Source of the DNA: Thalia democratica
Lineage: Eukaryota
NCBI GenBank assembly: GCA_965202585.1
Contig: OZ241829.1
Span: 16,740,001 to 16,804,000 of the forward strand
Reading direction: 5' to 3'
DNA length: 64,000 bases
Numbering within the stretch: the first letter of the stretch is position 1; every line of letters begins with the position of its first letter. The notes beneath the pieces are model-generated. The model was not told where the DNA came from and searched no databases. It worked only from the letters and a program-made list of their open reading frames with translations. A program made the position numbers and the translations under genes. Shown piece by piece: positions 1-64,000 of the stretch.

Positions 1-225
1 AGATACTTACTTAGCATTAGTGTTAATAATGATCTTAACAAAAAAAAAACCGAATAAATAAATTAAATAATGATTTATTAAAAAAAAATTATCGACCAAG
101 TACAAAGATTAGTGGTAACAGTGACAAACAGTAAAAATACTCAAAATAAATTAATTAAAATAACACTGTAATAAAAACGTTTTTAACTAGTGAAAAATTC
201 ATCTTGTTTGAAAAAATGATCTATT

Positions 226-265
226 GTGCAAAAATATCCCGTCGTGCAAATTTGACACCTACCCA
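226..265. repeat. Remnant terminus of the GTGCAAAA-array (foldback-type) element family
   Basis: gtgcaaaaatatcccgtcgtgcaaatttgacacctaccca resembles the reverse complement of the left end of the 10555-13155 element (tgggtgggtgtcacttttgcacg). Confidence 0.55.
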
Positions 266-652
266 GTACTAATAGAAACATTAAACTAAGTCCTTTTGAA
301 ACACTAATCTAGATTATTTCAAGAACAGTATCTATTCTATTGTATACTTGGTTGAGTAAGCAAGTGTTTCTAAGTTTATTAAACAAACAAAAGCCATAAG
401 ATGTTCACTTAATGTAATTAAGTTTAAGAATTATGTTAATTGTTTTTTTTTTCAAAGCTTCCTAAATGATTTATATTTGATATTAAAATACAATTTGACT
501 ATAAAAAACGAAGTAAAAAGACAAATTTTAAATAAGTAGGTTGTTTAAATTGTTTGTAAAATATTTATATTTGTTACTATGTTGTTTAATACACGAATTC
601 AAATTAATTTGATGTGTTTTGCAGCTATAAATAATCTTAACTGAATTTAAGA

Positions 653-3452
653 ATGTCATTGAAAGTGGAAAGGAAAAAGAAGGTTAGTATTTGAAAACAA
701 CTATAGTAACAAACATTTAATTTTTTATATGTATTATGTTGTAAAACTATTGGAGAATTAACTTTTAAGGCAAAAATCATAAACTTATCATCTAAATTAG
801 TTAGTTAATCTAATTTGCTATATTTTAGAGTTTCTTAATAAATATTACAAAATTAAAAATATACATGCATAGAAAAACAATATAAGTATTTATTAGATAC
901 TATCTAGCTACATTATTGTTTTTGATTTTTTGTTTTAAAACGGCTTAAATTTAAAACAATAACTAAAAATATGTATATACTTTAAAAGTATTTAAAAAGA
1001 GTTTACCAAAGTATATGAAAATAAAAGTAAAAAAATGATTTTCAGAAGAATATTAAAACATAAATGACCAGTATTTAAACAACAATATACACAAGAAATA
1101 CAATTTCAATTAAACTAAATATATTTCGAACAATTCTCACTAGTAGAATACAAAGTTGACAAGTGATAAGATTTTACAAACTTTTATAGTAACCTTGTAA
1201 TAAAAAGATTACTAAATAACAAAGCAATTAGTAACAATTATAATCATTTAAGTTTATTCACGTTATAACTAATCTACAGTGAACTATACATCAATATCAT
1301 GAAAAAAACACTTATAATTATTTGAAAGTACTTTATTTGTTTTATTTATCTTGAACAAAAGAGCATGTCCCAAAGTGTGTAGTTAGTTTTTGATCTTCAG
1401 AATAGGAGCATGATATACAGGTCAAGGTTTTAAATGCATCTAAACGTTCATCCATTGCAAACAATTTGGGTAATAACTCAACATATGCAAACAGTTATAA
1501 TCTAAATAGATTCAAAGTTTTTAAAACTTGTAGTAGTAATTTGATTTTATTAAACTACAAACTATTTGTATTTTATTAAAGAAGCCTGTGTTATGTAAGC
1601 AAAACGACTTTTACTGTACTGTTTCTATATTTTCGTAGTATTTATGTGTGTTATTGCTTTTGTCTTTTAATCATCTTTTGATTACTTTATGATTACTTGG
1701 CTATTATATAAATTTGTAAAATATTATCTCTTTTTAGCTTTGTAATCTACTAAAGGGAATTGCTCGTAATATATTTATTTTTTTGAAATTGTGTGTCGTG
1801 TATATCTTATGGTAATTTAGTAGAATGCAAATAACAATTTATTTTAAATTTTATAACTTTAAGACCAAAAATTGATGTTCACTTCATTTTTTTTAATCAT
1901 ATTAGTTTTAATTTTACTTAAAAAAGTAAAACTTTTTTCAAAATAATTATATTATTTATATCCTGTTTTGTATGCGTTTTATATTTTTTTTATAAAAGAA
2001 TATCCGATGGGGAGGCAAATCCATAGATCATTGGATATTTAAAGCGTTTCAAAAATCTGGAACAAATGAGTTGAATATTAAGGAAGTTCGTGATAATATT
2101 TCAGAATTGCTACCAAGCCTAAAAAGCGAAATATACCAAGGCGGCTGGAAGGTAAAACTAAAAAAAAGAACTTAAATTGTGTTTATGTTTTCACAAAATC
2201 ATTGAAACACAACAAACCCTTTAAATCAAAACTTTACTTTACCTAATCTTTACTTTGTATTGGAGCACAGCGGTGTTTATTGGTTTTATTTAGTATTGGC
2301 TGAAAAATAAATACCTCACAACACAATAAAAAATTTAAACTAATAAATTAAATCAAAAAACATATTTTTTCTTAAAATTTAAGTTGGTATTTATTGTTAT
2401 TTTTACAAAACCACTTAAACATAAATACTATTTCTGTTTTAATAAAAAAAAAAACTGCTTACAGGACGCAGTGCTAAATAGGATGAAGATAAGTGAAAAA
2501 TACGAATGCGTTTCTGCGTCCGAATATCGAACAAGTTCAAGCAAGTAAGCAATTACAACATACTTAAGACTTTGATTTTTGTGTATTTATATAGGCCGTA
2601 CAACAATTATTATCACTAATATAGGTATATATTTTCTCATGTTTCAGGTTGATTTTCAGTTATTAAATAAATCTTATCCAAGCCTTCTTATATTTACATA
2701 AATTAAGAACTTTTTATTGTTAAATTTAAAGTAATCTGAACCATGTATTTACATTTTAAACCTTTTATTATGCAAACTAAGTTTTGGTCAATGGCCTCGT
2801 CAGTGCTTTAAAAAAATATAAAAAGATGTGTAAAAGTCATGAAAAATAGTATTTAAACAATTAAGCAATTCAAAACATGATATATATAAATTTTTCTTTT
2901 CATTTTAACTTACTGAAATGTTTTTTCAGGATTTTGTGTAACACAGTTTGGAGGTTGAAAAATGACGATGGTGGAGTGCAAGGTTTGGCCTTTTTTTTTG
3001 CTAAGGATATGTTTAATGTCAAAATGTTTACCTAAAATACCTCATAAAAATACGATCAAATAAACTTTAGTTTGTGTTGAAAACATTTTTTTAACTGAAA
3101 AGACATCTTTGCCACAAAGCAACAAATCAAACTTATTAAGTAAAAGGTAATAAAATAAAAAAATTTGTAGACATAAGTTGAGAAAAAACATCTATTTTAA
3201 AGAAGATTAAAACTAACAAATTTTTAGATTAAATTTTTCTTTATATATAACTTATAATTAATTTAATGACATAAAGTTTTAATACTTTCGTAAAAAATAA
3301 ATATTACTAGAAAATTTGAACATTGTTAAAATTTACTAATGTACAGTGCAATATTTAGTTTAAATCTATTTTTTATTTGTCTTAAAAAAGTATAAAAGTA
3401 GGCTTGTTTTATACTTTATTTTTATACAGATGCAGAACAACCACTTAACTGA
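653..3452 (+). CDS. Small (112 aa) divergent forkhead-like winged-helix protein, 5 coding exons
   Basis: Exons 653-682, 1999-2151, 2465-2544, 2930-2982 and 3430-3452; all introns are GT-AG with compatible phases (0,0,2,1). In-frame TAA upstream of the ATG, an acceptor at 624/625, and AATAAA at ~3484. Protein: MSLKVERKKKNIRWGGKSIDHWIFKAFQKSGTNELNIKEVRDNISELLPSLKSEIYQGGWKDAVLNRMKISEKYECVSASEYRTSSSKILCNTVWRLKNDDGGVQDAEQPLN. By-eye ungapped match to the forkhead pattern (S..IxxAIQSS..xLTLxEIYxWI...FP; GWxNSIRHNLSLNxCFxKV; YWxL). The gene model is better supported than the fold call. Confidence 0.75.
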
Positions 3453-5152
3453 TCAGTCTAATATAAAACAGGAAGGAATTATTAATAAAACCATTTATAT
3501 TTATTGTAAATTATCATATATTTCGGCTATTTTTTTACAATAAAATTAATAATTTAATAAAAATTATAACAAATGTTTAGTTCTAAAAAGGTAAATAAAA
3601 GTTTTCAACTACAAAATAAAATTATATCAATGAGACAAAAACTATTAGAATTTTTTACGTTTCTTATGCTGTGTGATTTTGTATATTTAAAAAAACTTTG
3701 TGTTGTTTGTTGTGTTTTTGAACTAATTTTCAGATAAAATAAATCACGACAAAAATTAGATTGCTGTTTTTTAGTAACATTCTATTTATTTTGTGTATTA
3801 TCTAGGTTATTTAAAGTTACTACACCTTTTTATATTATTTTAGATTTACCTTGTGTTTGCATGTCAATTCAGGTCGGACTCAACAAACTACGACAATACA
3901 TATTCTTAATTAAAAAACACAAACTTAAGGCCTACAACTCGAAAATTTATATATGTTTGAAACAAAAGATTTGTCTAAAGGTCTAATAAAAACTATAAAC
4001 ATATTTTTTGTTTTTGAACAAATACTTTTTTATAAACTTTTGGAAAAAAAAAAGAAATACAATTGATAAATTATTTCAGCCATGTTTCCAAGAATATTTT
4101 GAAATAGTTTTTGAACTATTAAGAAACCTTTATATGCAGTTAGGTTATCAACTCGTACACCACGGATACAGTTTAATGCCTAGTCCAGGACATATTAACT
4201 CTTTTATACATGAACTATTTTATTAAAGTGTTTTATTCAAAAGTTTATTAAATATTTCAAAGTTTTTATTTTTATTAAGGTGAAGGAATATTTTTATCTG
4301 ATTAAAAAGTAGTTTATAAGTCAATACTAGTACAAAAATCAAACATTAAGTTAACTAAAAAGACGAACTTTACCTACCTTTAACACCTGACCTTAATTTT
4401 TGCTAATCATCTTAGCATAAAAAAACACGTTATATCAAATTCTAAATTTCTGAAATCGAGCTAAGATTGAAAATAAGAATCAGTTACAAACGTTTTGTAC
4501 TTTTTAACAAATTTAATATTTATATAAACGTTATTTATGTCTTTTTTTATAAATTTTATGTCATCAATTAATTTAATTAAACGACTATCTAAGTTTAATA
4601 TGAACTTCGTATACGTAATAAATATATAACTTTTTGTTTGCATTTATTAGTTTAGTTTTGTTGTTTTGATGGTAATCTTGCTTTAAAATCTTAAAAACAA
4701 TTATATCATTAAAAAAACATTTATAGAAAAAAAAATTTAATTAAAAAATCTTAAGAGCATAGGTTTTTGAGATTGTTTTTAAAATTAAAAGAAAATTTAT
4801 TTGTTGGTTTCTATATATTAAATAATATCACTTGTAAAAAAGTTTTGAAAAGCAACAGAAACTTGTTCAGTAGTTAGCTTCGTGTAAATAATAAATTTAC
4901 ACTTTCATAACATATCTTGGTTATGTAGAAAAATTTAAGATGTAAGTGAAACAAAAGAAAGCGTTAACAACTACTTAAATATTGATATTTACACTAGTAA
5001 AATATGCACAAATTTATAAGTATAAATAAACGTTGAAATATTTTTTATTATTTTTTTTTCAAACTTGTTAACTGTGTTTTATTTATATAATCGTGGTACT
5101 TTAACCCACGATTTGCATTAACTATCATTTTCAACACAGTTGTATGTGTGCT

Positions 5153-5590
5153 TCATCCACTCATTCTTTTCTGTATAGTAAATCCAAAACGTTGGCAAGT
5201 TAAAATACCTAAATACAACAAAATTAGTTTCTTTTGGATAAACGCAGTCGTTAGAATTATGCGGCTATCTTCTGAGATAATAGACCGTTTTGTTAAGTTA
5301 GACTTGTTGAAAGTAGAGTCGAAAACTTCAAAATTTTCAGCTGTGATATCACTAAACACAAACAACTTGTCTTTTATAGCAACAGAGTTTTGGCCACGTC
5401 TACTATGAACCATGCTTGGCATTTATGTCCATGCATCAGCTATATGGTCATATGACTCAACTGTGTTTGACGACCAAGCCTGACCCCATCCACCACAGTC
5501 TACAATTTTTCCTTCAAAAACTAATAAAGATGCATCATTTTTATTTTCAATCGTTCTTTAGACTTGACTCCAAAAGATCATTTGCTTTTA
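5153..5590 (-). pseudogene. Intronless kelch-repeat (KLHL-like) pseudogene fragment
   Basis: One minus frame reads WSQV*RTIENKNDASLLVFEGKIVDCGGWGQAWSSNTVESYDHIADAWT*MPSMVHSRRGQNSVAIKDKLFVFSDITAENFEVFDSTFNK. It has kelch GG, Y and W hallmarks, two in-frame stops (one TAA at 5423-5425) and no introns. Confidence 0.8.
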
Positions 5591-7803
5591 CAGATAAAAT
5601 TAGATCATTTTCTTTATTCTTTTGCTGTTTTTATTTTTTGTTGTCAAAATATTTATAGCCTTTGATTTTTTTATTTTAACAGTTTGTAAAATGTACTTTT
5701 AAAGAAAAATAAATATTAATCAACATTTTCATTTATGGAACAAAGACTTGTACGAATTTTTCAAAATAATTTTTATTAAGCTTTTTTATAAATAGTGTTT
5801 TGAGAAATTTTTAGTTATCATGAGTCTAAGAAAGCATAAGAATATTTTTTATTATAAATTTTTTAAGGTTGTATAGTTTATCTTCAGTTTTAAGTTCTAC
5901 TACTTAGTAAAATTTGAAACAAAGGCAAAATAATTGCTTTTTCAGGTTTTTTTTTTTGTATAAAATCAAAACAGACACTTTTTCTTAAGCTTAAAAAACA
6001 ATAATAAAAGCTAAAAGCAGAAATTAAAAAATATAGTAAATACAAGTAAAAGTATAAAGAAGCTTTTTTTTAAACTAGTTATTAGGAGTATATTTATAAA
6101 AAGTTGTTATTTATTTTAAGTATTATTTTGGTAAATACATTATTTTAAAAATTGTTTTTTTATTTCAACATTTTTTGTTATGAATTATTACTACTTCATA
6201 TTTATTAAATTCTTATAAAGAATAAAAATTTATAAAAAAAAGAATCTCTAAAATTAAAAAAAAAGTTTTTGTACAACTAGTTATAGTAATGTTCTAGCAA
6301 AGTAATTTTGTTTTTTTTATAGAATTTTATTCCGATTATAAACTCAGTTATGTTAATAGAAATCTAAATTTTGGCGATTTATAACAAACTTCATTTATAT
6401 AGCAAATTAAAATTGTGTATTTCATAAATATTTTACGGAATGAGCAAAAAATAGAATAGAATTGATTTTATTAATTTTGTCTTATATAATATGTTTTAAT
6501 TTTTTTTTTCTACGCAACGGTAATATTTTGATTTTTTTAATTTTAATCAAATTTTTTTTATCATTATTTATTTAAAAATATTAAAAAAAAAATTAAGTTC
6601 TTTAGCTGTTAAACCCATTTTTAGTAGATAAACGTTTTTTTATAAATATTTGCAAAAGAAAACAATAAAAATTTTTTATAGAAAACCCTTCGAGTTGAAC
6701 ATCGCACAATCAAAACACAAGGAAAAACATATGCTATATCATAAATGCAACTTTAATCAAGAAAACATGCTCACCAAGTTCAGTTATATTCAAAAAAAAA
6801 TGTCATATTAATAAAACAGCTACTAAAAAGTTCAGCTAGAGGTTATACTAACTGTGCATACGTTTGTGTATGTAGTACTTATTTATTAAGACTTATGGAA
6901 AAATTACATATAATTTTCTTTGATCTAGTGTACTTTAATTATCAGTTAAAACTTTAAATAAAAATTAAATGGTCAAATTTCTAATGTTTATGTTTAACTA
7001 AGTATAAAATAGCATCATATTATACAAATGCTCAACATTCAAAACAACCTAACAACTGCAATGCAGAAATTTTATTAAAGTAAGGTTTAGTAAACAGTAT
7101 GTTTATCAATTTGAAAAATCAGATAAAACTACGCTAACTGAAATGTTATGTTCTTATAGACATTCAATCTTAATATATTTCGTAATGTTATTATATTATT
7201 TTAAGAAAACAATATACGGTGAACATTAACTGCTAGAGTTATAGATCTTTTTAAAAAGTATTTCATATTAAATAAACAAGTCATTAACGACAAAATATTA
7301 ATTTATCAAAGTTTTACTTTATTTTTTAATTTAGACGTAATGCAGTACTTATCTTAAAATAAAATACTAATATTGACAATCAAAATCTTTGCAAAAACAA
7401 CAACTCATTTTTAATACAAGATTTCATTTGATTAGCTTGATAAAAACAATACGAATTATAAGTAATACTCTCCACTAAATCATAGTTTAGACAAACTTTT
7501 AAGCTCTAAACTTTTTGAGTTTGTTTGATGCTCAAGGTTTTGTTTTTCTAAACTAACTAATCATATCGTTATAAAACCTTGACTCCAGTTTTATGAACAT
7601 ACCTTAAAAAACTATTATCCTACTTGAATAGCAAAAAAAAAATGAAAACTTTAATTAAAAAAATAATTAGTATATAAAATGTTCACTAGTAACATTCAAT
7701 ATTTTTTTATAAATTATCTACATGAAGTTCTACTTATAAAAATGTATTATTAAATATTTTATTTGTTATGGTACTTAAACCATTAATAATTCGTAGTTTA
7801 TCC

Positions 7804-7982
7804 CAGTGGCGACGCATTTTATTTTTTTAGGGGTTCGAAAATTCTACAAGTATTTAAAAAAGACCTTAATTTTATATTTCTTAGATCTAAATAGTAAAAT
7901 GATAATAGAGCAATTACAAAAAATCGTTTTACAAACAATTCAAAAAAAACTATACAATGCCCAACCTCACGCAACGCCACAA
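7804..7982. mobile_element. Short degenerate hAT-type MITE (same TIR family as 18694-19758)
   Basis: Ends cagtggcgacgc... and ...acgcaacgccacaa; flanks gtttatcc / gtttacct (6/8 match to an 8-bp TSD). Confidence 0.55.
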
Positions 7983-10066
7983 GTTTACCTTTAATACAAT
8001 TTTTAACTGTTGAACTATTGTTGCAAAAACCTAAAATGAATTAAAACAAATTAAATTCACTTTTGAAAATAAAAAAGCATAGTGATAAAACGTACAATAT
8101 TTTTTTATGTCTGGTATATATTTAAATTTATGAATTTTAAAATTAATATTTTACCGCAAACTTTCTCATCCTTCATATAAGAAAACATGTTTTCATATTT
8201 AGCAACTAGTAAGGAGGGAAAGATAAAACTGTGCTTTATATTTTTAGTTTTTAACTTGGTTTTGACTAAAAGACTAATTAGGTTTGTTTTTTTATATTTG
8301 TCAGATTTAATATACCAAACGAACCAAAGAACTCAAGAAAGATTCATTTTACTAATTTTAAAATATTAAAGTACTAACTTTTGATGTGTCTTTTTTGATA
8401 CAAGTTATATAAATCTCTTTACATATATGAAAAATTTTAGTAGTAATTAGGTTTAATTTTATTATCCATTAATTAGAATAGTTCGTACATATATATAAAA
8501 GTTTATTCTGTACAAAATTTTCAATAATTAATTTAAAAAGATGATTCTATCACGATATAACACAATAAACATTTTATATACTTGTTATGTTTATTTGCAG
8601 TAACATCATCCATTGTTTTTTTTAATTTAAATAAGTTAAGTAACAAATTATTAGTTCAATTTAAAGTTTTGTAGGAGTTAAAATTTTTGCAGATATGACT
8701 AATATATATATAATTAAACTTACTTGCATTAAAAATTGTTTAATCTTTTAACTATTTTATTAAAAAACACATTTTATTTTCAAATAAAATTGTGTGTTCA
8801 TAAAAAACTGAAAAAAAGCAACAACGATAAACTTGTGATAAAACTAAAAGTAAAACTTAAAAATTTTCATAGTTATTTATGAAAATGTTGTGGCAGATAA
8901 TGGATCTATCTGAAACTAAAACTTTTTGCTTTTGAAAACATGCAGTTGTTGGTTATTAAAGAGTAAAATAAAGAATAGTATAAATTTAAAAGATATTTTT
9001 AAGAACTAAATTTAAAAAAGTTAGTGTTTTAAAGTTGTAGTATTTAAGCACGAGAGCTATTGTTATCTTAAAAGTATGAACCTGTATTTTTAACTTTTAA
9101 TTAATAAAGAAATAAGAAAAGCTTACGTCAATCATAAACAATCAATTTAATAAAGTTAAAAACAAATAAATTTTATAGTATTTTTACTGAGTAACGTCAA
9201 ATAGATTTACTCACAAATTTACATTTAGTTACAAATTTAATTAAAATTATTTCGTTTCACTGTGTAACCAAGAAAATTCACTTTAATAAATAATTTTGAA
9301 AATCACCTGTAGGTGGTTTAATATAATCTTAAGCAGTTTAGTTTTTAGTTAGAAGTATCTAGTTGACAGAAAAACTAACTCGATATTTACTACTTTTTAC
9401 TTTCAAACGTTTTAGAAAAATATTGTGATACAAAAAAAAAATTAAGCTTCTAGGTTGATTGTTTGGAAATTTTTACAACTTGAATGTCTTATACAGAAGT
9501 TTACCCTAAAAGGTTTAACTGCTTTAGATTTTATTCCGATGAATAATAATTTTCTCCTATTAACAGAAAATACTTTTATTGATAAATAAGTACATGCTTT
9601 TCTTAGTCAAAGAATTACAAGGCTGAAAAAAAACTTGTTTGTATTAATTAGAAATACAGTTAAGTACAATTTGAATAAATTAAAATTAATATATGCGACC
9701 TAATTACTCAAAACAAAATATTGATATCGCTTAGAATGAAAATTAAATTTAATTCATTAAATACATGACTCAAAAGTATTGTTTTTTTAGCTTACAATTA
9801 TACGAACATTAGTTGATAAGTGAACTTTTCAAAATGCATGTCCTTCAAGTTAAAAATTTTACGTTAAAAAATTAAAAACTTTGTTAATACTTTGTCTCAG
9901 TTCCAATCATTACTTATAACTAACTAGCTTAAAAAATATTAAAGGTATGCTCAGCTTAAAGTTGCAGATGGCTAAAAAAATAAATCTTTTAATTTTATTT
10001 AAATTTTTAGAAAACAACTGTTTTAGTTAAGACAAAAAATATTTTTTCTACAAAATTTTCCAAATA

Positions 10067-13000
10067 CCGTAACCTCTCGTTTATTCAGCATAATGTGTCC
10101 ACAGAAAAAATGCGTAAAGATACGAGAGATCGTAAAGATACGAGAGGTACGAAATATACTTACTATAATAGCTTTTTTGATATTTTTTTGATATTGCTTC
10201 TACTTAAAAGCAGACTGAGGACTTTCTGACTTATAACAATTTGTTTACTTTATTTATAAGTATGTATACAAAAGATAAAACTTTACATATAAAAGAAAGG
10301 ATTTAATTGTATGTAAAATGATAATACTTGTAGAAAAATTTTATTAATTTTAATAATAAGTAGATTTTATCTTTATCTTTACTTATGTCTGACTTATATG
10401 ATACTTAACATTTATATTCTATTCTACTCAAAAATCGCTGTGCAAAGCAAATGTTACAGAAGAAGAACATAAACTAAAAAAAAAAACGTCAAATGAAAAT
10501 TAGTTATATGTTTACTAAAAAAACAATTAAGATTTGTTTTAAGTGTAAGCTCTATGGGTGGGTGTCACTTTTGCACGAGCGTCACTTTTGCACGACTGTC
10601 ACTTATGCACGAAGGGTCACTTTTGCACGAGGGGACACTTTTGCACAAGGGGACACTTTTGCACGGCGACTCTTTTGCACGAGCGTCACTTTAGCACGAG
10701 GGGACACTTTTGCACGACATCACTTTTGCACGCAGGGTCACTTTTGCACGAGGGGACACTTTTGCACGGCGTCACTTTTGCACGAGCGTCACTTTATCAC
10801 GAGGGGACACTTTTGCACGGAGGGTCACTTTTGCACGAGGGGACACTTTTGCACGGCGACTCTTTTGCAAGGAGGGTCACTTTTGCACGAAGGGACACTT
10901 TTGCACGGCGTCACTTTTGCACGCAGGGTCATTTTTGTACGGCGTAATTTTTGCACGAGGAGACACTTCTGCACGGCGACATTTGTTACGGCAGCATTGT
11001 TGCACAACGGTACTTTTGCACAACGTCACATTTTTACTATGAAGATTTTGCCCAGCGACATTTTGGCACAATGATTTTTTCGCACGGAACATCAATTTTT
11101 CATTTTGGTAAAAAGTTCTTTAGTTAGTACCAAATTTTTAACATACTTATATTAAAGGCAAAAAATGAAAGATTTAAAATCTTAAACAGTAAAAGTTAAT
11201 GTTAGAAACAAATTAAGGAAAGATAAAATATAATTATTTATAAAAAATTCATACCAGGGACAAAAAAAATAATTAATTTAGAAACTAGGATAAAAAATAC
11301 TTTGAGTGTACGTAAGTTGTTCTAGTTTATTTTGAACTTTAATATATTAGTCAACAACTATGTCATATTATACATTTAACTACACAGTTAAAAGTTTATT
11401 GTCAATATGATGGACCTAGGCATCAAAACCTAGACCACTTAAACTGAAAGAAACATAACAAAAAATAAAATTAATACAAGAAGTTTATTTATTAAAACAA
11501 AGATAAAAACATAGTTTGATATAAAACTTATAGGTTAACATAAAAAGCAAAATGTTAAACACAAACTTATACTTATTTACGCTTTGATGTAGAACGATGA
11601 ACGTCAAATATTTAAACGCATTGATTAACAACAAAAACCTAACGCTCCAAGGACATTAAAAATAGACTGGCTAGATGAGTAATCATTAAATACATTGAAA
11701 AAGGACTCATTATTAATATAGTAAAGGTGCTGCTAATATAATAAATTGAATTAGAAACTAAGCTTAATCTTAAAATTAAATCAACGGTTGATAAAAATTA
11801 CTGATTAATTTTGCTAACACAAATATAATTTTGATATAAAAATTTTAACTTCAATCGAAATTCTTTAAAATTTTTGCAAGAAACTAATTCATTTGTAAGT
11901 TTGTTCCAAATTTCAACTGACCGATAAAAAAAAATTCTGCCAAGCCTCATTATTGAAATTTTGCAGCGGTTGAAGACTAATATGATATATTTTCTTTTAA
12001 CATAAGTTCAAACTTCCAAATGTTATTTCTCTTTGGCTTATCATGATCATGCAAAGTTATAATGCTGAAATAATCCAAGTTCAAATCATTTTATTGCTCT
12101 TTTTATTCTCACGCTAAATTAAAAAATAGACTGAAAAATAAACGTCAAGTAAAATCTTAAATACCTTCACAATTCAAAAATTAACTAAATCTTTTGTTTT
12201 ATTTTAACAATCGTTTAAAATTAAAATAAATTTTAACCATTTGTTTAACAACTATATATTGCTAATTTGAACATCAAGAGAATATAAATAAAAAATAATA
12301 CTCAAGATTCGTGTTTCAAAGCCTTACTAAATTAAGGTTATCTTTCTCTTTAAAATTTCAGGAGATTCAGATAATTTTTATTTAAATTATTCAAAATTGT
12401 TTGTTATTCATCTAGTTTATTTTGATTAAGATTATAAATATGAATAAATGAATTGTGGTACGTAATTATATTGTTCTCCGTAAAACTTAAGATAAAAACT
12501 TTTATTTAAGAAATTTATTTAAGCACTGACTAGGTATTAGACCAAAACTTAGTTTGTAAAATAAATTTTTGCAGCAATTATTTCATAAAAACTTTACATT
12601 AAAATTTATTAAAAAACTACAACATTTTATTTATTCAAAACAACTTGCGTTTAAAAGCGAATATTATTTAAATTGACAAAAAAAAATCTATTTATATTTT
12701 TATTTGAGAAAATAAAAATTAGAAGCGTGCAAAAGTGAAGTTCCGTTCAAAATTGACTGATTATTTAAAATTTTGCAGTTCATAAGTATACCCGTGAAAT
12801 TATAACGCCGTGCGAAAGTGACGCTTTGCAAAAATGTCGTCATGGAAATGTAACGTCGTGCAAAAGTTTTGACGTGTAAAAATGTCGCCGTGCAAAAGTG
12901 TCCTTCGTGCAAAAGTGACCCTCCGTGCAAAAGTGTCACCTCGTGCAAAATTGACCCTGCGTGCAAAAGTGACCATCCGTGCAAAAGTGTCACCTCGTGC

Positions 13001-13515
13001 TAAAGTGACGCTTGTGCAAAAGAGTCGCCGTGCAAAAGTGTCCCCTCGTGCAAAAGTGAACCTTCGTGCAAAAGTGACGCTCGTGCAAAAGTGTCCCCTC
13101 ATGCAAAAGTGTCTTCGTGCTAAAGTGACGCTCGTGCAAAAGTGACCCGTTGCCATATTATTTATTTGTTTTACAAACTCTCATTATTTCATTACACTTT
13201 CATTATTTAACACAGTCATATTTCTTTCAGAATTTTAATTTAACCTCTTATTAATAAAATTTTTTTTAATATACAGAGGTATAACTAAATGTTTATCAAT
13301 TAGTCAAGGAACATAAGTTTACAAAGTCTAAAGGTATAGAGAGGTGAGTTTGTACTTAAAAACGTTTTTTACATTAAAAATAGACAATAAACATTATTTA
13401 TGCAATATCAAAGAAAACTAACGTTTTCATTTTTTGAACTTTTTAGAATTCTAAAATGCGTAACTCAACGAGAGTGCGTAACGTCACAAGTGCGTAAAGA
13501 TTCGAGAGGTTACTG
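10067..13515. mobile_element. TA-flanked Tc1/mariner-pogo-type MITE, copy A, interrupted by a nested foldback-type element
   Basis: TIRs (c)cgtaacctctcg / cgagaggttactg are each flanked by TA. Segments 10067-10554 and 13156-13515 are colinear with the copies at 41711 and 54109. Confidence 0.85.
10555..13155. mobile_element. Foldback-type element with long modular inverted arms built of ~20-bp units (GTCACTTTTGCACGAGGG / GACACTTTTGCACGGCG)
   Basis: Tandem array at ~10555-11090 and the reverse-complement array at ~12725-13155 enclose a ~1.6-kb unique core. Ends are TA-tgg ... cca-TA. The long ORFs in the track here are array artefacts. Confidence 0.8.
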
Positions 13516-13831
13516 TAAGCATAAACCATATTTTGATTTGTTCTAATTTGTTCAATTAAAAGAAAATATTTACACACATGTTATTTAACTTTTTTTAACC
13601 TAATTATTTTTAATATTTTAGTAAGTTTTTGTTTCTATAACTTTTGTTTTGTTTTATATAAACATTGTAACTACCTTTAAATTATTTATTAGGTAGTCAT
13701 TTTAGACTATTATTTAGTTTATGCTTACTTAGATAGTTAATAATAAGTTCCCACGACTTTTATTTTATTTTAACTAGAAAGGTTTTCAATTTAGTTTAAG
13801 ACAGAGGTCAGTCGGCAATTGGTGCTCGTGG

Positions 13832-14030
13832 GCTAAGTTTTAATTTTAAAATCTTTACTGGCCTAAGTTTTAACTTTTAAAATCTTTACTGACCAAAGTT
13901 TTAGTTTTAGTCACATTTCAATATTTAGTTATTTCAAGTTTCAGTAACATTTTAAAGTTCAGCCAGTTCTAGTTTTGTCAATATTGTAAACTTTTTCATA
14001 GTTTTTATTAACTAAGTTTTATTCTATTTT
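13832..14030. repeat. ~30-bp tandem duplication running into TTTTAG-rich degenerate repeat
   Basis: gctaagttttaattttaaaatctttactgg (13832-13861) and cctaagttttaacttttaaaatctttactga (13862-13892), followed by ttttagttttagtc-type modules. Confidence 0.5.
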
Positions 14031-17000
14031 AGCTACACTACGTATATAAATTATACTGATTTTTGTCCTAAAATTAAAAAAACTTATATACTAAAGTCTT
14101 AATAAACTATCTATTTGCTAAAAAACTGTCTATAATATTTAAAAGTTTTATTTTCTTATTGCCACTTAAATCTGTAAAAATTAAGCTCTTTTTTAAAGAT
14201 AACTTTGGTAGTTGTATACAAATATAATGCTTATAAAACACATTTTTATTAGTTTTTCTGATGAAAATTTAAAAATATTGTATGAAAAAAAAACTAAAAA
14301 GTGCAAATAACTCATTTATATATGGTTTTGAACTCTACAGAGTACAATTTTTAATTTAACTATAAACCTGTTGTTATAGGTTGACTGGTTTACATTTTTC
14401 TTTGTAAAACAAAGTATAGAATCAATAATTAATAAATTCAGTGTTTTAAATTATCAGTTTAAAATTAAGTGACTAGTAATGTGTATTTTAAGTTATCTTT
14501 GCATTTTTTAAAAAAAACTAGATTTTAACTTTGAGTTAGATAAATAAAAAATGCAAAGACTACAATTAATTTGCATTTTTTTGTAAATGTAACTATAAGT
14601 TGCGCATAGTAAAAGAATTAAATTATTAAAAAAAATTCAGTGTAATAGTTGTTAATTATTTTACAAAAAGTACAATTACTACTCTCAACATTTTTCAATC
14701 ATTACAAAGAATAAAAAAATGCGGATTCTTTGTAGCGAACACTGCTAAAGTTTTATTATCAGATTATAGTTCATAAATGTGCTAGTTATTCAATAAATGT
14801 TGTTGCATAAAATATCTTCTAACGACGTAATATACAAAGTTACTTAAATGTTAGAAATGTTTATTACAATAGTTTTGTTATGATGTATGAACTTATAAAA
14901 CTACGTGAATTATTAATTACTATATGTGTTTTTAGTCATAAGTATTGCTTTTAATTTCAAGTTTAAATTTTAGTTTTAAAAGTAAAGCCAAAAAAACATT
15001 ATTCCAAAGCATGCAATACTTTAGAAAAAAAATAAGTGCTTGATTAACTTAGTTAAAGCTGATTTCTAATAAACTATGTAATTATTATATAGTTGAATCT
15101 ATTATTTCAATAACTTGTCCTAGAACTAAAAAGTTTAAATAAATTTGTTTTCAACTGTTTAAGTGTTAATTTATTTTTATTTGTTATAAAGCTTTTAAGT
15201 AATAGCTAAAACTTTTTATTGTGTAGACTTTTATCAATTCTAATAACTTAGCTAGGTTTAAAACAATTATCTAAAGTTGACAACAAGTGATTAAAGTTAA
15301 AATTTGTCTAAAGTAAAATATTAAGTGCATTATAAAAAAACTATTGGAAAAATTTTACGATAACGTAAAAAAACATCAATCTTAAAGAGTTTTATAAGGT
15401 TAAATATTAATATTTTTTTTCAAGCGACTATTATTCTTCTTATATTTATTGTTGTGTTATTAAGTATATGATATGATCGTAATTCAAATAAACACAAAAG
15501 TTTAGTTTTTAAATTAAGTTTTTAGCCATAACAACTATAAAACTTAAATCTAAGTTAACAGAACTGTTGAACTTCATTTTATCCATTGTTTATACGATGT
15601 AATAAGCTTATAATCTTCTCATTTTGAAAACAAACTTTTAGTTTGACTATGAACAAGTTTTAATCATGAAATTTTTAACACCTTGAACTTATTTGCTATA
15701 GAGCTTTGTATGTTAATGTTTAATTATAGTTTTATTTTTGTTAGCATATTATACATTACAAATTACTTTTAGTTTGAGCTTCTTATGACTTTTAGCTTAT
15801 AATAAAATATGCTTATTAATTAATTTATTGAAACATTGTGTAAAACGTTTTTCAAAAAAAACTTTGTTAGTTAAAAAAAAAGAAAAATCAATATAAAAAT
15901 TACAAATTGTTTGTAGTCTGACAGTTACACTTTTTAGACTTCTAGAGACTAACTAATTTATATATCCAAAGAAAGTATTTCTTTGCATTTAATTTCAAAA
16001 AGATGTTGTATTTTTAAAGTGTTTGGAGTAATAAGGATTAAATGCAGTTGAACTTTTATAAAATTAATATTCTAACTAACTCCTTTTTTTCAGCAAACCT
16101 CAGTATTTTATATACAGAAAAACTAAAAAAGAGTAAAACGTTGTTTAAACCAAAACTGTACAACTCATAACATATAAAACAACTTTGTAGTGTTTAAAGT
16201 TGTTTTTTAAACAATTTCAAAAAATAAAACTAACATATTTGAACAAATAAAAAGTCTTTAAAATTAAAAAAATAGAAAAAGATTGCACTGAAACGCTTAT
16301 ATAAATTATTAGACTAAAAACGTTTTATGCACTTTAAACTAAATTATTCACTAATTTATATTTTATTTAAACACATGCTAGTCTTTGTTTTAATATCAAT
16401 AACAATAAAGTAAAAGCTGTAAATGAGTAGACAATATACTATTCATATATAATCTTTTACAGCAATAAATAAAATATTGTTTTTTTTCTGTTTATAAATA
16501 TAAGTTTTTTCGAAATATCAAAATACAAATAATGTTTAATTTAGCTCGAAGTAAAAAAGGTTGCAGTAGAAAAAATTACCTAAATGTTTTATTTATAGCA
16601 AATTAAAGAGCAATCAATAACTTTAACAAATACAAAGAGGTATAATCTTAAAGTTATAGTTTAAAAATATATTACTTTATTAAAAATTTCACTGAGAAAA
16701 CTAAGTTCGTTCAACTTATATTAATTTTATGTACTCGAGTAACCTTTTGACAAACTGTCATGACCTTAAAAAGCAATACAAAGAAAAATTAAAATTAAAA
16801 ATCAATATATTCAAAAGCATCGTTGACCCTAATAAAACATATTAAAATTGTTTGACAGAAATTCGAATGACAAAAATAATTGATATATAACAACAACATT
16901 AAGAAAATTACTTTAATCTAAAAGAATTTAAGTAGAAAAGTTCAAGTTAAAAAACATGTTCTGTGATTGTTCATTTAAAGAACTTCTTCCCATGAATGTA

Positions 17001-17758
17001 ATGTGTAACTTTTAATACTTCATTGCTAAAAATTTTGTTGAGGATAATTAATATTTCATTCTGAATGTATTAGTATTTTATATGAAAGTTATAAAACACT
17101 AAGCTTTTTTAAAGCAATTAATATTTTTATGAAACTATATACCTAAAATGCTAATGTAAGCAAAACATTTAAAAGTGATGGTGATACTAACTTAGCTACG
17201 TTAATATGTTACAATTGACATCTCTTGTAGAATAAAAAATTTGACAAAATTAATCTATTCAGAAAAAATTAAAAGCTTTAATTGTAAGAAAGCTGTTCTT
17301 AGCTGCGTTCAAAATGTTTAATATAACCAAAAATGAAGAATATAGAAAGAAGAAACATCAAAAATCCAATTATGAAGCTCCAATGAGTTTTTGAAATCGG
17401 TTTATGACCATCTGTTTTATTTTGTTTTTTTTCTAACTGATGTTTTGTTTTTAGTTGAAATTACTAAATAAACTAAGTTATAAAAACATTATAGTTGTAT
17501 ATATTTTCTATTAATTAAAAGATTAATATTTGATAAAACATAGCTTGAAATCCGTTAGAAAAGTATAATAGAATACTTTAATTAGAGTTTGCTTTTGGTG
17601 TTCTTATAAAAACATATGCTTATTGTGCTATTTTAACAAGTGTAAGTTTTGTTTTGTTTTCTTTGTTTTGCATCTTTATAGTTAAGATAAACAAATAAAT
17701 ACGTATATTCTAAGCTTAAAATATTTTATCACAGTAATAAACAACAACATTATCTTAA

Positions 17759-18408
17759 CTAACCAACAACGTTAAATCTAGCGAGGACACAGCTGTTTTG
17801 TTTAGAACCAAATAAAACATTCACATCGAAATATCTAAAACTAAAACGCTTGTTGAGGTAAAAGTTGAAAGTAGTAACTTCGGTATCTGCATCATACAAA
17901 ACTTGAATTGAGAACGATTCAGAATGATGTTCTGCAGGCAAATGCTGGCAGCCATAATTTATCAGGTCAAGTCCGAAAAAGCTCCGACAATTCAAGTGTA
18001 TGTTGATTTTCTCTACCAAAGTGTCGTCAAAAATGAACTCAAATGTTACATCTTCTTTGTTTTGCAATTTTTTTTTTATTATACTTTTTATGATGTCAAT
18101 GAACTTTTTTCACTGATAGCTTTCATAAGACAAGCAATGTAGTTTTATGAGCTCTAAAAATAAAGTTTTTGGATTTGCTTTTATAAAACTCGGTTTTAAA
18201 ATAGAGCTGAGTGCTAGTATTTGATTGATACTAGCTTTAAAAAATATTGGTTTATATTCAAAGTGTTTTTGGTTAATAATTAATTTAAAATAACAAATTA
18301 CCAAATATTTCATATAACCAAGATATTTTTGGATTTCATTGTAGTAGTCCCAATGCTTTAAGCTATTTTCTCTTAAAGTTGATTGAATGTTTGGATCAAA
18401 GCAATGTC
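17759..18408 (-). pseudogene. Unidentified coding-like terminal exon (650 nt, phase 1) with one internal TGA
   Basis: Acceptor tttgtttaaacAG at 18410/18409. The frame GHCFDPNIQSTLRENSLKHWDYYNEIQKYLGYMKYL...HCLSYESYQ*KKFIDIIKSIIKKKLQNKEDVTFEFIFDD...ARFNVVG* joins track ORFs 18110-18313 and 17759-18067 across a single TGA (18112-18110). No family recognised. Confidence 0.45.
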
Positions 18409-18693
18409 CTGTTTAAACAAAATAGTTTTTAGTCACTTGTTTAATTACAAAGCATAAGTTAGGAGAAATTATTTAATATTTTTAATGATTGTTGTTTTGT
18501 ATATGGTATGTCTTTTTTAGCAAGAAAAACTTTATTAAAACAAATATAAAATTATTTTCATGTTTTTAGTTACAAGATATTAACAGTTCTACATCATTTA
18601 GCATAAAATAAATTAAACAAATATAGTAATGTTTTAGAGCTCAAATTACTTTCTAAATGTCAATTAAGATCAAAAGCTGTAAGAGGTATAGAC

Positions 18694-19758
18694 CAGTAGC
18701 GTAGCGTAGTATTTTGGTTAGGGGGTGCGCAAATTTTTTTCTCAAAAAATCCTCAAAATTAAAACTTTTGTAATTAGCTATAAAAAAGCTTATTATAAGT
18801 AATATAAATGAAATAACTTTATTAAGTAAAAAAAGTTGGTTAACTGTTTAAAAAATATTTATATATTTCAAAATTAAACAATTAAATAAAAATATAAGTT
18901 TCATTAGAATTACTTATACTTGCAAAAATGTAAACTTACTAAATAAAAATTGTTTTTTTAACTTATAGTAAACTTTAAAAATTAATATATTCAATAAAAC
19001 GAAAGTATCTGTTTTATTTACGTAAAAAATACCAATCTCTTTAATATACAATACAACAGTGATAACAACACCTCATTGCACATAATTTTAATAAAGTTAC
19101 ACAGAAGTTAAAATAGACCAACTTTATAACTGTTATTACAGTTTATATAACTTTGTAAAATAGTTAAAACTATACTTTTTAAATTTAATTCATTTGATTG
19201 TATTTGTTTAAAATAAAAATCACAAACAAAGTTTATTTCTCATAGGCCGACACGCTTATCTTGTATGTTTACAAAAATAAAGTACAGAAAACTAGCAGTA
19301 GTCTTAACAATGTAGCATAAAAAAAAATTTGTAAAATTGTTTAATTTTTCTTTAAGCGTGACGTATTTTTGTAAACTTTTTGTAGAAAAATAATCTGACA
19401 TAAGGTTATACTACAGCGGTGCGCTATATTAATTGCGTGGTTTTTGAGTCTAAATTCTTATGAAGTTAATGAACTTATAAAATTTTTCCTTATGTAGTTT
19501 TTCATCAACATCGGTGCACATTTGCAATTACGCACCGAATCAGTATATTGAGTAATAATATGTACTTTCCTAACTTGTCACTAATTGGTATTCAAAATTT
19601 CGTTTAACTTTATGAATACTAGATAAACATAGTTGAAAAAAGGCAAATTAAGCAGGAAAAATAAACTATAAAGGATAAAGATATTACATTTTTTTTTTTA
19701 CTTTTTTTTTTTTGGGTGGCACGCATGCGCCAGTGCCCCTCCCCACGCTACGCCCCTG
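18694..19758. mobile_element. Non-autonomous hAT-superfamily DNA transposon
   Basis: 14-bp TIRs cagtagcgtagcgt / acgctacgcccctg (2 mismatches) and a perfect 8-bp TSD gtatagac (18686-18693, 19759-19766); no transposase ORF. Confidence 0.9.
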
Positions 19759-22700
19759 GTATAGACCAAAGTAACTTGAATCAAAAATATTAATTTATTC
19801 TTTATTGTATAGATATATTTGATAAGTTTATCATAAAAAAATCATATGTCTTACTTGTTGCAGCTGCTAAATTAACAAGCGATATAACAATTGTAATTGT
19901 TTCAAAACGCACTGTATTCTTCATTTATGTTTTCATGAAATAAGGTCTATTACTTATGAATAAAAATAACTGTAAACAGCAATATATTTAACACAAGAAA
20001 CTAACCTTTTGCTTTTAAGATTCACAATTTAAATTAAGTTGTTTTAAAAACTTGTAACAAAACTAAAATCAAAACAATAAACTTTAGAAGACAGATGAAC
20101 CATAAAAACGAGTTTCATCCAGTAGCATTAAGTTTATACCTAAAACTTAAAACTTTAAGAGAAAAAAAAGTTTAAAAACAAGCAGTTATTTTAAAAGCTC
20201 CTTTATTGAAAATATACTTAAAAGTTTAATTTATACTATCTAATGCTAAAATGTTTTAAATCAAAAATTTTTATTTATGGTAAATATTATAAAATGCTTA
20301 ACCATGAAGTCAAAATAAAACATATATTTAACTTAAACATACTACCACTTTATTAAACTAGTGAACATTTAACAAAACATTTCTGCCAACAAAAAATTAA
20401 CAAAATTAATTTACAGAAAAATATCTTTAGTTATACTGAAACTCGTGTTTGATTTTTTTCTTTATTTTTCTCATATTATATCACATGTTTTGTTTTACAG
20501 CGTGAACTTGTTAACCTTGAAGTAGGTTTAATATATTAAAAAGCAAATATTGAAACGCAACAATGAGTATAAAAAACAGTTTTATTTAAGTTAAATTTAC
20601 TATTTTAGATTAATAAATAAAACCAATAAAAACAATATACTGCTATTTTTACTTTTAAATATTTGCATTCAACTTTTTGCTTTACTATAGAAACAAAAGT
20701 AAGTAAAAAATAAATGAACACATATCTAATTCATTAATTAATTTGATTATACAACACAACTGTATTTATTTTTACTTTGTGACTTTATATAGCGCATGAG
20801 TTAATTTGATTTTAAAACTAGACTGTTAAATAAACAATTAAAGAAGAGTGTAAAGATCAATTGTTGTTTTGTTTTATGTTTAAAAAACTATTTAATTTAT
20901 GAAGTAAAACTGCTCAGATTTAGCTAGATTTTTTAGTTTGATAGCGTAGCAATAAAGATACGAAAATTATAAGCTTCCTTCTTAATCACTTCATATGGAC
21001 TTATTAAAAATTCAAAAGCAACAAAAATACAAAGTTAGAACATTTTGTCAATCTATGTTATGCTAACTTTTTAGAACATGTATCATGAGCAAAAAATCAA
21101 AGACTAATTACTACCATGAAAGTTACTGGTTTGTATGTTTAACTAAAGTTGTAAAAATATTAACCTAATGCTTGTTCACAAAACTGTACTAGAAGTAAGT
21201 AGTTTACCACAAATAAACTCCAATAGTTTTTTTATTAAAATTATAAATACTAAGGTCGTTTTTTTTGATAGAACAATTTAAGTAAAATTTCATCTGTTTT
21301 CTTATATGTATATTTAGTTAATATTAATGTTTAACACTTCGAATCAGTAAAAAAACAAATAACCTATTAAATTAACATCTATTGTAAAATGTTCATGACA
21401 GTTGAATGTATTGGTTTATCAGTCTGAATTTAGTTGATAAAACTTTATTTTTTTTAGTAGATGAACACTAATAATAAATAGTAAGTATAACTGAATTTTT
21501 GTAAAGTTTAAGCTTATTACTCACTATTTAAGTAATCTGAAATTTTAAATTTGACTAACAGGCTATGTCAATTATTGTTTATGACAATACTTTGTTACAG
21601 CAGTTAGTTATGTGAAGTTTAAAAATATTTTACAATTTTTTTTTACAGCTGTTAGCTCTCGTGATTTATTTTGATTATTAATATTAAATTATCTCAGTAT
21701 TTAGCTTATGCTTGACTGCCGTATACAAATATTATACAACACTAATAGTTTAAAACAATCATGAAATCTGTAATTGAACTAAAAGTTTAATAAGAGTCTT
21801 AAAATATGCACGAAAAACTTCATTAGTAAAATGCAGCAGTCAATGATTTTAGAACATTTTGAACAAACATCAGAAAATTAAAAGTGTAAAAATTTAAACA
21901 TTTTCAGTTAAGTTTATTTTGTAAATTCTTAAGGCTTTTAGTTTTAGGTTTTCTAAATTTTTTTAACAGTTATTTTACAGTTATTGTCTAGTAAGGTAGT
22001 TGGTCTATTTATTTTATGTGATTATATTAAGCTTTTCTTTTTTCTGAAAGTTGGTAGTCTAAAATTCAATTCTTACTAAAGTAAAAACAGAAAAATCCTG
22101 AAAACATATCGCCTTGTTTGATTTGTTTTCAAAAATTCTTCTTTATTCAAAAGTAGTTTAATTGTGTTTTAATTGTCAAAAAAAAAACTTATTTTAACAT
22201 TAGGCGCAGAGGAATGTCAATCCAGCATATTAACAATAATAACCTCTAAATCCTTTTAAGATTTTAAAGACAGAAAGTGCTCCTTTGAACTTTATATAAC
22301 TACAATTTTAAATATCTATATATAAGATGATGTATTTTGAAATAGGTTTAAAACAATATTGAACTTAAAATTGTCTAAAGTTTGGCCGAAGTTGGAGTTG
22401 TAGTTAAAAAGTAATCTAGTTACTAGATGTACTGGTTATACTTTTAAAACTAAATCAATTTTCTTTAAACGTAATTTTTTTCTTTACACTTAAAGGGAAA
22501 ATTAAAAAAGATAATTTTTCAATATAAAAACTTCGTCACAATATTGTTAAACTCTGCAAAAAGTTTGATACCATGTTAACTTTAATTTAAATTAAACTTA
22601 ATTAATGTGTAGCTATTTGTAAGAAACATATTGTTTTAAAAATAACGTTTAAAGACAACTACATAAGGTTTTAAACTTATAAAACCTATTTACTAACAAA

Positions 22701-23166
22701 AAATTACTTAGAGATACTCTATGCATATTAAATTATTAATTTGTATGTTTTAGTTTTAATATTTTACAAATCGATAGAATATTATAACTTTAAATTTTTT
22801 CTATTCAACAGTATTAAAAAACTAACAATTTTTTATTTTTTATTAAAGATTAATATAAGTGTCTGGTAGTTTCTATTTAAAGCAATATGAAACTAGTTGA
22901 CTTTAAACTCCAACCAAAATTCAAAATTTATAAAACAAAAAACCAACCTTTACTTATAAATATGAGAAGATATAAATGATTTTGTACAAGCTTGACGAAT
23001 TGGATCAAATTATGTGGTCACAAAATCCGTATAAAGTCAAACACTGTTAATTAAACAGTTTCATAGCAGCTTAAAAGTACGCAAAAAAGTTTTATCCAAT
23101 TTTTCTGTAGTTTATATCCGATAATAATCTAATTAGGACAAAAATGGAAACAATAAGACCAAACTG

Positions 23167-23183
23167 TCGCGTGAGTAGCGCTT
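23167..23183 (+). promoter_or_regulatory. CpG-containing motif shared with 49073-49089
   Basis: tcgcgtgagtagcgctt vs tcgcgtgagcagcactt (15/17), same orientation, ~10 kb and ~12 kb upstream of the two semaphorin start codons. Confidence 0.3.
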
Positions 23184-26100
23184 ATAAGAGATATTTCGGC
23201 GGTTTAAACTGGAGATTGTGGTTGAAGATTAATTTGATGTTAAACGCATCGAAAAGATAAATAATTTACCTTAGCTAAAAGAATTCTACTTAGTTTAAGA
23301 AAAAGAAAAGGTTTTAAAAGACAATTTAGTAATAAACATAAATAAGATTATTGTAGTGGTTAACCTAAATGTAAGTAAAAATAACTTAATTAACAAAAGA
23401 ATTCACAACAGTTTACTTTTAATTTTTTAATACTAACAAGAAAATTTAAATGTATTGAACTTTTGGTAAAACTATAATTAATAATTTTTGATTTTATTTA
23501 ACAGTTAGATAGCTAAAAGATAAAATACTAGAATAATTGTTACTGCAATTTTTTTTTATCAATGTAAGTATAATTAAAATATCGTTTGCATTAATATTAT
23601 ATCATTTTTGTGAATAAATTTTGGTTTCATTACTTGAAATTTTTTTTTTCCGAAATGTTTTCCAAAGTCATACTAGTTTAGTACGATTTTTATATATTCC
23701 TATATATAATCTTGAAACCTAAAGATATTTGGCTCGGAAATAAATAATTTAAATGTAAATATCGTACGGTACATAATATTTAAGTTATTTACAACTGAAA
23801 TTTCTTGGCTTACATTTTTATTCAATGTTTAATGATAACATTTAAACTCCGTTGTTTTTTTATACCAGCTACTTAATTAAAAAGTTATTTAATCTTTAGT
23901 TATGGTTAAATATTTTTTAAGGATCGGATATAATAAAAAAACGTTTGAGATTTCGATTTCCAAATGTTTATAACAGATATTTATAACAAAACTTACTTAA
24001 ATTATTTTGCTTAAAAAATTACCTTAAAAAATCACACACATTAGCAGCATAGTTAAGTTATGAGTTTCTGTTTTTTAATATAAATTTTGTCAGGTTTTGA
24101 CAATTATAATGTAGTTTCAGTCTTTTGGTACAAATTTTGCCGCAATTATATTTCTTTCGACTATTTTCAGGTGTCATACAGAGGTCAAACAGCATAAAGA
24201 TACTTTATTTTACACGATTTTAACCACACAATGAAAAGTAATTACTAAGTACATGAATATATATTTTATTTAGTATTTAAACAATTAATTTAAAAAAATT
24301 AGTATTATTTAGAATTTAAAGTGTTAAACACGTATTATTTATTTTATACAAACTTAAGAATATTTATTGTAACTTTGAGCAAAAATTTAATTAGAAAAAT
24401 AACGTTTAAAAAAAATTTTTAGCATCAAATGAAACAGTTTTATACTTTTTTTAAACATTTACTTAAAAACTGTTTACTGTCAATTTGTTTGGAATAAAAT
24501 AAAAATAAATCTACAAATAACTTTTTTATTTTATGATAGATTTAATTTTTTGTCACACAAGTCTAACATCGTAATACTTTTGTTTATAAATAAATTAATT
24601 TCAAATTATTTTGTTAACAGAAAGAAGAGTATGAAAGTGTTTAAACTAAAAAAAAAAACTTTATTTTAGTTTTGTACACTACAATGAAAACTTTATTTCA
24701 GTATATTAAACAAGAGGCTTATTATTCAAAACTTTTAACAAATTTCATATTTTGTTATTAATTTATTTTTTGTGTATAAATAAAATTCATAAAAACACTT
24801 TTTAGTTAAATTTAAAAACCAAGTTAATTATTAACGTAGTTTTATTCTTAATATATTGAAGTTGTAAAATCAGTTTTGTTTCATCATAAATGAATATTCA
24901 CGCTATTTTTAGAATATAATATTGCTTATAGTTTTCTCATAATACTATTATAATAAATCAAAATTGTTTTTAAAAGTAGTTCAGACTATAATGAAATTAT
25001 GCTTATTTTCTTAAATTATTAGACTATATATCATACATATAATTACTTTTACATAGAAGTTGTTCACGTGTTGTTAGGTACTCAAATGTATATAGTTTTT
25101 AACAATAAGAACTATCTTATGTACTTTATGTGGAGTAAATGTTGCGTGCGGTAATTTTTCTCCTAAAAAGTAAAAAATGTTACTTTATTATTGATACAGA
25201 AATAAATTCTTTTGCTAATATGTTTTATTAGTGAACAATTTTCTAGTGTTTACAAATTTCAAGCAACATCAGTTTATAGGAAATTTTCTTATTCAATTTT
25301 AGAACAAGTAGTTCTTAATAGAAAACAAAATGTATAAGAAGCTTACATAACTAAAAATATGGTTTAAAAAGATAAGTCTTTGGCTAACAATTTATTGTAA
25401 ATTACTAAATTTCTATTAGACAGCATCAGGTTGTAATAAAAATAAAACTAAACAAAACTTAAATGAATTTGTGTATTGTCTAATACTGAGCATTAGTTGT
25501 TACTGAAATTTGAAAGTTTTACACTATAATTTATAACAAATCTTGTTTAAATTTTTAAGAGAATTACAAACTTAAAGTAAAAATATACTTTTTCTATATA
25601 AACTTGTAGGTTGTTAAAGTGTTAGATTTATAAATAAATTAATCTATAACAAAAGCTTATTTTAAATTATACAAAAAGCAGTTTAAAACAATTAAATAAA
25701 TTTGTTAAATTCAAATTTTCATACTATTTTGTAACTGTTTGTATTATGTACTAACACTTGTAGATTTTTTTTAAATGTGTTTAAAATATTTGTATAAAAA
25801 ATATTTGTATTAAAGTTAGTAATATTAAAGCTATATTTAAATTAGATTTTCTAAGTTGTTTTAGATTAATTTTTAAGTTTTAAATGATGCTGTGATTGTG
25901 GGGTAAGTTTTAAATGCTTTGCTACTAATAGCTAACGTAGACTAGCAATTCAGGATAACTTGTATTGTAATTCGATGAACTTGTTCAAAATTCAGCTTTT
26001 CAGTGTACAGAATAAAACACAAATTATTATTGTTTAAAAACATTTAAGATTATAGAAAGTATCACAAGACATGAAACTAATACATTTTGGTAGGATTGTA

Positions 26101-28618
26101 ATTTAAATTATTTTCATTTGCTACTACAACTACACTTTGTTTTATTGTATTAGAGCAGTTTGTTTATATTTTTAAAGTTTTAACTTTTAAGAAAATTTTA
26201 TTACGAAATACATAGCTATAACTACCTTATCACTGAATAATAATGTTTTTTCTAACAAACTTTTTAAGCTTTATATGAAAAATTTATTAAATACATTTTA
26301 ATAAATTTGGTATCGAAAAATCTTTGTTTCCAAAAACTTAAAAATGAAGATAGACTCGAAAAACTGTATCAAGCTGTTTATTTCTTAAACTTTCATTACC
26401 ATAGAAGTAGCTATTTTGTTTCAGACAAGTATAGATTAAGTAGTTAAACATGAATATTGTCAAATACATAAATCAGTAACTTTTCGTTTTAAATAATTAA
26501 AATGATCAAAAGCAACTTATAAATTGTCTATTATTTCTAAGAAATATAAAAAAATAATAGCTTATATAAAACATTGAACACTTAACTTTCAATTTTTTAT
26601 TTTACGATAAAGGACTTTTATAAAAGATATAACAGAACTAATATTTTCAAATTAAAGATGAACATTTTTTATGCTTATCTGTTTGTTATTATAGAAAAAT
26701 GCATAGGATATTTTCTACATTTTAGGCAAAGAATTTAAATTTTAGTATCTACTTTTTGAGGTAATTTTGAGGGAACTACTTCATATAGCAAACCTTTTGT
26801 GTAAAAAATTATTCTCAATTAAAATGGTAATTAAGATTTATTAAATGTTATGTCACGTTTTAAAGTATGCTCCGAACTATACGTAAACAAATACTTTAAA
26901 AAATCTAAAATTAAATCCAATAGGAATGTTTTTTTCATTTAAACAAAACATTTTTTTAGCCCTAAAGAATCTTACTTTAAATTACTTGTAAACTATTGTA
27001 AAAATGTATATAATGAAGATAAAAAAACTTAAATTACAATAAAATCCAGAATTAAATTTTAAAAAGTGGTTAACACGTGAAAAAAAACCTTAGAGTCTAA
27101 GGTTTAGACAATTATTATATTTTTACCATTATAATCTGTACTGATTCAACAGTTTATACTTTTAAATTGATTTTAAAACAAATTTGCTTGTAGGTTTTTT
27201 TTGTTTTTTTAAGTTTATAGTAAAACACACTAAGTATAACAATAGTCATTTTCACTTTTTTTTTATAAAAATTTAATTATATTAAGGTTGTATGGTTAAT
27301 ACCTTTTGACAAACTTTCAAAATAAGAGACTTTTATTTTGGTGTTAAACGTTTTGTATACATTTCAAATTCAAAGTATAAGGTATGAATTAAATAAATTT
27401 TTGTATTATCTGTTTAAATGTTCTCCACGACTTATCTTCCTGTTTAAAAAATCTTTTAGTACCATTAGAACTATCGTTTTGAAATAGAGAAAGTATGTTT
27501 ATTATTATATCACCTACTTTTTATTGTACAATAGACTTTTAAAGCAAAAGTATTTTAACTTATTCTCAACGTTTAAATATCCTAATTAAGTGTTATTGTT
27601 CATCACGTAATTTAAAAAGTCAGTAGAAACTAATCAGCTGATTATAAAACAAACAATAAATTATGTTTGCAGCAGATTTTATGTAATGCATAGTATTTAC
27701 AACATTAAATAAAAAAAAATATTTATTAAGCATGAAGAAACACAAAGTATACAGTTTAATAAAAGATTGCTTTCATGAAAACTTTATAAAAAGTTTTGCT
27801 TGAAGTTTAAATAGTTATATTTAATAACACCTTACTTTTTTTAATTATAAATTTCATAAAATTTGACGTTTTCGATGTAATTTCCTGTAATTTTGCTTTC
27901 TTCTGTAATTATTTTCCGTTCAGCAACTTTAAAATGTCATTTGTGTTTTAGAAACAACTATACTTTATAATTCTAAATTTGGAAGTTATTACATCTATAT
28001 ATACGTTTTGCAAAACGTAAAACACTAATTAGATACAGAAATTCTAATTTACACAGTTTTTTTTTTCAATTAACTGTTCTCGTTATAAAAAATGTGTTTT
28101 TGTACTTTAGGTCAACCATCAAAATTTTCTAACTATTTAAATACATATTTTTACAGTCTAATATAACTATTTTTGAATAAAATTTAACATAGTACGAATT
28201 ACACTAATCAAGTATATATTTTTACTGATCATATGTTACAACGTAAGCGTAATTAAAACCATTACCTTTTATTTTAAAGGTCATTTTGACCGAAATTGAA
28301 TTATGCTTCCTCAAGTTTTATACTTGCTGTATATGACTTCCACATGATAATTAAGAGGTATGAGAAGTTTTTAAAAATGTATGTATATTTTAGGATATGA
28401 TATTCAAATACAAAAATAAAAATATTTTAATTACATTTTGTCATGACATATAAAAATGTACCTAAACTAATAAGCTAGTTCAAATTTTAATTGAAATATA
28501 GTTTCATGTACTTAAACTAAAATAAATTTGTCAGTTTCAAGCTACAATCGTAAAATTTTAAACTACAACTTTTTTAGGTAAATCACCGAAAAGTATAGCT
28601 TTTTTTAGTTTAATTAAA

Positions 28619-30066
28619 AGCTTAAACTTAAAACTTTTAAGCAATTGAATTTCTACTTTTGCTTTATGAACATAATTAATCTTGGCAAAAAACACGGTTT
28701 TGAATGTTTTTAAGCAAAATTATTATGTTTTTTTAATTTTTAGGTTTACGAAAAAATTAAAGGTCTTTAATGTATCGTTAAAAAATTAATGTAGTTTCAA
28801 TAATGCAAGTTAAACAAAAAGTGCAAACATGTTTTAAATTCTTAAATAAAGTTGTTCATACTGTAAGGTTTTGGCAGCAAAAACCTTTATTGTGTTTTAA
28901 CTAAAACCAAAAACCAAAACATATAATATATTGTGTTATATATTAATTTATAATGGCTGTTGTTATTTTTCATTAGTAACTAAAGCTTAAATTTATTTTA
29001 ATTAATGTTTTATTATCTTTTTAATTTTTAAAATACATGACAACAGTAAACTCTAGACTGTAAATATGTTTGCCTAAACACTTTGTTTTATTTTACTACT
29101 AAACAATTATACTTTCGAAACTTAAATAAATTTTTAAATTATATCATTCTTTATATTTGTTAGTTTGTAAAAAATAAGTTTGACACTTTGAATCTTTATA
29201 ACATTAGTAAAAACAATATTTTAATAAACGATGTAAAATTCAGGCAAAACGTCATCTGTTACTTAACACATTTAAGTTACGATTAAACTTCTGTAAATTC
29301 TTAATACAACATGCTGCAAATATTATGAAGTGTTTTCTCTCTTAGTCTTAAATGTGCAATCAAGCGTTAAATTTCGCGGTTTTTCTTTTTACTATTTAAA
29401 TAATCATCTCTTTCAGTTATATTTTGAAGTTTGACTGAATGGCGCGTCTATTTAACGATTTTTTTAATGCGTTACGCTTTAAGATCTTAGTATTAAATAG
29501 TATGTATTAAGTTTAAGCTAAGTATTAAAAAAAAATCTTATTTCATGGTATTGTATTAGTCATTTTTTACGATTGGCATAATCTTTTTACAAATTGGTTG
29601 ATGTAGATTAACTTTATATAATGGTTCTTTACAATGGTGATTATCTTTAAAAATAACTGTTTTAACTCAAAAGTATAACGAACAATGCATAACTTTGACC
29701 TGAATTCTAAAGTAAATAAACTTTATAACTTTTAGATAAAAAACAGCAGTAATGGTATTTTGTTACTTATTTGAAAGTGGTAACAGCAAAAGCTTTAAAA
29801 TGGTATAACTGAAGTATTGGCCAAATTGTGCTTACTTATGTGAATACAGTAAAAAAATTAATTTGTTAAAAATAAAACGCTTAAACTTAGAATTTTTAAG
29901 CAATTAAAGTTCTAGATTTTCTAAATAAACATATTTTATCTTGGAAAAAACTACGGTTTTAATGTTTTTAAGCAAAGTTATTATGTTTTTAAACTTTTTG
30001 GTTTACGAAAAACTATATGCTTATAATGTAACGTTAAAAAATTAATTTAGTTTCAATAAAGCAAAT
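28619..30066. repeat. Diverged ~190-bp direct repeat pair (28619-28810 and 29878-30066)
   Basis: Colinear blocks gcttaaactta..ttttaagcaatt, atcttgg, acggtttt..aatgtttttaagcaaa.ttattatgttttt, ggtttacgaaaaa, cgttaaaaaattaat.tagtttcaata. Confidence 0.8.
29356..29374 (-). promoter_or_regulatory. Candidate Pax paired-domain (Pax6-type) binding site
   Basis: Minus strand AAATTTAACGCTTGATTGC(AC); identical 19-mer at 58780-58798 on the plus strand. One mismatch to the consensus ANNTTCACGCWTSANTKMNY. Confidence 0.45.
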
Positions 30067-31284
30067 TTATTTATAATGATTCAGAATTTTCAGTGAACAA
30101 GTTACTTTAGAATAAACTACACGCCTTTAGATACTTAAAAACATTTTTTTATTGATGATTGACCAAGTAGTAATTTTTACAGTTTTTTTATGACTATTTC
30201 AGTCTATCAATGTGATATAAGTAATTAAGATTAAGTTTAGTATTTGATTTTTTAATATTATATAACAAAAATTAATTATACCTGAAAAATATCCTTTAAG
30301 TATAAAAAATAAAAATAAAATGTTAATTTTTCGAATTTATTCAAAATGATGTTCTTAATCACGAACGATTTAAGACCTTTCAAATTTTCAAAATTTGTCA
30401 AAAAGAGAAGATTAATAGTAAAAAGAAAAACCGCGAAACTTAACGCTCTATCGCACATTGCAGTCACAGGGAAAAAAGCTTCATAACACATGTCAGCGTG
30501 TTGAACTGAGATTAACAATTTTACGGAAGTTAAATTTAAAGTTGTACTTTATTTTAGTCAGATATATGTCAGTTTTGTTTTAATTCAGTTTCCAAGTTTG
30601 CATGAATGTATTTTTTAAGTACTTATAAAAAAAAAGTTTACATGATGAAATTAAATAGCAGCTTGAAACTTAAATGAGCTTAGCTGTTCAAAATGTAGTT
30701 TACTTTTTTAGTTAAGTTTCAATTAGTTTGATAAACGCTTATATTGGCAGTAGTGAAACATACAAAGTTTAAAATTTAGTTTTTGTTTAATAGTTAGTTT
30801 AGTGGTTGCATTGAATAATACAAAAAGACCTATTTTACTATTAGACTTAAAACGCTTTTTTATAATTATATTATGCACTTTTTAAAGCCTAAACTATAGT
30901 TTTTTTTTTGGTGTAGTTCCTACACTTGATTTTATAGTGCAACAAATATTAAACAACTTTATGTTTTTTTCTAATTTTATTTTTATAAATGAGATTTAAG
31001 TACTAATTTAAACAGTATTACTATTTATATTACTTATCATATTTTATGTTTAAATATTCAACGAAAAAAACTAAACACACGCAATTAGTGAAAAAAAACT
31101 TAAATATTTCTTCTCACTAGGTTTCAAACTTTGAATGTTATGACTGTAAAGGTATTGATAAGCTATTGAAACAAAAAAGTTTGAATGCTTATAGTCATCA
31201 GCATTAACGACCTAAAACTCAGACAGTAAATAAACAATAAACTGAAATAACGCCAAGATTATGGTTTTAAATCTAAGAAAATCT

Positions 31285-31520
31285 ATGAAGCGTTTATTTT
31301 GCCAATTTAATAAACTATTTTGATGCCCAGTGATGTGTACCCATCTAAATAAACTTTGCAGACCTCAAAAACAAAAAAAAAGATTGGAAAAATTCAAGAT
31401 TACTCAAAAGCCTAGAAATGTAAAGAAGCTCTTTTCATAACCACTTATAATTATACGATAATTCAGTCATGTGCTAAAGTTGAATATGATGTTTGTTTTG
31501 GAAGCTTTCTGCTTAATTAA
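31285..31520. repeat. Diverged ~240-bp repeat shared with 55430-55670
   Basis: Core aattatacgataatt(c/t)agtcatgtgctaaag (31449-31479 vs 55602-55632, 30/31) plus colinear flanks. Confidence 0.7.
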
Positions 31521-33037
31521 AAAATTTTAACTTTTTCTGAGAAAAACGATTAAATCTGATTTTAAGCAAAAGCGAGTTTTAGTGTACAAAAGTTTAAATC
31601 CTTTTTTATGAGGAATAAGTATAGTAACTGAAATTAAATATAATATGCATAATACCTTTAAATTCCTAAAATATGCTTCAAGTTTAGAACTTTTGACAAT
31701 ATTTCTATTTCTAGATTTATGAAAATATTATTAGTAACTTTGAATTAAGTAATATAAGTTTTTGTCATTTTGATTTTAAAAGACTAACAACTAACAGTAT
31801 ATTATTAACTTTTTTGTTTACAGTCTTCTAAAATAATTGTAGTTTTTTTGTAAGAAAGGTTGAGATGTGTATATATGTAGGTCATAAAAATAAATAGTAT
31901 AAAGACATTACTAAGTACAAATACTACTATTTAAACAGTTTTACTTGCACAGTTAAAAAAAGTTGACTTGCATTTAAATCCCACAAAAATTGTTACTGCA
32001 ATGAAGAACTTGTTTACGTTAAGCCGTTTTTTTATTATACAACATTAAGCTGTTTTACAAATTTAACATAAAATTAGCTTTAAAATAAATATCAATATAT
32101 TAAAACATTTAACATAAGTAAAAGTTGTAGAACTATAAACTTAGTAATGTGTTTATATATGCTTTATATATGGCTTGGTTCGATTTACTGAGATGTGTAA
32201 AAAACTGTATTAAACACAATTTTTATTTAAATTATTTCCAAACTTTGTTTAATTTATTTCAAAATTTTGTATCTGTTGATGAAAATATAACACCATTTTA
32301 ACAAACCAGTCTACAAAGCTAATTACATGCATGGTATAGTATTTTATACTTTTAAAAGGCATATAATTCAATTGTGGCTAGAGCTACCTTTAAAACTACA
32401 GTATTCTGAATTACATTAATTTTCAAACATTTTGAAAACTTTACTTCAAAATTTAGTTTATAACGCTTTCGTTATAAACACTTATAAAGTCTTTTTTATG
32501 TAAAACGTTGAAAAATATAAACTTAGAGGTTTAGTTTTATTTTACATTACGGGTTATCACTGATATACTATAAAGTAGCTCTGTTTTATTTTATAACAAC
32601 ATATATTAAATGTATGTTTAAGTTGCTTGTGTTAAGTATGTCCAATTAATCAAACAAGTTGTTTTCCGTTAAACTTATATTTGAACGCTCATTTTATTTT
32701 ACTGCACCTTTGTTAAATATATAAACGGTTTACTGTACAAATATTTTTAAAGAAAATTGATACAATGAACTTATGATTCACAGAAAATTACAAATATCTA
32801 ACTTAATTTATCAAATTTTTCTTTTAACCATATATAGGTATTACAAAAGTTTTAATAAAAACTGACACCTAAATTGTTGTATGAATTGTACAAATGGTAT
32901 GTATATGATAGATATAGTTTAGCTGACTAAACATTTTCGATTTAACTTTTGTAATTTTGTAGTTATATACTCCTCAAATGGCTTAAAACGTGCATTGCTA
33001 AGGTTTCATTTTTAACTTTATAAATGAAACTTAAATT

Positions 33038-33128
33038 GGTCACACGGCAAATAATTACAGGAGAAGTAATTTACAACCGAAAAAACGGAACATTTTATTA
33101 AAACTGTCAAAATTTGACGACCGTTTAA
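33038..33128. repeat. Short dispersed repeat, inverted copy at 50585-50677
   Basis: ggtcacacggcaaataattacaggagaa...aaactgtcaaaatttgac matches the reverse complement of gtcaaattttgacagttt...ttctcctgtaattattggtcgtgtgac. Confidence 0.65.
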
Positions 33129-33555
33129 TAGAAACTAACAATACTCAATGTTTTGTGTACTAATATAAAGTGCACTTCAATTGAGAGGTTTTAACAACAT
33201 TTTTACGACAATAAATTGCTATGTAATTATGTTTGTTTACTTTTATTTACATAGTATTTTATTTTCTTATTTTAACCAAATTTTATGTAAACAATTGTTG
33301 TTTGCAATAAGTAAGCTTTTTTTTTCTTGTTTGTTAAATTTTGTCAGTAGTTGAACGAAACGTTTATTATTTGTAAATAACGCAATTGAGTCTTAAAAAG
33401 GGTGCTAATAAAGTTTTTAATAGTTATAAAAATAAAAATCAATTCAACAGCACACAAGATTATTTAATGTCTATTAAAGTTTTTTTTGATTAGATAAAAA
33501 GCTTTATTAATAATAATAAAATATTTATAACTACCACTTTTTATTTCAGACATAA

Positions 33556-36500
33556 ATGCTTTTATTAAAACTCTTTAAAATCAACCATGTTAGAAATGGA
33601 AATGTAACTAACAAGAAAAATCAAAATGTACAAAATATTTTGACATTTATTATTTTATTTCTATTTATACTATCAACAAAGTCTTCTTTTATACAAGAAG
33701 AAGTCCCAATAAGCAACACAGATGCTATAAGTTAGTTTAATTATTGATACATACAATTAATAACTTATACATTGATCTTAGTGTTGATCACATTTAAAAA
33801 ATTAACTAATACAAAGTTCATTTACGTACACACATTGAGTTTAAATAAATCTTTTTAACACTTTAGTGAGTCTACAAGTATTTTTTAAAGTAATTTACAT
33901 CTTTAACGTTTTAACAAAAATGAAGTTGACCAAATATTAAAATTGAATCGTAGCTATTTCAAAACTTTCCTAAACATTTGTCGAAGTAAATTAGATCTTG
34001 CTAAGTTAAATTTAAATCGTAACATATACAACATATATACTGTAAGTGAAACCATAACTTTATTAACAACAACAAAGCAAACATGTAGATTTGTTTACTA
34101 AAAACATTAAGTTCCAATCAGTAATTATAAATTGTAAGGTATTAAGCAAATAAAATTTTATTTACCGACAAATAAAAATTTTCTCTATAGTAAACACAAC
34201 CTCAAATACGATAACAACTTGTTACAAGTATTAAAAGAATTTTGTTTTTCGTGTTACATAATTTTTTTTACATTTTGAATGTTAGTTTCTACTTAAAAGT
34301 GAAATAACGTTCATGGTAGCTTTAATTGTAAACTATTTAATGTTTAGAGCTTAAAGTATTTTTATTTTTAGATAAATACCAGTCTTTTCGACTAATATAG
34401 ATTACTTTGGTTTGACTGTTTATTTAAGTCTATTGTGAAAAATAAATAAAAACATATGATAAAAGCTAACAATAGCATATAATAATGATAGTCACTTGAC
34501 ATAAATTAGGTTATTGTTATTTCTAAAATCTTTAAGGTAGAAATAGCACGTGTTTTATTTTCGTAAACTTAAAAATAAATTAATAATTCAGACGTATTTT
34601 AAATTTTACCACAAAAAATTATTTGTCTATTGTCTAGCTTAAACAAATATTATACAGAGCAAAACTGTATAGATATTAAATTTAATTCGTCTGGTATTTT
34701 TTAACAATAAAATAATACTTACTTAATACTTTATTGGTAATTGATAATATTAAAACTAAAAGAAAAAAATTTACCTAAGTACCAATATAGATTTTATTAA
34801 GTTTTTAAAGAAAGTTTTAAACAGATTCAGAGAAATACTCAGTGTTTATTGGAGGTGATTCGAAAAACCCAGCATCTCATCAGTTGTATGATTTACACGG
34901 ATTAAAACAAATAAACAATCATTTCTACGTTCATGCTAGGTAAAATGTGTTTTTTACTGTTACGGATTCGAACAATATTGTTATATAAAAAAATTAAGTA
35001 GTTAAAAAAATATCTCTATAAAAGTTAAACGAAACTTAAAATTTGCAAGAAAATATTTTGACAACCCTAAGTTATAGAAATTCAAGTAAAGTTTATCACA
35101 ATTAATTCATGTAGTTTCAAAAAAGCAATAACTTTAGAATTTATGTAAATACTTTTTAAAGTTTTTTGTGTATTTTTATTTTGTAAAAAGCTACTTTCAA
35201 CTAGCCTAATAAAAAGCTTATTCTCAATTTTGCTGTAGAGTTTTATTATTAATTAAACAAAACACAGATTATTTTGAACACTGTCTTCGTAAATTTTGAC
35301 AGTATGTCTCGTAAAATGTGATTGACTTTGAAGTTTTTTACTTAAGAAGTACTTATTTCTTCTACATTATTTCAAAAGAAGTTTATTAATCAATTTAATT
35401 AACAAACAGAAACAAAATATTTTTGCTGGACGTACCTAACTCTGTTGTTGGTAGAAATAGCAAAAGAAACATTCTCCAGAAACTAGTAAGCAGTTTTAAA
35501 CTCTTTATAATACCTTTTGGCTGTGATGCTTTAAAAAAGATTTAGAACTCTATTACCATTCAAAGTAAAAACAACATTCAAGTATTTTCGTTCAAAAAAA
35601 TTAAAAAAAAAAGCTTATTCGATAAAAATACTTAAAATTAAATTTAAATTAGAGTAAAAAACTTTACAGAAAGCGCTAAAAGTAAGCTTAAACAAATTTT
35701 AAATTTTGTGTTTTTTATTACTTATCAGTAAACTTTAAATTTAAACAGACAATTAGTTGGGAAAGTGATGAAAAATCATACAAAAAATGTTTGTCAAAGC
35801 ACGAAAAGTTAATAAGAAACGGTTTTATAGTTGAAAGTGATTGTCGGATCCACGTCACAAGTTTCGTCCAATTACGCGACGAAGAAAACAACAAACCGAC
35901 CAATGAGGTGCTCGTATGCGCTTCAAATTCCGCTAAACCAATCATGAGGACATATAAGGTTTTGAATCGGTTGTGTAATTTGTAATTATTTTGAGGTTTG
36001 ATCTATTAAGTTGTTTTATTTATTACTATGGTTTTAGTACACGTAGTATAACATTAAGTTCTGCTAAACCAACAATAGGGACTTATAACGCATTTATTGG
36101 TTGTAAATAGGTAAAGGTCTGGATTTTTAGAAGAACTGAATAATTTAAATTTATTTGTTTTTATGACTGCTTTTACCAACTAAATTGAAACTCGAAGAAC
36201 TTTGTGTTATAAGCTAATTTTTAAGGTTCAAAGGATTTCTAAAACTTCTGATTAGTTAAATAGTTTATAAATAGTTTAAGGTTCTTAAACGTTGAATCCC
36301 TAAAATGTTTTGTAAACATTATGTTTAACACGAATTATAATGTTTAGTACAGCTAAACATTAAAATTAAATGGTAGCTACTAACTATGTTTTGTGCTTAA
36401 TAGTAGTAACAGTTTAAACTAACTAAATTTAAAAGTTTTAACATTTGTAACTGGCCGGATCATAATTTTTTTAAATGGGCACGGTTCGATTGATAATTTG

Positions 36501-39500
36501 TTTAAACATTGCTAAGAAATTAAACAAAAACAACAAGTAAACTTTTTGCATTATTTTTTAGAAAGAACATTATTTTTTGGATTTAAAGTAAATATTAATT
36601 AAAACTTCATTCTTAACTAAAGGTTAATGAAGATGGTAGTTTAGAAGAATATGTTGATAAAACAATCAAAATATTCAATGAAAGAAGAATTAAGCTTTGT
36701 TCAACTTTACCAAATTACAAAACTGTTTCATTGTCTTCATGTAAGTTGATCTTGTACATAAATTTGTTAGAAACACTATAGTATAACATGTTTTCACAGA
36801 TGGAGCTATTTACAACGGGTTTACTCACGACAATCCAACATCTCAGTTGTTCAAACTCGTTACACATGATCCTGATAAAAATCTAAAAACTTTTGCGAAA
36901 GATCCAGCATATGACTTTATTAGAAGTTCGTTAATTTATTATTTTATTATGAATTTAAAAGTTAATTTAACAGTTACTTTATAACTTAAACTGTTCAATT
37001 AGACTAAACATTGCAAGCAAAAAAAAGGATAGGTAAATATATTTTTCTCTCGAAACATAAAGGTTTGTTCCTTAACAGATCCGGCAGAGTTTGTGCGGAT
37101 AATTGAAGGTACAAAAGAAAGCGGTAAAATATTTACTTTCTTCAATGAGCCAGCTGTAGAGTCTAGAGATAACGTTAGTATCAAATTCACAACTTGTGCC
37201 TATTGTTTACTGAATAACTTGTTATTAAAATGATTAAATAAGAAGTTGTACAATGTATTTGTAGATTACTACAACTTTGCTTAACAGGGCTACATGGCAA
37301 CAGTGTCACAAGTTTGTAAGAATGATGTTTACAAAGACGTAGGAGCAAGCAATCGCTTTCAGTTTGTTTTCAGCTCATTCGTGAAAACTCGCATCAATTG
37401 TTCAATTCAATCTTCTCTTTATCTTGATCGAGTTATTTCTATAAGTGACGTCATAAAAATGAAAACATCATCTGGAAGAAGTCATGACGTAGTATTTGCC
37501 ACAATGAAGAGCTCAAGGTAGAAAAATTCATTTCTTCAAATATTACATGTGTATTAACTTAAAAAAAGATAAAAATATGAAACTATCGTATAATAATGAT
37601 CAAGCTTTTTCGAACGAAACAGCTTGATATAGTAATTTTTATTCATCTTAAGAAAAATCTTATTACTTGTTTATTTTTACACCCAAAAAGTCTAATTCAA
37701 AACAAAGCATGCTTAAATCAATTTACAACTAAACTAAAGTAACAGTTGTTCTAATATTCAAACTACTTTAATTTTTTACAGCGCTTTCATAAACGCATCA
37801 GCAGTATGTATATTTAGATTAGATGATATAAATAATGCACTTGAAAGTCCATTGATGGAAGAAGTTGATGGATATGTTTATCCAATCAAAAATAACCCAT
37901 ATCCTAAATCGAGGTCAGTAAATTTATCATAAAACTAAAACTTATCTACTGTTAAAAACATTTACATTAAATCGAGGTGTTTATTGTCTGAAGTATATTC
38001 TCCAAATGTGTATCAAGATATTATTTTAATCTAGAAATATCTTAAAAACGTTCTTATATATTTTTTGATTACATAAAAATAGGAACAAATTTCTGTCTAA
38101 AATAAAGTTTTGATAAACAAGCAAATATAAGCTAAATTAAAGAAGCGTGTTTTATGATTTTTAAAATAAAGATATTAAATATTTGCAGATGCGACTTTAA
38201 TGTAAGCAAGAATGGACATAGAACTTTAAATGCAAAATCTGAGGAATTTGTAAAAACTCATTTCATGGCGAGAGATAGAGTTCAACCTTGGAACTTTTAC
38301 AATGGACCAGTTTTGAGCACTCAAAAGTTAATTGAACTTAATTTACAGTTATGAAAGTTTTAAGTAGAACTTATAGTTACTACAAAAAAAAAAACTAACT
38401 TTTTTTGAGACTTAACTAAACTTTAGTTTGTTTCTGCTAAACTTAGTTTACTTTAATTACCAGATAAAAATTTAGATACAAGCTTGTCACGATTATAGTA
38501 CAAGCCTTGTTGTGATAGTTTGTTAAATTTTAAATTATTTTGGTATTAAAGCTTCTGTGGTTATTTGGCATTTATAAATTTTTTGTTTATAACTTTGACA
38601 TCTTTCCTAAAAATCAGAAAAAGTATAATATTATTGAAAGTTTAGAAAAATTAATTCTAAAACATTGTTTTAGAATTGCAAAATTCTAATCCTCATAGAA
38701 CTTAAGTTTTGTGATAATTTTAAGCGGTTCGTTGTTCACGCAATATTTAACCTTAAATATTTTACTGTCGTCATAAGAAGATTAATTTCTTCGTCTCAGA
38801 CGACTTTTCGTTCAGCTTACAGAAGTTTTTTGTCACCAATTAATTTAAGGTGGTAATAAGTAAGTAACTGTTTTAGTTTATTTGTATTGTAGTTGTCCGC
38901 TTGGTTCGATAAATATTTTGATTATACTTTTAATTAGTTAACTAAAATACATTTTTGTCTATAAAAAACCAAGTTTTTTATCAACAAATTCTACAACTAA
39001 AAAAACGAATTACAATCGAGTTGTTTTACATATTGTACCTACGTAATGATTGTAGTTGTTGAAGTCGAATACAAAAGTTGTTTGTTGCATGAAAAGTTAA
39101 CTATGTTTCACAACCAAAAGGCTTCTTCTTTTGGTTATGACTTACTGATGAGTCCTAATAAGGATGAAACCGGTCTCAGTCTACCGAAACCTGTGGTCTG
39201 ATGATCGAATTGGTATGATCAACTCTTTTATTAAACTTGAGCTTGTCTCACGGCAAAAGAAAGTCCAGACTTCGGCTCTCTAGACTCTTTTAAATATGTT
39301 TATGTTGGATAAAAAGTATTTATTTTCTTAACACAAATATTCTCAATACTTTTACAATAAGCTAAAGATGAGCTTTTCCTTTACTTTAAGTTGTTGGTTT
39401 TCTATCTTATGATTAGAATATCTTTTTACACGCCTGAAATTAGTTGCAAGTTTAAAAAGTAACTATATTTAAGTACGATACTGTGTTTTTAGCTTGTTCG

Positions 39501-42500
39501 TGATTAATATTTTATTGAAAAATGTTTTGTAAACATATTTGTACATGAAATTTTTTTTAGTGCCTTTCACTAACTTGTTATTTAACACAATAACAATAGA
39601 AGGTTCTAATGCTTTAATATATTTCCAAAATAGTATTTGAGCTTTTATGTAGAAGTAATTATAGAAGTTTTGAATAACTCAGCATAGGATAAATTAAATT
39701 ACTTTTTAATCTTGAATTGAACTTTTAATTAACCGAATTTACTTTTCTTAAAAGCATGTGAAACAAAAATACCATACTTTTTATTAGATTTTATCACAAA
39801 GAACATAGGCATGACAACAGAAAGCGATCGCGAAAATTCAAATTCAGCAAAGTATAAAATGACTTTTGTACGGATAAAAAGATATAAAAATAGTAATTAA
39901 CAAAACTCATTTTTTGTTTGAGTATTGAGATTCAAATAAAAAAAATAGTTAGTTAAATTTAAACTTAACGTTATTATTAGTTAAGTAAACAAGCACTTAA
40001 AATATAATAACTTTTTTCTAAATTAAACTGTTTTTAATTTAATGCTACAAAAAATTTTTGTTTTTAAACAACATTTGGAAAACAAAATGTTTAAAAATAA
40101 AAACGAAAGCAAATACTTAAAATATATTGTAACTGAAAACTAAACGTGGTGCTCCTTTTGTACGCAGTTTAAGGTTGTGATATTGAAAACTTCAAAGCAG
40201 TGTTTATTTTGCAAACAAACATTAAAAGATTCAAAAAATAAAACTTGCTTTGTTGTTGATATGCTTGATTAAACAATGCACCTGTTCATTTAAATATAGA
40301 ATTTTCGTTTTTTGTGATGTATATTTATCTGTGAAATCAGAACTTAATAAATGAAGTTCTTCTAATAAACTTAACTTGTTCGATCAAGATAGGCTTTAAT
40401 AACAATTACATTGTAAATCTATAGAGAAAGCTTTCATGTGTTTGCGAACAAACATTAGAATGTTTAAAAGATAAAATTTGTTATGTTGTTGATATGCTAG
40501 ATTTATCAGCTCACCTATTTATTAAAGTATAAAATTTTAGTTTTTTTGATGCTTTATTTATCATTGAAAATCATGTTTGAAAATAATGTTCTGGTAATAA
40601 AACTATCTTATTCAATCGAGATAGGTTTTAACATCATCAAAGTTGTGAACTCTTTTGAAATAGTTTTCATAAATTGTTAATAACATTGGTTTTTATGTAA
40701 TGATAATAGTTCATTTAAGTTTGTTCTAAAACCATTATAAACTAACGACCGCTGAAAATAAAAACATTAAGTAATAACTAAAATTTTTTACCATTGTTTT
40801 TATGTTAAAAATTGAAAAGTTAAATAAAATTACAAGCAAAGATATTTATCAAACTTTAAAAATAAATTAATAGTAGTAATTTATTTTCACTTAAAACATG
40901 GTTCTGTTTTTATTAAATGAAATTTTGTATTAAACTTATTTAGCCTGATGTGAAGCGTTGCTAAAGTTTTTACCCATATATAACTTTACAAATAATTTAA
41001 GCACAGAAATTCAAACTAACATTACGTTAGAAATTAAGTAAAGTAGTTAATATTTACCGTTGTGAAAAAAATTACAAATCTTTTTGACTTATGTTACACT
41101 TTTTTGTTAAATTATTTAAGTTAAAGTTAAATCAATAAGCAAAACTGTTGCTTTTATTATAGAGATAAAGTAGTCGTTCTGTTAATAACCTTGAAACTGT
41201 AGAAGATATTAAGAGATAACTTTGTGTTTTAAATAAAGTTTAATAAAACGTTTATTAATTAAAATCACGTAACAAATTTACTAATACTTAGTTTTTTTTA
41301 CACATAACCTGTAAAAATTTTAATGAAGAAATTTTACAGAGATGAGTATACATCAATCTTGATAGATACAATAGAGGAAAACGAAGTTTCTATGTCATCT
41401 GAAAAACTTCATTATACAGTTATGTGGCTAGGAACTAAAAACGGATTTGTTATTAAAACTTTGTTTTTAAGTGCAACTGATGAAAAAGTTGTTTTGGAAA
41501 AAAGAAAAGTGTTTGATCCTAATGTATGCGATAGTAAAAAGTGAGTAAATATGATATCTGTTATAGATTAAAATTGTAAAAAAAATATTAATGTTTTTTT
41601 TAATCTTTTTATCTTATTTGCGTTTAAGTCAATAAAATGTTTTAAATGAAAAAAAAAAGTATTTTTATTGATTATAACGATATACTACAAACAAAATGAT
41701 TTATTTAATACAGTAACCTCTCGCTTATTTACGCACATTGTGTCCACAGAAAAAGTCCGTAAAGATATGAGAGATCGTAAAGATACGAGAGGTACTAAAT
41801 ATAGTTACTATAATGACTGTTTTTTTGGTATTGCTTTTAGTTAAAAGCAGACTTGAGACTTTCCTATTCTTAACAATTTGTTTACTTTGTTTATAAATGT
41901 GAAAACAAAAGATAAATCTATACATATATTAATAAAAAAAAGAATTTGGATTTATTTAAAGTAATAATACTTGTAGAAAAGTTTTACTAAGTTTTATTTT
42001 AAGTAGATTTTATCTTCATCTTTATTTAAATGTGACTTATTAGATACTTAACATTTATATTCTTGTCTACTTAGCAACTTCAATCTATAATTAAGCATTT
42101 GTTTACAATTAAGAAATGGTGTGGTGTCTATATCAAAATTTGTGTCGCTTTAAAAATATATAGGGCAAGAGTGCTGTATTATTTATTTGTGTTTTAAACT
42201 CTCATTGTTTCATTGTACTTTCATTATTTAACACAGTCATACTTCTTTAAGAATTTTAATTTTATTTCTTATTGTTTATATAATTTCTGATACACTGAGA
42301 TATAAACAAATGTTTAGTAATTAGTCAAGTAACATAAATTTACGAAGTCTAAGGGTATAGAGAGGTGAAATAGCGTTTAAAAACATGTTTTTAAAATAAA
42401 AACATACAATTAACCTAATTTGTGCAATAATTAAAATAACTTAAATTTTTACTTTTTGAATTTTTTAGAATTCAAAAATGCGTAACTAAACGAGAGTGCG

Positions 42501-45490
42501 TAACGTCACGAGTGCGTAAAGATCGGAGAGGTTACTGTAATTGAAATCTTGAGTAAAACATAACTGTAAGCGTTATAAAACTATAAAAAAAATTTTACTC
42601 GCCAAAAACAGTTTGAATAAAACAAAAAATTGTTTCACAAAAACTGTTTCATAGAGCAAAGGTGACGTCATTACTAGTCAACAAAGATTCGGGGAACATT
42701 TTTGTGACGTTTAATGATTGCGTCATAGCTGCACCACTATGCCCCCACATTAGTGTGGATTGCGAGCGGGAATGCAAGAAAAAAAAGGACCCTTATTGTA
42801 CATGGGACGGACATTTGTGTCAGGGTACTACTGTCTACGATATATCAAGAGACCAGGACCTTGATGGAAGCGAGAGATTGATAGAGTGTCCTAGAATAAT
42901 TGGTGGTAAGCTGGTTGCTAGAATATTAAAATGAAGTCTAATGAGCGATTATTTTTGAAAATAAACTATTAAAAAGAAAATAATATTGTAAGAAATTTAA
43001 AGAGATTAAATAAAGCTCAATATAATAGTGATATCTAAAGTGACATAAAAGGTAAAGCAAAGTCAGCAGTATAAATAACATGTAGAATTATTTTAGTGAC
43101 TAATTTTACTTCTTCTTTGATTACATAAAACTAACAAGTTATCAATTAATTGAAAATTTTTTACTTTAGAAATTTCAGAAGAACATAATCAAACCACTCC
43201 GAAGCCAAACACCCCAAAAAATGATTTAATAATATCTCAAGCAGGCAATGAGAGCTTAACAGCAATACTGACTGCTGTAATTGGCTGTTTTATTGGAATT
43301 GTAATGACCAGTTTCGTATTTTTATGTTGTAATCCTTGCCATAAACTGATGAAAAAAAGACAAAGACATTTCTCTTCACGAGTTGGTTTTATTTTTTCTC
43401 AAATAACTAAAGCTCAATAATCTAACTTTTTGTTATAATTTAAACTTTGGAATATATTATTTTTTTTATAAAAAAAAATATTTTTACTATTTCTTAACAG
43501 TCGGAACTAACAAGAAGTAACAGCAAACGTCACAATTCAAATGTGAGTGTTGGTGGAAATCAAAATTCTCTACAAAGGGGAAATTCCTTACAAAGAAACA
43601 AAATCCCAAGCGAACCAAGTTCAAAGTAAGTTTTTAAAACAAATTTGTACAAGTTGAAATAAGAAACAGCTTAGCAAAGTTAGGATTCTGGCAATTCTGC
43701 CATATATCGTGTTCAGTAATCTCAAATAAATAGTTTTTAAAACTTTTAGAAGTATGCTAAAATATTTCCCCAGGTCTTACGTCATCAGCACGCGTCTTAA
43801 CAACAACGAAAGCGTTGTCATGCTGGATGCAACCCAACGACAGGGGAGAAACAACAGCGACTCAAGTGGCGACAAAAGCTTAACACCCATGGCGGAAAAC
43901 GTGTTTAAAGTTCCTGAAGAAACTGAAATACTGAAAGCAAGAAAGGTAAAAAGTATCTATATACTTTTTTCATAATAAACGTGATGTGTTGTTTATAAAA
44001 ATGTTAAATATATAAATGATTATTTATTTAATGTTAGAAAAATAATTTACTCTTTCATCATTGTTAAGTTACGACTTAACAAGGTCTTACTTATAACAAA
44101 ACTCGGTAATTTTTTTCAAGATTTCAACTTCAAGCAAGTCTGGAATGAAAGTTAACCAAATTGCACAAACACCTGTGATAAACGGAAGTATGAATAAGGT
44201 ACTAAAAGTTTGCATATATTTATATTGGAGATTTGAAAATTAGTTAAAACAGTTTCGTTTAGATAATTTTAAGCGAATTAAAGATAATAATTTTTCTTGC
44301 AATTAAATGTAAAAGTAGTTTTTGTGTTAAACTAAGTGTATAAAAATTAAAAAAAAATTTTCAGACTTCTAGGCAACAAACTTTTCAACACCTCATAACA
44401 TCCCCGATGAACCCCAACCACCATCATAAGCTGCAGCGTTCCCATAGCAACCATCACCAAGTTGCCATGTCAACTAGTTTCCACCAGAAAGCCCCAAACA
44501 CCTTGCAACAGATCGGTCGTCAGCAATCGTTTCACCAAAGACCTTCGTTACTAGGCAACCTGGAAGGGAAGGTTTTCAATGGCAACGGTCAGTTGATGAG
44601 GGGACCGATAACGCCAATGACGCAACCGACACAAGTCTTGATGAAGTCATCGGGAAAAGGAATGTCGTACAGTTTGGACAGGAGGCAAGTTAAAAGAATT
44701 CCGCATCAGAACTCGCATCAGAACTTTCAAATTTATAACCACCAAAATAATGGTTTGTAAAGGTTTTAAAAATTATTATCAATGAAATCTTAAAAATGTT
44801 ATACGTTTAAAATGTTTAACTATTTTTAATTGTATGTGATTATTGTTACGATATTATTCATTTAGTTAGACAGAATATTATACAATTAACTTTTTTAACA
44901 GAAAATTTCCAAAGAAAAAGGTACGTTAGTGAAAGCATCAACTCAAAATCAACTCTGATAAACTTTCCAATAGCCGAGGATCCGTACTCCATGCGAATAG
45001 GATCTCTGAAGAAGAAAATGAGTCTCGATCTAAACAGAGCATCTGATCCTGTAAAGAAATTTGTTTTCAAATCGGTTCCCGTTTCAACTCCCATTGACGA
45101 GGAGTCTCCTCTTTTAAGCGAAACTTCCACTCTTATTGATAATGTTTGTTTGTATAAGTTGATTAAAGAAATATAACCTTGATGTTTTTTAGTAGTATAG
45201 TAAAAATTATTTTTATATTTACTCGGTAGAATCTGTTTTATGTTTAAAAATAAATTTCTATTGTTTTAATGTTAGTATCACTTTGTTTTATAATTAGACT
45301 ACAAGAAAGTTTACTTGATACGATGCAATTTTTTTTTGCTGATAATTTTCTTTTTTTTCAGGCACAAAACAAATCTATAAAGTCAATGGATACTGATTCC
45401 GAATCAGAATGTCAGGAAATAAAAGAAGTTCTCAACTCAGTAGGAGAAACGCCACCATCGTCGGGAGAATGTGTAGAAAGTGTAACATAA
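33556..45490 (+). CDS. Sema6: Class-6-like transmembrane semaphorin (signal peptide, Sema domain, PSI, TM, long cytoplasmic tail; no Ig domain), ~1070 aa; 1-nt frameshift in exon 5 as assembled
   Basis: 19 GT-AG exons: 33556-33730, 34825-34939, 35410-35485, 35749-35958, 36622-36740, 36800-36925, 37079-37173, 37288-37517, 37782-37913, 38189-38326, 41340-41540, 42655-42905, 43170-43381, 43501-43625, 43774-43945, 44121-44198, 44365-44752, 44902-45143, 45362-45490. Phases chain except exon 5 (119 nt vs 118 nt in the paralog). Motifs: YSVFIG, VSQVCKND, FVKTRINCS, SAVC, FVKTH, MWLGT, PSI C..ECKKKKDPYCTW, TM AILTAVIGCFIGIVMTSFVFLCC. The class-6 assignment is from architecture and recalled Sema6A similarity; orthology is unresolved. 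Confidence 0.9.
39139..39181 (+). ncRNA. Minimal type-I hammerhead ribozyme (Penelope/retrozyme-type), intronic, sense to semaphorin pre-mRNA
   Basis: GACTTA-CTGATGA-GTCC TAATAA GGAT-GAAA-C CG G-TC-TCAGTC. Intact core, 4-bp stem II, palindromic minimal stem III (AACCGGT), GUC cleavage triplet (after 39175), stem I 5/6 paired. Confidence 0.8.
40195..40640. repeat. Diverged ~232-bp tandem duplication in semaphorin intron 10
   Basis: Shared blocks gc(a/g)aacaaacatta (40211/40444), gttgttgatatgct and gttct..taataaa..agatagg at a constant 232-233 nt offset. Confidence 0.7.
41711..42537. mobile_element. TA-flanked Tc1/mariner-pogo-type MITE, copy B (semaphorin intron 11)
   Basis: TA-cagtaacctctcg ... 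ggagaggttactg-TA; colinear with copies A and C. Confidence 0.9.
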
Positions 45491-45880
45491 AGAGAAAAAT
45501 GTCACTAGAAGGTTACGTAGAAATTGTTGAGCGAAGAGTTGAAATGTCATCTTCTTCAGGAAATTATGTAGAAAAAGAAGCTTGAACAAGAGAAAAAATG
45601 CACGAGACATAAGAAAGGGACAAACAGATGTAAAAAGAAAATATTGATGATCTGCAGTGAAGAGTGTAATTGCCAAGAGCTGACAGTAAAAAAGTAAAAA
45701 AACTTAAACTTGTTCGTTGATGTGAACATAGAATAATTCAACCTTTTCATAACTATTTAAAAATATTTATACTTAAATACTTAGTAAATTTTAAACTATT
45801 TTTTATCTTAGAACGTTTGTTGTTTGTACTTTTAATTGTGTTACTCAATAGGTTTAGTTTTAATTTTTTTAATTTATTTA

Positions 45881-45929
45881 TTTACAAGGCAACAATGTTT
45901 CTCCCCTAAGGGATCTTCAGGCCTGCAAA
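45881..45929 (-). ncRNA. Minimal type-I hammerhead ribozyme, minus-strand copy
   Basis: Minus strand TTTGCAGGC-CTGAAGA-TCCC TTAG GGGA-GAAA-C ATT G-TT-GCCTTGTAAA; the single difference from the plus copy gives a G-U pair in stem I. Confidence 0.65.
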
Positions 45930-46171
45930 ATAAGATAAACATAAAACGATGGACAACTTAAGAAAATACAATAATGCAAAAAATTATAATTGAATTCAAA
46001 TTAAAATTAAAATTAAAAATGTATAGCGCTATTACTAGATAATTAGTTAACAAAATTAAAAGTTTTATAACAATGAAAAAGACTTTTTTTAAAATTTTAA
46101 ATATGACTTATACTTACAATAGATGATTTGTTCTATATAGATTTGGATTTATCTTTTTATGTTTATCTTAT

Positions 46172-46220
46172 TTTACAGGCCTGAAGATCCCTTAGGGGAG
46201 AAACATTGTTGCCTTGTAAA
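46172..46220 (+). ncRNA. Minimal type-I hammerhead ribozyme, plus-strand copy
   Basis: TTTACAGGC-CTGAAGA(46181-46187)-TCCC TTAG GGGA-GAAA(46200-46203)-C ATT G-TT-GCCTTGTAAA. 4-bp stem II, 2-bp stem III, 9-bp stem I with one bulge, GUU site (cut after 46210). Confidence 0.7.
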
Positions 46221-49072
46221 TAAATAAATTAAAAAATTAACTTTGTCTCCAATTATTTAAATTGTCGAGACCTGTTGTGCCTAAGGAATAATCCTTGCAT
46301 ATATTAGGTTTAGTTTTATTTAAAAAAGTTTATTAAAACATGTTTTCTTTTTTGAAAGTTGTCCAAACTTGAACTTTAGTTTAAAAAGTTTTATTATATT
46401 TAATGCCCCTTGTTTTAGGTTTTATTGCTTATACCAACTTTCATATCTTTCATCAGTCTAGTAAACTAATTTATTTCCTTATGTTTATGAGCTACTCAAC
46501 AGTTTTAAATCTGCTGTTTGTATTACTTTTAATTGGATTTGTTTTATTTTTCTTTTTAATGATATTGTTTATACTAGCTGCACTTATTATCTGATTGTAA
46601 ATGTTAACTTAGCAGCTATAAATTTTTACATACAAGTTATTTTTATTGTTGCACTAAAAATACATTACGTGTTTTGTTGATAAAACAAAAACTAAAAATT
46701 ATATGTTCTATAGAAGCTATTTTTTAGAGTTTTGAAACATCAAATTTATTTTTGATTAAACAACTTTATGCATATAATTGTTCAGTGCGTTTTTTTTTTG
46801 TAATTTATAAATCATATGTTTTCCCTTTTTTTACATTGCTGCCAATAAAAGTATTTGGTAAATATTATGATTTTATAAATAGTAATTGTTGTTACTCAAA
46901 AGTAGAGCTTTTAATGTTCAACATTTGTTTCTTGCTTAAACTATTTTAATTTCCTTAAACTTTCTCCAAACCACACCTTAATCTAACTAAAATGCAAAAG
47001 TGTATTAAAAAGCTGTAAAAGATAAAAATAATCATAACCACGTTTGTATCAAATGTACTGTTTATACATCTTTATGCATGAAATGAATTTTGTGGCACTT
47101 TTATTATTTTTGCGCACCATATAAAAATTAGTAATATTTTAAAAATTCACGCTGTAACTAGTTCAAGCAAGTTTAGATTTTAGAAACAATTAGTTTTAAG
47201 TTAAATATTTTTTTTCCTGTTTTACAAATGAGACAATTTTAGACCAAGCAAAAATTTAAAAAACTAGTAAAATTATATCTTTAATTTTCTTTGAACTACT
47301 TATAGTATAGTTAAGATTCAAATAAGTATGTTTTGTTATTCCCTTTATGACAAGAACACTCAGAGTAGGTTGTTAAACGAAACTTTAAATTATGTTTAAT
47401 AATAAGTACAAAAACAGGGATTAAAACTTTTTGTATTTATAAAAACTATGTATCTAAAATATGTGTGATAGCCTAAGCTTAAAACAATTATGAGTATGAT
47501 AAGTATTGTTTAAGTTATCTATATAAAAGTTGTAAAAATTTAAAATTGTACAAATACCAAATAAAAAAGTTCTATCTTGAAAATAAAAATGTGAAGTTAT
47601 CAAATTTTAATTTGTTCTAAATTAATAAAGTAATTAAGCGGTAATTTTTATTTTTATGATTTACTAGACTACTTTTAAATATGAAAAAATGTCGTTTAGA
47701 ACGTACGTTAGTTATTATGATAAGTTGCTTGAATTTTAATAACTGTTAATCTGTTTTTTTTACAATACACTGCATCTTAACTTTATTTAGCTCTAAATTG
47801 CTTAACTTTTTCTATATTTTAATTTTTTTTTCTTATTAAACTTTTTGGTGTAATTGTGCTCATATCAATTTTTTAAAAACAACAAAAAACACTGATAGCA
47901 AATTACAACGTTATATAATTAAAAACTTTGTCCTCTTATAATGTCTAAAAGATTGATCAACGATGTTGTTTAAAACGTTAGCATTTAGTTGAGTTTTTAG
48001 GACAATTTTAAGAAAACTTAAAAAGATTGAAACTCACACTTTAAGCTATTATAAAATACTGGTTGTTGTAAAACTAACATGTAGAACAAAAGTTATTCTC
48101 TTATTATCTATTTATATTAAAATTTACGACTTTAGGGTACTAATTTTGTTGTTTAATGTTTAATGAAAAAAGAAAGTGACTAAAATACACTTAAGAAGTT
48201 ATTTAACAACTTTAATTTATAGTATTTAATGTGATAATAAACATTAGACCTTGGTTACAATTGGTAACAAATGCAAATGCTAACCAAATTATAGAATAAA
48301 TCGGTCACGATAATTCTGAAAAAGTTAATTTTTGCGCTTTAATTCTAAACGACTAAGTTTTCTATACTTCTACAAACTTTAAATTAGTTTTTTTGTTTTT
48401 TGAAAAAAAGTTAAGTAGTGTAGATATGTTTTGTTTATAAAAAGAGTAAAAAAAAAATAGCTAACTGAACATGATCAGGAGAAGAAAGAAAAATAATTAA
48501 ACTTTGTATTATTAGTAAATTGCTTTTAGTTTCATTGAGGTTTCGAAATATAAAAAACATAGTTAACAATAAATTTGATTAAAAAATTTGAGCATTTACA
48601 TGTTTACAACACATAAAACAAGAAAGTAGTATATTTTTCATATCACGAACATTAAAAACCACAAGACTGTACTAACTTTTTGAAAAACATATATATTTGA
48701 TGTATTTAGCATCATGAAATACCAGGTTTAATTCTAAGTTTACTTACTTAAGATATCGCAATAAAATAATAACTAACTTAAAGCCTAAGAAAAGGAATAC
48801 AAACATCAAACATAACACAATTAAGTTTATGTTTAAAAAGTTGTTAATGTTTATAAATTTATTATAGATCTAAACAAAAAAAAATTACGACATCTAAATG
48901 AGAAAAATCAAGCATTTATGTTGTACCCATAATTTTTCAAAAGCTACTTAAAATAAAAACTAAATACTTAATTTATACGACTTTAAACGACACCTAAACT
49001 ACCGCTTAGTTTACACAATAATTCTGATTACAATATATTTACGACGACAATAAAACTATTCAGGGTTAAGTA

Positions 49073-49089
49073 TCGCGTGAGCAGCACTT
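49073..49089 (+). promoter_or_regulatory. CpG-containing motif shared with 23167-23183
   Basis: tcgcgtgagcagcactt; 15/17 identity to the upstream motif of the first semaphorin. Confidence 0.3.
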
Positions 49090-51978
49090 GAACTTTTATT
49101 CTTAAGAAGCCGCGCTTTAAGAAAACAATCTCAGCTTTTTGTTCGTTTGCAGACTCTAAGTTTTTGTTGGGTTGCTAAACTAACAAGATTTAAAATATAT
49201 CAGTAACTTTCAAGTTATTTAAATTTTTATTTATCTATTAGGTTTATTTGTTTTAGTAGTAGAAAAAGCCGTGAAAAGCAAATAAACTATTTTTAGACAT
49301 TAAAACTTCTATAGTTTTTGTAGTTTTAAAAAGTTATTTAACTTGACAACAAAGTTAACACTTTGTGCGCTTTATCACCATGGATTTGTTTAAAAGAACG
49401 AACTATTTTAGCTAAAATTCTATAATAACAACACATTTATATTATTATTATAAATATGTTTTCATGTCATTGAGACTTTAAATAATCATTCTATAAGTCT
49501 AAAGCTATCTATTTAAATCTTATAAAGTTCGTGTTTATAATGAATTTAAAACTATTTTTTGTTTAAATTAATTAGTCATTTTGTTTTTCAGCTTACCATA
49601 AAAAAATACAGATTTTTAAACACGTAATTAAACTGTTGAAATATACAAGCTTAGGTAACAATAAAAACAAAATTCTTATAACACTTGTAGCAACTAGTAT
49701 CGTATTTGTTGTTATGTTTACTATAGAGAATATTTTCATTTGTTTGTATATATAAATTTATTTGATTAATTTTTAACAATTTACAGTTATTGATTGGAAC
49801 ATAATGTAAATAAAAAGCATGTTTTCCTTGTTTTTGTTAATAAATTATTAATATAAAATACATTTAATGAAACAAAACTGTCTAATTTTCATTTAGCTGT
49901 TGATACAGTAATAAATACTTAAATATATTATACTAATGTTTAAATATTATTTCCAAACAATAATTTTATTTTAAATAAAAGTAAAATAAAAATAACTAAT
50001 AGCATTTGTGCTACTTATTGAAAGTTCATCTTTTATGAAAGATAAACAGAAATAAATTAATTAATTTTCAAATATAATCTACATTTTGTTGATTCTTGGA
50101 AGTAACATATCCATTTCTGGCAAGTTGGTATTTTGAACATTGTATAAAAACTATTTAAGTCTGAAAAGTAAACTTTTTTGTTATAATTTACACTATTTTA
50201 GGTGTTTTATAAAGCTAAAGAAAGTTACTGTATAAAAAGATTTATTAATACAAAAGTTATAAATCATGATTTTATTCACTTTACCATCATGAAACTTTTT
50301 TAAATGTTTTAAAAGACTCAAAAAAAAAAAAGTTTTTAAATATCTAAAGATAATATAACATTTAATTAACTCATGGACAAATTGACACAGACTTAAATTA
50401 AGATTGACCACATACGTATTTAAAAATTTATACAAAGATAAGTCACAAAAAAGTACAACTAGCGATGATGTAAGTAAAAGCAAACAAACGCAAAAGCATA
50501 GTAACTTACAGTCATATAAATACTACAAAAGTCATCGAGTGTTCTACACTTATAAGTAGCGCATATTTTATTCTACCTATTTTGTTAAACTATTGTCAAA
50601 TTTTGACAGTTTAAATGTAGTTTTCCGTATTTCTCGTTTTTGAAACTGTTTCTCCTGTAATTATTGGTCGTGTGACAGACTTTTCAAACTTGAAGCAATT
50701 TTTTGTATCATTTCATTTGTTTATTTTTGGTAAGTATTGGTTTCATTTGGCATTGTGGTATTTGAGTTTTGCTGAAAAAAAATATTTGGTGTTTGTTTTT
50801 AACAAATACTTTTATAAATCTTTGTAATTGATTGTTAAAGTTACGTGATTAAGTATTAATATTAAGCTTAAAAAACAACTTTTATTTGTATTTTAAAATT
50901 ATTACTAAACTTGTAACTATTTTTCTTGGATGCAAGTCGAGAACTTCGATTGTTATTCTTTGAATAAACTTGAAGCACACAACAATCTATATTTATTTAA
51001 CTTTGTAAACTATTTAACTTTCTATGATTACACTGTTAATTGCACCTTTACTGATATAAGAAAGTAAACTTAAACTGTTGAAAGTTTTAAAGCAAAAAAG
51101 TTCTACCACTTTTAAGTAATGTTCTGTTTATGTAAAGCTTTTTCTTAAAAATACTTCGAGAAAAATGATGACACCTATTTATAAAAACATGCAATTATAC
51201 CCATTAGAACTTAACTATTGTTGTACTGTCAGAAGTTTTTTATCAAAGTAACAACTGAACGTTTTGTGTCTTTTGTGCAATTAAAACTAATATTGAAGCA
51301 TGGTTATCTTTCAGGTTTCGCATTTTTTATATTAACAAAGTAGTTTTTCTAATATGTTAACACTAGAAAACTTTTTAATCAAATAGTAACTACGTATCAT
51401 TGTTTGAAATTTCTTTAAGACAGTTAGAAAACACAGGTAATTCTCAGAATATGCAATAAAAGTATTATTACTATTACTATAGCAACAAAAAAAAACTTCA
51501 AATTATCTTTTAAAAAATCTACATTTTCAACTTATGACGTCTGTGTTATCCAATATTTACTACGATTTTGTAAATTTATAAAGTTATAATTTTTATTTTC
51601 TTCCACCATATGTTGCTTCGTAATGCTTATAATTTGGTAAACGTTTTAAACAAGCTAATTTAGATTTAATAACCTATTTCATCTAGTAGTTAAAAAAAAC
51701 TCATCTAAAACTTTATAAAAATTTGAAAATAAAAGCTTTCAATGGACCAATTTCAAACAAAATGTAGGTATGGATGCTTTGGTTTTTAACCATATTCTTA
51801 TAGTATATAGTGTTTAATATTTGATTTGTTTTTAAAATATTTTCAATAACATATCTTATTTAATAAACTCTATTCAACTTAAAGTTTTAAAGAATAAGTA
51901 TAATATACTTATTAATTATAATTTCGTTCTCAATAAGTTTCCGTGCTAAAAAATTGAGCATATTAAGTTATTATAGAG

Positions 51979-52210
51979 CAGTGTTTTACAAAGTGAGCCA
52001 CTACAGAATTTTATGGGGTCATAAACAGCGAAGGGACTGAAGGGGTTAGTGAGGCCATAATTTGAAACTTACATTAGATATTCTGGAGTTGATGGTGAAA
52101 TAAAGATCATAGGCGTATTTAGTTGTAGTTTTTATTAAAACATCTTCGGAGGGTGCCATCGCTTTAGTTCTTTAAAGGAGACCTTATGTAAAAAAGTTTT
52201 GGAAATCCTG
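51979..52210. mobile_element. Possible degenerate hAT (Charlie-like) MITE
   Basis: GC-enriched island with ends cagtgttttacaaa ... tttggaaatcctg; no convincing TSD. Confidence 0.35.
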
Positions 52211-54108
52211 CTATCAAAACTCAAAAAAAAAAATGTTGTAAAAATTTTACAATATGTGTTGTAAACACTTTTTTATGTGATTAAAGTAACGTTTGTACTT
52301 TTTATAAGCATGTTGGTTAAAACGCACTTATAATTTTTCTTTAGTTAATTAAAAATTAGATTGCTTATTTCTTTTAAGTTAAGTAATTAAAGTTTATCGT
52401 TGTAAGTATGCAGTAAGCACTCCTGGTTCATTAATCAACCAAACTAAAAAGGAAGAAATTTTCAATTAAAGCTTTAATAGAAGAATTATTTATATTCTTT
52501 AGAGTACACCGTTTAGTTGTTCGTACAACTAAAGTATAAATAAAAAAGTTTTCAAAAATACTATTGATTAATTGTCGAGTATAGTTTTACAAAACTGTAT
52601 GGTAAAACAAATAGTTTCAACAAACAAAAATACTATTTAATTTCATAAAAAAATTTTTTTTAGTGTTTTATCTAAAATTTATCTACTAACTATACAACGA
52701 TATAGTATCAGAGCTTTGCTTTATTAACTTAAAACAAATCTGACAGAAGTTATTGTTAACAAAGATAAAAGTAAGTAATGAATGCGTTTAGTGTATATGC
52801 ATAAATCTTGTAAAGAAGATTTAATTGTTGTTTAATAGCAAAGTTTTCATTTTAAAGAAAACGCCCAAGATTTTAGGACATGTACATTGCTTTTTGAATA
52901 AGTCTAACTCTATAATAACTTGTTAATAAAAGACTAAAAATCATATATTTTACAACATTTGAAGTTTTAAGCAAATTTTAGTCATTAGGACTTTTTTTAA
53001 ATAGCACTTTGCTGTTGTTAAATCATTAATATAGTGAAATAACATATCGAACCAGTTACTTATCTATATCATTTAAATTTATTGCAAAACCGAGGTGTTA
53101 CTTAAAAAAATACAAAAATGCATAAAAGTTCGTAAATAGTAAAAACTTGTAAACCAATCACGTCTAAACGGTTAGTAGAATTGTTCACCGTTTTACATAA
53201 ATAAAATAACTACTTTAAAACTAAACTGTACTAATGATGGTTGAATATTATAAGTAAACTAACAACTCTGAAAACGAGCTAAAAATCAAAATTAAACCAC
53301 TACTTTAACAGTTCATAAATTAACTTACACGACTGTTAACATGTATTATTTCTAAAATGTCATAAGTAAGATATTATCAGATATACTTTATAAATTTTTT
53401 TTCAATTTGCTTTGAGCCATTATGGAATCAAAAGTCTAATATTATTTTTTTAGATGGTGTTCACCGCTTAATTTTATCTTGTAAGTACCTTATTAACATA
53501 TATACATAATTAAACCTTGTTTAATCTTTAATTTGGTGTAAGATAGCTAAGCTAAGTCGTATTTTATGTTTTTTATTAAAACAAATCTGTTATTTTGTAT
53601 ATTGTTAAAAGTAAGTTTGCTTACAATGGTAAGTAAAACACTATTTAGATACCAATAATTTATTTATAACTAAAAAAGCTTGTTACAGCATTACAAGGTG
53701 TTTGATTAAGTATTAACTAGTAAATATAGTAAAATAAACTTAGAAACAATGTAAGAATCGTAAAAAGTAAAAACTTTGTATAAAATAAAAACAAGCTTAA
53801 ATCATGGTTTCATTAAGCTTAATCTCAAAAGATTTTGTAGTATACAGAAACTTTCAAGGCTAAGTAGTATTTCAATTTATAAAAAAATGTACTATATTTT
53901 TACAAAACTTTAAGTTGTCGTTTTAACGGGTATTGTTTTAAAGCTACCGAGACAAAGAAGTTTTATTTGCAAAAAAACATTTAAGGACTAAAGTTGTTTC
54001 GATTTTTCAAGCACTCCATCTGCACGCACATTTATTAGTACTTGAACTATTTTGTTAAAATAATAATTTTCTTTTGAGAGATAAACGTTATAGTATCAGA
54101 AAAGTATA

Positions 54109-55072
54109 CAGTAACCTCTCACTTATTTACGCACATTGTGTCCACAGAAAAAATGCGTAAATATACGAGATGTACCAAATATACTTAATATAATGGCTGT
54201 TTTTGATATTGTTTCTAGTTAAAAGAAGACTGGGGACTCTCTTACTTTTAACAATTTGTTTACTTTATTTATAAATATGAAAACAAAAGATAAAACTATA
54301 CATATATTTAAAAAAAATTTAATTTATACAAAATAATAATACTTGTAGAAAAAATTTACAATTATTTCTACAATATTATAATTAAGCATTTGTTTATAAA
54401 TAAGAAATGGTGTGGTGTCTATATTAAAATTTGTTTCTACAACCTTTTACAAAAGTATGCATTTGGTGCTGTAATGGATTTCTTCTTTTGAACAACGATA
54501 TAGTCAACGCTTTCTGTGCAAAGCAAAAATTTCAGATGAAGAACTTAAACTAAAACAAATGTCGAATGAAATAAAGTGATATGTTTACTAAAATAAAGCA
54601 ATAAAGATTTGTGTAAGTGTAAGCTCTATATTTATTTAGTATCACTGCTACTTTTTGATAAGATGTTTCATTACATTTTTTTAGATATTTATTCATATAT
54701 AGGGCAAAAAAGCTGTATTGTTTGATTTGTTTTAAACTCTCATTATTTCATAATACTTTCATTAGTTAAAACAGTCATATTTCTTAAAGAATTTTAATTT
54801 AATCTCTTATTGTTAACAAAGTGTCTGATAAACCGCGGTATAGCTAAATGTTTATCAATTAGTCAAGGAACATAAGTTTACAAAGTCTAAAGATTTAGAG
54901 AGGTGATTTAGCATTTAAAAACATATTTCAAATTAAAATGTAAAATAAACCTAATTTGTGGAATATTAGAAAAATTAAAATCTTTATTTTCTATAACTTT
55001 CAGAATTCTAAATTGCGTAACTAAACGAGAGTGCGTAACGTCACGAGTACGTAAAGGTACGAGAGGTTACTG
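54109..55072. mobile_element. TA-flanked Tc1/mariner-pogo-type MITE, copy C
   Basis: TA-cagtaacctctc ... cgagaggttactg-TA; colinear with copies A and B. Confidence 0.9.
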
Positions 55073-55429
55073 TACTTTGAAAATAACCTTTTTTAATAAA
55101 AGAACCAAGTCATAATCAAGTCATAAATTATGAGTTACTTAAAATTTAATATTCTAAAAGCTATGCAATACTTTATTGAATGTATCCTTGTATCCATATT
55201 AAACTTATACATCTTTATTTCAAAACATAAATATAAAATAATTATAAAATGAAATGCACTTATAATACCTCAAACATATGTAGTTTACGGTTTTACTTAT
55301 TAATTTTTTTTAACTAAAAATGTTTGGATAACTAAAGAAATGCAAAAGTAACAGGATTATGACACAAGACCATGAATAAACTATAAACATACAGTAAAAG
55401 TTTTGTTTTTAAATTTTAAAATGAAATTA

Positions 55430-55670
55430 AAGCGTTAATTTTGCGATTTAAATTTTTTTTTCCATGAAAAATGACCTGCATTCGTCTGTATAAACTTAGC
55501 AATCCTCAAAAATAACAAAAAATTTGAAAAAAATTTAAAATTGAAAGTTTAAAATTGTTTTGAAGCTCCTTTTATAATCAAAGAAAATTAGCGCATGACA
55601 AAATTATACGATAATTTAGTCATGTGCTAAAGAACATCATGACGTTTGTTTTGAAATTTTTCTGCTTATG
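55430..55670. repeat. Diverged ~240-bp repeat shared with 31285-31520
   Basis: 30/31 core match plus colinear flanks, same orientation. Confidence 0.7.
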
Positions 55671-58600
55671 GTTCTGATTTAATCCAGAGTTTCCTATAAA
55701 GTTCTCTATGATAGTTTGATAATTAAAATAAAATCGTTTTTTATTAGGTATAAGCCCTTTACTAGAAAGTTGCCCTATTACTATATTTCCTCCCAACTAC
55801 TCATTGCCCCCTTATAGGCAAAGTCGCTTTAAAGAGGCAGTAATAAGCACTTAGATAGACCCTGGTTTGAACGTTAAAAAAACAGTTTCATTAAACCATT
55901 TTTCCTGAATACGTGCGTGCAATTATCTTTACAGTTGTTAAAATACCTTAATCTAAAAGTTCTACTTTGCAAAAACTAAGTTTTAATTCAACTTTCAAAA
56001 CTGCAACTTATACACTTCTACGAGAAAACATATTAACTTGTGCAACCACGTACCATCTACTATTAAACCGCAAAATTGACCAAATGTGTGCGAAGTAACA
56101 CAAGTTCATTGAACAATACGACAGTATATATAATATATACATATCAGTATATCTATATAATTCAACCAACGAGCAGTAAGAAAGTTTATAAAGCCACGAT
56201 ATTGACCGCGAGTGTGTTGCGGTAAATTTAAATTTGATCACGCGAAGTTGTTTGTGATTAAACTTTGTTTTGTGTTTAACGTTCTTTCAGTGAGATTGAA
56301 ATTAACTTAATGTACTGACTTACGATTTTGTGATTTAAACTTTTGCCGGTTTCAAAATAACTATAACTTTTGATGCTGGCTACATCGCTTGATTTATTAA
56401 AGTAGTTTAACACACAAGGTTATTTACCAGACATATAACTAAACTTTTTAAAGTTACACTTTTACCGCAGTCGCAAATATAACTCACATTGTTATGATAA
56501 ACTGTTCAAAAGTGCTTAATACAATGGCATAGGGGTAAATTGTATAAAACAGAAAAAAGGAATAAGTGTACTGCACACTTTATATTTCTTCTTCTGTTCT
56601 TGAGCTTTTAAATTAACTAGTGTAGTGTAGTAACTACAACAGTTTAAAAGATCTAGGCAGACATTAAAAATTAACTTAAAAAGTTCATTAAAATATGTTA
56701 CTATTATTAAATTTAGCCTAGAGTAAGAAAACAAATTAATATTTTAGAATTAAGAAATATATGTAATGGGTTCAGGTAAAAAAATATATACTAAAGAACA
56801 TCAAAGTAAAGTGTTTTTATGTGTAATGTGCTGATTTTTTTCTCTGCAAGCAGCGCTAGATAGTGGTGAAAACAAACTTAAACTAAATAAGTTAACAAAT
56901 CGCTGAAATTGCAAAATCAACACAAAAACATTCTAGTATATTTAAAAATACTTAATTTAGCAAACATTACAATCATGAATGGTTTAATTGTAAACAAACT
57001 TAACGATAAAACTCTAAACAAAAAAATGTTAACATCTTAAGATTTATCTAAAAAACTATTAAACCGTTTTATACTTTCAATGTGTAAAATATAAACTTTG
57101 AATTTTTACTAAATATTCTAAAATCAAAGCCAATATACTGTTGTAGTTATAAAAACCATAAACAACACTGTACTCAGCAACCGAATATCAAAAAAAATTA
57201 AAACTTACTCGCGCATTATTACAATAGTTTTGAGTAATTTCTAAACAAAAGTTGTTATTGAAGAGTGTTACTTTTGAAAGGTTTTGAAAATTGAAGTGTT
57301 CTTGTTTTTAAAATTTTCTTCTTACTTATAGTTAAAGAACAAAGAACAAACTTCAAAGACTTTTTAATTATCATAAAGGAGAATGTCAACATGAGTATAC
57401 GTTCTTTTTGACTTGTATCTTAAAGTTTATAGATTAAATTTCACCTAGTTTACAAACTTTTTTTATTTTGTTTTTGTTAATTTTAATTTAAGTTGCATTT
57501 CTTTCAAATTGTTATACAATTATACACTATAGAAACATTTTTTGTCTTCAAAATATGCTATTTTGACAAATCAACTAAACTTTTTAATTAAAAAGACTGA
57601 GCTTAATCTGTAAATATTACTTACTTAAAACTGTTATAAAAAATTTTAATTCAATATTTCTTTAATTAATATTTTACTTAAAACTGTGAAAAGTAGTACC
57701 TATTTAATATTTAGGTATTTAAATATGTTGTAAGTAGATTTTAAAATTTTACTTCTGTAGATTTTAATTAGAATTATCTGATCTTTTTACTAACATTTTG
57801 TTGAATTTTTAAAGTGTTTTGAAAAGAAGCTTATCGATTAAAAATGTAAAAACAATAATTTAACAATAGACTAATACTATTAAACTGTAGTCGTTTTTCT
57901 TACAAAATACTAAAAAAAAATCCATATAAGAAATCATGTGTAATTAAATTTTATACAGCTATTAGGTCTTTTTATGCATTTTAAGCTGCAATATTTCAAA
58001 TAAATTATGTAACGTTTCTAAAGCTTGAAAACAACTTATCAAACAATTTCAATTTTAATATTCCGTTTTAATAAGTCTCCTTAAGGAATTTATGCACATT
58101 GTTAAAGTAATTAATTTAATTGCTTGTTAAAGCTATTGTTGCTGAGAAAATACTTGCTTTAATTGCTTTGGGTATTGGTCTTATTATTTTATTTTTATAT
58201 GTTTTATTAAAAAAACTTAATAAAAATATACTTGTTAAACTTTTAAAGTTACACGGTATAACTTATATTTGAAGGAAGAAAACAGAGCTAAAGCTGTTTT
58301 CTATAACAAAGATATAAACAACTTACTTGGTTTTTACATTTGTTTTGCTTTTCTTAAAATCTTGCAGCTGTCTACTTATTAAACTTTAGTAATATACAGA
58401 TGTTTTAAGTTTTATTTGATAGAAAAGTAAAAAATGGCTAAAAATCTATTTGAAAACTCAACAGTTCTGAAAAAACCAAGTTTTCAATTTAATTTGTTCA
58501 ATATTTATCTTTTGTGAAACACTTTTATGTTGTGAAAATATGTAAATGTAAGTTGTAATGAATTGTTGATGAAACTTTAACAGTTTAAATTTTTTCCGTT

Positions 58601-58779
58601 TTGTTTTCAGTTGAGCCGCAGTACATTTGTCATGTACTAGAAATGTCACAATTCTTACATATGAATTGTTTCGTAATATAAAATTTTCATTTACAAATAA
58701 AATATACAGTAAACATACGTATTTAACTTCAGTACAAAATCTTATTATTGTTTACAAAAGAGACAACTGCTAAGAAGTA

Positions 58780-58798
58780 AAATTTAACGCTTGATTGC
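58780..58798 (+). promoter_or_regulatory. Candidate Pax paired-domain (Pax6-type) binding site
   Basis: AAATTTAACGCTTGATTGC(GT); exact reverse complement of 29356-29374. Confidence 0.45.
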
Positions 58799-61387
58799 GT
58801 TCAAGTAAAACAAACTAACTGCATTTAAAAAGCGGTAAAAATTGCACAAGGTTGCAGTATTGTAACTATCTGTTCTACCAGTTTCAAAGGATCGTATTTC
58901 ACTAAAGCTGTAACAGTAGAATTTAAATAGTAGTGATAGAATAAAAGTTTTTGAATTACCTTATAATTTTCGTTCGGTTAACAAAAACTGTTAGTTGTAA
59001 AGATAATAGTAGTTTACGTTATTTTAGTTTAGTTTCTAAATTTTCATTTTGTAAATTTTAAATTAAACTTAAGTATTTAATTAAAACTTTGCTTTTTACG
59101 TAAACCAATTTTCTTGTTTCAAATAATGTTGTTTAGATAAAAATCAGTTGTTAAATTTACAAAACGTCAACATAATTCTAATTAAAGGCAAATACTAAAC
59201 TAAAACATTTTAAATAGTTTTAAAACTGATTTATTATCTTAAATTTTGTAAATAAGTTTCATCAATTTTAAAGTTTTTTTTTATACCTATTTTATGTTTA
59301 AATGCTAACTTTTCGTTTACATTTTTATATTGTATTTTTATTGTTACGACTAAATCATAAATAATTGTTTTCATGTTTATAAAAAAATATGTATTTCATT
59401 AAATACTCTTTAAGTTTGTTTGTTATAAATTTTTACATAAGTTATTTATATAAAAACAACATAAAGCTGTTCTAAAATATTTACTTTTTTTAAAGTAATT
59501 TCGAATTTGTATATATAAAGTGAAAATGTTCTTTTTAATTAAAATTGTTTTTAGTTAATTTTTTTTCGATATGTAAAGAGTTCGACAGTTTATTTACTTT
59601 TAAAACAATTTCTTCGAACTATTTTTGTTTTTTTGATTTCTAAATGACAATGTTTCCATAATCTACTGTTTTATAGATATAAATAGTTAATAAAATGTTT
59701 ACATAAGTTTGCAGCAGAGAACATAAAAAAAAACCTTTTTAACTTGTAATGATTTTTTAATCAAAAATACTTAAATAAGTTCTTAGCATTTACTTTAAAA
59801 TTATAAGTTATATAAAGTATAAAAATTTTTATAAAAATTTTGGTATAATATTTAAGTTTAAATAACTTTTCAGACAAAGGATAAAAAATAACAAGGAGAT
59901 AATCAGTTAGAATTTTAATTCGGTATATCTTTGTTTTTTGTTTAATGTTTTTTGTTATTTGTTTTGTTTCTATTTTGAACATATCAAATTCAAAAATAAA
60001 CAAACTTAAATTGGCTGTTAACAAAGTCCAAAATACCAATTGTATGGACATAAACATCGGTCGTTTACGTCGTTTGAAAACATAGTTTGAATTGAATTTT
60101 AATATATTTTTTTCACAAAACGATACCTATTTGTCTCTTTCGATTATTTTCATTTAAATAACTTAAGGCTGCAATTATATTTTAAATGATGTTTTAATCT
60201 TCAACACAAACACTTAAAATTAAAGTTACATATGTAATTTTAAACTTAAAACCCTAGTAGCGTGTAATTTGTTTAGTAAGAGTAGATTTGAGTAAAACAA
60301 CTGTACATGGTGTTGTTACAAAAACCAAATAAAAACACTTAAGTTTTTCAATTAGTAACACAAAACCAAATCGTTTTTGAATTACTAATTGGAATTTTTT
60401 TTTTTTGAACTGCTTTAAAAAGTTTTTGTTTTAAATAATGTATTCATGTTTAATCATAAAGTTAAATGTTTTAATTACTTAAAATCGAAATATAAAAACA
60501 TCAAATTAAAAATTATATGTATATGCACGACATAAAATAACAATATTAGTAGTTAAAAAATTAAATATTTTTCTTGATGTAAAATAATTTTATGAACGTG
60601 TTTATTAAGATAAAATATTGCATTATCTCAATTTTTGTGAAAATTAAAACAAAAACTACACGGTATGTAAACAACATAGTATAAACTAATTAACAACCTG
60701 ACAAATGTTAATAATTTGTGGAGACTAATATATGTCTAGCCCTAGTTGTTTATTGCCTAAAATAATTTAAATAACTGTGTAAGTATTAAAGGAGTAAACC
60801 TAAAGTTTTAAAAAAAATATTAACAATTATTGTATATTTACTATTTGTATTTCGTTAAATAGAATACAAGTCAGTCTGTAAAAGTATTTAGAAAAAGTTA
60901 GCCATTTGTAAAGAAATTTTAATTTAATGTTAATTCAGAAATAACAGTCATGATTCTTCTTTTGTATGTGTTACTGCTTTTTAATTATACCGTTGTGTTT
61001 CTTTTTAGTATAGCAAGTTGTTTACAGGTAAAATAAGTTAAACACAAAGATTTTAGTATTAAATTAGTTATGACAAGTTTAGATCAATTACTATTAAATT
61101 ACAATCAATTACTATTTAGACTGTTATACTTATAAACAACAAAAACTACTTAATATATTGGACTGTATATTGTATATTGTAAAACTTTTTAGTTTCAAAT
61201 GGCAAGTTAATTATTACAGTTTTTTGTTTAAAATGACTGGTTATTTAGTTTTGTTGAATTAAATTTATTATTATTTTTATTATTTACAAGTACTGCTATT
61301 TTATTTCTATAATTTTTTTTTTTTTCAGGTATTAATTCTTAAGGTAAATGTGACAAATGAAATATGCTCATTAAGCAATATTTTACA

Positions 61388-64000
61388 ATGTTGTTTCAAT
61401 CATACATCATAACAGCTGTTATTATTCTGACCGTTAATTCATCGTTCATTACTGAAGAGCTGCCATTAACCAATACAGATGCAATAAGTAATTTAAATTT
61501 TTATTAGATTTTACAGTTAGAGTTTGTCACAGCAGTAATGATTATATAACAATTTTTTAACCAAAACAAAACTTAGTTAATTAAACTGTTTTTGAAATTT
61601 TTAAGTAAACCTTGGTAAATCTTCTAATTTTTTAATGATGATTCTACATTAATTCTTTTAATTTTTTACAAAAACAAAAGTGTACTTTTTCCAAATTCTT
61701 TTTTTAGATTTACCGACATAATGTTAAGCCTAGTAAATTTAAATGTAAATACTATTTTACAAAATGTACAAATAAAACAAAGATGTTACAAAAGGGTTGT
61801 TTTTGTATAACAAAATTTATAAAAAAGTTTTCTTATTTTGAAGTTAAGTTTTTTACAAAATATTTAAAAATCTAAATTTTGAAAACAGCGTGTATATAAA
61901 AAAGGCATAGAAAAGTATGTAAGTAATAATTAGAACTTCATTTAAAAGAGATTATTTAGCACCTGGATAGCACGTGCAATATTCAGAATAACATATAACA
62001 ACTTATTCGTAAGTATTCAAGCGTTACTTTGTGTACAATTTTGAAGCAGGTGTTTGTTTGTTAAATAAGCTAGACTATTTTTTAGTAATTACTATAGTGG
62101 CATATAACATAACACACTATTCTGAGAACTGTATTATCAAAACGAAAGTTAAGTCAACTAACAAAAAAAACCTTCAACCTAAAACAATTTTTAAATGATA
62201 AAATTAAGCTTTTAATAACTCTATAAATTTGTTTTTAATATAAATATGTGTTTTAATTCTTTAAAATACATACTAACAGCTTCTGAGAGATACTCTGTTT
62301 TCATTGGTTCAAACTCAAGTGAACCCTCAATTCATCAGCTGTTTGATTTGCATGGATTGATAGAAATAAATAACTACTTATTTGTACATGCAAGGTAAAC
62401 ACTATAGATTTGTAAATGTAAAATATGCAATAAAAAATAATAGTTTTTTAACTTTAAACTAACTTTTTTAGTTTATAATTTTTTGTAACTATAGTTTATA
62501 AAATCATGCTGGATGAAAAAAGCTTAAAAACTATTTTTAGTGTTAATTAATTGAATGTAGAACTAAATACAAATTGTTTTTTTCTGTTTCTAACTGAAAT
62601 AAGTTTTATAGAAACGGAATATTTAAGATAGACATACCGAAATCAGTTATTGGAAAAAGTAGCAATAAAAAATTATATTATACACAAGTAAGTTAAAGTA
62701 TAAGGTTTTATATAGTATTACAAATATATTCTAAACAGTAAAAAGAATTAATAGTCAAACTTAACAGGCAATTAAGCATGTATAAAGCTATTTTAAGTTA
62801 ACCTTTAAGTATCTTTATTATGTTTAATAATCTGATTGCTATAAAACGAGTATTGTTTAGTTCATAAAAATTATTTAGTTGTTGTAAACAATACTAATAA
62901 TGCTAGGTAAGAAATTAAACACCATGCTATAATAACTTGGTTACCTACTTAGCATGCGTTGTGTGAAAACTACTTATTTATTTCTCAGAAACTTAAGCTT
63001 AGTACTGATCAACAATCATTCAACGATTGCATTGAAAAACACAAAAGTTCAATAGAAGAAGGCAGCATGAGAGAAAGTGATTGCCTCAATCACGTGACTA
63101 CTATGGCCCAATTAAATCATGAGAATGATAACAAACCGACCAATAAGATGATAGCATGTTCCTCGCACGCCGCTAAACCGAAAATACTGTCTTTTGAGGT
63201 TTAATTTTTGTTCTTTTGTTACAAATAACTTAAAAGTTTAATTTTAACCTAATTTAAAAACATCTATAAAAAAAATTACTTATATCTTTAAACATGTTAT
63301 GTATAAAAGTATTTTCAATAACAACTTTTTTAAACTACTTTTGTGGTTTTTTGATTAATGATTGAAAAATAGGATAATTATTAATTTTAACTTTTTTGTG
63401 TTTATATCAGTAACAAATAGAAATTTACACAGTTAAGTGAAAACGGTCTTCTAAAACAACTACATGAAAAATCGCTGAATAAATACAATGACAGAAATTA
63501 CAAGCTTTGTTCTGCTTTTCCCAGTGATAAAATGGTATCTTTATCATCATGTATGTTTTTATTTTGTTTATTTTTATTATAATTTTCATATTATTTCTAA
63601 CTGTAAAGATATTTATTATTTAGACGGTGCAATCTATAATGGATTTACGTACAAGCACAAAAGATCTCAAATGATAAAAATTAATACTAACGACCCTGAA
63701 AGAAACTTGAAAACTTATGCAAAAGACACAACAAAAGACCACACAAGAAGTAATTATAATTACTTTATTGAAAATTCAACTTTTGCTCTCACTTTTCTAT
63801 TTTTATCACTATAAATGTAGTTGTAGCTAAAAACAGTTGAGATGATTTTTGATACTAAACTTATAAAGTAACATTTAAATTCTTAAACTATCTATTTTAA
63901 AACATTAAACAACTTTTTTTAAACCAGATCGAGCGAAGTTCATACGAATAGTTGAAGGAACAAAAGAAAGCGGAAAAATATTTACATTCTTCAATGAACC
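61388..64000 (+). CDS. Sema6: Tandem paralogous semaphorin (class-6-like), 5' part; truncated by window end
   Basis: Exons 61388-61487, 62280-62394, 62612-62687, 62989-63198, 63433-63550, 63624-63749 and 63928->64000. Internal exon lengths are 115/76/210/118/126 and phases match the first gene. Signal peptide MLFQSYIITAVIILTVNSS, then FITEELPLTNTDAITSERYSVFIG...GTKESGKIFTFFNEP. Confidence 0.9.

What the first reader, a model, noticed from the sequence alone, without database searches (positions are those of the whole stretch)
653..3452. Stand-alone 112-aa forkhead-like protein with a rewritten recognition helix
Seen: a clean 5-exon ORF missed by the ORF track. By eye, helices 1-2 align ungapped to forkhead domains (10/32 identities against a FoxA-like sequence from memory), as do GWKDAVLNRMKISEKYECV against GWQNSIRHNLSLNECFVKV and the terminal VWRL. 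Known: the N, R, H and S residues of helix 3 mediate RYAAAYA recognition in Fox proteins. Here they are D, L, N and K, and there is no transactivation region, only a basic N-terminus (RKKK). Inference: a lineage-specific Fox-derived microprotein with altered or no DNA specificity, possibly a dominant-negative or chromatin/protein-binding module, with three introns inside the domain.
Basis: partly seen in the sequence, partly recalled or inferred. Interest (0 to 1): 0.7.

Follow-up and report, generated by a model that had tools for sequence, protein, structure and literature searches.

The report
FoxO-derived mini forkhead gene in salp
A small five-exon gene of a very AT-rich planktonic animal encodes only a badly diverged forkhead (probably FoxO-type) DNA-binding domain whose DNA-reading residues have been replaced; selection keeps it intact in two copies, but its expression and what it binds are untested.

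Summary
Exons 653-682, 1999-2151, 2465-2544, 2930-2982 and 3430-3452 (+) join through GT-AG introns into a 112-aa ORF. Exon GC is 38% against 20-23% in the introns.

It is a diverged forkhead domain. An HMM of this genome's FoxO domains scores the spliced protein 21.7 bits (P about 1e-8; best of 3000 shuffles 11.3). A profile of exon 2 and its only two relatives finds nothing but forkhead exons in the 800-Mb genome. Against all PDB sequences, FOXN3 and FOXO1/3/4 lead that profile's hits (E 0.001-0.03).

The intron after GGWK sits where this genome's FoxO, FoxK and FoxP genes are split. Helix 3 reads DAVLN where Fox proteins have N(S/A)IRH.

An inverted copy 110 kb away keeps all exons. dN/dS is 0.09-0.23 and dS about equals intron divergence. 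The scan's earlier odd forkhead + zinc-finger gene (s1-274441, other DNA of this genome) is its sister.

Weak points:
- No RNA evidence could be had.
- No structure prediction was run.
- The C-terminal half is forkhead-like only in an anchored test (p about 0.01).
- Related-taxon contigs carry broken copies.

Verdict: a real, lineage-restricted, probably FoxO-derived forkhead offshoot. Function unknown, moderately interesting.

The parts
611..624 (+). Pyrimidine-rich tract plus AG acceptor just upstream of the start codon. It may be a cis- or spliced-leader trans-splice acceptor. Its function is inferred only.
   Evidence: The sequence reads gatgtgttttgcag, followed by in-frame TAA codons at 632-634 and 638-640. 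It is conserved in the paralog.
653..682 (+). Exon 1 (CDS part): MSLKVERKKK, a basic N-terminal arm with an RKKK run.
   Evidence: ATG and donor GTTAGT. There is 1 difference in 60 nt against the paralog. It resembles exon 1 of the sister gene, MTSLKLK.
683..1998 (+). Intron 1, phase 0, 1316 nt.
   Evidence: GT..AG, 21% GC. 89% identical to the paralog's intron.
1049..1815 (+). Very abundant foldback/MITE-like repeat inserted in intron 1.
   Evidence: More than 150 genomic matches at 75-88% identity. Inverted arms at 1112-1206 and 1687-1781. Unitig depth in the thousands. Absent from the related-taxon contig L060.
1999..2151 (+). Exon 2, residues 11-61: forkhead helices H1 and H2, the H2-H3 loop and the GGWK start of H3. 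It carries most of the homology signal.
   Evidence: 16.4-17.4 bits against the FoxO HMM; the next best of 1191 window ORF fragments scores 6.9. The profile search finds FOXN3/FOXO structures and only forkhead exons genome-wide.
2152..2464 (+). Intron 2, phase 0, directly after GGWK. This is the same position and phase at which this genome's FoxO, FoxK and FoxP domains are split.
2465..2544 (+). Exon 3, residues 62-88: helix 3 (DAVLNRMKISEK), strand S2 (YECV) and the start of a lengthened wing 1.
   Evidence: Ungapped HMM and hhalign alignment to NSIRHNLSLHSKFKRV. In the anchored test 36 of 3000 C-half shuffles reach the observed score. Not significant when tested alone.
2545..2929 (+). Intron 3, phase 2, in wing 1 between S2 and S3. 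The sister gene on C5:24.49 Mb has a phase-2 intron in the same place; the FoxO genes do not.
2930..2982 (+). Exon 4, residues 88-105: the end of wing 1, strand S3 (VWRL) and an acidic tail.
   Evidence: VWRL lies where FoxO has WWMV. The paralog has a compensated pair of 1-nt indels here.
2983..3429 (+). Intron 4. Its donor GTTTGG is the weakest. If it were not spliced, the protein would end 16 codons further on.
3430..3452 (+). Exon 5 (CDS part): DAEQPLN and the TGA stop.
   Evidence: 100% identical to the paralog over 49 nt.
3484..3489 (+). First AATAAA after the stop codon, a possible poly(A) signal. Such hexamers are common by chance in this AT-rich DNA.
1..4445 (.). The window's part of an inverted segmental duplication of at least 12.5 kb. 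It runs from 8 kb upstream of the window to 4445. The partner is C5:16850036-16864000, about 110 kb away on the opposite strand.
   Evidence: Blocks of 81-92% identity.

Best explanation
This is a real, lineage-restricted protein-coding gene. It descends by duplication from a forkhead gene, most likely of the FoxO group, and has been cut down to the DNA-binding domain alone (112 aa).

Shown:
- The N-terminal two thirds (H1, H2, the loop and the GWK that opens H3) are homologous to forkhead domains.
- The gene shares the Fox intron after GWK.
- It forms a three-member family with its inverted duplicate and with the forkhead + zinc-finger gene at C5:24.49 Mb.
- Both local copies have been under purifying selection since they split.

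Inferred:
- The protein still folds as a winged helix. The positions aligned with the hydrophobic residues of Fox helix 3 and strands S2/S3 remain hydrophobic (V64, M68, I70, Y74, V77, VWRL), and indels fall only in the H2-H3 loop and wing 1.
- The surface that reads DNA has been replaced. N54c>D and H58c>N remove the only two residues that make direct base contacts in Fox proteins. R>L is a further loss, and new R67 and K69 appear.
- Wing 2, the Akt sites and the transactivation regions of FoxO are gone.
- The protein stays basic (pI 9.3) and carries an RKKK arm before H1.

The most likely working mode is therefore a small nuclear winged-helix module. It would bind nucleic acid, with new or low sequence specificity, or a protein partner. 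It is unlikely to read the RYAAAYA forkhead site and cannot activate transcription by itself.
For: Gene model and composition.

Homology to forkhead:
- The FoxO-group HMM, built from 7 spliced domains of this genome, scores 21.7 bits (P 9.5e-9) over HMM positions 4-78.
- 3000 shuffles reach at most 11.3 bits.
- hhalign of the three-member family against canonical Fox gives 97%, P 1.2e-10; against the FoxO group 97.4%, P 9e-12.

Unbiased tests, using profile A1 of exon 2 from the three family members only:
- In the whole genome it finds the 3 members, and then 11 hits that are all forkhead N-terminal exons; the best is E 8e-4.
- Among 177,635 PDB sequences its leading hits are FOXN3 (E 0.0013) and FOXO1/3/4 (E 0.004-0.03), apart from three designed helical repeat proteins in the same E range; 15 of 28 hits are forkhead domains.

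Sister gene:
- Smith-Waterman score 76 against a shuffle mean of 31 +/- 5.7; blastp E 7e-8.
- Its exon 2 hits Pfam PF00250 at E 6.7e-4.
- Both genes have a phase-2 intron in the wing.

Shared intron after GW[KQ].

FoxO affinity:
- The W-G motif before H1.
- A higher score with the FoxO HMM than with the generic Fox HMM.
- The tree puts the family on the FoxO side of a 96/90 split.

Selection:
- 12 differences in 339 CDS positions against 267 in 2397 intron positions (Fisher p 2e-6).
- dN/dS 0.23 overall and 0.09 for codons 11-100; dS 0.10 is about the intron divergence of 0.11.
- Under neutrality P(no frameshift) is about 0.03 and P(no stop) about 0.06.

DNA-reading residues: PMC8501956. Charge.
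Against: - No RNA evidence. The only runs that hold the locus are DNA: even unitig depth of about 42x over the introns and no splice joints.
- No spliced product of this gene is among 1.84 billion protein representatives.
- Pfam's own Forkhead model finds neither exon, in isolation or in the six-frame genome scan at E<=10.
- The C-terminal half is not significantly similar to FoxO or to the sister gene when tested alone. It is supported only in the anchored test, at p 0.012-0.04.
- The fold was not predicted.
- Contigs of a related taxon carry a candidate-like exon 2 with four stops. They also carry a copy of the sister gene with a frameshift and a lost donor, so the family is dispensable at least there.
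- The selection signal rests on a dozen substitutions.
Confidence: 0.6

Rival explanations
1. A young relic. The two copies are unexpressed or non-functional leftovers of a FoxO-type duplicate. Their frames are still open, and they are on the way to the decay seen in the related taxon.
For: No RNA run holds the locus. No transcript-derived protein is in the collections. The related-taxon contig L060 has four stops in the matching exon and no recognisable exon 3. The sister gene's relative there is also broken.
Against: CDS divergence is a third of intron divergence (p 2e-6). dN/dS is 0.09-0.23 while dS equals intron divergence. All 8 splice dinucleotides, the ATG and the stop are kept in both copies. 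The chance of an open, in-frame CDS after 11% neutral change is about 0.002.
Confidence: 0.17
2. Not stand-alone. Exons 2-4 belong to a longer transcript with further coding exons, for instance an effector domain like the zinc finger of the sister gene. The 112-aa model would then be incomplete.
For: Exons 1 and 5 are short and were found by eye. The exon 4 donor GTTTGG is weak. The sister gene continues into a C2H2 finger. The duplicated block reaches at least 8 kb upstream.
Against: In-frame stops lie between the upstream acceptor and the ATG. Exon 1 resembles the sister gene's first exon, which also starts with ATG. No C2H2 pattern and no match to the sister's downstream exons is found in 12 kb. 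Flanking ORFs show nothing related. The duplication ends 1 kb behind the stop codon.
Confidence: 0.1
3. Only half a forkhead. Exon 2 (H1-H2) is Fox-derived, but the sequence after GGWK is unrelated or has drifted beyond the fold. The protein would then not be a winged helix, and 'rewritten recognition helix' would be a misnomer.
For: Exons 3-4 alone score 0.6 bits against the FoxO HMM and z 0.9 against the sister gene. Wing 1 is 7 residues longer than in FoxO. No fold prediction was made.
Against: The junction after GGWK is at the conserved intron position and in the same phase. The helix-3 alignment is ungapped, with hydrophobic residues at the positions that are hydrophobic in Fox, and VWRL lies at S3. 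With the N-half fixed, only 36 of 3000 shuffles of the C-half reach the observed score. This half has 1 non-synonymous and 5 synonymous changes over codons 62-100 between the copies.
Confidence: 0.1
4. An EF-hand-like calcium-binding helix-loop-helix, not a forkhead.
For: Pfam's best (non-significant) match of exon 2 is an EF-hand family, E 0.12. Several weak hits in the 1.84-billion search are EF-hand repeat proteins.
Against: Those hits sum several repeats of about 10 bits each. The loop QKSGTNELNIKE lacks the acidic DxDxDG ligands (read from the sequence). With the family profile, the best EF-hand-containing structure (phospholipase C delta) has E 1.8 against 0.001-0.03 for forkhead domains. 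The genome-wide profile scan finds only forkhead exons.
Confidence: 0.02

Closest known systems
FoxO transcription factors (FOXO1/3/4, DAF-16), forkhead domain PF00250
   Same: H1-H2-loop-GWK aligns end to end (profile positions 4-51) with the FOXO1/3/4 DNA-binding domains. It shares the W-G motif before H1 and the intron after GWK. Positions that are hydrophobic in Fox H3, S2 and S3 stay hydrophobic, and the domain is basic.
   Different: Helix 3 reads DAVLN, not N(S/A)IRH. There is no wing 2 basic region, no Akt/14-3-3 sites, no NES and no transactivation domain. It is 112 aa against several hundred. The H2-H3 loop is 3 residues shorter than in FoxO and wing 1 is 7 longer. Two extra introns are present.
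The odd forkhead + zinc-finger gene of the same genome at C5:24.49 Mb (scan finding s1-274441)
   Same: It is the nearest relative: 26% identity over 80 aa, E 7e-8. It has the same short ATG exon, the same exon 2 ending in WK, and the same phase-2 intron in the wing. Both have Asn at the Fox histidine position, a basic residue after it and Lys two further on: VLNRMK against IRNKLK, where FoxO has IRHNLS.
   Different: The sister keeps Arg57c and a short wing, and continues into a C2H2 zinc finger. The candidate ends after the domain. The sister reaches 20 bits on Pfam Forkhead with exon 2 alone; the candidate does not.
FoxO-like gene cluster of this genome (C2:81.16-81.36 Mb, C4:25.2 Mb) and the divergent FoxO-like gene at C10:18.14 Mb
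   Same: These are the best non-family matches of exon 2 in the genome (E 8e-4 to 0.01 with profile A1). They have the same exon end, GGWK or NWK.
   Different: They keep the canonical NS[IV]RHNLS helix 3 and have H3 to S3 in one exon.
microProteins (Id, LITTLE ZIPPER and similar): small single-domain paralogs that interfere with larger transcription factors
   Same: Small size, a single domain, and derivation from a multi-domain transcription-factor family. A longer paralog with an extra effector domain exists in the same genome.
   Different: Classical microProteins act through a dimerisation domain. Forkhead domains mostly bind DNA as monomers, and no interaction was tested here. This is a resemblance of design only, drawn from my own knowledge of the concept.
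Linker-histone-type winged helices (H1/H5, HP1BP3)
   Same: A small basic winged-helix module without sequence-specific reading residues. HP1BP3 appears among the weak profile hits (E 0.11).
   Different: The match is much weaker than to forkhead domains. There are no lysine-rich tails.

Membership tests
Forkhead (Fox) domain, Pfam PF00250 | Sequence match to a forkhead profile beyond chance | tested here: met
   FoxO-group HMM 21.7 bits, P 9.5e-9; shuffles reach at most 11.3. hhalign 97%. Profile A1 against PDB is led by FOXN3 and FOXO1/3/4 at E 0.001-0.03. The genome-wide scan finds only forkhead exons.
Forkhead (Fox) domain, Pfam PF00250 | Score over Pfam's gathering cut-off (27 bits) with Pfam's own model | tested here: not met
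   Exon 2 and exon 3 give no PF00250 hit at E<=10 when scanned singly. The locus is absent from the six-frame PF00250 scan of the genome. The spliced 112-aa protein could not be submitted because it has no reference. A generic Fox HMM built here gives it only 10.6 bits.
Forkhead (Fox) domain, Pfam PF00250 | Recognition-helix motif N(S/A)IRH, with Asn54c and His58c reading the bases (PMC8501956) | tested here: not met
   The aligned residues are D62 A63 V64 L65 N66.
Forkhead (Fox) domain, Pfam PF00250 | Winged-helix fold H1-H2-H3-S2-W1-S3 | not testable with these tools
   The spliced protein has no reference and was not typed into a tool, so there was no AlphaFold or Foldseek run. Indirect support: ungapped helices, hydrophobic residues at the aligned Fox positions, and indels only in the loop and the wing.
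Forkhead (Fox) domain, Pfam PF00250 | Binding to RYAAAYA (FKH) or GACGC (FHL) DNA | not testable with these tools
   This needs EMSA, PBM or SELEX.
Fox genes of this genome (FoxO, FoxK, FoxP) | Phase-0 intron directly after GW[KQ] at the start of helix 3 | tested here: met
   The candidate has GGWK|gt. The same junction is seen in 15 spliced Fox domains of the genome.
FoxO subfamily | W-G-N-x-S-Y motif before H1, where other Fox proteins have K-P-P-Y-S-Y | tested here: met
   The candidate has RWGGKS and the sister has RWSGFK. FoxO of this genome has AWGNLSY and the canonical Fox genes have PPYSY.
FoxO subfamily | Five-residue insertion in the H2-H3 loop (PMC7140813) | tested here: inconclusive
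   The loop is 2 residues longer than in the generic Fox alignment and 3 shorter than in FoxO.
FoxO subfamily | Akt/14-3-3 sites (RxRxxS/T) flanking the domain, a basic wing 2 and C-terminal transactivation regions | tested here: not met
   There is no RxRxx[ST] motif. The protein ends 12 residues after S3 with an acidic tail.
FoxO subfamily | Closer to FoxO than to other Fox classes | tested here: inconclusive
   For FoxO: the FoxO HMM scores 21.7 bits against 10.6 for the generic Fox HMM, and the tree puts the family on the FoxO side of a 96/90 split. Against: the branch is 4.8 changes per site long and its exact position is unresolved, and FOXN3 tops the PDB list by 1.7 bits.
EF-hand | 12-residue calcium loop with acidic ligands at positions 1, 3, 5 and 12 and Gly at 6 | tested here: not met
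   The loop QKSGTNELNIKE has only the Glu at position 12. The Pfam EF-hand-type hit has E 0.12 and 13 bits against a cut-off of 27.

The most novel reading that the evidence does not exclude
The candidate, its duplicate and the forkhead + zinc-finger gene form a clade restricted to this salp lineage. In that clade the forkhead recognition helix was rewritten once, to x-x-[VI]-x-N-[RK]-[ML]-K, and then kept, giving a winged helix with a new target: a non-FKH DNA motif, RNA or a protein.

The 112-aa domain-only version would act as a microProtein-type competitor or decoy of its longer zinc-finger sister on that shared target. That would be a forkhead analogue of the Id/bHLH relationship.
Probability: 0.12. 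Interest if true: 0.7.

Novelty: new variant of a known kind. Interest (0 to 1): 0.4.

Why it matters
Forkhead domains are among the most conserved DNA readers in animals. Natural members that have lost both base-contacting residues yet stay under selection are rare test cases for how a transcription-factor fold is put to new use.

This case offers a ready comparison within one genome:
- canonical FoxO genes;
- FoxO-like copies that keep a normal helix 3;
- a forkhead + zinc-finger gene with a changed helix 3;
- this domain-only gene.

If expression and binding were shown, the gene would be a tractable example of a microprotein born from a monomeric DNA-binding domain. It would also illustrate the rapid gene-family turnover of pelagic tunicates. 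If it is not expressed, it is just a slowly decaying duplicate.

Tried and rejected
Searches that found nothing useful:
- Pfam on single exons: nothing for Forkhead, only an EF-hand-type hit at E 0.12.
- ESM Atlas features for exon 2: no usable hit.
- phmmer of exon 2 alone against PDB: no forkhead, only a designed repeat protein.
- Exhaustive HMMER of exon 2 against 1.84 billion representatives: only a 42-aa fragment plus repeat and EF-hand-like noise.
- Word-indexed homolog search with exon 2: nothing.
- JGI metagenome scan: nothing.
- Rfam on 1-6000: nothing.

RNA evidence: the one run search returned two runs of one sample. Laying them showed even genomic coverage and no splice joints, so expression stays untested. 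In hindsight an exon-only query would have been the more sensitive search for a small RNA.

Steps not carried out:
- The spliced 112-aa protein has no reference and I did not type it into the tools. AlphaFold/Foldseek, Pfam on the full protein and an exact-protein contig look-up were therefore left out.

Ideas rejected:
- EF-hand (see the rival explanations).
- A downstream zinc finger like the sister's.
- My first guess that the minus-strand ORF at 5156-5422 is kelch-like.
- Significance of the C-terminal half on its own.
Full report
1. What is there

The window is very AT-rich eukaryotic DNA, 21-31% GC in 2-kb bins. It lies at C5:16740001-16804000 of an 802-Mb assembly. Earlier notes of this scan call the organism a salp, a planktonic tunicate. 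I did not test that.

On the + strand five exons (653-682, 1999-2151, 2465-2544, 2930-2982, 3430-3452) join through four GT..AG introns into a 339-nt CDS of 112 codons plus a stop.

- The CDS has 38% GC and the introns 20-23%.
- Exons 2, 3 and 4 coincide with three of the few 90-nt GC peaks in the 18 kb around the gene.
- An AG acceptor at 623-624 is followed by two in-frame TAA codons before ATG 653, so the start does not depend on what lies upstream.
- No C2H2 pattern and nothing like the sister gene's later exons follows within 12 kb. The flanking ORFs are unrelated.

One correction: two introns lie inside the domain, one at its N-terminal edge and one behind it.

2. Is it a gene or a chance ORF?

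A second copy lies about 110 kb away on the opposite strand, at C5:16850997-16854075. It is part of an inverted duplication of at least 12.5 kb, which runs from 8 kb upstream of the window to window position 4445. All five exons, the ATG, the stop and the eight splice dinucleotides are intact in it.

- The CDS differs at 12 of 339 positions; the introns differ at 267 of 2397 aligned positions (Fisher p 2e-6).
- By Nei-Gojobori, dN is 0.023 and dS 0.097, giving dN/dS 0.23. For codons 11-100 it is 0.009/0.100 = 0.09. dS equals the intron divergence of 0.11.
- Synonymous sites have thus drifted like introns while the protein was held. Gene conversion would not produce that pattern.
- From the intron indel rate, 3.5 frame-shifting indels are expected in 339 nt (P of none 0.03). 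Only 6% of CDS copies mutated at 11% stay free of stops. The only indels seen are a compensating pair in exon 4.

Both copies therefore look constrained, although the counts are small.

3. Expression

This could not be tested. Laid on the locus, they give even unitigs of about 42x across the introns and no splice joints. They are genomic DNA. No spliced product is present among 1.84 billion protein representatives. This is the main gap in the case.

4. What the protein is

Single-sequence methods fail:
- Pfam on exons 2 and 3 gives no Forkhead hit.
- The six-frame PF00250 scan of the genome lists 129 places, but not this locus.
- phmmer against PDB and the protein Atlas give nothing.

The first lead came from the genome itself. 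The only non-self matches of exon 2 in 802 Mb, though weak (E about 6), are exons that PF00250 calls forkhead positions 5-43. Like exon 2, they end in GGWK at a splice donor.

I then spliced 15 split Fox domains of this genome. FoxO, FoxO-like, FoxK and FoxP genes all carry a phase-0 intron right after GW[KQ], which is exactly the candidate's exon 2/3 junction.

Profile tests on the spliced protein:
- An HMM of seven FoxO-group domains scores the spliced candidate 21.7 bits (P 9.5e-9) over HMM positions 4-78. A generic Fox HMM gives 10.6 bits.
- 3000 shuffles of the candidate reach at most 11.3 bits.
- Exon 2 is the top fragment of 1191 in the window, at 17.4 bits against 6.9 for the next.

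5. A sister gene and unbiased tests

PF00250 also touches C5:24.49 Mb weakly. This is the scan's earlier finding s1-274441, a forkhead gene with changed reading residues and a zinc finger.

- Its spliced N-terminal 116 aa match the candidate with Smith-Waterman score 76, against a shuffle mean of 31 +/- 5.7 and a maximum of 60. blastp gives E 7e-8, with 26% identity over 80 aa starting in exon 1: MSLKVERKKK against MTSLKLKSKK.
- Both genes have an extra phase-2 intron in the wing between S2 and S3, which the FoxO genes lack.
- Its exon 2 alone hits Pfam Forkhead at E 6.7e-4.

Profile A1 was made only from exon 2 of the candidate, its duplicate and this sister.

- Across the whole genome it finds those three. 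Its 11 further hits are all forkhead N-terminal exons: the FoxO-like cluster at E 8e-4, a FoxO-like gene on C10 at 1.2e-3, and canonical FoxO (compared).
- Against all 177,635 PDB sequences the leading hits, apart from three designed helical repeat proteins in the same E range, are FOXN3 (E 0.0013), six FOXO1 constructs (0.004-0.009), FOXO3 and FOXO4 (0.013-0.03). In all, 15 of 28 hits are forkhead domains. The best EF-hand-containing structure has E 1.8.
- hhalign of the three-member family gives 97% (P 1.2e-10) against canonical Fox and 97.4% (P 9e-12) against the FoxO group. The candidate alone gives 69% and 87%.

Homology of the N-terminal two thirds to forkhead domains is therefore established. 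It holds both by transitive evidence and by two searches that were not aimed at Fox.

6. FoxO origin

Several observations favour FoxO:
- the W-G motif before H1 (RWGGKS; FoxO has AWGNLSY, other Fox proteins PPYSY);
- the better FoxO score;
- an ML tree in which candidate + duplicate + sister form a clade (96/93) on the FoxO side of a 96/90 split.

Against certainty:
- the branch is 4.8 changes per site long;
- the loop between H2 and H3 is intermediate in length, whereas FoxO has a 5-residue insertion there (PMC7140813);
- FOXN3 tops the PDB list by under 2 bits;
- the GWK intron is not specific to FoxO in this genome.

I put FoxO descent at about 0.7.

7. The C-terminal half and helix 3

The alignments run ungapped from GGWK through helix 3 to S2. 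FoxO NSIRHNLSLHSKFKRV aligns with candidate DAVLNRMKISEKYECV.

- Positions that are hydrophobic in Fox remain hydrophobic: I>V64, L>M68, L>I70, F>Y74, V=V77. VWRL lies where FoxO has WWMV.
- The outward positions are all changed.
- According to PMC8501956, only N54c and H58c of the N(S/A)IRH motif make direct hydrogen bonds to bases. Here they are D62 and N66, and R57c is L65.
- The sister gene shares Asn at the His position, a basic residue after it and Lys two further on (IRNKLK against VLNRMK). This suggests the change predates their split.

This half is weak evidence on its own. Exons 3-4 score 0.6 bits against the FoxO HMM and z 0.9 against the sister. With the N-half held fixed, 36 of 3000 shuffles of the C-half reach the observed FoxO-HMM score, and 119 of 3000 with the generic HMM. 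'Rewritten recognition helix' is therefore the likeliest reading, at roughly 0.85 given Fox descent. It is not proven, and the fold was not predicted.

8. How it probably works

- The protein is basic (20 K+R against 15 D+E, pI 9.3), like the Fox domains of this genome, which have pI 8.5-10.1.
- It has an RKKK run before H1.
- It lacks wing 2, Akt-type sites and any activation region, and it ends in an acidic tail.

My best reading is a small nuclear winged-helix module that binds nucleic acid, with new or low specificity, or a partner protein. It would not read the RYAAAYA site, so simple competition for FoxO sites is unlikely. All of this is inference.

9. Relatives outside the genome

- The only hit in the protein collections is a 42-aa ORF on an ENA plankton metagenome contig. 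That contig is 76-79% identical to exon 2 and parts of its flanking introns, lacks the intron-1 repeat, carries four stops in the exon and shows no exon 3.
- Contigs 87% identical to the sister gene, from two samples, carry a 1-nt deletion in exon 2 and a GT>GA donor.
- The family exists in at least one related taxon, but the copies seen there are broken.
- The salp genome papers held in the library contain no occurrence of the word 'forkhead'.

10. Verdict

The Fox-derived reading is supported and sharpened: probable FoxO origin, a three-member family and purifying selection. Expression, fold and activity remain open.

It is a new variant of a known kind. Interest is moderate: a natural forkhead domain stripped to the fold and deprived of its reading residues, sitting next to informative paralogs, but not yet shown to be expressed.

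Noticed in passing
G000 C2:65.4-66.4 Mb and C4:60.8-61.4 Mb (loci L064-L070): Two large arrays hold dozens of 50-67-aa open frames that match forkhead positions 2-42. One example gives PF00250 E 3e-5 and 24 bits; a typical sequence is ...KPDISYLMLFRYALFKQQGKLNYMQVIEWIREKFQFY.... A possible degenerate helix-3 exon lies about 1.2 kb downstream (SAGYINSTRGNL against SAGWKNSIRHNL). This looks like a second, much larger amplified family of odd forkhead genes.
   Followed up: partly
G000 C6:17.47, C4:54.49, C5:27.47 Mb (FoxO); C2:81.16-81.36 Mb and C4:25.2 Mb (FoxO-like cluster); C6:75.93-76.07 Mb, C5:51.6 and C5:66.8 Mb (FoxP); C5:5.88, 64.15, 69.84 Mb (FoxK): The genome carries three canonical FoxO paralogs and a tandem cluster of FoxO-like genes, some with stops. 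It also carries at least six FoxP-type and three FoxK-type domains. All are split by the same intron after GW[KQ]. This is an unusual multiplicity for a tunicate.
   Followed up: partly
L085 and L086 (ENA ERZ27291330, ERZ17174905) against L063 (C5:24.49 Mb): Plankton-metagenome contigs 87% identical to the forkhead + zinc-finger gene carry a 1-nt deletion in exon 2 and a GT>GA change at its donor, identically in two samples. In that related taxon the gene looks broken or rebuilt.
   Followed up: partly
L060 (ENA ERZ27291622, contig k119_821481): A related-taxon contig holds a candidate-like exon 2 (69% aa identity) with four in-frame stops and no recognisable exon 3. It lacks the repeat found in intron 1 of the window's gene, so that insertion is younger than the split.
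   Followed up: partly
window 1049-1815: A very abundant foldback/MITE-like repeat with inverted arms at 1112-1206 and 1687-1781. The first look gave thousands of genomic candidates, and unitig depth is up to about 11,000. It has no Rfam match, so it is not one of the hammerhead repeats noted elsewhere in the window.
   Followed up: partly
window 1-4445 and 8 kb upstream; partner C5:16850036-16864000: An inverted segmental duplication of at least 12.5 kb, with blocks 81-92% identical. Its arms are about 106 kb apart, and the spacer includes the rest of this window.
   Followed up: partly
window 10493-11074 (+) and 12800-13156 (-): GC-richer stretches (about 30% GC) give long ORFs in several frames built from short repeated peptide-like units (GDTFARRHFCT...). 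This is probably a satellite or minisatellite, not a gene.
   Followed up: no
window 5156-5422 (-): An 89-aa ORF lies in the GC-richest patch near the gene (up to 48% GC), just outside the duplicated block. It has no significant Pfam match. It may be an exon of a neighbouring gene on the minus strand.
   Followed up: partly
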